Origin: Basidiobolus meristosporus CBS 931.73
Taxonomy: Eukaryota; Fungi; Basidiobolomycota
DNA: 64,000 nt
NCBI GenBank assembly: GCA_002104905.1
Contig: MCFE01000155.1
Coordinates: 62,001 to 126,000 of the forward strand
Direction of reading: 5' to 3'
Both the position numbers and the translations under genes were made by a program. The notes beneath the pieces were generated by a model, which saw nothing but the letters and a program-made list of their open reading frames with translations, searched no databases and had not been told where the DNA came from. Of the stretch, positions 1-64,000 are shown one piece after another. The stretch's first letter is position 1. Each line of letters opens with the position of its first letter.

Positions 1-1568
1 GCCAATGTCCCAATTTTCTTTGTTAAAAAAAAAGGATGGGATCCTAGAATGCATGTACACTATCAACCACTGAATCAGTTTCCAATCAAGAGCCACTACC
101 CTTTGCCCCAGATGAACATCCTGTTGGATCAGCTCTATGCTGCTTAAATATTTACCAAAGTTAACCTCCAAGGTGCCTAAACCTTGTCAAAATGAAGCCT
201 GGCATTCAATGGAAACTGCCTTCAGAGCCAGATATGGTCACTTTGAGTATAAGGCTATGTTGTTTGGTCTCACCTATGCCCCAGCTGTCTACCAACATCT
301 GATAAATGTCATATTCTGTGAATACCTTGACCATTTTGTGGCCATCTAACTTAATGATATCATGATCTACTCTAAGACTCAAGAAGAATATAACATCCAT
401 TAGAGGAAAGTCTTGGTCAAGCTTGAAACTGCTGGACTCTGTGCTAAACTGATGAAATGTGAGTCTCATCAGAAAGAGGTTGAGTTTCTAGGCTATCTTA
501 TAAGCTCAAATAGCACAAGAATGAACTCAGGAAAGTAGAAGCTATCTAGTCTTGGAAAACTCCCTGTTCAGTAAAGGAAATGCAGTCATTCCGTGGATTT
601 GCTAATGTCTATCATAGATTTATTGCTAACCACTCCAGGTTAGTCACTCCCTAGACAAGGCTCACCTACAAGAATCTGCCCTTTGCATGGAACAATGGTC
701 AGTGCAAGTTCTTTGATTCTCTCAAGAAATTCTTCTTGTGTGCCCTCTTGCTTGCCCACCCTAACCTTGAGAAACCTTCATCATAGAAATTGATGCCTCT
801 CACTTTGATCTTGGTCTTATTCTTTACCAATGTAATGACAAGAATATGCTGCACCCTATTGTGCTCTGCTCCTGGAAATTTACTCCAGATGAAGTAAATT
901 ATGATATCTATGACACTCTATCACCTTAAGAGTACCAAAATGGAAACAAGCCAGATGGTCCCTCTTCCTGTCCAGCTTTGACTTTGGCATTACCAAAGGA
1001 TCAGGTGTAAGACAAGGTAAACCCAATGCCCTGTCCAGAAAGGTGGAGTGTGTGCTGACATCTGGAGGCCCAAGATGATATTGCTTGTTGAAGAGTACCT
1101 CCAATCCTCTGATACATGTAACTGTGCAAAATCTGCTAAACATCAGTCATATGGACTTCTGCAATCCTCACCAGTTCCTGACTAGCAATAGTAGTCAGTT
1201 CTAATGGACTTCATTACCAACCTCTCAGAACTCAACCAATTCAACTCAGTTCTAGTAGTAGTGTAAAGACAAACAAAGATGGCTCACTTCATTGCCTGCT
1301 CAAGAACTGTAGATACCAAGGAGACTGCTCACTTGGTAATCAAGAGCATTTTCCAGTATTGTGGTATCCAGCAACAGTGTATCTGACTGAAGACCACAGT
1401 TGATATCAAAGTTCTGGAAGCACTTCAAGCAATATCTTGGTGTGCAAGTCAGGTTCCCAACTGCTCTCCATCCTCAATCAGATGGCCACACTGAGTAAAT
1501 TAACCAGCTTCTGAAAAATGCCTCTGGTGCTACATCAACCATCAGCAAGACAACCAGGCCCAGCTCCT
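1..1568 (+). mobile_element. Degenerate Ty3/Gypsy (chromovirus) pol: RT, RNase H and 5' integrase; left part of an element interrupted by Copia A; runs off the window start
   Basis: Frameshifted RT motifs (PIFFVKKKDG-like; [12 protein letters not shown]; VAI*LNDIMIYS = decayed YLDD), RNase H (ETDAS-like) and integrase (SVLMDFIT-like). The integrase sequence resumes at 10929 after the Copia insertion. Confidence 0.9.
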
Positions 1569-1935
1569 TGTTGAAATATTGTACTATTTGGTATCATTCA
1601 GCAGATAATTATTCACTTAACAATTTTGGACTAGTCTTGGTCACTGTAGGACCAACTTACAGCTCTTACTTTGCCACTTTCTTCAGATCTATGATCTAAT
1701 GATTATTCCCTTATAGTCAGGATCAAATTAGCACTATTACCAAACATTATGCACTAACCCTGAAATTGTTAAAGAATTCTCCTGAATATTGAGAAACCCT
1801 CCTTACTTAGTGTTACAACTGTATCACTTCTACAAAGGTATAGATACTGAGCTTCTTTACTAATAAGCTACAGTTCAACTATTATCACTGTTTCTTGATA
1901 AGTTCCTTATATCCAAACCACTTCTTAAATTACAA
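1569..1935 (+). repeat. Copia A 5' LTR
   Basis: Direct repeat of 10555-10923; about 22 substitutions in ~367 bp by eye (~94% identity). Confidence 0.95.
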
Positions 1936-4555
1936 GTTATGAGCCCCAATTGCCTTAATCTATTCTAATGATGACTTCTACCAGCAAACAGAACAACACA
2001 AACATCTTCCTTGTAAAGGAGAGGTTTGATGGGAAGAACTACAGACTTTGGAGAATCAAGATGCAAATCCACCTTGAGGAAAGGAAGCTTTGGAATTTAG
2101 TAACAAGAAAAGAAGTTGAGCCCAAGTGAACAGCAGAAGAAGTGGAGAAGTTTCAAGAGAAGGGGAGAAAGGCCCTTAATGCCATATGTATCAATGTGCA
2201 AGATTCCTTCATTGGACAAATCCATGCCTCAAATACTGCCAAAGCAGCAAGGGAATCCTTAGAGAAGATCTTTAGAGCAAAGTCAGTATCAAGCAAGCTT
2301 CATTTAAAACAAAAGTTCTTTAACATGAGGAATAAACCAGATGATGACATGCTACAACACATAACCAGAATGGAGATACTTGCAGAAGGACTTTACAGTA
2401 TCAAAGCTGGTGTAGATGATGAAGAAAAGATATTATGTCTGCTTTGCAGGCTAGCAGACAAGTATGAGCCACTCATACTTTCTTTCAAAAGTAGATAAGA
2501 CAATATGACTTTAGACTATGTCAAAGGAAGACTTCTCCATGAAGAACTCAGAGGTAATGCTCAAGCAGAGAAAATTGAAGATAATGCTTTATTCAGTTCA
2601 GAAAGGCACCCAGAAAAGAAGGGAAAGCAACAAAGCCAAAGAAAACCTGCTCAATATTGAAAGAAAATGGGCAAAAATTAGCTATGGTAACGAAAGATCA
2701 CAATACACAAGTTACAATGCAAGAACATTGTACCTGAGTATGTCAGCATTGCTGAAACTGATGAAACCAACTGGGAGACATGGCATAGGAGGCTAGGACA
2801 CATTGGGGAACAGAAACTAAAATATCAATTCCAATCAAATTGAATGTTTGTAAGGGATGCTCATATGGCAAACAAGCTAGGCAATGTTTCAGGTGCTCTG
2901 AAGGCATCAATAGCACCAAAATATTGGCTATTGTACAGTCAGACATAAGTGGCCTCATGAGAACACTGTCCTTTGGAGTCAAGAGATACTTCATGACATT
3001 TATGACAAGATATACATGGGTGTTCTTCCTCAAAACAAAGGATAAAGCTTTAGAGATGTTTAAGCACTTCAACAACATGGCAGAAACACAGACTGGGTGT
3101 AAATTGAAGGTACTACAAGGTCACAGTGGCAGAGAACTCTGTTCAAAGAAGCTTGCAACATACTGCTCATCTACTGGTATACTTCAGCAGACCATAGTCC
3201 CTCATACTCCACAGCAAAATGGAGCAGCAGAATGTGCAAATAGAACAATAGTAGAGATGGGAAGATCTATGCTGCACAATAAGGGAATGGACTACAAGTA
3301 TGGCGCTGAATCTGTTGCTACTGTGGTATATGTTAAGAACAGATGCCCAACAACAGTACTACATGATTCTACACCCTTTGAAGCATATACATGCAAAAAA
3401 CCAGATCCCCAGCACCTGAAGATCTTTGGCAGTGATGTTTTTATCACATACCTGACAAAAAATACTGAAAGTTGGAACCAAAATAGGAAAGGGATCTTTC
3501 TTGGGTATTGTGAAGATACTAAAGGGTATAGAGTGTTTGATGGCAAAATACAGAAGCTGATCAAGAGCAGGGATGTTATATATGAGGAGAAGTCAGATCA
3601 TAAAGCCACCAAAATCATTGGCCAGCTGCCTGATGATGCAATCAACACTAATGTAGAGGATATGAACCAAATTCAGCCAGATATGGAAGAAACTTCTATC
3701 AGTTCCAGATCAGAGCAAATTATCCCAGTTAGGAGATCTACCAGAATAAAAAAAGCCCCTGGATCCTGGTGGCAGACATCAAATGATCATAAAGAAGCTT
3801 ATCTTGCCTTATGTGCCAAACCTCAGAATCTGGAACAGGCAATGCAAAGTCCAGATGCTACTATTTGGCAACAAGCCATGCAGGAGGAGTACCAATGACT
3901 GATCATAGCAAAAATGTGGGAACTGGTAGATTTACCAAATGGGAGAAAGCCAATATGATGGAAATGGGTCTAGAAAATCAAGATCACCTCAAATGGTACC
4001 ATTGATAAATCCAAGGCCAGATTGGTGGCCAAGTCTATTCCCAGATCCATGGAATAGACTTTGAGTAAACATTTGCTCCGGTTGCAAAGTTTAACTCCAT
4101 TAGGTCAGTTCTAGCACTGGCAGCTGTGCACAGTCTGGATCTACCCCATATGGATGTCAAAACAGCCTTTCTAGATGGGGATTTGCAAAAAACTATATAT
4201 ATGGAGCAATCAGAAGGTTTTACCAATCCAACAGACCCCAATAAGATGTGCATGCTTAGAAAATTGTTGTATGTGCTTAAGCAGGTACCTAGAGCATGGT
4301 ATAACAAGATTAACACATATCTTGAGGAAATTGGGTTTGCTTGTAGCACTGCAGATCACAGTGTATATGTGAAACAGCTCAAAAAGGGTGTAATCATCCT
4401 AGTTCTTCATGTGGATGACCTAATTATAGCTACAAGTGACCAAGAGGCACTTAAACAGACAAAATCAAATCTCTTCAGCAAGTTTGAGATGAAAGATCCT
4501 AGAAAATTGAGCTATTTTCTTGGAATTGAAGTCAAACTTGACATACCTATGCAGA

Positions 4556-4919
4556 TGTTACAAGTCTTGGTATTAGAGTTATGAGGAATAGGAAGTTTGG
4601 CTAGTATTGTATTCACTAAAACTTGAGCTGATCTTTATTGAAATTCCAGCAGCTCCTTATATACATTTTGCCAGATCAATTGCTGACTATTGTATTTCCT
4701 AATGTAGGCTGTGACTCATGACTCATTTGATTGCATCATCATCCAATAAGATCCTACCTGATATATCTATTTCTGTCTGATAAGGATCTGCTGATACATT
4801 TGCTGACTAATGCTACTGATTTGATAGATAATACTGATATACTGAAACCCTAAATATATAACTAATTGATTTGACTAAAAACTGATCTAACTTAAACATT
4901 CAAGTGGCAGATCATAACA
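4556..4919 (-). repeat. Gypsy LTR (3'-type), left arm
   Basis: Reads TGTTATGAT...CTTGTAACA on the - strand; PPT complement TTCTCCCCTGCT at 4920-4931. Confidence 0.93.
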
Positions 4920-7900
4920 TTCTCCCCTGCTAAAGTTGCAAGGGTTCTCCTGAATATCTTTTCTTGTGATACCAATATCTTGATGGTTCAGTATTATCAG
5001 CAAGCCTTGGAAGCTTGAGTCTGTCCCTATGCACTAAGTCTTCCCAGATATTGCCTTGTTTGTCCACTAGTTGGTAAGTTGCAAATGGACATTCTCTGAT
5101 GATCTTGAATGGTCCTGTCCATTGTGGCTCAAACTTCTTCCAAGTGTTGTTTCTTAGCAATACAAAGTTCCCAACTGTCAATGCTTCTGGTGCTATAGTA
5201 TTATCAAATCTCTGCTTCATCTTTTCTGCACTTTGAAATACTTTGGTCTGTGCCTCTTGACATCTTTGTTCCAGTTGCTGGTGTCTACTTGGCTGACTGA
5301 GTTCATCTTCTGAGGTGTCTGTAAGCTTTGGTTGTGTGAGATCTCCTGGAATCCTTGGTTCACATCCATACACCAATTAAAATGGCAATTGCTGGGTGGT
5401 GTTGTGTACTCTGACTCTGCATGCAAAGAGTGCTTGGTCTATATACTCATCCCATCTACTGACAGCTCCATTTGCATACCTGGTCAGCATTTTTCCAAAT
5501 AATCCATAAATTGCTCAGTGACTCCATTAGTTCTGGAGTGATATGCCAAGGTTTCCAAGTGTCTGATCTGCTGCATTTCCAGGTAAGCTTCCAATGTCTT
5601 TGCCATAAAGTTTGCACCTCTATTGGACAGAATCTCTACAGGGCATCCAAACTTCCCAAGGATCTCATGTTAGTTGAAACTTGCAACTTCTTGCTCACTG
5701 GCTATAGGTACAGCTTTAGCCACTGGCCATTTAGTGGCATGGTCAATTGCTACTAGGATCCAATGGTTGCATTGCCTGGTAGTTGGCAGTCTTCCAATAA
5801 AGTCAATTCCCCATCTCTCAAATGGTCTTACAGGCTCCAAGGGAAAGAGTTCAACAATTCTCTGTGGTTGGCCTTGGTTGATTTGGCAATTTGGGCATGT
5901 TTTCACTAGCTTCACAATGTCATGTTTCATTCTGGGCCACCATGCTTTGGCTTTCACAAGGCAATAGGTTCCTTCAATTCCAACATGTTCATATCCATTG
6001 TGTAGCCTATGTATTAAATCCAGGCAAGAAACCTAAGGGCAATAGGCAATAGGGCTTCCATCAGCAATTTGGTAGAGTGTTTCATCCTGTGCTACAAATT
6101 TGCTGGCTTCATCCTGGATTATCTTCTTGATATCTTCAACCACCTGATCAGGAGTGGCTTGGTCCTCCAAGTACTTTAGTAATAGGCTAGGCCAATCTGA
6201 TTCATGCACCAAGTTGAGTTGTGCAACTTGATCTAATTTTTATAAGGCATCAGCAACCGTGTTGTTTTTTCCAGGGCTGTAGACAATATCCAAGTCAAAT
6301 TGCTGAATGTATTCACTCCATCTTGTCATCCTACTAGAGAGTACCTTCTGAGTAAATAGATACTTGAGGGAGGCATGATCAGTCTTTACAGTGCATTTGA
6401 CTCCATCAATATAGCTTCTCCATGTCTTCAAACAGTGTATTATAGCAAGCATCTCCTTCTCATCAACTGGATAGTTTTGTTCTGCTGAGTTCAGCTTCTT
6501 GGATTCAAAGGCAACAGGGTAGTCCTTTCCCTAGTGTTCTAGGCTCAACAGTCCACCAATTGCATAATCTGAAGCATCTGTGCACAGAGTAAACTCTTAT
6601 CTGAAGTCAGGTATTCTTAAGCTTGGCAGCTTAACAAGTTCATTCTTGAGTATCTGGAAGGCAGTCTCACAAGCTATGTCCCACTTGTAGGTATTGTCAT
6701 TCTTGAGGATATCAGTTAAAGGGGCTGCAATACTTGCAAAGGACTTGACAAATCTCCAATAATAGGAAACCATTCCAAGGAACAATCTGAGCTCTGATAT
6801 GTTATGGGACTGCTTCAGATTCTTGATAACTTCAACCTTCTTATGGTCTAAGGTTACTCCTGTGCTAGTCACTATATGTCCCAGATATTCAATGTGATCC
6901 TTGAAGAATTAACACTTGGGTAGCTTGCCATAAAGCTTGTTCTCTTGTAGCTTCTTCAAGACCTTTTCAATGTGCACCAAGTGATCCTCTTCTGTCTTGC
7001 TGTATATCAGTATATCATCTAGGTAGATTATGACAAACTTGTCTAAGTACTCCTGGAAGACAGTTTGCATCAGGGTCATGAATGTTACAGGGGCATTGGT
7101 GAGTCCAAAACTCATGACTAAGTACTTGTAATATCCATATCTGGTCCTGAATGCTGTCTTAGGGATGTCTCCTGGCTTCACCCTAATCTGGATGTATCCT
7201 GACATGAGGTCAATCTTGCTGAAAATAGTGGCTCCATTGAGTTGGTCCAAGAGCTCATCAATCCACAGTATGGGGTACTTATTCTGCACTGTAACTGAGT
7301 TGAGGGCTCTGTAGTCAATGCACATCCTAAGTGTTCCATCCTTCTTCTTCACAAAAAGTACTGGTGCTCCCCAAGGTGACTTGCTGGGCCAGATATATCC
7401 TTGCTCCAGTAACTGATCTCCAAGTGTTAATTCTTCAAGGATCACATTGAATATCTGGGGCACATAGTGACTAGCACAGGAGTAACCATAGACCATAAGA
7501 AGGTGGAAGTAATCAAGAATCTGAAGCAGTCCCATAACATATTGGAGCTCAGATCATTCCTTGAAATGGTTTCCTATTATTGGAGATGTGTTAAGTCTTT
7601 TGCAAGTATTGCAGCACCTTTAGCTGATATACTCAAGAAAGACAATACCTACAAGTGGGACATAGCTTGTGAGACTGCATTCCAGATACTCAAGAATGAA
7701 CTTGTTAAGCTGCCAAGCTTAAGAATACCAGACTTCAGAAAAGAGTCCACCCTGTGCACAGATGCTTCAGATTATTCAATTGGTGGAGTGTTGAGCCAAG
7801 AACACAAGGGAAAGGACTACCCTGTTGCCTTTGAATCCAAGAAACTGAACTCAGCAGAACAAAACTATCCAGTTGATGAGAAGGAGATGCTTGCTATAAT

Positions 7901-9419
7901 ACACTGTTTGAAGACATGGAGATGCTATATTGAAGGAGTCAAATGCACTGTAAAAACTGATCATGCCTCCCTCAAGTATCTATTTACTCAGAAGGTACTC
8001 TCTAGTAGGATGACAAGATGGAGTGAATACATTCAGCAATTTGACTTGGATATTGTCTACAGCCCTGGAAAAAACAACATGGTTGCTGATGCCTTATCAA
8101 AATTAGATCAAGTTGCACAACTCAACTTGGTGCATGAATCAGATTGGCCTAGCATATTACCAAAGTACTTAAAGGACCAAGCCATTCCTAATAAGGTGGA
8201 TGAAGATATCAATAAGATAATCCTGGATGAAGCCAGCAGATTTGTAGTACAGGATGAAGCACTCTACTGAATAGTTGATGTAAGCCCTATTGCCTATTGC
8301 CCTTATGTTTCTTGCCTGGATTTAATACATAAGCTACACAATGGATATGGACATCTTGGAATTGAAGAAACCTATAGTCTTCTGAAAGCCAGAGCATGGT
8401 GGCCCAGAATGAAACAAGACATTAAGAAGCTAGAGAAAACATGCCCAAATTGCCAAATCAACCAAGGCCAATCACAGATAATTGCCAAACTCTTTCCCTT
8501 GGAGCCTGTAAGACCATTTGAAAGATGGGGAATTGACTTTATTGGAAGACTGCCAACTACCAGGAAATGCAACCATTGGATCCTGGTAGCAATTGACCAT
8601 GCTACAAAATGGCCAGTGGCTAAAGCTGTATCCATAGCCAGTGAACAAGAAGTTGCAAGTTTCATCTACCATGAGATCCTTATGAAATTTGGATGCCCTG
8701 TAGAGATTCTATCCAATAGAGGTGCAAACCTTATGGCAAAGACATTGGAAGCTTACCTGGAAATGCAGCAGATCAGACACTTGGAAACCTTGGCATATCA
8801 CTCCAGAACTAATGGAGTCACTGAGCAATTTATGGATTATTTGGAAAAATGCTGACCAGGTATGCAAATGGAGCTGTCAGTAGATAGGATGAGTATATAG
8901 ACCAAGCACTCTTTGCATGCAGAGTCAGAGTACACAACACCACCCAGCAATTGCCATTTTAATTGGTGTATGGATGTGAACCAAGGATTCCAGGAGATCT
9001 CACACAACCAAAGCTTACAGACACCTCAGAAGATGAACTCAGTCAGCCAAGTAGACACCAGCAACTGGAACAAAGACGTCAAGAGGCACAGACCAAAGTA
9101 TTTCAAAGTGCAGAAAAGATGAAGCAGAGATTTGATAAAACTATAGCACCAGAAGCATTGACAGTTGGGAACTTTGTATTGCTAAGAAACAACGCTTGGA
9201 AGAAGTTTGAGCCACAATGGACAGGACCATTCAAGATCATCAGAGAATGTCCATTTGCAACTTACCAACTAGTGGACAAACAAGGCAATATCTGGGAAGA
9301 CTCAGTGCATAGGGACAGACTCAAGCTTGCAAGACTTGCTGATAATACTGAACCATCAAGGTATTGGTATCATAAGAAAAGAGATTCAGGAGAACTCTCT
9401 CAACTTTAGCAGGGGAGAA

Positions 9420-9787
9420 TGTTATGATCTGCCACTTGAATGTTTAAGTTAGATCAGTTTTTAGTCAAATCAATTAGTAGTATATTTAGGGTTTCAGTAT
9501 ATCAGTATTATCTATCAAATCAGTAGCATTAGTCAGCAAATGTATCAGCAGATCCTTATCAAATAGAAATAGATATATTAGGTAGGATCTTATTGGGTGA
9601 TGATGATGCAATCAAATGAGTCATCAGCCACAGCCTACATTAGGAAATACATTAGTCAGCAATTGATCTGGCAAAATGTATATAAGGAGCTGCTGGAATC
9701 TCAATAAAGATCAGTTCAAGTTTTAGTGAATAGAATACTAGCTAAACTCCCTATTCCTCTATAACTCTTATACCAAGACTTGTAACA
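9420..9787 (+). repeat. Gypsy LTR (3'-type), right arm
   Basis: TGTTATGAT...CTTGTAACA preceded by PPT AGCAGGGGAGAA (9408-9419); about 14 substitutions and 2 indels versus the left LTR by eye. Confidence 0.93.
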
Positions 9788-10554
9788 CAGCTACTCTCAT
9801 GGACAACAACCTGAAATTAAGCAAATCTCAGCCCGTTATATATAAAAATGGCTCAAATATGGACCAAAATTTTCCCTATCAATCAATGGTTGGTAGCCTA
9901 ATGTACTTGATGGAGTCTACATGTCCAGATATTGCAGTGGCAGTTGGAATGGTCAGTCAATTCATGCAGAATTATGGACCTGATCAAATTGAAGCAGTTA
10001 AGCAGATTTTCAGATATCTACAAGGTACCATAAATATGGTACTGGAATACTCTGGATCAGCTAATAGGCAAAAATTTGATGGTTATAGTCATTGAGATTG
10101 GGGTGGGGATCTGATTGACAGATGCTCTACCACAGGATATGTATATTTTTGTGCTGGTGCAGCTGTTACTTGGAATTGCAAGAAACAGCCAACTGTGGCC
10201 CTATCTACAACTGAAGCTGAATATATGGCTGCATGTCTAGCAACCATGGAGGCTATATGGCTACAAAAATTATTCAAGGACTTAGGTTAAAGTTTGGATG
10301 AACCAACATGCATTTACAAGGATAATCAAAGTTTTGTTTCATTAGCTAGAAATCCTACTAATCATCCCAGAACTAAGCACATTGATTTACAGCATCACTT
10401 TGTGAGGGAAGTTGTAGAAAATAACTTAGCAGAGTTAGTGTACTGCCCAACTAGCAAAATGGTGGCAGATATATTGACAAAACCACTAGCTAGGCCTCTA
10501 TTCAAGAGTTTCAGGGAGGAATTAGGATTAAGAAATTATTTAGCCAAGGGGGAG

Positions 10555-10923
10555 TGTTGAAATATTGTACTATTTGGTATCATTCAGCAGATAATTATTC
10601 ACTTAACAATTCTGGACTAGTCTTGGTCACTGTGGGGCTAATTTACAGCTCTAGCTTTGCCACTTTCTTCAGATCTATGATCTCATGATTATTCCCTTAG
10701 AGTCAGGATCAAATTAGCACTATTACCAAACATTATGTACTAACCCTGAAACTGTTACAGAATGCTCCTGAATATTGAGAAACCCTCCTTACTTAGTGTT
10801 ACAACTGTATTACTTCTACAAAGGTATAAATACTGAGCTTCTGTACTAATAAACTACAGTTCAGCTATTATCACTATTTCTTGATAAGTTCCTTATATCA
10901 AAATCACTTTTTAAATTACAACA
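10555..10923 (+). repeat. Copia A 3' LTR
   Basis: Starts TGTTGAAATATTG right after the PPT, ends ACAACA, followed by TSD CTCCT. Confidence 0.95.
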
Positions 10924-10928
10924 CTCCT

Positions 10929-11954
10929 ACCACTTGAATATTTGCCTACAACAAGTCATGATATTGTGCAACTGGTCTCACCCATATTCTTTGCAAACCA
11001 TGGCTTTATCTGCAGCTTAATATTCAGACACCAACAAGCCCTATGAGTCCCCCAGCTGCTGAGCATGCACTAACAAGTCTAGAAATCCAAGAAACACTCA
11101 AGAAAGAATCATGCTTAGCCCATGGGTGGTACAAGATGCTTGTAGACAACAAGCAATAGCCTAGCCCTGAGCTTGATGAAGAAGATATTAGTATGGCTCT
11201 TGAGAGGAAACATTGTAACCAGCTACCCTTGCAACATATTAGACTACAAGAAATTTGGTCCATTCAAGATTGAGAAGAAACTTGGTACAATTGTATGTAG
11301 GCTACAGTTGCTACCAAGTATCCCTGACACATCCCTGGATTCCACCCAAAACCACTCCATGAAAGTTCTCTATCCAGCTAACACCTAGCAAATTGCCAGC
11401 CATCCAAGTAGACAAACACCAAGAGCCTGAAGTTGAGCAAGTGCTGGACTCAAAGTACATTGGGTCCCAAATTCACTATTTAGTAGATGGAGTTGGTTAC
11501 CACCCAAATGCTCAAACTTTGGAACCAGCAGCAAACCTCACCAACTGCCAAGATCTAGTTATACTTCTCCACCAGATATTCCTAGACATGCCAAGACCCT
11601 AAGCATATGTACAGCCCATCAAAAGAGGAGAATAGTAGCAAGATAACATGACATCTTTGGTGTCTGATGATCATGCTAAATCAAGTTGGTGAAGTAATCC
11701 TAGTTGCTTCTAAAAAGTTCTAATATATACTAGGAACTTCTTGAAAGACCCAAGTGAATATTACACAATGCAACATTATGTGGAATCTTCCCATTAGATT
11801 TAGGTAGTTTCTTAGCTTATATAACAGTTGAATGTCAGATGACCTAGGAACATGATAAGCTGACCCCTGGCATATCCCCATTGATATTCTAGTCTGTTCT
11901 TCAGTTTACTTCTAACTTGGCAGAGCCATTGTGCCTCATCCCACAACCACAACA
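10929..11954 (+). mobile_element. Right part of the host Gypsy chromovirus: integrase end, chromodomain, PPT and probable 3' LTR (~11634-11954)
   Basis: Integrase C-terminus (FGPFKIEKK) and a decayed chromodomain at 11393-11602 (EPEVEQVLDSK...HYLVDGVGY...TLEPAANL). Purine tract AAAAGAGGAGAATA at 11621 is followed by an LTR-like segment ending ACAACA; LTR limits approximate. Confidence 0.8.
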
Positions 11955-11989
11955 ATATAAGCTAATATTGCTTGGCACCTATATTGCCA

Positions 11990-12900
11990 AAAAGTATGTA
12001 TTGTCCTATCCCTCCTTATGTATTGGTCAATCTGATATGTACAGATCATGAATATACAGACTTACTTGTTGACATACACCTAAGTCCTTTCTTGGTCCTA
12101 TCTTGCCAAGCTCTACCCTCCTGTCTTATGCTTATTCATAACAGGGAGAGACTGAGATTTTAATACTCAAGTCTAAAATCAAAAACACTGAAGACTCATA
12201 AAGCCACTGAGTGCAATGATGATAAGTGGCTGCTATCCAAGAAGCTGTAAAAAGTCTAGCATGCCATCACCTTAAGGCCAGCATACCATTGGATCATCAG
12301 GAGCTCAAGGCTAAGCATAATGTGCTTAACTGGCTCCATATGCACTATCCCAGATTCAAGCAAGCAAATGGATCTTGGGCCAAAACTGGTATGTTAAGAA
12401 AGTTTCTCAAGAATAGCAGAAGCCATCATAGGCACAGGAACAAGAATGTCACTGCAAAAAACTGTGGCTTCCCTAGTAGCTTGTCACAGGCAGGGCTGAA
12501 AGCCCATGACAGGTTGATTCCTCTAAGAGATAAGAAAAATACCAAGAAACAACAGCATTCTGACAAGTGTTGCAGGTGAAGCCAGCTGAGCTACACTCCA
12601 GTGAGGTAGATGTATTTGCTGAGAATGGCAAATTGTAAACCACAGTCTCTATGTCCTCTATTGTAGATACAGTGGTGATCCCACTGATAGAAAAAGTATC
12701 AATGTCAAGAACACAAAAGACTATCACAATACCTATAGTCAAATTTTGGACATTGGTAGGCACAGCAAAAGGTTGTAGCACTCATACAACAGTAGTACTG
12801 AAGATAATGCACCTGAATATTGTAAGGATGTATTGCCAACACTGACAAATGAGGTGCTAGATCTGGCAGTGATTGCCAAAGACCAGGACATATGGGAACT
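11990..12900 (+). pseudogene. Decayed, apparently intron-containing ORF; possibly the accessory gene of a CACTA-like DNA transposon
   Basis: GTATGT...TACAG intron-like segment from ~11989. The helical ORF 12226-12579 (YPRFKQANGSWAKTGMLRKFLKNSR) resembles transposon-associated fungal ORFs by my recollection only. CpG-depleted like the surrounding TEs. Confidence 0.35.
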
Positions 12901-14249
12901 ATTGAATGAATAATGGCGTTAAGCTTTAGGGTTCCCACCAAAATCATGGAAGAAGGGTGCTACAGCTGAATAATCTATAGAATGGTGAATCTTAATGGAC
13001 CTACTTTCTGAGTGTGAGGTTGAGCTTAATATTAATGTTGGGTTTAGGGAATGGTAAAGATCTGTACAATTGGCAATTGAATTGCAACTGAAATTTTTAT
13101 GGAAGTAAATCAATTTGGATGCATGCAAAGTAAGAGTATTTGTTTAGTCAGGAGGTAGGCAATGTGAATAGAGGCAGTAGCCTATCAATGAACATAAGAT
13201 TAGGACGTGATTGAGTGTATAGGATCAGAAAGTGAGAGAATAGGCAAACACCCAATTGAAATTCTTTTAGGAATTGCTGCAACAAAAGATTTTGACTAGG
13301 TTTTTTAGTGAAATCTGGGGTGGGTTCTTTTAACAGTGTTTATACAGTATCCTGCTGGGCTCAATACCTCTTGGTCACAGTAGTTTAATTTTGTGATGAC
13401 CTTTTGACAGGTTCATCACAATCATTTTTGATAGGGTGTTATGATAATCTTGATTAAAGGATGCAATATATTTTAATACCATATGGTACTGGTTGTTAAT
13501 ACAACAAGAACTCTATGCAGCTGGCATCAAGCACAAATAGCTTCTCAGAGCTTGCTAATCGCTTCATGGAAGTTTTTCATCACTGCAGTCCAAGAGTTGC
13601 CTTTCAATGGTTCTCCAACATTCATTATGAAATGTAATCAGCTCCTGCAGGTAGATCCAATCCAGATCAACAATCAGGATCTCACAGTGAGGCCATCATA
13701 ATGCCAGCAGCTTGAAGTTATTGACCCTCTACACAATGTTATGATGGCATTGTGACAGCATTTGCCAAGTTTGCTGCCAAATAAAATTAGAAACTTGACA
13801 GTGTTTAAGCAATCTTTTGACAAGAATTGTATGGCTTTCTGACAGCCTTTATGTGCACTACATTTATTTGAGCAGACCTAACCAAGCATACATCCAATTG
13901 CCATGTATGGCAAGAAACTTGATGGTGATCTGATGACCTCATTACATACCACTGGTGGCATTCTAACAGCAGTATGGTGGCCTGCAGCTAGTTCTGTATA
14001 ATGCTACCATACCAAATTACTAAATTATATTTTCCTTTTCAACCTCTCCTTGTGCCATTCATATATTCCACTGTATAATCACCCCTCTTTACTTGCTTAT
14101 CCACTACTACTCTGTGTATTACACATATACTTATATCCAAAAAATAATGGCCTCCTGCTAATCAACCTCTGCATCTATGCACTCCAGCTGCAATTGACAT
14201 ACTTTTATCACCTCACCATTGCTACTTTTCAGTGCAATACTTTAAAAGT

Positions 14250-16100
14250 TGCCATATACCTATTATTGCTAGTTACATTTACATCTTGCAAGCATATGCT
14301 TGATTGCCACCACTTTTGCCACAAATACCTCCTGAATGCATGCAATGAAAAATTTAGTATTTAGCCATTATATTCCCTCTTCTAGCTGAATTCTAGTGCT
14401 CCTTATAGAGGTGCTCAGGAACTTGTTTGTTTGGATTTTGTATTGATGATGTAGAATTTGGTTTGTGACCAGGAGAAACCTGGCATACTTGGCTAAAGTG
14501 GTACTGATGAATAATAGTTGCTTGTTGTGCCCAACCTTGGGATGCATAACTTAACTGATTACCCACACATTGGGGCTACTTAGCTTCTCAATAGCAAATG
14601 CACAGGCATCTCCATTTGCACATCTGTCCTCAATATTTTCCAGCACTTCCAGGCTGTATTCAATGTGTCAACTCAACACATCCTTGATGGACTTTAAGGT
14701 TATATTTTTGATGAGATTAGAATATGGCAGTGCTTGCAATCTGGCTTCTCTTCCTATCTCCCCACACAACTGTTCTACAGAAAATTCCCAAAGGGTGAGG
14801 TAAGGCCCAATATTCTCCACAAACCTAGCAGGATGGAGTAGATAATGGATAAAGTAGAGGGAGAGATCTACATGTACGCCTTTATGCTTGTAGTACAGCC
14901 ACTCAAATCCTGTCACAAACTCCTTGCATAAAAGCTGTATATATGTCAAGTTGACATTGATGATCTTCTTCTGGGTAAATACTTCTATCATGTCAAAATA
15001 TGACTCCCAGTGCCTACAATGTACTCTGGGGGGAAATAACTTCACAAGGCCACTTAAATAAATATATATCCAGGTCATCCAGCCCTTCCCTTTGTATTGT
15101 TGCATATGAGTATGAATATTGAGTGGAGCTGGTGAGAAATACTTTTGGGTATCAGATACTATGTAATATCTTGCCAATTATTTAAAATTTCTCCTGTATC
15201 TCAAAGGGTGTATCTAGGTCAAAATGCTCCATGTATAAGTTGGTCATTGGTAAATGGATATTGTTCAGACACAAGTGCATTGCTCCCAGTGGAATGGGTT
15301 AGATCCAACATATACCCACTATCTTAAGTATATCCAGCTTCCAATTGACTACATATTTTGGTTGACAGCTCATAGCTTGCCAACTTTGTGGCTATTACAT
15401 GCTAACCTCTGTACATCATCAATGTGGGAAGATGATATTGATAGTGTTTGTGTTTGGGTAGTAAGAATTTGCATGAGTAATGGAGTAGATCCCTGGATCT
15501 CACACAGGCAACAGCAATACTGTTTGTTGTGCTCAGAAATGCCAGCTATCTTGCTGATGGCAGGGGCATCACCAATACAGATGCTGATATGTGCTTTGAT
15601 ATGATAGCCATTCACTAGTATCCTGCTGGAAAGCATACAAAACTCATACAGCAATATATAGAGGTACCTATTCAAGTTGAAGAGTGATTTAGGCCCAGAT
15701 ACCAGTGAGACTTCAATCAGACTTTGGCACTGATACTGTAAGATAGATGGCCAAATGAAGTCGAAGAGAATCAGTGGCCAGCAGGATTTTTGGTAGCATA
15801 ATTGGTTAATGAGAATCCATCAAGTACCAAGGCAAAGGCATCACTGTACATACCTTCAAAGTAGCCCTTACTTCTAGGTTTTTTGTAGTATTTACCATCT
15901 AGCATACTGAAAATGTCTGAGCTTGATTGATACTGATTGTGGTACTTTATAGCTTCTCTATATTTGTTAGACTGCATGAGCTTCTGTAGACAGGTTACTA
16001 CTGGATTGTGTCTGGAGTATGAAAAGTGTATTCCTCCTATGTTGGTGGATTCTTGACAAGTTGTATACCTTGAAATTGTGACATTTTCCAATGTGAATGC
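14250..16100 (-). mobile_element. CACTA/CMC-EnSpm (Tnp2/Transposase_21-type) transposase remnant
   Basis: Motifs in the expected order across frameshifts: SDIFSMLDGKYY...LVLDGF (15771-16103), GDAPAISKIAG...HNKQYCCCLC (15370-15675), HYLLH...IGPYLTLWEFSVEQLCG...PYSNL (14668-15177). Confidence 0.85.
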
Positions 16101-16907
16101 CATGCAATTGTGGTTAAGGAAGCTTTTTAAAGATTTAGGCTTATGTCAAAAAATGCCTAATACTTTATTTCAAGATAATCAAGGATGTATCCAATTAGAT
16201 AGAATTCCAACTTTTCATGCTAGAACTAAGCACATAAATATTAGTCAAGAGAAGCAATGTGGTTAAGAAAGAATTGTAAAAACTAAGGCTTATGTCAAAA
16301 AATACCTATTACCATATTTCAAGATAATGAAGAATGTATACAATTAGGCAGAAATCCAACTTCTCATGCTAGAACTAAGCACATAGAGATTTGGCATCAC
16401 TTCATACATGAAACTATAGAAAATCACTTAGTTAGCCTAGTTTACTGTCCAACAGATGAAATGATTGCAGTTGTATTTACAAAACCATTAGCTTGAGACA
16501 AATTTGATTGTTTTAGGTTAAATTAGGACTAGTCAGTATAAACATTCAGTACAGTGGGAGTGTTGTAAGAATTTATAAATCCACCTGAATATTACCTAAC
16601 TTGGTACTTAGAGCATTACCTAAAGATCTCAGAGAATACTGACCAAGTTCCTTGTTGGGATTTACTTCAAATATTCTCACCTGAATATCATGTACCCAGA
16701 ACATGAAAGTTGGATAAGTTGGCCAAACAGCCCCAAACCTTGCACACATGCTCTTGGGACCTTTTTAAGCCTATCTTATGTGATTATTATGCCAAGATCA
16801 TGTGAAAGTATAAATACTACTATTACTTTCAATAGATCATTAAGTGAAAACCACATAATCTACTTGTACTCCCAATAACTGCCAATATCTCCAAGACTCT
16901 TACAACA
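16100..16907 (+). mobile_element. Copia B 3' end: RNase H fragment (partly duplicated), PPT and LTR (16561-16907)
   Basis: WLRKLFKDLG...FQDNQGCI...HARTKHI motif, then YCPTDEMIAVVFTKPL. PPT AGTGGGAG; LTR bounded by the 9-bp inverted termini TGTTGTAAG / CTTACAACA. Confidence 0.88.
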
Positions 16908-17430
16908 AGTTTCCTGTCCAGCTGCATCAGGTGTAGAGTCATCATCCACAACATCCTTCTTAATTGGAGTTTCTCAATATAGGGTAAAGGTTGTTTTGGT
17001 GTGTAAATTGTTAAGATGCTCCAAAGTAAGTGTACCATATCTGAGAATCCTTGTTTGTGTCATATTCAGTGCAGATATGAATAGTCTATCTTATGTTGTG
17101 GAAGCATTTCTATACTCAGGCATTTCCTGATGATTATCTTGCTTTTTGAAGCACTGGTCTGATATCTGTCCTTTCCTTTTGCAGTAGATGCAAAAGGGTT
17201 TGCTGGTACCTTTGAAGGGTCTTGGGTACCTCCTTTGTTGGTAATCCTAGTTACTTATTACATCATTTTATTCTTCCTTCTTGTTGGTGCTTAATTCTTA
17301 TAATTCAGCATTCAGGAGCCTTCCATATATGTAATTTAAGGTCAAGTCTTCAGTTCTAGACTCTAGGGTAGATACAGGCCCTAAAACTCATTTTTCAGGC
17401 TACTCTTTTGGGGAAGGTAAGCAAAGGTGA
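16908..17430 (-). mobile_element. Copia C fragment: gag C-terminus, zinc knuckle, protease
   Basis: The - strand gives LESRTEDLTLNYIYGRLL (gag), CIYCKRKGQISDQC (CCHC with H>Q) and WYTYFGAS (decayed WxxDSGAS protease). It is cut by the Copia B LTR. Confidence 0.75.
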
Positions 17431-18202
17431 CAAGTCAAGAAAATCTTGATAGAAGAGACCCTACAAAAGAATCAACTAAAGGCCAGCAGAATACCATTAT
17501 AATATCAGCTAAATTCCAAGTTTCTCCCAACTCATAACTCTCAATATCTCAGAGAAGCAGACACATTTTCTAGGGGGAGACTAGGCCAACTAGCATTCAT
17601 GCCAAATCTGGTAATCAGCTATTCACTACTTCCACAAAGATTTACAGCTAAAATTCTGAAGGAAAAGCACCAGCTGAATGCCATCAAAATACCATTAGAA
17701 TACCAGCCAAATACCGGCAGATTATCAGATGAGTTCCAAGTAGGAGATTTTTCATTGGGAAAAGAACCATGTCTTGCATTACCAGTGTGTATCGACTGAA
17801 ATTTGGTGATGACTTGGGGAAGCTCTAACGTAATCAGGAGCAATCGGCATTCCCCTTATAACTCATCGGGGGAAAGTATGGAGTCATATTTACACAGCTA
17901 TTTTTCCCGATGATAAACGTTGTGATCTAGAACATCGAACTGCGTGAAATTCAACATATGTAATACAATTGGAATGTTGAATCTCATTTTCTGGAGATAT
18001 TTGTCTTCAACATACTTGTGATACAATGACTTGTATATAAAATCGCCCCTACCAATTTAGTAATATCGAGGTGGCGTTCGCCAATCAGCATAGGACTAGG
18101 TATAATGCCACCAAGTGTGTGTGTAACCAATGAAAGATGAAGGCTACTTATGCCAATTATGCACCATGGAATACCGCACCAGTCCATTTTCCTTCCTGAA
18201 TA

Positions 18203-21200
18203 ATGGCAGCAAATAACCACTCTCTCGAGAGTAAAGAGGCCGAGGTAAAGGAACTGCTCGATAGTATTTACACAGCGGAAACTTCTAGAGAATGTGCGGA
18301 GAACGCAGATAAACTTGGCGCATTGTTGAAAGATGATGGAATCGTCGCTCTCGAGCGCTTCGGTATAGTGGACAACCTGACCTCGGCAGTTAACAATAAA
18401 AAGTCAGGCATAGCACGTGAATCCGGCTTGATTGGCTTCGCTTCAATGATCCGTGCCATGGGCCCCACAGTAGAGCCGTTTTTTATCCCTAGCCTCCCGC
18501 TAATCTTCGGTTCCTATGCTGACAAAGGGGAGGTGGTTAGGGAAGCAGCTGAGTCTGCAATTGCGGAGCTGTTCTTGCTTCCACCGCCTATTGGGCTCTC
18601 GACGGTGTTTTTGGAAACCCTTTTTGAGATTCTTTCAAGTGGAGCTCGCTGGCAGGCAAAGGCAGCAGCTTGCGAGCTCATTAGTAAAATCCCGGAGAAA
18701 GCACCCGATAATATTGCTGCAAATCTGGTATCCATCATCCCACCTGTATCTGAATGCCTACATGACACAAAGCGTGAGGTAATTGCTATTCAATCTTCTC
18801 TGCTCGCCTTCATCGCTTGATGTCTAACGAAGAGATATCCTGTTGTGTAGGTTGCGACGGCCGCTAGAAAAGCAATGATAGCAATCGTTGGCGTTGTTCG
18901 AAATCAAGACATTGTGCCTTTCATCACTGATCTTGTTCAATGTATGGCTGAGCCTGATAAAGTGCCTGACACTATCAACAAATTATCAGCCACTACGTTT
19001 GTAGCCGATGTGAATGGTAGGCGATATCTGAACTGACTCACAGGAATGAAGCAATCTCAATGACGTTTGATTAGGTCCCACACTCTCGGTTCTGATTCCT
19101 TTACTTGTACGTGCGCTAAGCAATCGCTCACAGTCAGTTCTTCGTAAAACGGTCATTATTGTGGATAATCTCTGCAGGCTTGTCAATAATCCAAAAGAAG
19201 CGGGCCAATATCTTCCCGAACTATTGCCTGGTATAGACCGAATCATTGAGACTTCGTCGCCGGAGGTCGGCGCGCTTGCCTCCAAGGCACGAGCAACGCT
19301 TGTCAAGGCAGCAGGAACCGTGCAGGGAACAGCCCACCGTAGCATACAAGCGGAGCGAGCAGAGGTATTAGCACACATGAAGTCGACAGTCGCCGAGAAA
19401 AACATCCCGCTGGATAGGCCCCTTCTAATCCAGCTGGAGTACCTGGCAGCTATCATCACCGAATTGGTGGCGGAACGGCAGTTTGACAAGCAGTACTGGA
19501 TACAAGAACTCATTTCGCCCTATCTGCAACAACTAATGGACGAAGCTATTGCCGAGCAGATTGCTGAGGACCTTCTGACCCATTACATTGATATGGATAA
19601 GGTAGCCTAAGCCCTCACAGCTTTCTTGACCTTGTTGACTAACCAATAGAATGCAGAAAAAATACGAGAATGCTAATGGGACGGATGACGATGAAGGCGA
19701 GCTACTGTGCGATATAGACTTCTCCTTGGCGTACGGTGGAATGATGCTGCTGAACCACACCAATTTGAAATTACGTCGAGGCCGTAGATACGGCTTGTGC
19801 GGTGCTAACGGTGCAGGTAAATCAACACTGATGCGATCCATTGCAACTGGGAAGTTAGAAGGGTTCCCCCCACAAAGTGAGCTCAAAACTGTCTTTGTGG
19901 AGCATTCACTGCAAGGAGAAGATGCTATGTTACCAATAATAGAATTTATTTGCAATGGTGAGGGCTTCTTCTAAGCGTTGTTGCTGGCAAAGACTAAACC
20001 GTTCGTTCTGGCTTAAAACAGATCCTAACCTTGCCCATGTAGCTCGTGGCGAGGTTTCCAAGGCATTAAGTAGTGTTGGATTTACTGATCAAATGCAGCT
20101 AGCCCCGGTAAAATCCCTGTCTGGCGGATGGAAAATGAAGTTAGAACTAGCTAGGGCTATCATAGTCGACGCGGATATCTTACTCCTAGATGAACCGACA
20201 AATCACCTCGACACCACCAACATTGCTTGGTTGGAGGATTATCTCAAGACCAGAAGGATTACCTGCATTATAGTAAGTCACGACTCGTCCTTTCTTGACA
20301 ATGTGACCACCGACATCATCCATTACGAAGCGAAGAAGTTGGTGTACTACAAAGGAAATCTGGCCGAGTAAGGATAGTGTTGTCGAGCATGAGTGGGAAC
20401 CAAACTTACGCTGCTTGATGTCTTAGGTTTGTCAAGGTGCGGCCAGAAGGGAAATCGTACTACACGCTTTCTGCCTCCAAAATCAAATTCAAGTTCCCCA
20501 ACCCCGGACTCCTGCAAGGGGTCAAATCCAAGACGAAATCCATCATCCGCATGGCCGGCGTCTCGTACACTTATCCCAATGCTCTCAAGCCGGCCGTCAC
20601 TAACGTGTCGCTGAATCTGTCCCTCTCGTCACGTGTGGCAATCCTTGGGCCGAATGGAGCAGGTAAATCCACTATTGTCAAGCTTCTTACGGGTGAGATC
20701 GTTCCGCAGGAGGGTGTGGTCAATAAGCATCCAAATCTTCGGGTGGGGTACGTGGCGCAACATGCATTTCATCACCTTGAGCGGCATCTGGAGAAGACGC
20801 CGAACCAATACATCCAGTGGAGATATCAGCATGGTTATGATCGTGAGGTGTTGGAGAAAGCCACTCGGATCATAGATGAGGATGATCTGAAACAAATGGA
20901 AGTCCCAGTTGTCGTGAGGGGCGAGAAAAGAAAAATCGAGGTTAGTGAGCATTTAGTTCGACTTTCCATCTCCTTCAGCATCGCTTACTAAGTAGCAATA
21001 TTCACCGGATATGCACAGTGTATTGTAGGCCGAACCAAACTGGACAAGTCATTCCAGTATGAGGTTAAATGGGTTGACCTGCCGCACAAGCATAATACCA
21101 GAATCCCAAGAGAGGAGCTACTGAAGCTTGGTTTCTCGAAGATTGTGCTACAGTTTGATGAGCATGTGGCCAGTGCTGAAGGACTCGGGTATCGTAATTT

Positions 21201-21699
21201 GGAGCCAACGGAAATCCGTCAACACTTTGAAGATGTGGGGTTAGAAGGCGATATTGCTGATTACCATGACATTTCCAGCTTGAGTGGGGGCCAGAAAGTA
21301 AAGGTTGTTATTGCTGCTGCCATGTGGTCAAAGCCACATCTTTTGTGCCTGGATGAACCTACGAATTATTTGGACCGAGACAGCTTAGGTGGTCTGGCAG
21401 TTGCTATTCGTGACTGGGGAGGGGCTGTTGTCATGATTTCCCATAGTGACGAATTCGTAGGGGCACTCTGCCCAGAACAATGGTACGTAGAAGCAGGTCA
21501 AGTAACGAAGAAAGGGAAAAATGCCGTGGTCGAAGAGAGTTTCGCCGACAATGCTCAGGTGAAAGCGCCCGCTGTTCGAAAGAAGAAAAAGACCCGAAAT
21601 GAGCTAAAGGCACAGCAAGTGAGACGTCGAGAACGACACTTGAAATGGCTGGCTGACCCTTCAGGTGGGCCCAAAGAACCGGATACTGACAGTGATTAG
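18203..21699 (+). CDS. NEW1: eEF3-family ABCF ATPase, New1/Elf1 type (HEAT repeats, two ABC domains, chromodomain-like insert); multi-exon
   Basis: Walker A GANGAGKST and GPNGAGKST; signatures LSGGWKMK and LSGGQKVK; LLLDEPTNHLD. HEAT N-terminus like S. pombe Elf1 (DKGEVVREAA, HDTKREV); C-terminal tail RRRERHLKWL...PKEPDTDSD typical of Elf1/New1. GT-AG introns join the ORF-track pieces. Confidence 0.92.
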
Positions 21700-24600
21700 A
21701 ATGCCCCCATACACTCACCAGAATCTTTGCTCGTTTGTCAACTCAAACCCAAGAAAGCTATCTATTTTATCCCGATCCTCTTTAGGCAACAGGGGTATTT
21801 CAGACGTGGTCAATTGTCAAGAACATAAGCCATGTACCACTATTTATCATGAATATTGAAGCAGACAAAAACCATTGATTCCGCCTTTTCACTCTATCCA
21901 TATAACTGCATAATAAAGTTAACTTAAACCGCTCCGCCCCTGCCCTTCACGTTAGCCAAGAAACGTACGTAGCGCATACGCCCACCAATCCAAATTGGAC
22001 TGCCCAGTACAACATTTTGGAGAAATAATCAATAATGTGACAATCGGGTCAATCTTTACTTATTGAGCTTGTGTTCATTGTTTAAGATGAACTGCGACAA
22101 GATGCTTTGATGTATGTGCTTTGTGATGTCTCTAGGTTGGATGTGAAGGGAAATGGACTTGATAGGAGCATGCAGGTGGTGACAATTACAAGATGGTATA
22201 AGGTGCCTAGGTGAAACGGTCAGCCCACTAATTGCGAAGAATCAATGGTATACTGGGGCTGGCTACAGCAAGAGACGCAACCCTCTGATTCAAGAAGCTT
22301 AGATATGTATTCCATCCTAACGAGATGATATTTCCCATCAAAAATCGATAATGGAGCGGGAAAAGATAGAAAATTATCAAGTTGGAGATAGGCCATAATT
22401 TCCAACTGTTGAAGAGAGCGGTTCGATATCCCTAGGGTACATGTGAGAGATTAGCTACCACTACGGAATTCTATTTCTGACCTAGAAACTAACCGTATTT
22501 AAACGTTCTTGAACCTCAACCAAAGAACAGCCTGACAGGAGCCCCTGACTAATAAAAAACATCCCGACAACGGATGGAGCAAACACTGCTTGATCAATTG
22601 CGACACGACAAATGAGTGCTAGTGTGATTCATAGATCTGGCGGTTAACGCTACATATTCACTGCATAAAGTTACAAAGCAATACCTATGTGTGGCTGACG
22701 TATTTTGACTAGACGTTCAAGAAAAGGGTGCCAGAAGCTTAAAGCCGGGCCCTAAATAGATGGGATGTTGAAGTCGCATTTAGGTGTATTGCACGATTTG
22801 AAGCGCAAAAACGTGTGGGGTACCATAATCAAGCCACCATGTATTAGCATGCGCAAGGTCCTAGCCCGGTCAAGTTGAGGTTTCTTTTCAATCAATTTCT
22901 GGCAAGCAATATCACCCAACGCCACAATAGTAGCTATTAAGGGTTGGTTAGAAAATCGTAGAACGGATTTACAAGGGTCGCCGTATCATAGAAATCATGG
23001 AACCCCAAGAAATTTTAAGGGGAATTTACCGGTGCTAACAGACTTCACTAGGAAGGGGTTCCTCTCCAGATTTGTGGAATACCATCTGAAAGCTCGGACC
23101 CAAGGCCTTATCCGTGTTGTCATGACTGTTCTTTAGAGGGTACTCGAGAACAATCCACTCAAGGACAGATATGGATAAAGAAATTTTCTTTTTGTAACTC
23201 CTTCCTATATATGGTATTGGGCTTTGAAGCAGTTGGATCCTGTGATTAAGCCAGGGTGAACGTGTGAATATGGTATATGATAGAAGTTGTGGGCACATTT
23301 ATGACAGAATTCATGAACTCCACGAGTCACGTGTTCCTCCTCATTGACTGCTGTCTACTACCTGGATATTGTACTAGGAGTATATATGAGATGCATCTAA
23401 TAACGTAAAGATTGAGCACATGGTATATGGCTCATCAAGCATTAATGCTCTAAGGATTAATGGGCAAGGAGGGATAATAGTACGATAGGCAAGAAGCCTT
23501 ACTGATTGGTGTAGACTGTTAGTTTTTATTTGATAATATTAGCAGATCAGTGGTAGCAAATAGTTGCGCATCTAACGGGAAGACTCCTTATACCACCTCC
23601 AACTCAATAACATGAGTCATGCTCCGACCCTATTACCGATATTAAACTTGAATAATAATACATCACTGGAAATCAAAAATAGGGCGAGTGCTTCAGTGCT
23701 CAGAAGGTGCCATTATGTTGGTTTGAGAAGCTTCACATTCAGAGTTGGACATAATGAAATTCAAAGCCAGAGGTATATGGAAACAGCTGCTATTTTGCTG
23801 AATATAAATACCATACTACTTTTATAGGCCTTGAAGAAGGCTGGCAATAAGTACTCATCGAGTAGTCTACTGAAGCCTGGTTATTTATAGAATCTAAAGA
23901 AGAAGTAAAGCTTTAGGCATTTTCCCATACTTGACTCAAAGCCCAAAACGTATATATCTTTATCAACTAAAGCAAATGCAAATGAGTACATGGAAAGTTG
24001 GGTGCAGAGTTGAAGAATCTTGAGAGGAGTTTGGAGGGTTTCCATCTCTTCAATGCATTCCCTATTTTAAGAAGGTGACTGAGTATTCTGTTTAGTGAAA
24101 CTCCAAGTCAATCTGATCATGAAATCACGATATCTCAAAATTAGTTGCAATACTAGTTACTTTTAATATGGTAATATGCTACTAACCTTTGAGAGGGATG
24201 TAGGTTTGAATTCTATTGATACTAGTAGCTTCGTCGGCTGCTAACTTGGGGTTTAATTTGACAAGCTGTATAATTTTTGAGTCACCACCTAGCAAAGCTT
24301 ACTAATTTGGACTTGTATTTTTTGAGGGTATTCCACCCTACGCATGGTCCAAACCAGCACCTTACTGAAGCATCTAGGCCCTCATATATTATAATCAACT
24401 TTTGCAGCCTGCCACTGATTTTCTCACAAGTGGTGAGCAATACAGAAATTTTTGATTCTACAATACCACCATGAGTTCAAAGTGAAAAGTAGGCAAACCA
24501 GCAAAAATCCAAGGTTAGTACTCTTTCTTGTGTATATAGTTTCTGGTACTTATTTGGTTCGCAAATGATCATGTTTTAGGCCAGGGCAGCGTATCTGAAT

Positions 24601-26960
24601 TATGAATTTATACTCAGTATTACACCTATAAATTCATACTTGGTAAGCAAATCAATACATGTTCTTACCAATAAGATAAAGATGATTGCTCAATCAGTAC
24701 CCATATGGAAAATAGAAGCTTGGACTGACAGATACAATGTAGTAATAATACTTCTGGTTATCCTCTTGATAGATATTACAAGTGTCAGTAATCAAATGGA
24801 TTAAAGAATCATGAATATTATTGTATGGCATCATAGCAAGTATACTATCAAAGCTTGAGAATTGCACAAAAGGTCAAACAAGTAAGGTTGGTAGGAGAAC
24901 CACAAGATTTCTTTGAAGTGTGACCAAACTTTTACTTAGCCCAAGAAACTTGGCTAAATCCAATTCAAATGGAAATATGTGTAATGTGAATCCTATTTCA
25001 ACCGTTAGTCGTAAACAACCACCATAGTACATCCTCATCCTCGTCCTTTCAAAAGCAATTCATTCGGCTCATCATAGATGGAACATTCAGGACACAAGCG
25101 ATTATTCTAGTTGGAGTGGACTCCATTGGCTTGTGCTTAAGATTACCTATAAATGATGAAATTTATATTGGAATCCATTTGATTTCTTCGGATAGGCGCT
25201 ATGCAGATGCGTGTACGGTATTACTTTGAGTAACTAAGTTGTAATATCCTCCAGGATCACAACAGCGCATAAACCTTAAGAGCATCAAATTCAAATGCAC
25301 ATTGTAGGCTTCTAAAGACTTTCGGGGATTTACTCTTGTCAAGTTATGCTCAATATGTAACAAGGAAATGCCGGATAAAGGTACATTCAGCCGTATGGAA
25401 TGCACTAGCCTATTTAATATCAGTTCCCTATCTGATACCATCTCTGAGTACAGCACCAATGGAAGCTTCATGATGCAACCACTCTGCTGAACATAACCGT
25501 CTTTCCCACTTATCATTAGCAGGGGAACAGATGTGCCGCTACTCAATAGAATCCTTATGTAATATTCAGTAATGATGTGATTTGTAATATTATGATTAGT
25601 TATCTTAAACCTCAGAAGAATACGGGATTCATTGTTCGCCATTCGTTTCACCGAGTATTTCAAAGTTGTAATATAAAAGTTGGTGTTCAAAATATCGGTA
25701 CCCGCACTTCTAATCAGGAGTATGTTGGGGACAGGACGAGCCCACATTCGACTGGTATGATATTGGGAACTACCTCGAATGGGTAAAGTAGGTGCTTGAA
25801 TATACAGTTTAGCCACATACCGATAGAGTGTCATCGTTAAATGGTATCTTCATTTGGAAGTATCAGGTATTCAGGAATAGATGAGCCAATCTAGCTGCAA
25901 TGCAACTTAAACACTTTGTGGGCGTTTCGATTAAACTAATTGAACAATTAATCTAGATACCAAGACTGGGTTTCCCTCAGCTTGCCACATGTGAAAAGCA
26001 TGAGGCTTGGCGAGAACTTGATTGGCCACTGTTAAACTGTAAGTTGGCATTAGGAAATGGCCATCCTTCGACATGGTAATATGGTTTCTCCTTAGAATAC
26101 AGATTAGAGGACAATCTTTCCTAATCCGACTCAAGTTCTCTTTTGTAATATGGCATATATGAAGCCATACTTCTATTATCCCTTATTTACCTCCATGTAG
26201 TTGGAAGTTCTCGAGCTCAAAAACCCATATTTTCCCCTTCAGATCCCTTTTCGTCCTGGAAACCCAATTTCGATGAATTGATATGCTTTCACTTCAAGGC
26301 GCCGCTCTGGTCGCATTCACTGCGCGATCTCTCACGTCAGAAAGATCAGCCAGTCGGTGGAATGATTCGCGACTAGTATCGCTATGCTACACAATCATGA
26401 CAACTTTTGGGGCAATTGAATTCCACAGTAACACAGATCAAGCATGCATCTGTGTAACAAATACTCAGCCTATTCTACCTCTCACACAGACCAGTTGGCA
26501 TATCGCCGTCTCATGTGCACCCATTCAAATGATCAGCTTGGATTTGGACTTCTATGGATTCAAGCCACCTTTGAGCTTTGAGTTGGCGGCTAACCTTCAT
26601 TTGGGGATGTTCTATAGAGTCCGGAAAGCAGCACCCTGTTTTTCCTGGGGTGTTAAGCTCAGTGGCATGGACACCCGCTAATGAATGACGGATTTGACAG
26701 CAGCCCGTTAAGGGGGCGGCTCTTCTAATAATGATTAGATTGATTGATACTAATATTATAGAAGCGATGCTCCAGATTTTAACAAATGCCATTTTCGTGT
26801 AATTCCTGGTTATATATGCGGTAGCTACGCATCGAGATAGGTAAACCGTATTACTCTGAGCAGGAAGTAAGCCTATATCGAATTTAGTATTGACAAGATC
26901 GGGTACATGAGTCAGCTGTAAAGTAAGGAAATGCACCGCGTATCAGTCCAAACCCAAGAC

Positions 26961-26967
26961 TATAAAG
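26961..26967 (+). promoter_or_regulatory. TATA box of expansin-like copy 1
   Basis: TATAAAG about 100 bp upstream of the ATG at 27067; similarly placed TATA elements precede copies 2 and 3. Confidence 0.55.
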
Positions 26968-27066
26968 AGGCGAGGTTGCCAAGTCAAAAACTCGCACTTT
27001 ACCTTCCTAGTTTTGATAACAGGGTTCTACATTTGCAACAAATTTGAAAATACCAATACTATCATC

Positions 27067-27840
27067 ATGACTGGATTCAAACTTTTCAACACCATGACCC
27101 TCTTGGTTGCTGCCCTGTCTGCTACTCAAGTCTACTCTGCTCCTGTTCAGAACGAAGCTGGCCTTCGTATGACCAAGCGCGCATCATTCACCGGAGATGC
27201 CACCTACTACGATCCTGGACTTGGATCCTGCGAGTTGACCTCCACCGCCAACGAGTTGATCGCCGCCTTGAATGCACCACAGTACGGCAGCTTCCCCCGT
27301 CCGAGCAACAGCCCGGCTTGCTCCAGCTGCGCCATGGTGCAAGGACCAAAGGGTAGCGTTAAGGTGAAGATTGTCGACAAGTGCCCATCCTGCAAGCATG
27401 GAGATCTCGACCTTAGCCCCGCCGCATTCGACAGAATCGCTGATCAGGCTCAAGGTCGCGTCACCATTACTTGGAGCTATGTCTCCTGCGGAGGTGGAAG
27501 CTCCGAGGCTCCCTCCAAGGACACTACTACGGATAAGAACGGTAGTGGATCCAAGGACCAAGAATCGGGAGATAAGAACACCTCTTCTGGCAGCAATCAA
27601 GAATCGGGTAACAAGGAAACTGTAGAGAAGCCCAAGAACGACGCTACTACTGGTAGTACCAATAGCAGCAGCAGCTCGGGATCATCCTCTGGAAGCTGCA
27701 ATTTCCACAGAAGATGTGTCAGTGCTGGACAAACCCCAGAATTCGAAACCTGCGTTCATAATCACATTAGAAAGCAAACATGCGCCAATGGCACCGTATG
27801 CAAGTCTAGTGGTGATGACATTATCTGCACATGGGCATAA
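27067..27840 (+). CDS. Secreted expansin-like protein 1 (RlpA/DPBB domain, S/T/G linker, 6-Cys CBM19-like domain), 257 aa, intronless
   Basis: Signal peptide and KR site; GDATYYDPGLGSC...VKIVDKCPSC...DLDLSPAAF DPBB motifs; C-terminal Cx5Cx11Cx9Cx2GTxCx8C-TW. Confidence 0.9.
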   Translation: MTGFKLFNTMTLLVAALSATQVYSAPVQNEAGLRMTKRASFTGDATYYDPGLGSCELTSTANELIAALNAPQYGSFPRPSNSPACSSCAMVQGPKGSVKVKIVDKCPSCKHGDLDLSPAAFDRIADQAQGRVTITWSYVSCGGGSSEAPSKDTTTDKNGSGSKDQESGDKNTSSGSNQESGNKETVEKPKNDATTGSTNSSSSSGSSSGSCNFHRRCVSAGQTPEFETCVHNHIRKQTCANGTVCKSSGDDIICTWA

Positions 27841-28906
27841 GAAAAGGTGTTTCGCTAGCAGGTCTAGGTTTACACCAGAATTTCGATCCCTGTTCAATAT
27901 TCCGATAGTGAATGAACAACAAATTCCACAGTGCAAACTATTCTTATCATTATTCATATCCCAGCTGTCAATAAAAATCACTACAAACCACACATTCCTA
28001 ATTTCGTATTACCGATACCAGATGTCACATCCTAGAAATCCCCGACATTTCCAGCACTGCATGAATCCTTATGGTTCAGTCTGGGGATACCGAGGATGGA
28101 TATATAAATAAAATCTGCTCGATCTGTTGGGTATCTGGCCAGTGAAGCCTATCGTGGAGTTCTGGAATACTTTTCTGAGGTCACCCATTAGTTATAAGGA
28201 GAGATTCTGGATCGGGTGCCTGGCTGAATTCTCACAACAATTTATACGGTATATCTGACCCCGAAATGTTGAAGTACATACCAAACTGGAATATATATTA
28301 TAGATCATCAAAGTATATATGAAATAGAGTGTCTTAGAATCTTAAATACATAGGTCGTGGAGGACTTTCGATCACAGTCACTTCCATTGTTTACCTATGA
28401 TTGCGAATATATTAGGCAAAAAACGATAATTGGGCCAATGATTTTCGAAAGGATTTCATTTTTCATGAAATGACGAAATAGTACACATAAACACCTAATG
28501 TGGCCTAAATCGTTTTCGGTTCATTTGGCTATAAGGAAGCTGCAGCAATATTCCATGCATTCTCTCACAGCATTTCTTAGCTGCATCGATTTGGGCTGAA
28601 TTCAGTGAGATGTATGAAAAGAGTGGTCTATTTGAACTCATTTAGAAATCTTTTGGAATCCTGTACATATCCAACATCTATGCCGAAGGCGAGAATAGAT
28701 TCAGAGCTTGATGTTCATTCTGGTGCAATCAAGTCAAAACTTCAGCAGAAATTCTGCTCGACGAATCCCTAATGTATCCTCTTAAGAGAATGCCTTATTC
28801 CGGATAGTGTATTCCAGGTAGGGTTCGGGTTTAGTTGAGCATCCAAATAGAGAGCAAGTGAGCTGGGTACCTTCTCAGTTTACTAAAAGCTTCAACAACG
28901 AAAAGG

Positions 28907-28914
28907 TATATAGA
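28907..28914 (+). promoter_or_regulatory. TATA box of expansin-like copy 2
   Basis: TATATAGA about 100 bp upstream of the ATG at 29013. Confidence 0.5.
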
Positions 28915-29012
28915 GACAGACGTTGGCAGTATTCAACTCACACTTCGCCTTCCTAGTTTTGATAACAGGATCCTCTATTCGCAACAAATTTGAAAATACC
29001 AATACTATCATC

Positions 29013-29786
29013 ATGACTGGATTCAAACTTTTCAACACCATGACCCTCTTGGTTGCTGCCCTGTCTGCTACTCAAGTCTACTCTGCTCCTGTTCAGAACG
29101 AAGCTGGCCTTCGTATGACCAAGCGCGCATCATTCACCGGAGATGCCACCTACTACGATCCTGGACTTGGATCCTGCGAGTTGACCTCCACCGCCAACGA
29201 GTTGATCGCCGCCTTGAATGCACCACAGTACGGCAGCTTCCCCCGTCCGAGCAACAGCCCGGCTTGCTCCAGCTGCGCCATGGTGCAAGGGCCAAAGGGT
29301 AGCGTTAAGGTGAAGATTGTCGACAAGTGCCCATCCTGCAAGCATGGAGATCTCGACCTTAGCCCCGCCGCATTCGACAGAATCGCTGATCAGGCTCAAG
29401 GTCGCGTCACCATTACTTGGAGCTATGTCTCCTGCGGAGGTGGAAGCTCCGAGGCTCCCTCCAAGGACACTACTACGGATAAGAACGATAGTGGATCCAA
29501 GGACCAAGAATCGGGAGATAAGAACACCTCTTCTGGCAGCAATCAAGAATCGGGTAACAAGGAAACTGTAGAGAAGCCCAAGAACGACGCTACTACTGGT
29601 AGTACCAATAGCAGCAGCAGCTCGGGATCATCCTCTGGAAGCTGCAATTTCCACAGAAGATGTGTCAGTGCTGGACAAACCCCAGAATTCGAGACTTGCG
29701 TTCATGGCAGCGTCAAAAAGCAAACATGTGCCCGTGGCACCGTATGTAAAGCAAGTGACTCAGATATTATCTGTACCTGGGCTTAG
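29013..29786 (+). CDS. Secreted expansin-like protein 2 (paralog of copy 1, same length)
   Basis: Offset by exactly 1946 bp from copy 1; near-identical except for the last ~31 codons. Confidence 0.9.
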   Translation: MTGFKLFNTMTLLVAALSATQVYSAPVQNEAGLRMTKRASFTGDATYYDPGLGSCELTSTANELIAALNAPQYGSFPRPSNSPACSSCAMVQGPKGSVKVKIVDKCPSCKHGDLDLSPAAFDRIADQAQGRVTITWSYVSCGGGSSEAPSKDTTTDKNDSGSKDQESGDKNTSSGSNQESGNKETVEKPKNDATTGSTNSSSSSGSSSGSCNFHRRCVSAGQTPEFETCVHGSVKKQTCARGTVCKASDSDIICTWA

Positions 29787-31233
29787 ACTACCATTTGTTT
29801 ATCACATAAATAAACACGAGTCTTAACCATAAGATTAAATGAAATATCTCCTTATCGCACACCGTGACAACAAGATGACGGACGGCTTGAACTGAAACAG
29901 ATACTAGAGTAAAGATCTTGGGAGTGGATGCTAGCTATTAATCTCATTGGATTTGGTGTTTCCCTCCCAAGCTTAATGAATTTCCAGATCACCGAGGCGA
30001 GCAAGGCGTCTGGATGGCGGTTTAGTTGAAACCATTAAAACGAAGGTTTTGGGACTTTACGTAGGTGCATCTCACAGTTAATTATTATCACTGTATCAGA
30101 TTTAAGACCTTAAATCGAAATCTGGAATTACTTTAGAACACCAAGTAACAGATAAGTATATGCATTTTCAAACCAATCTATGCTTGATTGCAAACTCCTA
30201 TTATGGCCGGTGATCGATGAGGTCTTCAGGACCACTATAAACTGCCATCAATATGTGATTATATTTTGTTCTTGATGACTGCGCTCACGTTTGTAAGCAT
30301 GATACCAAACAAAACTATATTTCAGTTACGTAGCTAGGAAAATTCATTTCAAGATCCGATTTTGTGCAACCTCAAGTTATCAATTCATCAAGGTTAGCAT
30401 AGCTCGACTTCACTGATAAAGCAAATAGAATATGGCGCATTATAGAAATTTATCAGCATTTTGTTATCAATGACTCACAAAGGAAACTGGAGCCATTCCA
30501 TGCATACTACTGGCCAGAAATCACCCACTTTCTGATGCCTCTTCGGAGTATCTACTTGATTTCCACAGCAGGATTGGCAATCGTGGCTTAAAATGCTTTC
30601 ACTGGACTCAAACCAATCAAAAATCAAGGTCAGACACTCAATTTTATTTAGCTATTAATGATTTTACCTATCTCTTGATTAATAGTGTTTAAGTTTCAGG
30701 CCGAGATCGTCACTGCTTTTTCCAAAAGCGAGAGGAACCATTACCATTCAAGCCCATTGCTTGTTATCGGTGTAATCTTCAGAACTCCCTAATGCACCCA
30801 CCACCCCAATGCCAGCTTGCAAATAGGGTGGAATGTGGTTTACCAAAAAGCGTGCATGCATGAGGATGCATGAGTCTACTCGCTACCATTACGATACTGG
30901 ATACCAAATTGGCGGCCTAGTGCTGCGTATAGGAGGGGGAGAGCTTTGCTCGTTCCGGTTGCATATCATTATTGAATAAAAAATCATTTAATTCGACTTC
31001 TGGATAAACCTGATGATGCGAATTTAATATACATTTTTCATCAATGATAACATCGTCAATTGTGATCAAAGAGCATGAGTGTCAAAGAGTGTATGAGAAT
31101 GGCATAGTCCCTTGTGCTCCCAAAATTCGTATGCTGTGCGAATGTAACCGGGGAAACAGCTAGTTTACTGGCGAAGTTAACTGGGAACTTCTATTTTCAT
31201 GATTGTCAGTTGCCGTAGCATCGTTCCGTTCGA

Positions 31234-31240
31234 TATAAAA
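31234..31240 (+). promoter_or_regulatory. TATA box of expansin-like copy 3
   Basis: TATAAAA about 95 bp upstream of the ATG at 31333. Confidence 0.55.
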
Positions 31241-31332
31241 GACCGCGCAACCGCCTTCTCTCAGTATTGTTCACTCACAATTCGAAGAGTACTGGCTACT
31301 TGCATTGATATACCCAAGAAATTATTTCAAAA

Positions 31333-32082
31333 ATGTTCAATTTCAAAATATCCGTTGCCTCCATTGCTATTGTCGCTCTTTCGGCTCTCCAGATGATTGA
31401 AACTGCCCCAGTCAACGTGCGGTCTGGTACTTCAATTTACAAGCGTGATGGATTCTCTGGAGAAGGTACTTACTATGACCCTGGCCTTGGATCTTGTGAA
31501 GTGACTTCCAGCCCAAATGAACTGATAGCCGCATTGAATGTTGCTCAATTTGGTTCTTATGCTCGCCCTAGTAACAGTCCAGCGTGCTCCAGCTGTGCTT
31601 TGGTACATGGACCACTAGGAAGCGTCCAAGTCAAGATTGTCGATATGTGTCCCGGCTGCAAGCATGGTGATCTTGATTTGAGCCCAGCTGCTTTCAATCG
31701 GATCGCTAAGCAAGCGGATGGACGTGTTCAAATTTCCTGGGAATATGTCAGTTGCGGTGGAGGTTCCCAACCCGAGAAACCTACCAAATCAGTAGCTGCC
31801 CCCAAGGAAACAGAAACCCAGGACCCCGCCCCCTCAACAAAACCCAAACCCACCAAAGATGTGAAACCCGTTGTCTCCCCAACCCCCACCAACAAGCCTG
31901 TCATCTCCAGTATTCCAAAGTCTGGTTCCGGAGCATGCACCTTCTCTGGTAGACGTTGCACTAATCCTGGACAATCCGCTGAATTTGAGGGCTGTCTTCA
32001 CGGTCGGCTGTACAAGCAGAGCTGCTCACATGGAACTGTTTGCAAAGGTGACTCGGGTGACATCGTTTGTACATGGGCCTGA
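31333..32082 (+). CDS. Secreted expansin-like protein 3 (DPBB, P/T/K linker, CBM19-like domain), 249 aa
   Basis: Same architecture and Cys spacing; diverged signal peptide and linker; ends ...GTVCKGDSGDIVCTWA. Confidence 0.9.
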   Translation: MFNFKISVASIAIVALSALQMIETAPVNVRSGTSIYKRDGFSGEGTYYDPGLGSCEVTSSPNELIAALNVAQFGSYARPSNSPACSSCALVHGPLGSVQVKIVDMCPGCKHGDLDLSPAAFNRIAKQADGRVQISWEYVSCGGGSQPEKPTKSVAAPKETETQDPAPSTKPKPTKDVKPVVSPTPTNKPVISSIPKSGSGACTFSGRRCTNPGQSAEFEGCLHGRLYKQSCSHGTVCKGDSGDIVCTWA

Positions 32083-32341
32083 GGCAATCATTTAAGTCCC
32101 CTTTACTTCCACCACGGAAATAGTTGAAAATCTTGAATGGAAAGTTGATATATCTGGCAAAGTCGACCTCCAAAGCAACATCCAATTCGGTTTTCAACAT
32201 GGTTTGGAAGTTTCGTTTATTATATGTTCAGAAACGTAAATACTATAGTAAATATACAGTAAATAAATGATTTGACCTCAAATTTCATGTAAATTCAATT
32301 TCAGCCGGAGCTAGAAAATGACAATTCGGATTCACATTGAT

Positions 32342-32823
32342 TTAGCTTGTCGCAGGTGCAGAGGCTGTCAAGTTGGCCACTGTCAGCGTGAGATTGGCTT
32401 CTCTCATGGTGTAGCTGCGCTCTCTGCCATTGAAATAAGACGCGTTTGAGAACGCATTCAATGTGTAATTCCCCTCCTCGAGGTCGTAACGCACCGGCCA
32501 AGTGAAACTTTCCCGCCATTCTCCTTGCACGTTTACTTGAGGATAGTGGACTGACCAGACGACGCTTTGCTCCTTATTCACAAGCTGAACATTCAGAGCC
32601 TCGATTGCTGCCAGATCGGCGCGCTTTACAGCTATGTTGACCGCTAGCTGTTGGCCAGGACTGATTGTACTGTTTGCACCAGGTGAGGTGATGATTATGT
32701 AATCTTTGAATTGGTCAGTATTAAAGGATAAGGATGATGTAACCAGAAATTACCAGCATAGATCACTTTACTAAGCGTCAGGATAACAGAGAGGATAAAC
32801 AGCACCGACTGGATCCACGCCAT
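32342..32823 (-). CDS. Small secreted beta-sandwich protein (Kre9/Knh1 N-terminal-like), 2 exons
   Basis: ATG at 32823, signal peptide MAWIQSVLFILSVILTLSKVIYA, 50-nt intron 32704-32753 (GTAATT...TACTGAC...AAG). Continues DYIIITSPGANSTISPGQ...FTWPVRYDLEEGNYTL; family assignment is by motif resemblance. Confidence 0.75.
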
Positions 32824-35800
32824 GATAATGTTGCTACGATAGCTATACAACGCCAGAGGGAAATGGAGGGTATTTATGATGGCAAGGAACTCCTACAAAA
32901 GTGAAGCCATTTGTTTTTGACGTTGTTGCTTCTTGGTTTTGAAAGTGGTGATCTGTCGAAGCTTAACCAAGCGGCTACCTGATTAAGTAACCCGCAGTCT
33001 TTATAAATAACAAACCATAAGCTACCCCTCCAAACAAATCATTCTGCTTAGTAGGACTCCGCATATCTCTTCGAATCCGGGTGTAAACCGTGCAGGGCAT
33101 TTCGTATTTTTAGGACCAAGCGAGGTGCGGAGATCACAGAAATATTCCGAGAGTTGCACATAGGCAGGCTCAATCATCGGATACAACCTACCTGACAACA
33201 TTCCACACTCTTCGTCAGGATCCAACGCCATTTGCCAGTGTGGTTAGCAGGTGAACAATGAGTCAACTTGTCATCATTCATCCCACTTCCTGCTAATCAG
33301 CATCCCGAAACCCAACTTGATGTTGTGATTTGTACATCAGTGTTGTTGGCGTGAGATAATCAGGCGCACTAGCAGTTGAATCAGAACTGAATGGCATTGG
33401 TATTGACGTAAGGTTTGGGTGGATGGTGATGATCGCTCAGAACCCACAAATTTGATATTCCTTATTTGCTCAAGGAAAGGCAATGCTTGCTTGTGGATAC
33501 TGTTTCAGCCAAACCCACCGGCGGCAACGGTTTGATAATAGCCAACCCCAAACTTGACAAACACCATATCAAGATGGCCATCAAGGGCGGGCTCTGGATA
33601 AGTCTGCAATAGAAATGTAAGCCATTCACACCGGAGATGATACAGACCTGATCTAAGCCAAACTCAATTCTAGGGTATCTATTCCTGGATAATGAGCTAC
33701 AGAAAGGAAACTTCGAATTCGTATTTTTGAGAACCGCGTCACTCGGGAACCGATGCTGTGATGAATAAAAGTGGCAGGTAACGCATAAAACCACCGAGAT
33801 CCATTCTGGTCCAACCCTATCCCAGCGCGCAGAGGATGCAGGGTTTACCCCATTTTCACATGAACTCATTGCATCACTGGATCTTTTGATTTTGAAATCG
33901 GGAAACTCGACATCCACACTTGGTGCTCCGTAGCTTCCACTCAGCGTGTCTATTTTTGACTTTCCTGCAAAAGGGATGTACTGGTTGTCAGGTTTAGCTC
34001 TCCAAAAAGATATTCGATAGCAATACCATATTAGTGAAGGTCCCATTCTTTCACCCATACGTGTCGTCTTTCCAGGGCCGAGACATGTAGTGCAAGGATG
34101 AAACAATGGTTCAAGTCTTCAAGGTTAAGTCTGGAAGAGAGTTGTCGTTTAGGTGGGCATTTGGGTAGAGGACTTCAAGTTGCATGCTAATTTGGATTAT
34201 TCTCTGCCTATCGGTTTGCGTTACTTTTCAGCACTGTTGAGATTGATTTGTGTGCATGGAAAGCTTGAAGACTTTCTCGTGTCCTTCTGGATCTTTACCT
34301 TTACATATCAAGGAAGTGTACATCTATGGCATTTGTTGGTATCTATGCATGGCTTACACGAAACTCGGGATACATTTGGTATACCTTGCAATACGGCTAC
34401 TGGGATATTTCGATTGGTCAGCAGACCAACTTTTCGGTATGCATAACAGAGGTTATATAAATCACAGAATGCAAGCTATTCATCTCTATTACCATGCATA
34501 TAGTTCATTACTCTATACAACCATTGGACCCCACTCAATATTATACATGAAAACATTCACAATTCAACTCAACTACCTAGCTTTCTGATCACATGAGTAA
34601 AAAATACATCTTGAAATGCCCTATATCTCCTTGACTGGCAAAAATTGCTATTATATGCATCCTGATTTCATGGCAATTGACTGGAAATACACAGGTTTTG
34701 GTAGCCTTCATAGTTGGGTAAGTAGTAAAAAACACCGATATGCTCGAAGCGGCCCTCTTACAACCTTTGACAAACTTCTTCCAATGGCTTTTGTCAGAAG
34801 CATAAAATATTATTTCACGACGAACTTTCACCTAAATACGCCAAATCGCCTCTGTGTTTCATCGCACCAAAATGTGCCTTGGGATTTCAGCTACCTACTG
34901 TCAGAGGCCTCAGAGAATCGATTCACCTTCAGCTTTAGGCCTGCAGGTCTATTTAGGTTGCCTCCGAAGCAAATCGAAGAAGACTGCAGGTCCCTTGGAT
35001 ATTTCACCTAAAATTTTACAAAGGTGCCTATGACGTGGTATGAGTTCTATATAAGCCCATTGGGGAGAATATGGTGCGGAGCTTCTACTTCAGAGGCCTC
35101 TTCAGTAAAATTTCAGCTTCACTATCTTTTTAGTGTTACTACCATTCTGAAGAATTATTGACTGGCAAGATATGCTCTGATGAGGCAGAAATATTTAGAT
35201 GCAAAACTAGATATATGGTACGGTTTTTCTGCACCTTGTACTTGAGCATCTAGAATAACTAAACTTTATATGGAATTGATGATAACGGGTGTATGTCCTT
35301 TTTGTAGAGCTTCGCATCGTAATGACCGGCACATATCATGAATAGATATCCGCCAATTGCAACCTTTATCTTTTCAATACTCTCACCACTAGGAGGATAT
35401 GATAGAAGTGCTTGTAAAATACTTCACACTTTACCAATGTTTACAAAATGAACTTGGAGTTCGAAATCATGATATATTAATGATTATGTACAACACTTTA
35501 AAATGCAAAATCGCATATTCTGTTGACATTTACAATTATTTGGTTCCAATGTTCGTTAGATGCCACTGTCGGAAACTCACTCTTAAACGTATTTGTAAAA
35601 ACTGGACGACCTCGAATTTTGACACTACCCTTCCAAAAACCTCCACAAATATATAGATTCAAGTCAGACAAACCATGCCAATCTAGATATATTGGTCTTT
35701 AAGACTATCCTCACGATTTTAAAGAATTCTTGACCAAGAGTATTTTCAGTGATATAGTTGAAAATCGAGTCTTCAAAGCTCCACAACGTGGTAATATTGT

Positions 35801-37016
35801 TTTTCCATCAAGCTGCCTGGGTCCTTGTCAATGAGCTTAATTATCTACTGACCAAATTCTTGAACTTACATGGAATATCTGCTCGAAAATGTAAAGCACA
35901 ATGAACATGATTTCTTCGATGTTATCTGTAGTATCTCAACCTGGCACTTACGTTTTGGAGCCTTCCTAGATACATACTCTACGCATTTGGTCTTCCAAGA
36001 CCTTGTGGAAGTATGAATATGCCTTTTACATTAAATGAATCATTCAGTGAGAGCCAAACAATATATTGATCCTCAGTAATTTTTGATTGACACCACTAGA
36101 ATACCCTATGGAAATCAGTAGAAATCTAATTTGGATTAATTCAGTGTTGGGAATTAGGGACCATGTCCAAGGAGTACATACACTACATCAGCTGTCATAT
36201 GTGCTGTCGAAGTTTTGCAGATAGTGGCTGTATTTGGGAGAACCAGTAGACTTTATGGCTTTCACTCAATGATTTATTGAATGTAAAAGTGGTATTTATA
36301 CTTTTACAAGGTCTTGGCAAAACAAACACATAAAATATATCCAGGAAGGCCCCAAGGACATGTGGACAAAGTATAGAGGCTTTTGGGCAGCTCTGAACAT
36401 TCGCATGTTCTAGATGTCTGGTATTTTAGTATTCTAAGCCCCAACAAAGAGTTTAGACAAGAGATACTCAAGTTTATAAGCTGTGATCTGACTAAGTTGG
36501 TGGAATGTTTAGGTGTAATTACAAAATTTATAACCACTTTGAGATTTCCCATGCTCAAGGTATTGTAGATTTCATATGTACACCTATATACTCCATGGTA
36601 AATTACAGAGCCAAGCTTCCAGCTTCCTGGGAAGTTGCGAATAGTATGTAGTTGCTCCATCATAAGATCTTATAGAAAAGGTATAAATACTCTCGCAAAA
36701 TCCAATTTTAAAATATCTGATTGGGATAACAGTGTATATGGCTACTGGACCAAAGCCCAATCAATTCTATTGCCTTTCTGCATCTTATAAAAACCAATCA
36801 TGTAGCATGTCTCTTTCACACAACTGTAAGTAAATAGCGAAACTTCATTCAAGTGCCGACAGGAGCCACGAATAGTTCAAGATCTGCTCACTATACTTTG
36901 GAACACAAGTCAACAATGAAGTGCGTTTCTACCGGCTCATCGAAAAGTATTCGCATCTAGTGCCGGTTTCAAATATCCGGTAGGGTAATGATTTATTTGA
37001 CAATGGCATCTGATGT

Positions 37017-37809
37017 TTACTCTTGCTTTTCCGTTTTCTCTGCGACGATGACAGTCGCAGGTCTTAGAACCCGGTTCTTGTACATATATCCAGGCTTGAC
37101 CACCTCTGCTATGACTCCAGATACTTTACCGGACACCTTAGACTGCGGCGCGACTTCATGGAGAACCGGGTTGAATTCAACATTCACCTCGGCATATTCC
37201 TCAACGCCATGTCGTCTCAGCGTCTTCGAAAGCTCTGTGCGAATCATGGTAACACCGGTGCAAAGGTTCGAGAGTTGGGAATCGCCTTCAGTCCTTGATT
37301 CTTCGGGAACCTTGCCGAGGGACTCGTTGAGTATGTCAGCAATAGGTAATATCTCGTTTGCAAACCGGAGGAAGGTTTTTTCGGTGGTGTCGGTGATTTC
37401 CTGACGAGCGCGGATTCGAATGTTTTCCATTTCGGCGAGACAGCGAAGATAGGCATCCTAAAGTATATCCATAGGTAAGGGAAGCGGGTTAGATCTAAGA
37501 ACCCGCACGGCAACTTAGGGGCTTGGATAAAGGCTGTTACCCTACCTTGGCTTCGTTGAACTCCTTTTCTTTGTCTACTTTCTTTTCAGTTTCACCAGGG
37601 GCTTCTTCAGGAGCTGCTTCTGGGTTTACCGGCTCCTCTTTGGCGCTCACATTCTCTGGAGCGTCTTTCTCCTGCTCACCATCTGATTTTGTTGAGTAAT
37701 AGAAAAGGTTGCGCGAGAGCGGTGAAGTGGCGTTGAGGAGCTTTCTATCTACGCTAAACAACGAACGGTTCGAGAAGGTGAGATATTTCACGCAAGCACG
37801 AAGAGACAT
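37017..37809 (-). CDS. MGE1: Mitochondrial GrpE nucleotide-exchange factor, 2 exons
   Basis: Basic presequence, then YLRCLAEMENIRIR...FNPVLHE...PGYMYKNRVLRPATVIVA GrpE motifs; intron between ~37460 and ~37545. Confidence 0.95.
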
Positions 37810-38387
37810 CAGAATAGTATGGGTGATGAGAAAGTGGGATACAAGTAAACGCCAAGAATAGACCCTTCCATGTATATATACACCGCCGGGTATCGAATAT
37901 GCTGGAATCGAGCCAATATTCTAGTCATGCAGTCATTCGTCATCTAGATCCTCGAAGTGACTTGCGTTTTATTAGGAATATTGTGGCTGGAGCGGGGCAT
38001 TTGCTGGCTGCCTCGCCAGAATTGGGAATCCGTTCGCGCTAAATTATCCAGTTGTGAGCGAGCATGTCGGGAATGCCGATCTCGAATCATACGGATTGTC
38101 ACCAGCGGGCAGAGGCTACGGGTAGACACGAAATCGTGTACCCCGTGTCAGTTAATATATGCAAATTGGAAGCAATCATAAAACCAACCAAATCAACCTC
38201 AGCTTCCAACCTGGATGGATAAATCGGGCAGAAATCAATAAACTTAAGCTCGTCCAAGAATCGAATGAAAAAATCGGACCTGTAGAAACAAAAAAAAACG
38301 TGATCATTGGTGTTGCTGCTTTTTTTTCGGCAGTTATATTGGAGTCCAGATGTTAGCGACACCACTTTTTTGCTAGTAAAACCAACC

Positions 38388-39380
38388 ATGGACCAGGACC
38401 AAAGAGAAGTCGCTAAATTATGGAGGGTGTATAGAACCGTTCACCAGATGGCTCACGACAGGGTAATTGTTCATGTTAGACTCGCCAACAAGTACGCCTC
38501 GCTGAATTCCCAGTTTCTAGGGTTACTTAGTAAGTCAAGCGGAATTGGATATGGATCTCGAGCAATTCAAAAATATGTATGCTAGAGCTGGCATGGTGGA
38601 GTGAGTATCCATTCTTTTCGCGTCAAACGTGCCATACTCGGTTTTCTTACCTGTATTCGCGAACAGTCGCAATTCTCTTACTTTCTTGGTCCAGAAGAAA
38701 GATGATCCTTCGGATCAACTGCTCGTGTTCTTCCCAGAAGAAAAGTCGGTCGGCGTTAAGCCCATCAGAAAGTAAGTTATCCCGCGTTACTTTCCTCTCC
38801 CGAGCACGAACCTTATCCAGTCGAACAATAGATACTGCGAAAGAATGGTTACTCAGGGTATACCTAAAGGCATCATTGTTTACCAAGGCACCATGACCTC
38901 CTCAGCCAACAAGGTACACGTCGCTATTCAAATGTCAACATTGGAAGATATACTAAACTTCCTGTCAGGTTATCGATCAAATGTCAGCAAAGTATAACTT
39001 GGAATCTTTCCACGAAAGCGAGTTGCTAGTCAACATCACCGAGCATCAACTAGTCCCTATTCACGTAGTACTGGCACCAGAAGAAAAGCGTACATTATTG
39101 CAAAGATAGTATCCTTTTGAGCGTGTGGCTTCTGACCATGTCATCTCAGCATACACTATTGGCCTTAACCTTAGACTAGTCGCTTGAAGGAGACCCAGCT
39201 CCCTCGCATCCAGCCGTCCGATCCTGTCGCCAGATACTATGGATTGAAGAGAGGACAGGTACATCTACTCCACCCGATAAATGCACCTAATAGATGGCTA
39301 ACACGCGCTTTCAGGTGGTTAAGATCATCCGACCCAGTGAAACAGCTGGTAGATATCTCACCTACAGACTTTGCTTATAA
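38388..39380 (+). CDS. RPB5: RNA polymerase I/II/III shared subunit Rpb5, multi-exon
   Basis: [60 protein letters not shown]|[20 protein letters not shown]; canonical introns. Confidence 0.97.
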
Positions 39381-41249
39381 CATATGATACTCCGCTTCTA
39401 CTACTGTGAACCTTTAAAATGTATAAACATTGCTATCGGCAGACTATCCCCATCTGTCCTCTAATCACGTTCCAAAACCACCTGTTTGGGTATTTGCCTA
39501 TGCTGTTGATGTAATACCACTATTAAAAGAGATTCGAAAAATAATAAACCAGAGTGGTTCACATACAGCACTTTGTGGATTCCGACCATTCAATTATAAC
39601 GAATATCGCGACCTGAATCTAGAGCTACCTCGTCCAAAGCCTAGATCGGAACTAGGATGTTTGGCTCATCAATAATCGATTTGTCATCAATGGGCTAATT
39701 CATACATGCTTGGCCTGCATCAACGACACAGCTGGATCATGGGACTTTCGGCACTGACTAAGCTTTTGAAATTATAATCATCTCTACTCCAGACACCAGC
39801 CAATGCGAGGATACCTCCATGATCACATCAACCACTCAGGTTGCTCTTTGATGTACGACACAAGTGCGCCGAGGGTGTGTGTCAAGACGCACTTGAAAAT
39901 CAACCTCTCCGTGGGCGTCAGAGCATGGAGGATATCGTGAAATTTTGCGGCAAGGCGAGGTCGTCGGTCACGAATGCCACCAAGTTTCTACTCCGATGGT
40001 GCGTCTCATTACGCCGAAGAGAAACCGCACAAATGGAACGGACTGTGTGCTACCTGGGCGATCTTGGTAATGAAATCACCAGCTGATGTCATCCGGTGCA
40101 TAGACAAGCTCAGCTGGATGATGTTGTTCGAGCTAGGTTCACACCATGGCTCCGGGTAAATGGTCGCCGAGTCGATGAATCATCATTGATCAATGTTGCT
40201 CGATTATTCGGCCCCATTTAATTGATCATTTTCCAGGGCAACTGCAATGCAACATCGTCTATCCAGGAGTTCAACATGCAGCACCAAAGGCATCGCCAGC
40301 CCTTCTAATGACGATATGGCCATTGTCCAAATCCCATGCGCCTGTAGCTCATTCCCTATTTCCATACCTCTTCTAACTGATGCTCGAGTTTGTTTCACAG
40401 CTGATAGCTACGAATAAATGGATCCTAAATCAGCACGGAGTTTTCTCAACGGGAAATTCATTCTCCATCTTATCACATAACACACCTGTTGTATGATAGG
40501 ATGCTTGTTTACCCCAATGAGCCGTTTAATATAAAATGGTTTTCCAATTGTATACGCGATTTTTTTTTGCCACCGTTCCCCACGTCGGTCGATTCCTTGA
40601 TAATGGAGAACCAGTGGGCTCCATTCGATCACCTCCCCTCATGCTGATGAGGCCGGTTACCCTAGATTGAATTCGTTTCATTCGTATAGCCCCACGTTAC
40701 TAGCGGGCTGCTAATAGTCATTACGGCATACAAGCTTTTAAGCTATGTGGGTGGTGACATTTGTGGATGGCTTCCCTTATTTGGGTTCAGAACTATAAGT
40801 TTATTCATTTGAATGAGCATTCGTTGATGATGACAAAATGAAAAATAGCGAGAAGACACCATGGCTACACAAGGGGGATTCTGAGTTATGGATACTGTGC
40901 GAATATCGGGGGGAGGTCCGCAAACATTGTATCCACTCAAACGACGGGTGCTGCGAGAAGTCCTATCAGTGTAAGGGGAGAGAAACTAGAATATGGAAAT
41001 TATAAACACAGTAAAATAGATATCTATGAAAACTGAATGTAAAGATCTTTATACAATTATTTCCAAGAGGTCGAGAATCTCGCTTTCTAAAGGATCAGAT
41101 CAGCAGGATATAACTTGATATTAGCAAGTGGTGAAGAAAAATCTACCAAATGATAATACGAACGGATTTAAACAAGAAAGCTCAAGTGTACAAAACCAGC
41201 CAGACGAGCTTCGCTTGCGGAGTGACTTGTTACTGCAAACTAGTGTGAT

Positions 41250-43097
41250 TTAAAGGTATCCCATATTATCGGAGGACATTAAATAAATTTGCGACTGGTT
41301 TGGTGGGGAGTTGTGTGTTGAACTGGTAGCTTGAGCTTGAAGAGGCGAGTCTTGCTCTTCAGGTTTGGTCTTTTTTACACTCCTCTTGGCTGATGTTGAC
41401 TGCCCACTGTCGTATCTTTGACGCTTCTTGATCACATCCGTCTTCATCGAGAGTGGTCTCATCTCATGGTGCAGCTTAAGGCTTAATTACAGATGAATAT
41501 CGATTTAAGACGGGATGATTCCTGGCGTTGTACTTACTATAAGCCACAGGCATTGCATAGAGTATTTCCTTTGTCATCCCTTCTCCACAATGGTGTAGTG
41601 GTAGTGCTGCAGTTTGAGCAGATTGGTTGCGACTGAGGATCTTCATTCCTTGCGTCCTTGCGCACAATATGGGGCTTCATGGTTTTTGGACGCGCTACGT
41701 GATGCAATTTGAGACTAGCGCGATTGTTTCGGTTAGATTTGATGATCTGCAACACTTGACGTGTAAGTAACTTACTAGAGCCCACAAGCATTGCATAGAA
41801 GCTCGTCGTTGGCCGACCGTCTCCATAGTGGAGTAGAAGTGGCACCACAATTCTTGCATTGTGCTTTTCCATCTACCTTGTCGTCTTCGGACACCATAGC
41901 GCTAGGCCCAGGATTGGCTCTGTATGCGTCCGAGTTGGGGCTTTCTGAGGGTACATTCATACCATTGTACGAGGAAAGCTGGGAGTTAACAGCTGCTGAG
42001 GCCAAATGCGAGCTGCCAAAGCTCCCCATGTAGGCGTTTGTAGTGGTCATTGGTGTCTGGGTAGGATTGGCTGAGGGATTTTGCATAGGATTGAACGCTT
42101 GTCGGTTCATAGACACCATCGGAGATAGTGAGGATTGTGAAAAGCTTGGAGTAGAGATATTTGGAACGTTTAAAGCGTTGTTTCCATTGTATGAAAGAGC
42201 GCCTCTTTGCTGGTTCATACTTTGCTCATACCATTGATTATTGTACAGGTAATATGACATTGGGTCGTTGGCCGGAGTAGATATAGGAGAGATGGCAGGA
42301 GTGCTGAAAGTAGAGTTGCCACCATAAGGCTCCCATTCTTGCGGACCAGCAATGTCCTCGAATGGGATCTCCAAGGATGGAGGCTCGTCAAAAGCTCCCA
42401 AGAAGGCAGATGCCGCGTAAGTCCCAAATATATCCTCGAGGCCAATAACCTGAGCAGATTGAGCGCTGTTTTGTGGTTGTGAGAATTGATCTTGAGCGCT
42501 ATGTTGAGCTAATTGATTAAAATTGCCAGCCGTATTAGGAGGAAAATTAGCGACAGAACCTGATATACTTTCTGAAGCAGTTTGACTAACAGGGCTTGTT
42601 TGAGCAGGAGTTACCTCCGAGGAAGCTAATGAAGTCGCGGATTGGGGTGCGGGCATAGAAGACGAAGTGCTTTCTACCGCTTTATTTTTAACAGTGAGCG
42701 AAGGTGCACGTGTATTGGGAAGCGATATAGATTCTTGCTGGTCATTTACAACGGAGGGTTTATGAGGGATTTCCTGAGGCTCACTTTCAAATGATTTTAT
42801 AGGAGGGACCCTCGGGGACGCGACAGGGCTTTCAATACCTTTGTCACTCTCAAGCTTCTTCGTGGTAGCGGTCGCATACTTCTTGAATTGGCTTTTGGTA
42901 TTTTTTTGCCCGTGTACCATACTTTTGTGTAAGTGCCATAGTCTCCAGGACAGATTCTCAAGTCGGTTGCCGTTTTCTAAGGAATCTTTGACTTTGGTAC
43001 AAACGCGCCATGTTTTAGACAACTCTTCTTCAGTGTTGAGGTTGGAGAAGGAAGTGAACGCTTTGTTTCCTTTGATTTTTAAAATTATAGGGGCCAT
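41250..43097 (-). CDS. GATA transcription factor with N-terminal DUF1752 (RLENLSWR) and two GATA fingers (AreA/Gat1/Gaf1-like), 3 exons
   Basis: [13 protein letters not shown]; [14 protein letters not shown]...CNACGL and [14 protein letters not shown]...CNACGL, each continued after a GTAAGT intron by YLKLHH..RP..MK. Confidence 0.93.
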
Positions 43098-44978
43098 TTT
43101 CCGTCGCAGTGTATGCCAATATACTTAGTACTTCTTGGTACACGAAGAAAATGACTAGTCGAAGATAGTGAGGTTCTTCGTTCGCTTATACAGCTGGGCC
43201 AGGAAATATATTGAAACTGAACCAATACAATCCAAAGCTGATTATTCTCTGGGATAACTACGAGGAGTATGCAGCAAGAGAGAGGAGATTAAGTAGAGAG
43301 TAGAATCAAGGACAAAACGATGGAAAGTGTAAGAGAGGAATAAATGGCAAAAATAAATGAGGGACCATCTCGAATAGAACCCAGTTCAAATAAAACTAGG
43401 CTTTGTCCAATCATGTGTAAATTTAAGATGAACCGCATTTCTACTTGATTGGCAGAGAGCAGCCAAGAACGATTTCAGCTTATGGGGTTTTCTTTTGTGT
43501 GACACACTCAGTCGGGAATCAGTCTAAGTGTTTCCAATTTTAATATTCAGATCTTACAAAAATTCTGATTTCTAGAAAACAAATCCTCGTATCTGAGGTT
43601 GATGGATCGTACCTTGATCTTGGAAATATTCTTTGCACGACCAGGAGAAATAGAATCCGCGGAATAGACCGCGATTAATCGATCACCAAACTAGGATGGT
43701 CCTTGCTCAATCATTGCTCTCGGTTAAATTTTGATCAATCAGCTGGCCCGCAGTATAGAAAAAACGTGCTTGAATGGTCGCTTCTGACGAGAATTTCCAA
43801 GTTGGTGGTAAGTAAATTACTAAATGATGAAGTCCAAAGGCTGTCCAGTTTATTGGCCTGGTTGGTGATCTCAAACCCATAAATGCAGAGGATTGGCAAT
43901 AGCAGCGCAGCTCCATGAAGCCCGTTGACAAATAGAGTCTCCTCCATATAACCGGTTCCATGAGTAACCTAGATTGATCACTATTAGGAGATGGCGGAGG
44001 AGTATGATGTCTTAAGAACACACGATTCCTTTTAAGCACTAGTCGTAAAACCTGGCTAACAACATAGTATCGTCCGGTACTGCTGCAGGCCCCCAACCAG
44101 TTCACTCTCGCAAGGGAGAAGGGGGCCATTATAGACATTTATATTGGGCACTAGCAGGCTAACTTGGCCGTTTCCTGGCTGTTGGACCCAAGCCAAAGCA
44201 TAGCGTAGAAACACCAACACTTGTTAGGTACAAATTTTCCAATACCTCTGTATTGCTAGAAAACTAATTTGATTCTATTGCCAGGAGATGGGTTGTTCGT
44301 TTTCTAGCTTCACGAGTTGAATCCCCACTATAGAAAATTACCAAAGTCTAGGGTTGTGAGACAAATGTAGTAATTTCCTAATTCAAGAATGCTGGCTTCA
44401 TTAGCCCATATACAAGCGCAAACAAATGATATCGAATCTAATTCTCAGATTCACCGAGCAAACCGAATACTGCGGAACTTGTGTGGATCACTAAGAAGCT
44501 CGATTAACTCAACTGCTATCGTCTTGCTGATGCCCATCTAAGCCCATTCATTGGCTAGCTGCTAGCAACTACAGCAAAGGCTCGTGATCATCAACGGTTC
44601 ACAGCGAGAGCGAGATTGTTGTACAGAGCAATGTCCACTTACTAACAATAATCACGCGAATTGCCATATTGCTTCAGTTGATCACGAGGTAATCTGGATA
44701 TCTTTTATCCTTCATGAAAAGTAGTTTTAATTACGATGTGTAGTCAAACTCCAAAGTAATACTTGATAAATATTATCAAGTGTTGGTCAAGGGTGGGGGA
44801 CAGAAGTATTTGCTACGTACACGAAATCAAAGATAAACTGGGTGACATTTGACCAACAAGTTTGATACGCCGAAGAGTATTTGGAATCAGAAGCTTCAAA
44901 AAGGTTTCAAAGCCCTAACGTAGTTACTATGATAATTACAAAAGCTTGCTAACCACAGGAATATGCAGATGCACCCGA

Positions 44979-45377
44979 TTATTGCTTCATCTTCTTCTCC
45001 TTCTCTCTGTCGGAAGTAGGATCCACATAGCCCTTCATAATAGTAAGTTTACCAACAGCGCCGGCGCGAGTAGCCATGATAGTTTCGATGTTCTTGTTGA
45101 TATTCGACGTCAATTTCTGTCAAGATTGATTAAGGTTACCGCAATTCTAGTCAAACGTAGGGTAATATCTTGTGATCTGCCATATTATGTACCTTCTGAA
45201 CGTTCTTTTGTTTGACCAAAGTCTGCTTTTTGGGAGGAATAACGATACCTATACATAATGTAGGTCAGCAAATGGCATGTTGTTTTGAATGAGAATATGA
45301 GCGGTACCCCTCTTTGGCTTGGTGGTCTTCTTAGTGTTTTTTGCGCCACTTTTCTTTCCTATGGGTTTTTGGGCCAT
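44979..45377 (-). CDS. Small basic UPF0390/DUF2462 (C19orf53-like) protein, 3 exons; absent from the ORF track
   Basis: Splicing introns 45249-45307 and 45117-45192 gives MAQKPIGKKSGAKNTKKTTKPKRGIVIPPKKQTLVKQKNVQKKLTSNINKNIETIMATRAGAVGKLTIMKG...KQ*, matching the MAQ...G..I.PKK...KKL...I...IE...A..A...GKL pattern. Confidence 0.85.
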
Positions 45378-46072
45378 TTTGTCGTATAGAGGGTTGAGAG
45401 AAGAGTGATTTCTCTACATACTGGTTCTTTCAATAAAGACTGAAAAAAAAAAGATTTTCTGGAAATTGATATTTTTTTATGTATATTTTTCAAGATGGTT
45501 CGTAATTACATCCGTGGATAATTATTTTTTATTTTCCACGAATAATATGTGCAATTTATAATGTACTAATGACTTGGTCTGCTTGCAAAAATGTAATCGT
45601 AACGGTGACAAGGTTGCATATCGCGTGTGTTAAGCGCACTTCAGAGCATTCGTTAAATAGTTAGCACCATAAGAAAGCATGGGCACATTCGCTGATGGAT
45701 ATTAGATCGCCTCAAGAATTGTACCATTATTCATATACTATGGTGGTCAATCGTCGTATATGGTATTGTGAACTAGAACCAAGTTTTTAATGGAAGTTGT
45801 GCGGAGAATGGTCAAGCTAACTTTGCGAACAGTGATGACTTTTTATGGAAATGCAGGTAAATAGGCTCATACCAATTTGTACCTTAGAATGAACATAAAT
45901 AAGGGTGTGTATTCTTTCTTTTTAAGAAATCCAGATTACACAGTACATAGTGACTAGTGTGGAAATTTTCAAAAACTAAAGGGGTGGAATTCAAGCTGGT
46001 CTCGAATACCAGTAGGATGGCCTGGAATTCATGCTAGAAAGCGGATTGGGAGGGCGGAAAGAGTGTCGAAGA

Positions 46073-47464
46073 TCAAGCCCATACTTCGCGAACAAAGCGT
46101 GCTAGATCTACAGGCGTTTCAGTGTACCGAAGAACAAATGGATCATCAAGTAATTGTCTCGGTGTTGGGCGCTGTGTCGAGTCTTTAATCAGGCTATGGA
46201 TCGAAAACTGATGTTAGGCTGGTTGAGAGGGGCGAACATGAGTCTTTCAGTATACCATTTAGCAATGAAGTTGGATATCTCTGGACTCCAACCATCTTCA
46301 ACTCGTAATTCCGGCACGGGTGAGCGGACAATATAGTCAAGCAGTTCGAATATAGCTAGAGGGGGATGGCCAGGCGGAGGGAATGGGAAGCGCGAATTGG
46401 CAATCTCGATGATCGTCAGCCCAAGAGACCAGATGTCTGATTGGACCGCATACCGAGCTCCTTGTATTCTCTCCGGCTAGAATGAAGATCGTTTAATATA
46501 GGGTCAGTCGGTGTTAAAGAAGACGAGCTTACTGCCATATAATAGCTAGTTCCAACAAAAGTGGCGGCAATAGAATCAACCAATTCTCCACTGACGCCAA
46601 AATCAATAAGTTTGATATTTCCATCGCTGGTTAGTAGAATGTTGGAGGGCTTGACATCTTCACGTTTAGTTAGGAATCATGAACGCATCATAGGTTTAAT
46701 AAAAACACTTACCTCGATGTATAATATGTCGACTGTGAAGGTAAACTAAGCCATTCAGAACCTTGTAAAAATCGAATATTACTAATGTTACAAATTTGGG
46801 TGTCAAGCACGAATAATAATATTTACCGCCACAGCTATTTTCCCAAGTACTCCCTCGCCAATACGACCACCTTTTTCGGCTGCTTTTCTGCAGATGGCGT
46901 CGAAGCTTCCACCATGACAGTATTCCATACAAATAGAAATAGAGGTATCTTCCTCATCCAAATAGGCACCATAGAAGGATACAATATACGGGGATTTACA
47001 AGTGCGAAGGAAAGAGAGCTCTCGAATAATTTGTCGTTGCATGTTTGGATCAGGGTCAGCTGGTACGGTCTGAAGAGGGGTGAAACGCCGTTAAAGCTAG
47101 GCTCCGCATTGGAAGGCAAAGTATTTATCGTAGGCCAAATTACCTTTCTTGCCATAATCATCTTGGTAGGTTCATGCTGCACTTGGAATACTGAGCCACC
47201 AGCGCCTTCGCCAAGTTTTTTAATTTCAGTTATGTTGCTTGGGTTTAAATCTAAAAACTCATTCGATTCGCTGTTCTCTCCATTTGAATGCAAATTACTC
47301 ATTTCAACCGCACTCTTCAATGCTACAGTATTTGTAGCAAACAGGGATGCGCTTGGAGATCTTTGTTCCTCAATGGTATCACTGACAGGAGAAATCTTCA
47401 GCCCTGTTGGGTTTCGATTCTTTTTCCTGAACATGGTAGCATTTGAACGATTCAATGAAGCCAT
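46073..47464 (-). CDS. MKK1: MAP kinase kinase, Mkk1/Pek1 (cell-wall-integrity) type, multi-exon
   Basis: [70 protein letters not shown]; C-terminal FVREVW*. Confidence 0.88.
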
Positions 47465-48244
47465 GCTGAAAGACTAAGAAGACACAATAGAGCCTTCTGT
47501 CTACTTAAAGCTACCTCTAAGAAGAGCAATGAAATTTTAATGATGAGACTTTCCCATTGTAATCGATCGGTTGGCAACTGATATTTAGAATCGATTATTC
47601 ACATACATTTACCCCATTTCATTGTACCTTAATGTACATTATAGTAGAGCCGACTGGCCCCGAAATTATCTAGGGTGCTCAAACATTGTAATTTTGGACA
47701 ACCCGTCTATTACTGCTAAATTGCCTTGCTTCAGTTTTAGCGTGATACAGGTTTAACAGGTTCTCATTTCTTTCTAGCACGCAATGTCAGAGCTTGTGCG
47801 CACACTGGGCAGCTAGTCGATCGTGATTCAGCAGTATACTTTACTAACGAATTACACCCTTCGGTGTTTCTGGCAGGAACAGAACGAAAAGATAAACGAT
47901 AATCAGAGCAAGCTCTTCGTTTGACTAATGGCTGGTTCGTACAGAAGTATGAAGCAACGGGACAAACGAAACAAAAACATGTACAGGATATCGGATGCTT
48001 AAAAATCAGAGAAGATTTACTGAGCAATTAGGTTAAATTCCACTCCATGTGTATTCAACCCGAAATATCGAAAGGCCGTACAGGTTGGTATTTGCATAGG
48101 TATTGAAGGTATCGGTTGGTCCCTCTAGTCTCCCTTGAAATGTTGGATACTATGCTTTGGACGGGTATTCTGTTGACCATAACTTATTTCAAGCAATGTG
48201 CTGCAATAAGAATTTCTCCGTAACAACGGTATAGATGACTGAAT

Positions 48245-49813
48245 TTACATGGACTTTTGTCTTATATGCGCAGCATGTCCGACACCTAGTCTGATGGATG
48301 CAGGGCGGTTCGTAACCGGTGAAGTATTCTGTATTTGCTTCAAGGCTTGTCGTTCATGAGTGCGCATATGTTGTCCCAGGTTGTCTCTTCGGGAGAATGT
48401 TTTTTGACATCCGATATATGTACAGGCAAAAGGTCTTTCAAGAGTATGAACTCTCATGTGACGCTTCAGGTGTTCCAAGCGTTTGAAGCGCATATTGCAC
48501 CCAGAAACGGTGCAGACGTGATTCTTCGTTGAGGAGGTCCTTGGCGCCGTCGTAGTGGTAGGAATATATTGTGACGGAGATTCCTCAATGGTGGCAAGTG
48601 GGGTGCCAACTACCGAGTGAACATGGGTGAGTAGAAATGGAAGCGACTGCTCCGTGGGGTGAGGATGGGGGTACGAATGAGGGGGCAGATGAGGTAGAGA
48701 GTGAGCATTGGAGAATATATGAATATGTGATTGAGGGTAAAGGTGGCGTAATACATTTGATGGAAGTGCGTGTGGGTTCTGATAAGTTGGTGAAAAGTGA
48801 GAGGGCATTCCATGATTGTTGGGCACAGAGGTCATGACTGCAATACTATGTCTTCTCTCGGTTCGACCACAGTTTTGGATTTTGGTCGGCTGTTCCTCAC
48901 ATGATTCTTGTATGGAGGCTACTGTATGCTCAGAGTAGCGACGTTTGTGTCGATACGAGTTTGACGAAGATGCCTCCTCTTCGTTTAGTAATTGATGGAT
49001 ATTACTGATTTTGGAAGGAGATAGAATCGAACTTTCCACTTCAGCGGGCGATGGTACGCTCAGATGTTTGAGTTGCAGTTTTGGGTTGATTGTGCTAGTT
49101 CTAATAGTTTCTCCAACCGCCAAACTCCGTCTTCGATCAAGGAGTCTAGTACAATTCTGGTCGTTCTCTCTTTCGGCTGAGGATTGGGGAGGGGTTTCTA
49201 ATACGCTTCTGCGTCGTTGATGCGTGCGAAAGTGGGCGGAATAGTTGTCGCTTCTACTGAAGCTTTTCCCGCAATTCGGAAACTCACACACAAAGGGACG
49301 TTCTTTTGTGTGGACAAGGTGGTGCCTTTTCAGATGTTCGTAGCGTTTGAAGCTCCATCCACACCCGTTATATGGACAGATGTATGCATGTTTCATATGA
49401 CTGGATTCTTCTTTTTGTCGAAGCTCCGTCCCTAGAGTCCCTGAAGTACTGGCTGGGGTTCGAAGGGGCCGATCCTCCTCGGAATCACTAGTAGCCTTTG
49501 ATGAATGACTGAATTCGCTATGTGAAGGGCTCCATGAAATATGGTTGCCACTCAATAGCTGTTCATCCGAATGATCAGTGGAAGGGAGGAGCGATAGCGA
49601 ATGGGTTGGTGTATGTTTCTTAGCAGGCGCCACTGTGTCTTTGTGCGGAAAAGCCGTATCGACTTCGGGATTGAGTTGATGAATTGAGGGAAGGGTGCAG
49701 TCGGAAGGCTCCTCAACAGGCGGTGTGCCGGTGCCTAGCAGCGGATCCTTGGCCAATTTTTCTGTGGTCGAGGAGTAATTGCTGCCCGGCGAACGGAGTG
49801 GGGAAGTCATCAA
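48245..49813 (-). CDS. C2H2 zinc-finger transcription factor with two separate finger pairs (Ste12/Msn2-like fingers), 522 aa, intronless
   Basis: CPYNGC...[10 protein letters not shown]...HTKERPFVC...[10 protein letters not shown] and CTVSGC...[10 protein letters not shown]...HTLERPFAC...[10 protein letters not shown]. Confidence 0.92.
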
Positions 49814-52800
49814 ACAAGTTGTATCACTGATAGCCTGGGATTCGGCTCAACAAGGTATTGGGTATCCCGATGGAGCGGGTCAGAGGAAGCCTAGTGAAAT
49901 AACAAGCTCCAACAAGGAGAGGTGGTCAATGGAGCCGGAGGTGGACCCGAAATATAGGCGGGTGGTGGGATCAAACTAGCAGAGGTTGCAGGATCAGTAG
50001 TAATGAGTAAAGGTGTGCTACACGTAACCAATTAGAGAATCGTAAGTTGGAATCATTCACGAAAATGCAGAAGTCTTTGACACAGCGACAGCATGAGATC
50101 ATCTGGGATTTATAAATGTTATTCCAAGATCAGGCGCGGATGCTGGGTGGCCTACATTGATTTAGGGATGAAGACAGGTGACTCCTTAAAGTGTTTATAA
50201 TTAAATTTCCACATTCCCTGAAGCGTTCCGAAATATTATTGGTCTTGTTGGATTCTGTTAATCCGGTTCGCATTTATTGACACGAAAACCTCGGGGTCAG
50301 TTAATGATTTTCGACAACAGTATGCACCTGGCGCGCAGAGTTCAGGATATGCAACTTCATGCACCTAGACCCTCATGATGTAGCTGGAGTATTGTTCACC
50401 ATGCCAGCCTCTGATGTCGGCAATGATAGGCCATATACATCTAATTTGTGCTGAATGCCAAGCGAGCCGACCATAGGGGCTTTCGAGCGGCCGATGAACA
50501 CTCATACGATGCTATCTGATGGAAACATGCGTAGACAATGAGCATGAACAAAGTCTAGAAACCGTGGTTTACCTTGGGGCCGACCTTGGTTAAATTGCAT
50601 AAGATTCGTATATTGAAATTGCGACACAAAAGCCTATCGGATTAAGGGGCTCCTTATTTTCTTCAGATTAAATCCATCTGTAATTCAATTTCTGATCTGT
50701 TCATGTTCTCAGGGTGAATGCCCGTATGGGGCCCGACAACAGCCCGAATGACTGATCACTATTCATGCCGAATTACTTATCATATCTTTGGTCGTTATAT
50801 TCCTGCGCTAATTAGCCATGAACCAAGTCACTGATTCAATCTCAGCACTTGCTCATTCCCGCCCGATATTAGTCTCACGCTTCATCCAAGCTCGACGATA
50901 CGCCAAGCGGAGGTCTAGATTGTTCATCATGGAAGTACCTGCGTCCCGTATTTCTCTGTGTGCCGCTCTTCCTTTCGGAAAGGTATAGCGCATCGTCGAA
51001 GATTTTGTCTAAGGGGCGGGCCCCATACTCAATACCAGCACTGCATTGCTTCGGGTAACTTAGGAAGAGGGTTGAATGAACGAAACTAGATTCGATTCTT
51101 GTCTGAACAGCAAGAGTCTCCAGAATTCGCATTTCTATTCTTGTTTGTTATACTCTGCCCGCTTTAAACTGCAGATAAACATCCGCAAGGCGTCTGATTG
51201 AATCCTGAACTCTTCATGCCCCTACGAGGATTCCTTGTCAAAGATTTGAGACAAATCCTACGAATCAGCCACTCAAGCATCGCAACGTCGATAAGCTAGG
51301 TTTGGCGGGCGAGACACTTCTAGGAGTTTCTTATTGATTGACTCCTTGACTTACCTTGAATGGGCGACAGATAAGGATACATTCGACGCCGCATATGGGA
51401 AGCAGTCAAGACTAAAAAGAGAGAGAGAGATGTGACACTCGCAAAGTGAGAATTTAATCAGATGCATCTGGGAATCGAGCATCTTCGGTAAGATTGAATC
51501 ACTCCATTTCATTTAGGCAACAAAATATTACAAACTTCTTTAAAGCGAGTATCATATTCGGACTGAACAATAAATCGGCCGGTGAAGATGCAGAGGAATG
51601 CATGGGATGCCCATAAGCCGCGAGCCAAGACAGTACAACGGTATGCCTTAGGAGGGGATTCTAATAATAGGAAGGTTGCGGAGTCCGAATCAAAGCTCCA
51701 GAGAGATGGTTCGGCTTGTTGCTTTGGATTGTGCCACCGTACTTCAGCGCTCAGTGAGCCCATCTCAACAGGGTATTCTTTGAGCTGGATATACGCTCAA
51801 AGTAGACACGTTTCGGAATTTCTGGGGCTTCTCCAGAAATAGACAACGTCGCATCCAGAGTAATTAAAGCAGTTCTAGATGAGCCGTGATGATCATACAT
51901 ACTCCTGCAGTAATCTTTGATGTTTCTCTAGAAACGACAAGAAGCGTCGTTTCTGAGTGTACTTGAAGAATGCGGCTAGTGTAAGGTTAGACTCAAGTAT
52001 CAAGTACATATTAGTATTCAGCAAAGCGAATCGTTGCGATCTCCGAAGCAATTCATTTCGAACTGCATCTGAAACTAAAGCAGTGATTCATTTGAAGTGA
52101 TTTGGACTTTCTGGACAACGGTCTATTTGGAGATGGGTGGCTTGCGGACAGTGACAGCACTGCGGGTTTCATAGCTTTGTTACGTCGGCGGAGCTGGATA
52201 TTTTGTGACAGATGAAAAGGGATATATTACCTTGGCATTTCGTTGTATCGGCACTGCAGCATGTAGCAGAGAATAATCATACTCGGAATCTGTCTCAAGC
52301 TGATGGGATAGCCGTAAGTGTAGAAGAACAATGTGTCGATGTCTCTCAAAACTGGATAATCAAGCGAGATTGAATGCCCAATTAGTCCAAACGTTCTCTT
52401 AGTCAGGCTTTGATTCCATATCCCTGGCGTGACTTAAGCCTTGGGGGTTCATTGGAATGGTGGTTAGATAGTCTCATCCGTTCGTTTATATCTTTCTATT
52501 TTAGTGTGCATCACAGTAGATGCTAGACCACGGAAGGTCTTCTTTCTTTTGGCACAGCATACGTCAACAATCGTATGTATTGCATCTTTTGGGTCTTATT
52601 AGGTGTTTCATGTCTACACTAAGATGCTCTTTAGCCTAGTTGATGGAAATGGCAATTGGATCAAGTATTATATCACTTCACAATTGTTTGTCCAAGGTTA
52701 CAGCGGTATAATTACACCTGGGTGAGATGTCGAAGGCCAGGTATAGGATATGTATCATTCCTGGGCACATATTAGCTTTTCATCTATATCAGCTTATCCT

Positions 52801-53966
52801 CAACCCTTCTTGAATTTGGTAGCATTATTCTCTGGAACCAAAATAGATTGCACGGAGAGGCAGTACTCGATAGCATGGTGATTCGGAAACTTATCTAGAT
52901 GAATTCAATGCCTCACGTCTGAACCCATAGCTACTGAATTGCTTGTATACCTCAATGACCGAACCATATATCGGATAAGGAATGGGTATTTATAAGATGT
53001 GATGACGTACAATGATCTACACTCATGCATAGGTGGCTAGCCATTCCATATCCCGAGCAGCCTGCAGCAACACTGTTGTCGCGGCAGGCAGTGTTTAGAA
53101 GGCGCCAAGTACTATTGATATGATAAATCCTGTTCAACAGCCTCAGCTGACACCTAGGTATTGTCTTGTTGAAGCATCCGGATATATGGACGAGCTGAGT
53201 AACCAAGCTATATATTCTATCAGATATTTATCACGGCTCGGATGCCCCTTAGTATAATAGGATGGGACACATCAATGTATATTTATATACCGTCAGTTTC
53301 CCGGCAACAGCTCATGAAACAAGTGATATTGCTGCCCGGAGGCCCTACCAACTATCGCAAAAGTGTCAAGCCACCAGTTTGAACCTTCAGCGCTACATTC
53401 ACCACTGATATGGAGAAATTAATCCTATTCTAAGACGACTTTGAACCAATGCCGTGCATGAACGCTGCAAATACACCACGAAACATACAAGGAGGAAATC
53501 TTCAGGGTTGGGCCAGAGCACAAATATCGATGAGTGGAGGAATAAGGAGGGCATTTAACAATAAAAGCAAAATCAGCAGTGAATTGAGCATTTTTACGTA
53601 AGCTCAAATTAATACTTTCCAGGCTGCGATTTCGTCTATTAGGATATATCTATCACAACGAGGCGCTGTAGCCGTTGCCCCTTTCAGAGTCAGAGCAAAT
53701 ATACCATGCTTGTAATCTATGTTTCTGAGGCTGCTAGTTCATCAAAATATATTTATTAATTTTCAGCTGGCGCCTAGCAATTTCAGAAAACAATTTAGGC
53801 CAATGGACTCCAGCCTCTCTCATAAAGCCCTATTCTCAGGCCTGGCTCATACAATATTGGTGTTCATTCCCGTCTGAATACATCGTATCAACAGAATTGA
53901 ACTTTGGAGGCTTTGTCTGCCCAGTATACAGCCATGTGCATCATAAATAAAGTTCTACTATAGTTA

Positions 53967-54664
53967 TCATATAAGGTGAATGTACAACTGTACTACAGTT
54001 GATGATACAGCAATTAAGTACTGGGCTAGTGATAGGATATTCAAGCTGATGGAGTGTCCCGTGGATGAGTTGTCGCCTCTACGATTATTACTTGCGGTAT
54101 TGTTGCCAAAATGGTCCATATTGTTTCTGCTATTTTGGTCGGTGTTCCAAGAGCTCTCGGGAGTACCGGTAGGCAAGACATTATTTCCGGGATTCATTGG
54201 ATCGATTATTCCAGTAGGTAGTCCGGCAGATGCTTGGATTTGAAAGTATGAGCTATATACTATGAATGTTCCTTTGCTCATTCGTATGAAGTAGTCCGAC
54301 CCCTGAGCAGACGTTGCTGGAATAAGCCAGCGGTAGAACCCACTCCTCGTATCAACATTGTTTTGGATTCCTGTAACCAACTGGCCGTTGTTGTTCGCAC
54401 CAAACATCAGCGCCAGGTCAACAATAGGAGGGCTTATTCTAATGCCTGTATCGTTCCTGGAGCAGTAAATGAGACCCATTCAGTACAAGACACAACAGCT
54501 AGCCCGTAACATCTAAAGAACAGCAAGATATATACATACCAAGTGATTAATTTTTCAGACCCAGCCTCCCATATTGCATTGGCTGGGCTTGTGAATACAA
54601 TATCACACTCTACAGCCTGATAAAGAGCCAATGCCCAAAGAACTCTCCAGAAGAAGCCACGCAT
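53967..54664 (-). CDS. Ser/Thr-rich, probably GPI-anchored cell-surface protein (Kre9/Knh1 N-terminal domain, PF10342-like), 2 exons
   Basis: Signal peptide; FTSPA...WEAGSEKLITW; intron 54457-54539; SGFYRWLIP...GSDYFIR...YSSYFQI; hydrophobic C-terminus. Confidence 0.85.
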
Positions 54665-55962
54665 CGCGAATATTGGCGCTACCACTATTCTGCCTGCTCT
54701 TTATATTGGTCATGCACTTGAAGATTTTCGAATATGTTTGGACCACCCCTAACTAATCGCGAGTATTCAAATGTTTCGCACAGTTATTTACTGTTAACGG
54801 AAAAGTCTGCCATTGGTCAGTTAGTGCGTCTATAACAGGATGTTTGCTTCTAAAGTTATGTGGAGCACTGTGAAGTAAGGGCTGGTTTTTCACCATCTGC
54901 ACTAGAGGTACACCTCCCTTGGGCCATGTCGCTATTGTTTAAAACTACTATTCCCTTTCTGATCTTATGCATACTGCATCCAACATGGTCAATTTGATGC
55001 ATTTGCATCTATGTGCTGCGTATTACCTGCTGTTTTGTGCCACTTGATAAAGCCAGGCTCGGTGAGCAGCTATATTGGTACGCTCGAACGTCTGCGATCT
55101 CACGATCAACCCCATCGGCGAAAGAAGTATGACAATACCCGATATACATATATATTACCACCTGATAGAAGTATCTTACGTTACCGATCTGCAGGTATGT
55201 GACTGTTATTGTACTTCAGTCGGTCCTTCTAAACTTCTACCGCTGTGCAGTAAAACCAACTCACTACATAGCCATACCCTTACGCTGAGCACTTTATTCA
55301 GTATCCTCCACTGTTTTATCGCAACAAGTGGAAATCCCTGATCATCTGATCGCACCAGTTAGATAGCATTCCCAACTACGCTGCGCTACATGTAAATCAA
55401 TTTTTCTTGGTCAGTTCACCTTGCAATCCATTTGAATATCTATAACGGCTCGAGGCAAGAAGCCAAGTTTGGAATTGAATGGATCGCTCTTGGGGTTGAT
55501 TGATAGAATTCACACCCAACAGCAATAGTGCATAAAGGGCTGCATCTCACATCTCTTGTGCATATGTATATCAATGCGCTCCCTAGATGTAAGACGGCCG
55601 CAGTGCATTATATGACTGCTTCAGTGATCTTTTTGCTATCTTTAATAACCACAAACTTCCTATCTATGGTAACCTAAAATGGTACTGCGGATGGCATGGA
55701 TTATGAACATTGACCACCCTGTGTTGAAGATTTTCATCATGATTCCCAATCCAGATTGAATTCAAATCATTCATGCGTCCGAGATCGCATACACATTGTA
55801 TAAATTCAGTCGAAAATTTTCAAAGTGCCTTTCATGATGTTGGTCTTAATCGAGTAAATGATTATCAATCATGACCAAAACTTGGTCTAAATTGTAATGG
55901 GTATTAACGTTGCAACCTTTGTAATTGATCTTTCCATAGTAAATGTGTGAGCCTTGTTAGCC

Positions 55963-56475
55963 ATGAACCTCCTCCGTTCTCAAAGCCTTCTTTCCGTTTT
56001 GAAATGCCGGGTATTGCCACTTCCCACCTCTCACTCTGCCGTAAGATCCGTTCGTCTTTACAGTAACCAACCTTCCTCAGCTCCGAATAAAGGCCGTGGG
56101 TGGCGTAAATATGCCTATCGCTTTCGCTCCCAACCAGTAAGCCACCTGGTCTCTTTTGGAATCCTCCATGAAATCACGGCGATTCTCCCAATCGTTGTGG
56201 TCTACTACTTTATCGATGCGACCGGCCTTGAAATCCCGGTTCCGGAGGTAGCTTTGGAACAGAGCAATCGGTTCTTTTCCAAATTGCGAAGTTACGTTGG
56301 CTTGGATCCTTTGGCCAGTGATTCCAGAGTGGCCCTTAATCTGGCGGCGTCTTACGGGATCACAAAATCGATTATGCCACTTAGAATCGCCGCCTGCTTC
56401 GCACTCACTCCCTGGTTTGCTAGACGGGTGATTCAGCCCTGCACAAACGTCGCCAAGTGGATAAAAAAGAACTGA
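55963..56475 (+). CDS. MRX11: Mitochondrial FLILHELTA-family membrane protein (Mrx11-like)
   Basis: Mitochondrial presequence; SFGILHEITAILP motif; AASYGITKSIMPLRIAACFALTPWFAR. Confidence 0.8.
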   Translation: MNLLRSQSLLSVLKCRVLPLPTSHSAVRSVRLYSNQPSSAPNKGRGWRKYAYRFRSQPVSHLVSFGILHEITAILPIVVVYYFIDATGLEIPVPEVALEQSNRFFSKLRSYVGLDPLASDSRVALNLAASYGITKSIMPLRIAACFALTPWFARRVIQPCTNVAKWIKKN

Positions 56476-56706
56476 ATGGGGGTGTAAGAGCATATGTAAT
56501 TTATTTCGGTGAGTTCGCCGAGATGGTGTAGCTGAACGACCTTGTCCTTGCTAACAAAATGCATAAACCCTTTGGTTAAAATCTTGCTTGATTTTGTGTT
56601 ATCTGTAGTATCTTATCTCGAAGCGCAATTTTATTTTGTATATATACAATATTTCACTGGGCGAACGAGTCTAGAGAGTGTCGAATGAGCCCAAGCTCAT
56701 AGTTTG

Positions 56707-57819
56707 TCAAGCGGTTTTGGGCCGCAAGTACCTCGCAGGATCAAATCTTGAAATATCTATAGAGGTTGTTTTTCCGTGTACTAGTAGCTCTGCCATTGCT
56801 AGTCCAGTAGCTGGCGCATACAATATACCCCAGCAGCTATGACCAGCTGCAATGTATAAATTGTTAATCTCAGGAACGGCACCAATAATAGGTGGACCGT
56901 GCCAAGTTTGGGGAAGATAGCAGGCCTGCTCCCTTTCTAGAACTGCTTCGTCTAAGGCAGCAGAGAGTATACCAGCGCGAGTTTTCAGGCGCATACAAGC
57001 ATCATGATCTGGTAAGATATCTGAGGGGTCTTCGGGAAGCGGGACTTTATCAATCTCTCCACACATGTAGACTCTGTTATCAGGGCGTGGATAGATCTCT
57101 GGTTCAGTTCCGTCTGACAAGGATAAGAACAAAGCGTGGCCGGAGATAGGCTTCTCTGGCACCATTACAATGCTGTGTGCCCTCTCACCGTCAATCGGTA
57201 TATCAAAAGGCATCCAGTTTGAGCAAAATTTGGTCCATGGTCCCATCGCAAGGATAACCACATCTGCAGCTATAATCGTTCCATCTACAAATACTCCTTG
57301 AGCGTTTCCTGACGAATCGTACTTTATACCTTCTACACGCCCGTGTTGCAGTTTAGCACCGCGTGTCTCAGCCTCTTGCCACAGTGTATGAGTAAAGTAG
57401 TATGGATGCACCTGCGCTGTAGTTGCTTGGCCGCCAAGGATACTTGAGCTTTTTATTACACTTCCGTTCAGCCAAGGTAAAGGCGATTCCTTGGTACCCT
57501 TGTCGCTTAAGGAGGCGGCTACAGACAAGGCCTCTAGACGACGATATCCATATCTCTCACCCCCATTCAACTTGTTCGCCAAATCGATGTGTAGGTTGAA
57601 GCTTTCCCGCGCTAGCTTATCTGTCGTGCTACCTTCGCACCAATCTAGGGCTAGAAATCCTCCAGCTTTACCCGAAGCACCACATGCTAGGGATTCTCGC
57701 TCAATTAGACATATCTCGAAATTTGTGGAATCCAACGCGCTGAGGTAATAAGCAATGGAAGCGCCAATCACACCACCCCCACATATAACTACTTTGCGAC
57801 GGTTCGCGGTATCGCTCAT
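56707..57819 (-). CDS. FAD-dependent oxidoreductase, DAO family (Tda3-like), 370 aa
   Basis: GGGVIG dinucleotide-binding motif, GASGKAGGFLA, QVHPYYF, AAGHSCWGILYAPATG. Confidence 0.92.
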   Translation of the reverse strand: MSDTANRRKVVICGGGVIGASIAYYLSALDSTNFEICLIERESLACGASGKAGGFLALDWCEGSTTDKLARESFNLHIDLANKLNGGERYGYRRLEALSVAASLSDKGTKESPLPWLNGSVIKSSSILGGQATTAQVHPYYFTHTLWQEAETRGAKLQHGRVEGIKYDSSGNAQGVFVDGTIIAADVVILAMGPWTKFCSNWMPFDIPIDGERAHSIVMVPEKPISGHALFLSLSDGTEPEIYPRPDNRVYMCGEIDKVPLPEDPSDILPDHDACMRLKTRAGILSAALDEAVLEREQACYLPQTWHGPPIIGAVPEINNLYIAAGHSCWGILYAPATGLAMAELLVHGKTTSIDISRFDPARYLRPKTA

Positions 57820-59117
57820 ACTAAATGGACCGTTCTTGGAGTAGGTTAGATAAGCTCAATGGTAAGGGTGAAAAGAGAATGAACAAAGCTTTAGTCAACT
57901 ATACGAAACAAAACAAAAATGAACACTTCCTAATTAGTAAGCTCTAAACACCATATCATCATAGTATTTGGAAAACCCAAATGTTTTAATGAGAGTCACA
58001 GATTCATCTCGCTCTAGACATCTGCGGAACCTTTCGAAGATCAAATTACGTAAGATCACGGTGGCTAATCTTGAAGCAGCAAAAATATAAATAGTATTCC
58101 AGATTTTTAATACTATCTGAATGTAACTAGTACAGAACAATCAATTTTCCATGAACTCTGAGCGCAGGACACTATTGGCCTTCGCCGGCCTGGAATTTCA
58201 AAAGCCTGAAGGTCTGACTTCATCTATACTCATGTGAATCAATCACAGCAATGCAAGTGGGCAGAGAGATTGCTCCAGCAACAAGCGGGTAGCAAGGATC
58301 AGTGCCGTAACTGTAGTTATGCATTTCTGTAAACATACTCCAGAGTAAATCTCCTTCCAGGCGCAAAGTCTCCTTGGATTGTTACCAAGCAGGCCTTTCC
58401 AGCAAACCCGTTTTCACCATCTTGATTCATATGTTGTGCGTCTGAGATGGCATTCGAATTAGTACATTTTTGGAACCTTACCTTACCAGATGGGCTATCA
58501 TTGTGCCGTGATGGCATAAAGGCAAATCACCACCTGGCACTGAATCATCTTATTCAGGCATCTAAACTACTATTTTTATACTGGTGCCTATTTTGTAGGC
58601 TTCCTTTGAATGAGAGAGTCACCCAAGTGGCCGGAATGCTTCCGCAAATAATACCAGGTTCGTAGTGCCGTCGATAAATCGAGTGCTGCAGTTTTATCCA
58701 AAGAAACATGATGTTTGACTGAGGTTGGTGTTGGTACTGGCGCTGGTGTTGTTGTTGGCTAAGTATAGTCGCCACGTATAGTATTGTGGTGATGCATTGA
58801 TGAGTCCTGGTGAACACGTTGGGCTTGTGTGCGTCCTATGGCTCGATTATTAACTTTATTAAATACCATGCAATTAATTCATCTACTTTGCTGGATACGA
58901 TATGTTTGTTTTGATAGCCCGCGAAGCCAGTGAGAAACACGTACCCCGCTGTGGACTACAAACGCAGAGACACAAATATCAATCGTAACTGCTGTAGGTG
59001 GAGTTATGCACATTCTAATCAGATCAGGGAAGAATACTATTTGAGAGCAAATACACAAATATACATGTTGGATTTCAATCATTATTGACCAGCAAGGATT
59101 CAGGCCTCAAGGCGGAT

Positions 59118-62100
59118 CTAATCTAAAGACCTTCTCTCTACGGTGTATTGGTTGAATGTGTTTTCTAACTTGTGATAGAACTCAGTTCGATCTTTCTCGT
59201 TGGCAATTGGAATGAAGAACGATGGAGGGTCGCTTAGTTGCTTGGTTCGAACCAGATTAATCCCGGTAGCACTTATGATTGGCGTTTGGAGGTCTTGAGG
59301 TTGCGAAGTTGGTTAACGAGCGGGCTTACCCCAGGAAATTAAGAATTGGCTTACCTTCAAAGGATACTACGAAATCGGAGATTGTCTTCTTGATTCTAAC
59401 CACCATGACATATGAGTAACTAAGAAGGGCTATTCTATCGGTGCCGCGCAATTCCAAATGTGCGATATAGGTCTCGTTAAAGTACGATCCATTGTCGACC
59501 TCCTTAAGCCAATACTGCCCTTGCGCCTCAATCGGATCATAGCGCTGTGAAAACGTCGGTCAAAACTACGCAGGGCTACTGATCAATTTGCCAAAACTTA
59601 CTCTTAAAATCCCATCTCGTCCTACGTAACGTGGAAGTCGAATACGCTCACTCTGGTTCTGATCGAATAGAATGGTAGTGTTGCGAATACCTAAAGATGC
59701 TTCCGGTTTAGTTGGGTTCAATGCAAAGACAAAAAGAGTACTAATATTCACCCTCTGTCACATTGTTTGCCATATCGAATACGCCGACAACTGGCTTGGT
59801 CACAACCCTGTTCAATAAATATACAGTTACCACAAGTATTTTGCAGAATGTCAAAGACGCGATACCTACCCTACTAGGCCTTTGCCGATCCCTCTGAAAA
59901 ATCCACCCAAGCCACCCTTCTCTGCTCCAGCGATAGGTTGTGTCTAGGACTTTCGGTTAAACAAGTATGATGTGATCAATCCCTCTTATTAGAATCTTAC
60001 CACTAAACCAGAGATACCGCTAGCAAAGCTAGTCGCCAAAGAAGATGCTCCTCTAGTTACTCCATTAAAGGCGTGTCTAGGTTTGTTGCGCGTTCGAGTC
60101 ATCCGCCGTTTATCTTGGAACGCTTGATCAAGTGTGGCGACAGATAGTCCTTTACCAACGCTATCGGTGAATTTGGAGAAGCTATCTGAGAAACCGTAAA
60201 TCATTTTCGATAGGAAGCTGGCTGCACCCTAGGCGGTTGTGTCGCTGTTAGGCATCGGCATGTATATACGGACTGACAAATGCGCTTACTTTCGCCAGGC
60301 CAATTCCTAAATCTTGTGCCCTATCATTCATAATAAATCCTTGATAGGGCTCATAGAAAAAGTCAATCACTCCAGAGCTGACGGTGTTGAAAAGCTTCAC
60401 CGGGTTTCCTAAGAAGTCCACAGAGCCTACGACTTTGTGTACCTATGTCACATTGTTAGCAAGCACACAGAAATTCGACAATGTACGTAGCGATAGTGAA
60501 TTAACACTAACCTGATAGAAAACCTCTTGTGAATAGTGCTTGCTAAAACGATCTATCAAAACTGGATACGAAACCATAACGTTGTGCATGACCAGAGCAT
60601 TCAGCTTGATCGGTGCAGCCTAGAGGAAGCCGTGTTAGAGGATGGGACATCTGGCACGAATTTGAAGAGTAGTACATCGATGTTTCCTATGGTCATCGTC
60701 AACACATTAACAATATACATCAACGGGTTGTAGGATCGGGGCCTTGGGTACGTTGTTAAGAATAATAAAGTAAATGGTAGCTTGAGATGAGCGGGGCATA
60801 TGATAAAGGATACGTGGTTCTCCCTTGATTGATAACCGCTGTTCTCGAAAACGAGAGGTTGATCTTTAAAGGCTGGATATGGATCACCTCAAAGTATAGC
60901 TGCGTATCGCCCTCGGTCAAAGCGGGCTCAGGAATATCCATACTCTCATCTCCAATATACCTGGGTGGAAGCTTAGAAGATGTTCTCAATGTATGTAGGG
61001 TTAGAACGTGTTACCCTTGGTTTTCAAATCCCCAGCCTGGAACGTTGAATTTACTGAAATCCAGTAGAGTCATCAAGAAGTCCTCATCAACATCGAAAGA
61101 TACCTCTTGCAGCCAGACAGTGATGTATTTGTACCATTCCACTCCGTGAGAGGTGTCCTTAGCTTTGACAACTGCTGCACGGAATGTGGGCTTGATTTCC
61201 ACATCCTTACCTAGCTTCGAGTTCAATGTGGGATATAGGATGATGGGCTTCAATCCTTCATACGACTGATTGTCTATTTGTAGCCATTTGATCATGAAAT
61301 TCATCGATGTTTGGTATGTAGAGTCGCTGTAATTCAGCTCAATTCCTCGGAAGGTAGAGTATATTATCTCTCGAACATGCCTGTTTAAGAATGAGATTCC
61401 AATTCCCTCCAGTTTGATCTTTAAAGAGAAGGTGATGATTGAGTCCATGTCAATCACCTCGAAGTCCGCATCTTGGACCGAGCTATTGGTAGTGCCAGGA
61501 GTGGCAGGTTTGTAAATACTCTCTGATTGGTCGTATTTAGATAAATGCACCACGATCACCGGGCCTTCAGCAACTATGTCTATTGCCATGATGCCCCGTC
61601 CATCGGCGGTCTTGTAGTTTAGCGGTATGAGGGGTCCGATTTCGCACAGAGTGATCTCCCGTTCAAATCCATTGACGTTGAGAACCAAGGACTTTTGTTT
61701 GCTGGCAGGATAGTCCCAGGAATAAGCCATAGTATCCCCAGAGCCTAGTTTGTACCGGATTTGCTTGGTTCTCTCCAGAGTAGGACTGGGTTGAGGGGAC
61801 GACAGCTCGCGCAGTGGCATGATTGGCTGATAAAGTAGAATGGTGGCGCCTGATTCATTCTCAATCCTGAACGGCCACTTTCCTTCTTCCTTTTTAAACA
61901 GAATGAATATAGTGGGACCTTCAAGATGAATATCCACACGAACAAGGTCCCGGCGAATTCCAGGCTTCCGTATTTTGATAAAGATTTTCCCAACATCCTC
62001 GATGTTGAAAGGTGCCGACCACTCCTTGTTGAAGCTTGGGAAATTGATCATCAGCTGCTTTTCCTCCCCTTGGCGTACGAAATGTAATGGTGCCCTATGC

Positions 62101-64000
62101 TTTGGCTCGAGTGGAATACTCACGGAAGAACCGGGCTCTCTCAATAGAATTTTCTCCTTCATGTTGTTCTTGAGTATAAATCGAGGCGTGAAGGTGATGA
62201 TCCTTGTTAACCGATATTTTCCTCTTCCCTGGTCAGCGCTCATCCCCAGGTGGAATTCATCCAAGCGCGCGGACATAGGTATAATGGTGGATGTCTCGCT
62301 ACCTATCGCCTCAAAGCTAATCGGCTTTGTCCACTCCGAGTCAGCGATCTTAATGGACGCTCTGTTCTGAGATTGGGAAAGATATGGCGAATACAAGTAT
62401 GGGAGCTGCTTATTGCCCAGCGAAGCATCCTCATCTCTTGCATATACAGTGTTCACCTCATTGCTACTTGTTTTCAAATACATATCGAGACCGGTCTTGT
62501 TGATTATCAAGAAGGGACTGTAGATCGAAAAGCGGCAAGCTCCACCGGACTCCGGAATTTCAAAGTAGCTGATCCGAAGATTGAGCTTGACCCCCTCTGG
62601 ATTAGTCAGTGAAATCGTATCTTGTACTGGCGCATTTACTGGGTCATTGGTGCTGATTGTGACAAAGTCGCTGTATGCAAACCCAGCGTCACCAATCTCC
62701 ACATTCAGGCACAGGAGGCTACCTAGCTGGAATGTATGCATAGCGCGTATATCGCCTCTCTTGAGAGAGCCGTTTACAGAAAGGTCATTGGATCTATCAA
62801 CGATATTATAGTTGAAATCGTACGGCAGCAGGTTCTCGATCTCTAAGGGTGCGCTGATCTTCAGCGTCATGCACGGATAGAGCAAAACAAGCGGGTCCTT
62901 ACGATCGTATTTGGCATATACTTGGAACCGAAGGCTGTTGGAGGCTTCGGAAGATTCGCATGTAATGGTATTTGGAAAATTCTCGGTTAGAAATTCTCGC
63001 CAATAGATGTAGCTCGTGCTCCAGTCATAATTCTCCTCGGTTTTAGGCCGGACTTTAATGGCATTCTTAAAGCCCATAATCAAATTGACAGGATAGTCTT
63101 CCCCCGGAGCTAGATGGGTTGGGTTGGAGCGTAAATAAATACACGCAGAACTCCATCACATACTGTACTTACGGATAGTGGCTGATTCGGTGAGAGTTTC
63201 GCTTCTGTAATCCACCATGACCATCTCTAAGGGTACCGGCGTGGAGTTTGATATCATCAAAGGTGACCTAAATGTTACGATTTTGGTGCTATCTTTCAAC
63301 TTTACCTCACACACCAGTCGATGGGAAACACTCTCCATCTTTGGCCGTAATACATAGAAGTGGGTGCCCTCAGTGTCTACTGGGATATCTTTGACGCTCT
63401 CCAATGGAAGCGTCTCAAATTGTAAGCCTAGCCGATTTCGGGCCACTGAGGTGTTCTCTCGGGTTTTTCTCCAGTCATCAAACCTCCATGGAAGATCATG
63501 TCCATCGGCCAGCTTCTGAACGACCGTAGATGTGTTATCTCCAGTCGACTCTGCCCATACATACAGATTGAATCCAGTACGGTTCCTTAATAGATATGGG
63601 ATGACAACTCCACGCGCGACGTTCAGGGTGTTTTCTCCTGGCTGGTTCATTCGAGCAACCAGACTCAATGTCGTCTCCAGAAATGAGTGAGCAATGTTAA
63701 GATCAAATTGCCGTTTGGACTCGAAGTTCATTTGAGTCGTTGCGGGGGCCAGCGGCCTATCAATCTTGATGCTGAACTGCCATGGTTCTACCAAAGGCTC
63801 CCAATGCGAGTTTTTGATATTGAACATGTTTGCAAGCATTTGGATATCGGTCGATACAATTAACTAATGGGCGGTCCTGTTGTTAGTAACCATCGTAGAG
63901 ATAGAGTTGCTACATAGACTACCTGTGAAGACCAATCCTTGACTTCTACCACGAATTTCTGCAGCTGTATGTCTATAATTGGCAAGTCATCCAAATCTCG
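59118..64000 (-). CDS. VPS13: Vps13 lipid-transfer protein, 3' portion (adaptor-binding repeats and C-terminal domains); 5' end beyond the window
   Basis: [89 protein letters not shown]; last exon ends ...RRSLD* at 59118. Confidence 0.95.

Follow-up and report, generated by a model that had tools for sequence, protein, structure and literature searches.

Two head-to-head inverted 3' halves of a Gypsy retrotransposon nested in a Copia element of Basidiobolus meristosporus: failed integration of a single incomplete cDNA, or a double insertion that lost its middle

A locus of the fungus Basidiobolus meristosporus CBS 931.73 consists of two head-to-head inverted 3' halves of a Gypsy retrotransposon, nested in a Copia element (Table 1). 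It lies in the window analysed here, a stretch of 64,000 nucleotides at positions 62,001-126,000 of the forward strand of contig MCFE01000155.1 (GCA_002104905.1), to which all coordinates refer. It arose either because the insertion of a single, incomplete cDNA went wrong or because two insertions lost their middle. With somewhat less than even confidence, we take as the best explanation a single aberrant retrotransposition event that departed from canonical two-ended integration; a single origin of the arms is the slightly better reading.

Table 1. Features of the nested Gypsy insert and its Copia host (window coordinates).
Feature	Position	Strand	Description
Host Copia element	1569..10924	+	RVT_2 RT split at 4555/4556
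Copia LTRs	1569-1938 and 10555-10924	+	94% identical
Left host flank	4552..4555	+	Copia RT frame ends ...LGIEVKLDIPMQ plus first base of the next codon
Left-arm LTR	4556..4919	-	364 bp; U5 terminus at 4556 adjoins host DNA
Left-arm polypurine tract	4920..4931	-	AGCAGGGGAGAA
Left-arm coding part	4932..6919	-	RT end, RNase H, integrase (Zn finger, core, C-terminal part)
Low-divergence tract	5146..5608, partner 8731-9193		3 mismatches in 463 bp (0.65%)
Spacer	6920..7419	-	Left copy continued; RT N-terminal part
Novel inverted junction	7419..7420		5'-truncated left copy joined to right arm (start equivalent to 6919)
Right-arm coding part	7420..9407	+	RT end, RNase H, integrase
Right-arm polypurine tract	9408..9419	+	Directly inside the LTR
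Right-arm LTR	9420..9787	+	368 bp; U5 terminus at 9787 adjoins host DNA
Right host flank	9788..9804	+	Copia frame restarts (ca) gct act ctc atg gac = ATLMD

Alignment of the arms (4556-6919 and 7420-9787) gave 111 mismatches and 2 indels, or 95.1% identity, on either side of a 500-nt spacer, bearing out an earlier model-made reading of this DNA (hereafter the sequence-only reading), which had described inverted arms of 2,364 and 2,368 bp around a 500-bp RT spacer. Each arm runs in the order RT-RNase H-integrase-polypurine tract (PPT)-LTR and stops exactly at the LTR terminus, the outer ends of the insert reading TGTTACAAG.../...CTTGTAACA. Both LTRs, of the form TGTTATG...TTGTAACA with the TG...CA ends and adjacent PPT of the Ty3/Gypsy group, were located where exact LTR 3' termini with a PPT inside each had been proposed. 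Contigs of other family copies from public runs diverge exactly at 9787 and 4919, corroborating these LTR boundaries, and one family contig that is loose at 9787 runs on into a PBS-like TTGGTAGCAGCA.

The spacer and left arm together encode RT (RVT_1 profile positions 1-189), RNase H and integrase on the minus strand, and the right arm carries the same domain series on the plus strand. Pfam matches follow the Ty3/Gypsy order in each arm (RVT_1, RT_RNaseH, Integrase_H2C2, rve). Of the other Ty3/Gypsy hallmarks, paired direct LTRs, PBS, gag and protease, the insert has none: its two LTRs are inverted 3' LTRs, the left copy is cut 5' of the spacer, and no gag, protease, PBS or 5' LTR upstream of RT was found in the insert, in agreement with the sequence-only reading as to the first three. 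The inverted 3' LTRs, with nothing upstream of RT, mark the insert as a rearranged remnant and not an intact member of the group. DIRS elements and Foldback (FB) transposons resemble it in their inverted terminal repeats, but DIRS elements rely on a tyrosine recombinase where the rve and Integrase_H2C2 matches denote a DDE integrase here, in keeping with the separation from DIRS made earlier, and FB elements lack the RT that these Gypsy arms encode. One inverted copy is 500 nt longer than the other, their inner ends being nearly symmetric. Two stops and one frameshift are common to both arms, and private stop codons number five in the left arm and two in the right. The Gypsy family is absent from the gene models of the assembly, and a search of protein sequences with its 267-aa RNase H open reading frame returned a closest match of 62% identity.

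The host site was compared with Copia homologues. The Copia reading frame is identical on either side of the Gypsy insert. The arms differ by 5.7% outside 5146-5608, less than the 6.0% between the host Copia LTRs, which is consistent with a Gypsy element nested in Copia. The 4-6 bp target-site duplication of concerted Ty3/Gypsy integration was not found at the insert: the 5-bp flanks GCAGA and CAGCT agree at 0 of 5 positions and the 4-bp flanks CAGA and CAGC at 3 of 4, a match of ~5% chance probability. The sequence-only reading had seen here, at 4556/9787, a slightly mutated duplication, and had rejoined the flanks into host codons GCA GCT ACT CTC ATG GAC (AATLMD). Neither proposal survives, as the left flank reads cct atg cag a (..IPMQ) up to 4555 and the host site is not restorable: compared with its homologues, the Copia RT lacks ~24-25 residues (72-75 bp) exactly between the flanks. 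The insert thus bears neither mark of a clean single insertion, which would have duplicated its target and left the empty site intact, and the same two observations contradict the earlier claim of two integrase-competent ends inserted as a unit. Bases lost between the flanks were what that reading itself had named as the sign of two insertions plus a deletion. Three other accounts of the site were weighed. A pre-existing Copia deletion merely at the same place is improbable at the DNA level, needing a base-exact coincidence with the insertion point; the ..IPMQ and ..TLMD flanks, taken as a diverged long duplication, have a DNA identity of 8/16, which is not significant; and inverted duplication at the DNA level, by replication template switching or breakage-fusion, is rejected as at odds with outer breakpoints that are exact LTR termini and with host sequence that resumes in unchanged orientation.

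The inner junction is non-homologous and present in real DNA. Microhomology at the 7419/7420 switch, which the sequence-only reading had put forward as a test, amounts to 0 nt on the testable side, and the end at 7419 has 0 nt of the complementarity to 6920 onward that priming by a fold-back there would call for. A 99-nt short-read contig (7361-7459) spans the junction with 0 differences at a depth of 191, which is single-copy depth. That the structure is an assembly or library artefact, through a fold-back chimeric read or a mis-join of repeat copies, is scarcely credible. Fold-back chimeras often arise when libraries are amplified or read long, and the Gypsy family is highly repeated, but technical fold-backs have identical arms and these differ at 111 sites; moreover, a non-homologous junction argues against a repeat-guided mis-join, the contig across it is free of mismatches at single-copy depth, and the host Copia is in the same frame on both sides.

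Divergence between the arms is uneven. It is 4.9% overall and reaches 8.1% in a hot tract (5609-6259), next to the cold tract of Table 1, which from its sequence is a probable arm-to-arm gene conversion tract. The Nei-Gojobori dN/dS of 0.45 between the arms, which by itself would suggest selection and so two functional sources, was set aside, the excess of synonymous arm differences not being significant in a permutation that kept substitution types (P = 0.075). The want of a significant synonymous excess, together with the new stops in each arm, fits neutral decay after a common origin. RIP-like mutation was also rejected: transitions and transversions stand at 65:46, C-to-T changes fall at CpA in only 8 of 19 cases, and no RIP signature is seen.

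We next turned to other copies of the family, as represented in summaries of short Logan contigs from a single sample. Family depth is 1-5 x 10^5 against ~150 for single-copy sequence, a ratio that puts the family at ~1000-3000 copies. Its contigs contain ordinary LTR-PBS and PPT-LTR junctions, so inverted ends are not a family trait; they also contain LTR ends that run into internal sequence of the family, showing that Gypsy copies often land in or beside each other. At least six alleles common to both arms each occur in <1% of family read depth (5237/9102, 5312/9027, 5377/8962, 5480/8859, 6238/8101 and 6464/7875). The first four lie inside the putative conversion tract; the last two, of which 6464/7875 is a transversion, lie outside it and are not surrounded by an unusually long run of identity. 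Near 6416 there are just two contigs, both of single-copy depth (159 and 127), which indicates a shared rare haplotype with a private change as the sole difference. Most arm-specific alleles in the region of best sampling are also rare in the family (4956, 5005, 5010, 5200, 9194, 9303 and 9361), and private changes, counted against family contigs from runs X3 and X4, are equal between the arms, at 6 and 6. The read table has no 'other letter' rows for the arms, which is no proof of few private mutations, because the Copia flanks have none either, despite 6% LTR divergence.

Several of these observations would be expected if two separate insertions of the same Gypsy family had occurred head to head, ~72-75 bp apart in the Copia RT, and had then suffered a central deletion, an alternative that we consider possible though doubtful. 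The deletion would have resolved an unstable inverted repeat, removing the 5' LTRs, the gag-protease regions and part of RT along with the intervening host DNA and the inner copies of the target-site duplications, and later arm-to-arm gene conversion would have made parts of the arms alike. Such a history predicts the absent duplication and the ~24-25 lost codons without extra assumptions, next to a Copia element whose own 5-bp duplication (CTCCT, at 1564-1568 and 10925-10929) is perfectly preserved. It also accommodates the overall and local divergence of the arms, a junction that lacks microhomology on its testable side, as many end-joining products do, and the abundance and frequent clustering of family copies; inverted tandems of LTR retrotransposons and deletion-prone long inverted repeats are both documented (PMC5932611). 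The shared rare alleles speak against it, above all the 6464/7875 transversion and 6238/8101 outside the cold tract, as two copies drawn at random from so large a family would not share them: several old conversion tracts would be needed, or a tiny sublineage hopping twice into the same 75 bp. The end points of the deletion must, in addition, fall within 500 nt of symmetric positions. The inverted tandems on record resemble the locus in having same-family copies inverted at nearly one site, and their junctions with internal sequence have been ascribed to nesting and rearrangement; they consist, however, of complete copies with identifiable insertion junctions, whereas here the 5' halves and the intervening host DNA are gone and rare alleles are common to the arms (PMC5932611).

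One aberrant event draws its support from those shared rare alleles, from the equal private changes and mostly rare arm-specific alleles, and from nearly symmetric inner ends only 500 nt apart. Against it count the missing host DNA and the absent target-site duplication, which two insertions plus a deletion predict and for which a single event needs an added non-canonical joining; the integrity of both ends to the last base, less usual for host-mediated joining; the fold-back point without microhomology; and the uneven divergence of the arms, 0.65% in 5146-5608 versus 8.1% in 5609-6259. The argument from sharing is itself weakened by the location of four of the six rare alleles in the conversion tract and by the use of single-sample contig summaries.

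The single event can be pictured as follows. An already defective RNA of this abundant Gypsy family, mobilised in trans, would have been reverse-transcribed only to the start of RT, leaving the cDNA with just one end that integrase could use, at the U5 side of its 3' LTR. The 3' end of the minus strand (the plus strand of the window, at 7419) may then have folded back to 6919 and copied itself to its unjoined 5' end, where run-off would create the second exact U5 terminus. The copying enzyme could be the RT of the element in the particle, by snap-back self-priming, or a host polymerase acting after integrase had inserted the good end. Host repair would have joined the second end on the deletion side of the first, which would be why the target-site duplication and host DNA are missing. 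Later the arms would have decayed by ~2.4-2.8% each, with gene conversion exchanging a ~460-bp tract. The fold-back of an incomplete minus-strand cDNA, as proposed in the sequence-only reading, therefore keeps its place as one way to a single origin, in line with the rare shared alleles and the U5 ends, while the lack of microhomology at 7419/7420 tells against it. The narrower proposition that the locus is a chromosomal fossil of a particle-made snap-back minus-strand cDNA, one of several such products in this fungus, appears unlikely.

Retroelement particles package two RNAs, and the arms could instead stem from two incomplete cDNAs of one particle, each with only its U5 LTR end, inserted in one event. 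Integrase would have synapsed the U5 ends of separate molecules, or the 3' end of the first would have switched to its sister, and end joining would have united the inner ends. Equal extension time would account for the similar arm lengths, differing RNAs and copy-choice mosaics for the cold and hot tracts, and a common source locus of both RNAs for the shared rare alleles. A concerted reaction should, however, keep all of the target and duplicate 4-6 bp of it, neither of which is seen, and the fold-back model fits the present data equally; we regard the two-cDNA route as very unlikely.

A single retrotransposition event with an inverted, 5'-truncated product has a counterpart in twin priming of L1, reportedly described by Ostertag and Kazazian in 2001, in which a second priming is said to generate the inversion. 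L1 differs in using non-LTR, target-primed reverse transcription, in having an inversion without duplicated arms and in usually leaving a target-site duplication. Closer to the favoured single event are one-ended retroviral integrations, observed with ASLV vectors carrying one bad end and with HIV-1 under a suboptimal integrase inhibitor or with weak integrase mutants (PMC5041404). There integrase inserts one end; the remaining 3' end is elongated with host or viral DNA as template, on either strand, and host machinery completes the joining, deleting or duplicating host sequence at the flank (PMC5041404). The likeness lies in viral DNA appended in either orientation, an altered host flank and no regular target-site duplication (PMC5041404), and the present locus has indeed lost host DNA, lacks a regular duplication and carries an inverted appended copy. 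A truncated end is often found in one-ended integration and short homology at the appended junction usually, not always (PMC5041404); here both ends are complete and the homology at 7419/7420 is 0 nt. The retroviral cases, moreover, are experimental proviruses in which one end is normal and the other host-completed, while this natural fungal fossil ends in exact U5 termini on both sides and has 2.4 kb of the element's own sequence as its appended DNA. Self-priming of minus-strand DNA by RT is an established dead-end reaction, normally suppressed by nucleocapsid, in which the 3' end folds back and self-extends into a hairpin, much as in the proposed step (PMC6088434). The known cases are short hairpins of the strong-stop stage formed in vitro (PMC6088434); here a 500-nt loop and a 2.4-kb stem would be required, with no visible complementarity at the priming site and a product that reached the chromosome.

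If two insertions and a deletion made the locus, it reflects the ordinary decay of repeat-rich DNA. A single aberrant origin would instead make it a natural case, in a fungal Gypsy element, of what has been seen mainly in experiments with engineered retroviral vectors, where a cDNA that is incomplete or has one good end copies back on itself and host repair patches it into the chromosome with loss of target DNA; such loci could then gauge how often abortive reverse-transcription products become fixed. Should the snap-back reading be true, the genome would record how frequently reverse transcription in an abundant Gypsy family mobilised in trans ends in self-priming, and how dead-end DNA still enters chromosomes. 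As a 2.4-kb inverted repeat of a family of ~1000-3000 copies, the locus is, judged from its structure, a plausible source of dsRNA for RNA silencing. Read-through from the Copia LTR would yield a long hairpin RNA against the RT-to-LTR region of the family, and would make the locus a natural silencing trigger, in a manner comparable to maize Mu killer.

Repeat search, BLAST and global alignment bore out the inverted arms around a 500-nt spacer that the sequence-only reading had described, the arms being 95.1% identical (111 mismatches and two indels, both indels within the LTR). By BLAST, the 64-kb window contains no further copy of the Gypsy element besides these two arms. Also as described there, the two-armed element lacks gag, protease and PBS, and its outer termini are exact LTR ends, each with a PPT inside; a 5' LTR is absent as well. 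Both outer ends of the insertion are set by the ends of element DNA: on either side the last base of the LTR is the outer end and the host keeps its orientation beyond it, so that a purely chromosomal inverted duplication is not credible.

Features of the inverted Gypsy element and its Copia host
Feature	Position	Strand	Basis or remark
Copia LTRs	1569-1938 and 10555-10924		94% identical
Copia target-site duplication CTCCT	1564-1568 and 10925-10929		perfect, 5 bp
Left arm	4556-6919	-	repeat search and BLAST
Spacer between arms	6920-7419		500 nt; repeat search and BLAST
Right arm	7420-9787	+	repeat search and BLAST
RT, RNase H, integrase zinc finger, core and C-terminal part	spacer and left arm	-	coding content
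RVT_1 profile 1-189	spacer	-	RT match
End of RT, RNase H, integrase zinc finger, core and C-terminal part	right arm	+	coding content
PPT AGCAGGGGAGAA, then LTR TGTTATG...CTTGTAACA	terminal part of each arm
Left-arm LTR	4556-4919
Right-arm LTR	9420-9787
Shared rare alleles, inside cold tract	5237/9102, 5312/9027, 5377/8962, 5480/8859
Shared rare alleles, outside cold tract	6238/8101, 6464/7875		6464/7875 is a transversion

The inner junction and the LTR boundaries were followed in public runs of one sample, possibly the assembly's own, as Logan contigs, where family depth is 1-5 x 10^5 vs roughly 130-190 at single-copy junctions. One 99-nt contig (depth 191) matches 7361-7459 without difference; it spans the spacer-right arm boundary at about single-copy depth, showing that the non-homologous junction 7419/7420 is real in short-read data. 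An assembly or library artefact is very unlikely given this contig, and a technical fold-back read cannot yield arms that differ at 111 sites. At exactly 9787, contigs of other family copies depart from the window sequence, and one runs on into the PBS-like TTGGTAGCAGCA; at 4919, others join different sequence. Both LTR boundaries are fixed by this. The first position of the right arm corresponds to 6919. The last bases of the spacer (...TGATCT) have no complementarity to 6920 onward, and microhomology at the switch, which the sequence-only reading had proposed to check, is therefore 0 nt on the testable side.

We found no target-site duplication around the Gypsy insert (0/5 matches at 5 bp; 3/4 at 4 bp, with a chance of about 5%), and the slightly mutated duplication proposed earlier does not hold. 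Simple excision preserves the reading frame of the host; excision that also took out a 4-bp duplication would disrupt it. The Copia's own duplication, of comparable age, is intact, and its LTRs extend to 1938 and 10924, 3 nt further than BLAST places their ends, their last bases having diverged. In frame, the left flank reads cct atg cag a (...LGIEVKLDIPMQ) and the right flank (ca) gct act ctc atg gac (ATLMD...). The left-flank RVT_2 match (Pfam) ends at profile position 209/244, and none was found in the right flank. The left flank was queried against 1.8 billion representative proteins and both flanks were compared with the Copia polyproteins found: homologues have 17-26 residues (median 24) between the two flanks (17 comparisons), and the alignment holds a 25-column block (...EITISQCHFIEQILQRFGMTDAKPV in one homologue) without counterpart in the host. 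Together, these observations indicate that about 72-75 bp of Copia are gone exactly at the insertion. Rejoining the flanks thus does not restore the host as had been claimed, and bases lost between them, an outcome set beforehand as refuting the sequence-only reading, were looked for and found.

This target site is explained with no added assumption if two copies inserted head to head about 75 bp from each other and a single deletion then removed the centre, a scenario that we consider plausible but less likely than a single event. Family copies frequently insert within each other in the B. meristosporus genome: contigs at single-copy depth link family LTR termini to family interior (for example 4919 to 5285, 5573 or 9575, and 9787 to 9140), and these are nested self-insertions. 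Inverted tandems of LTR elements are also documented (PMC5932611). However, two insertions would demand conversion or a very improbable coincidence for the rare alleles that the arms share.

In the read table, at least six sites carry alleles present in both arms but missing from >99% of the family depth. Around 6416 there are only two contigs, at single-copy depth and one per arm, pointing to a rare haplotype that the arms share apart from one private change. Over 570 bp under longer family contigs (runs X3 and X4), private differences number about 6 per arm and about 10 are shared. These short-contig summaries from one sample speak for an origin that is common and exclusive to the two arms. 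Arm divergence is uneven: 0.65% in a cold tract (5146-5608, P = 0.0002), 8.1% in the adjoining 5609-6259/8080-8730 (P = 0.07 with the cold tract removed) and about 4-4.7% outside both. Arm-to-arm gene conversion is the best reading of the cold tract, and it could itself explain the sharing at 4/6 rare-allele sites. The whole arm holds 11 adjacent double substitutions (P = 0.014); mosaic templates or clustered mutation could lie behind these and the 8.1% stretch.

One aberrant event making both arms, to which we tentatively give close to an even chance, accounts for why the arms share rare alleles, are nearly symmetric and have exact ends. A minus-strand cDNA would have been left incomplete, with the 3' LTR end only, and copied back along itself to the unjoined 5' end, giving a second exact U5 terminus; a non-canonical joining of the product to the chromosome would then have cost target DNA. 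RT itself is capable of self-priming minus-strand DNA (PMC6088434). In ASLV and HIV-1 vectors of which integrase has inserted only one end, the free 3' end grows by copying host or viral DNA, along either strand, and host machinery completes the insertion with flanking DNA deleted or duplicated (PMC5041404); a single event here would likewise combine copied-back element DNA with lost target DNA. It needs, however, an extra joining step for the absent target-site duplication, and priming homology is nil. A variant with two cDNAs is improbable. Of the RT-made fold-back integrated as a unit, the single origin is partly supported, by the shared rare alleles; insertion through two integrase-competent ends with a target-site duplication is not supported, given the missing duplication and the target loss.

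Both arms carry stop codons at right-arm coordinates 7428 and 8960, together with a frameshift close to 8850; a further 5 stops are private to the left arm and 2 to the right. The stop in KC*FF (RT motif region) is in-frame in both arms, at 7428-7430 and 6909-6911. No alternative letter at 7428 was reported in the runs, at a family depth of 10^5, so the common stops and frameshift seem family-wide. Copies carrying this stop seem to dominate a hugely amplified family, which was therefore probably amplified in trans; the source of the arms we take to be a defective, trans-mobilised copy. Between the arms, raw dN/dS is 0.45, not significant with substitution types preserved (P = 0.075).

Elsewhere in the genome, an LTR-RT deletion derivative is seen as a contig joining the LTR U5 region (9772) straight to RT (7170). 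Genes in the window, which corresponds to bases 62,001-126,000 of contig MCFE01000155.1 in assembly GCA_002104905.1, are of fungal type (EF3 N-terminal domain, AreA-type GATA factor, VPS13). Tandem DPBB-domain genes (expansin or lytic transglycosylase-like) occupy ORFs 27013-27840, 28923-29786 and 31333-32082, the first two sharing an 850-bp stretch at 96% identity (26989-27836 vs 28935-29782). A 133-bp tandem duplication (86% identical) lies at 16104-16236 and 16254-16385. An intronless FAD-dependent oxidoreductase (DAO family, 56707-57819, minus strand) has its best relatives in green algae, bacteria and a glomeromycete, at 45-50% identity, and not in fungi that are closely related.

Aberrant integration products and nested insertion with deletion are already known; the locus would gain interest if small RNAs turned out to arise from the inverted repeat.
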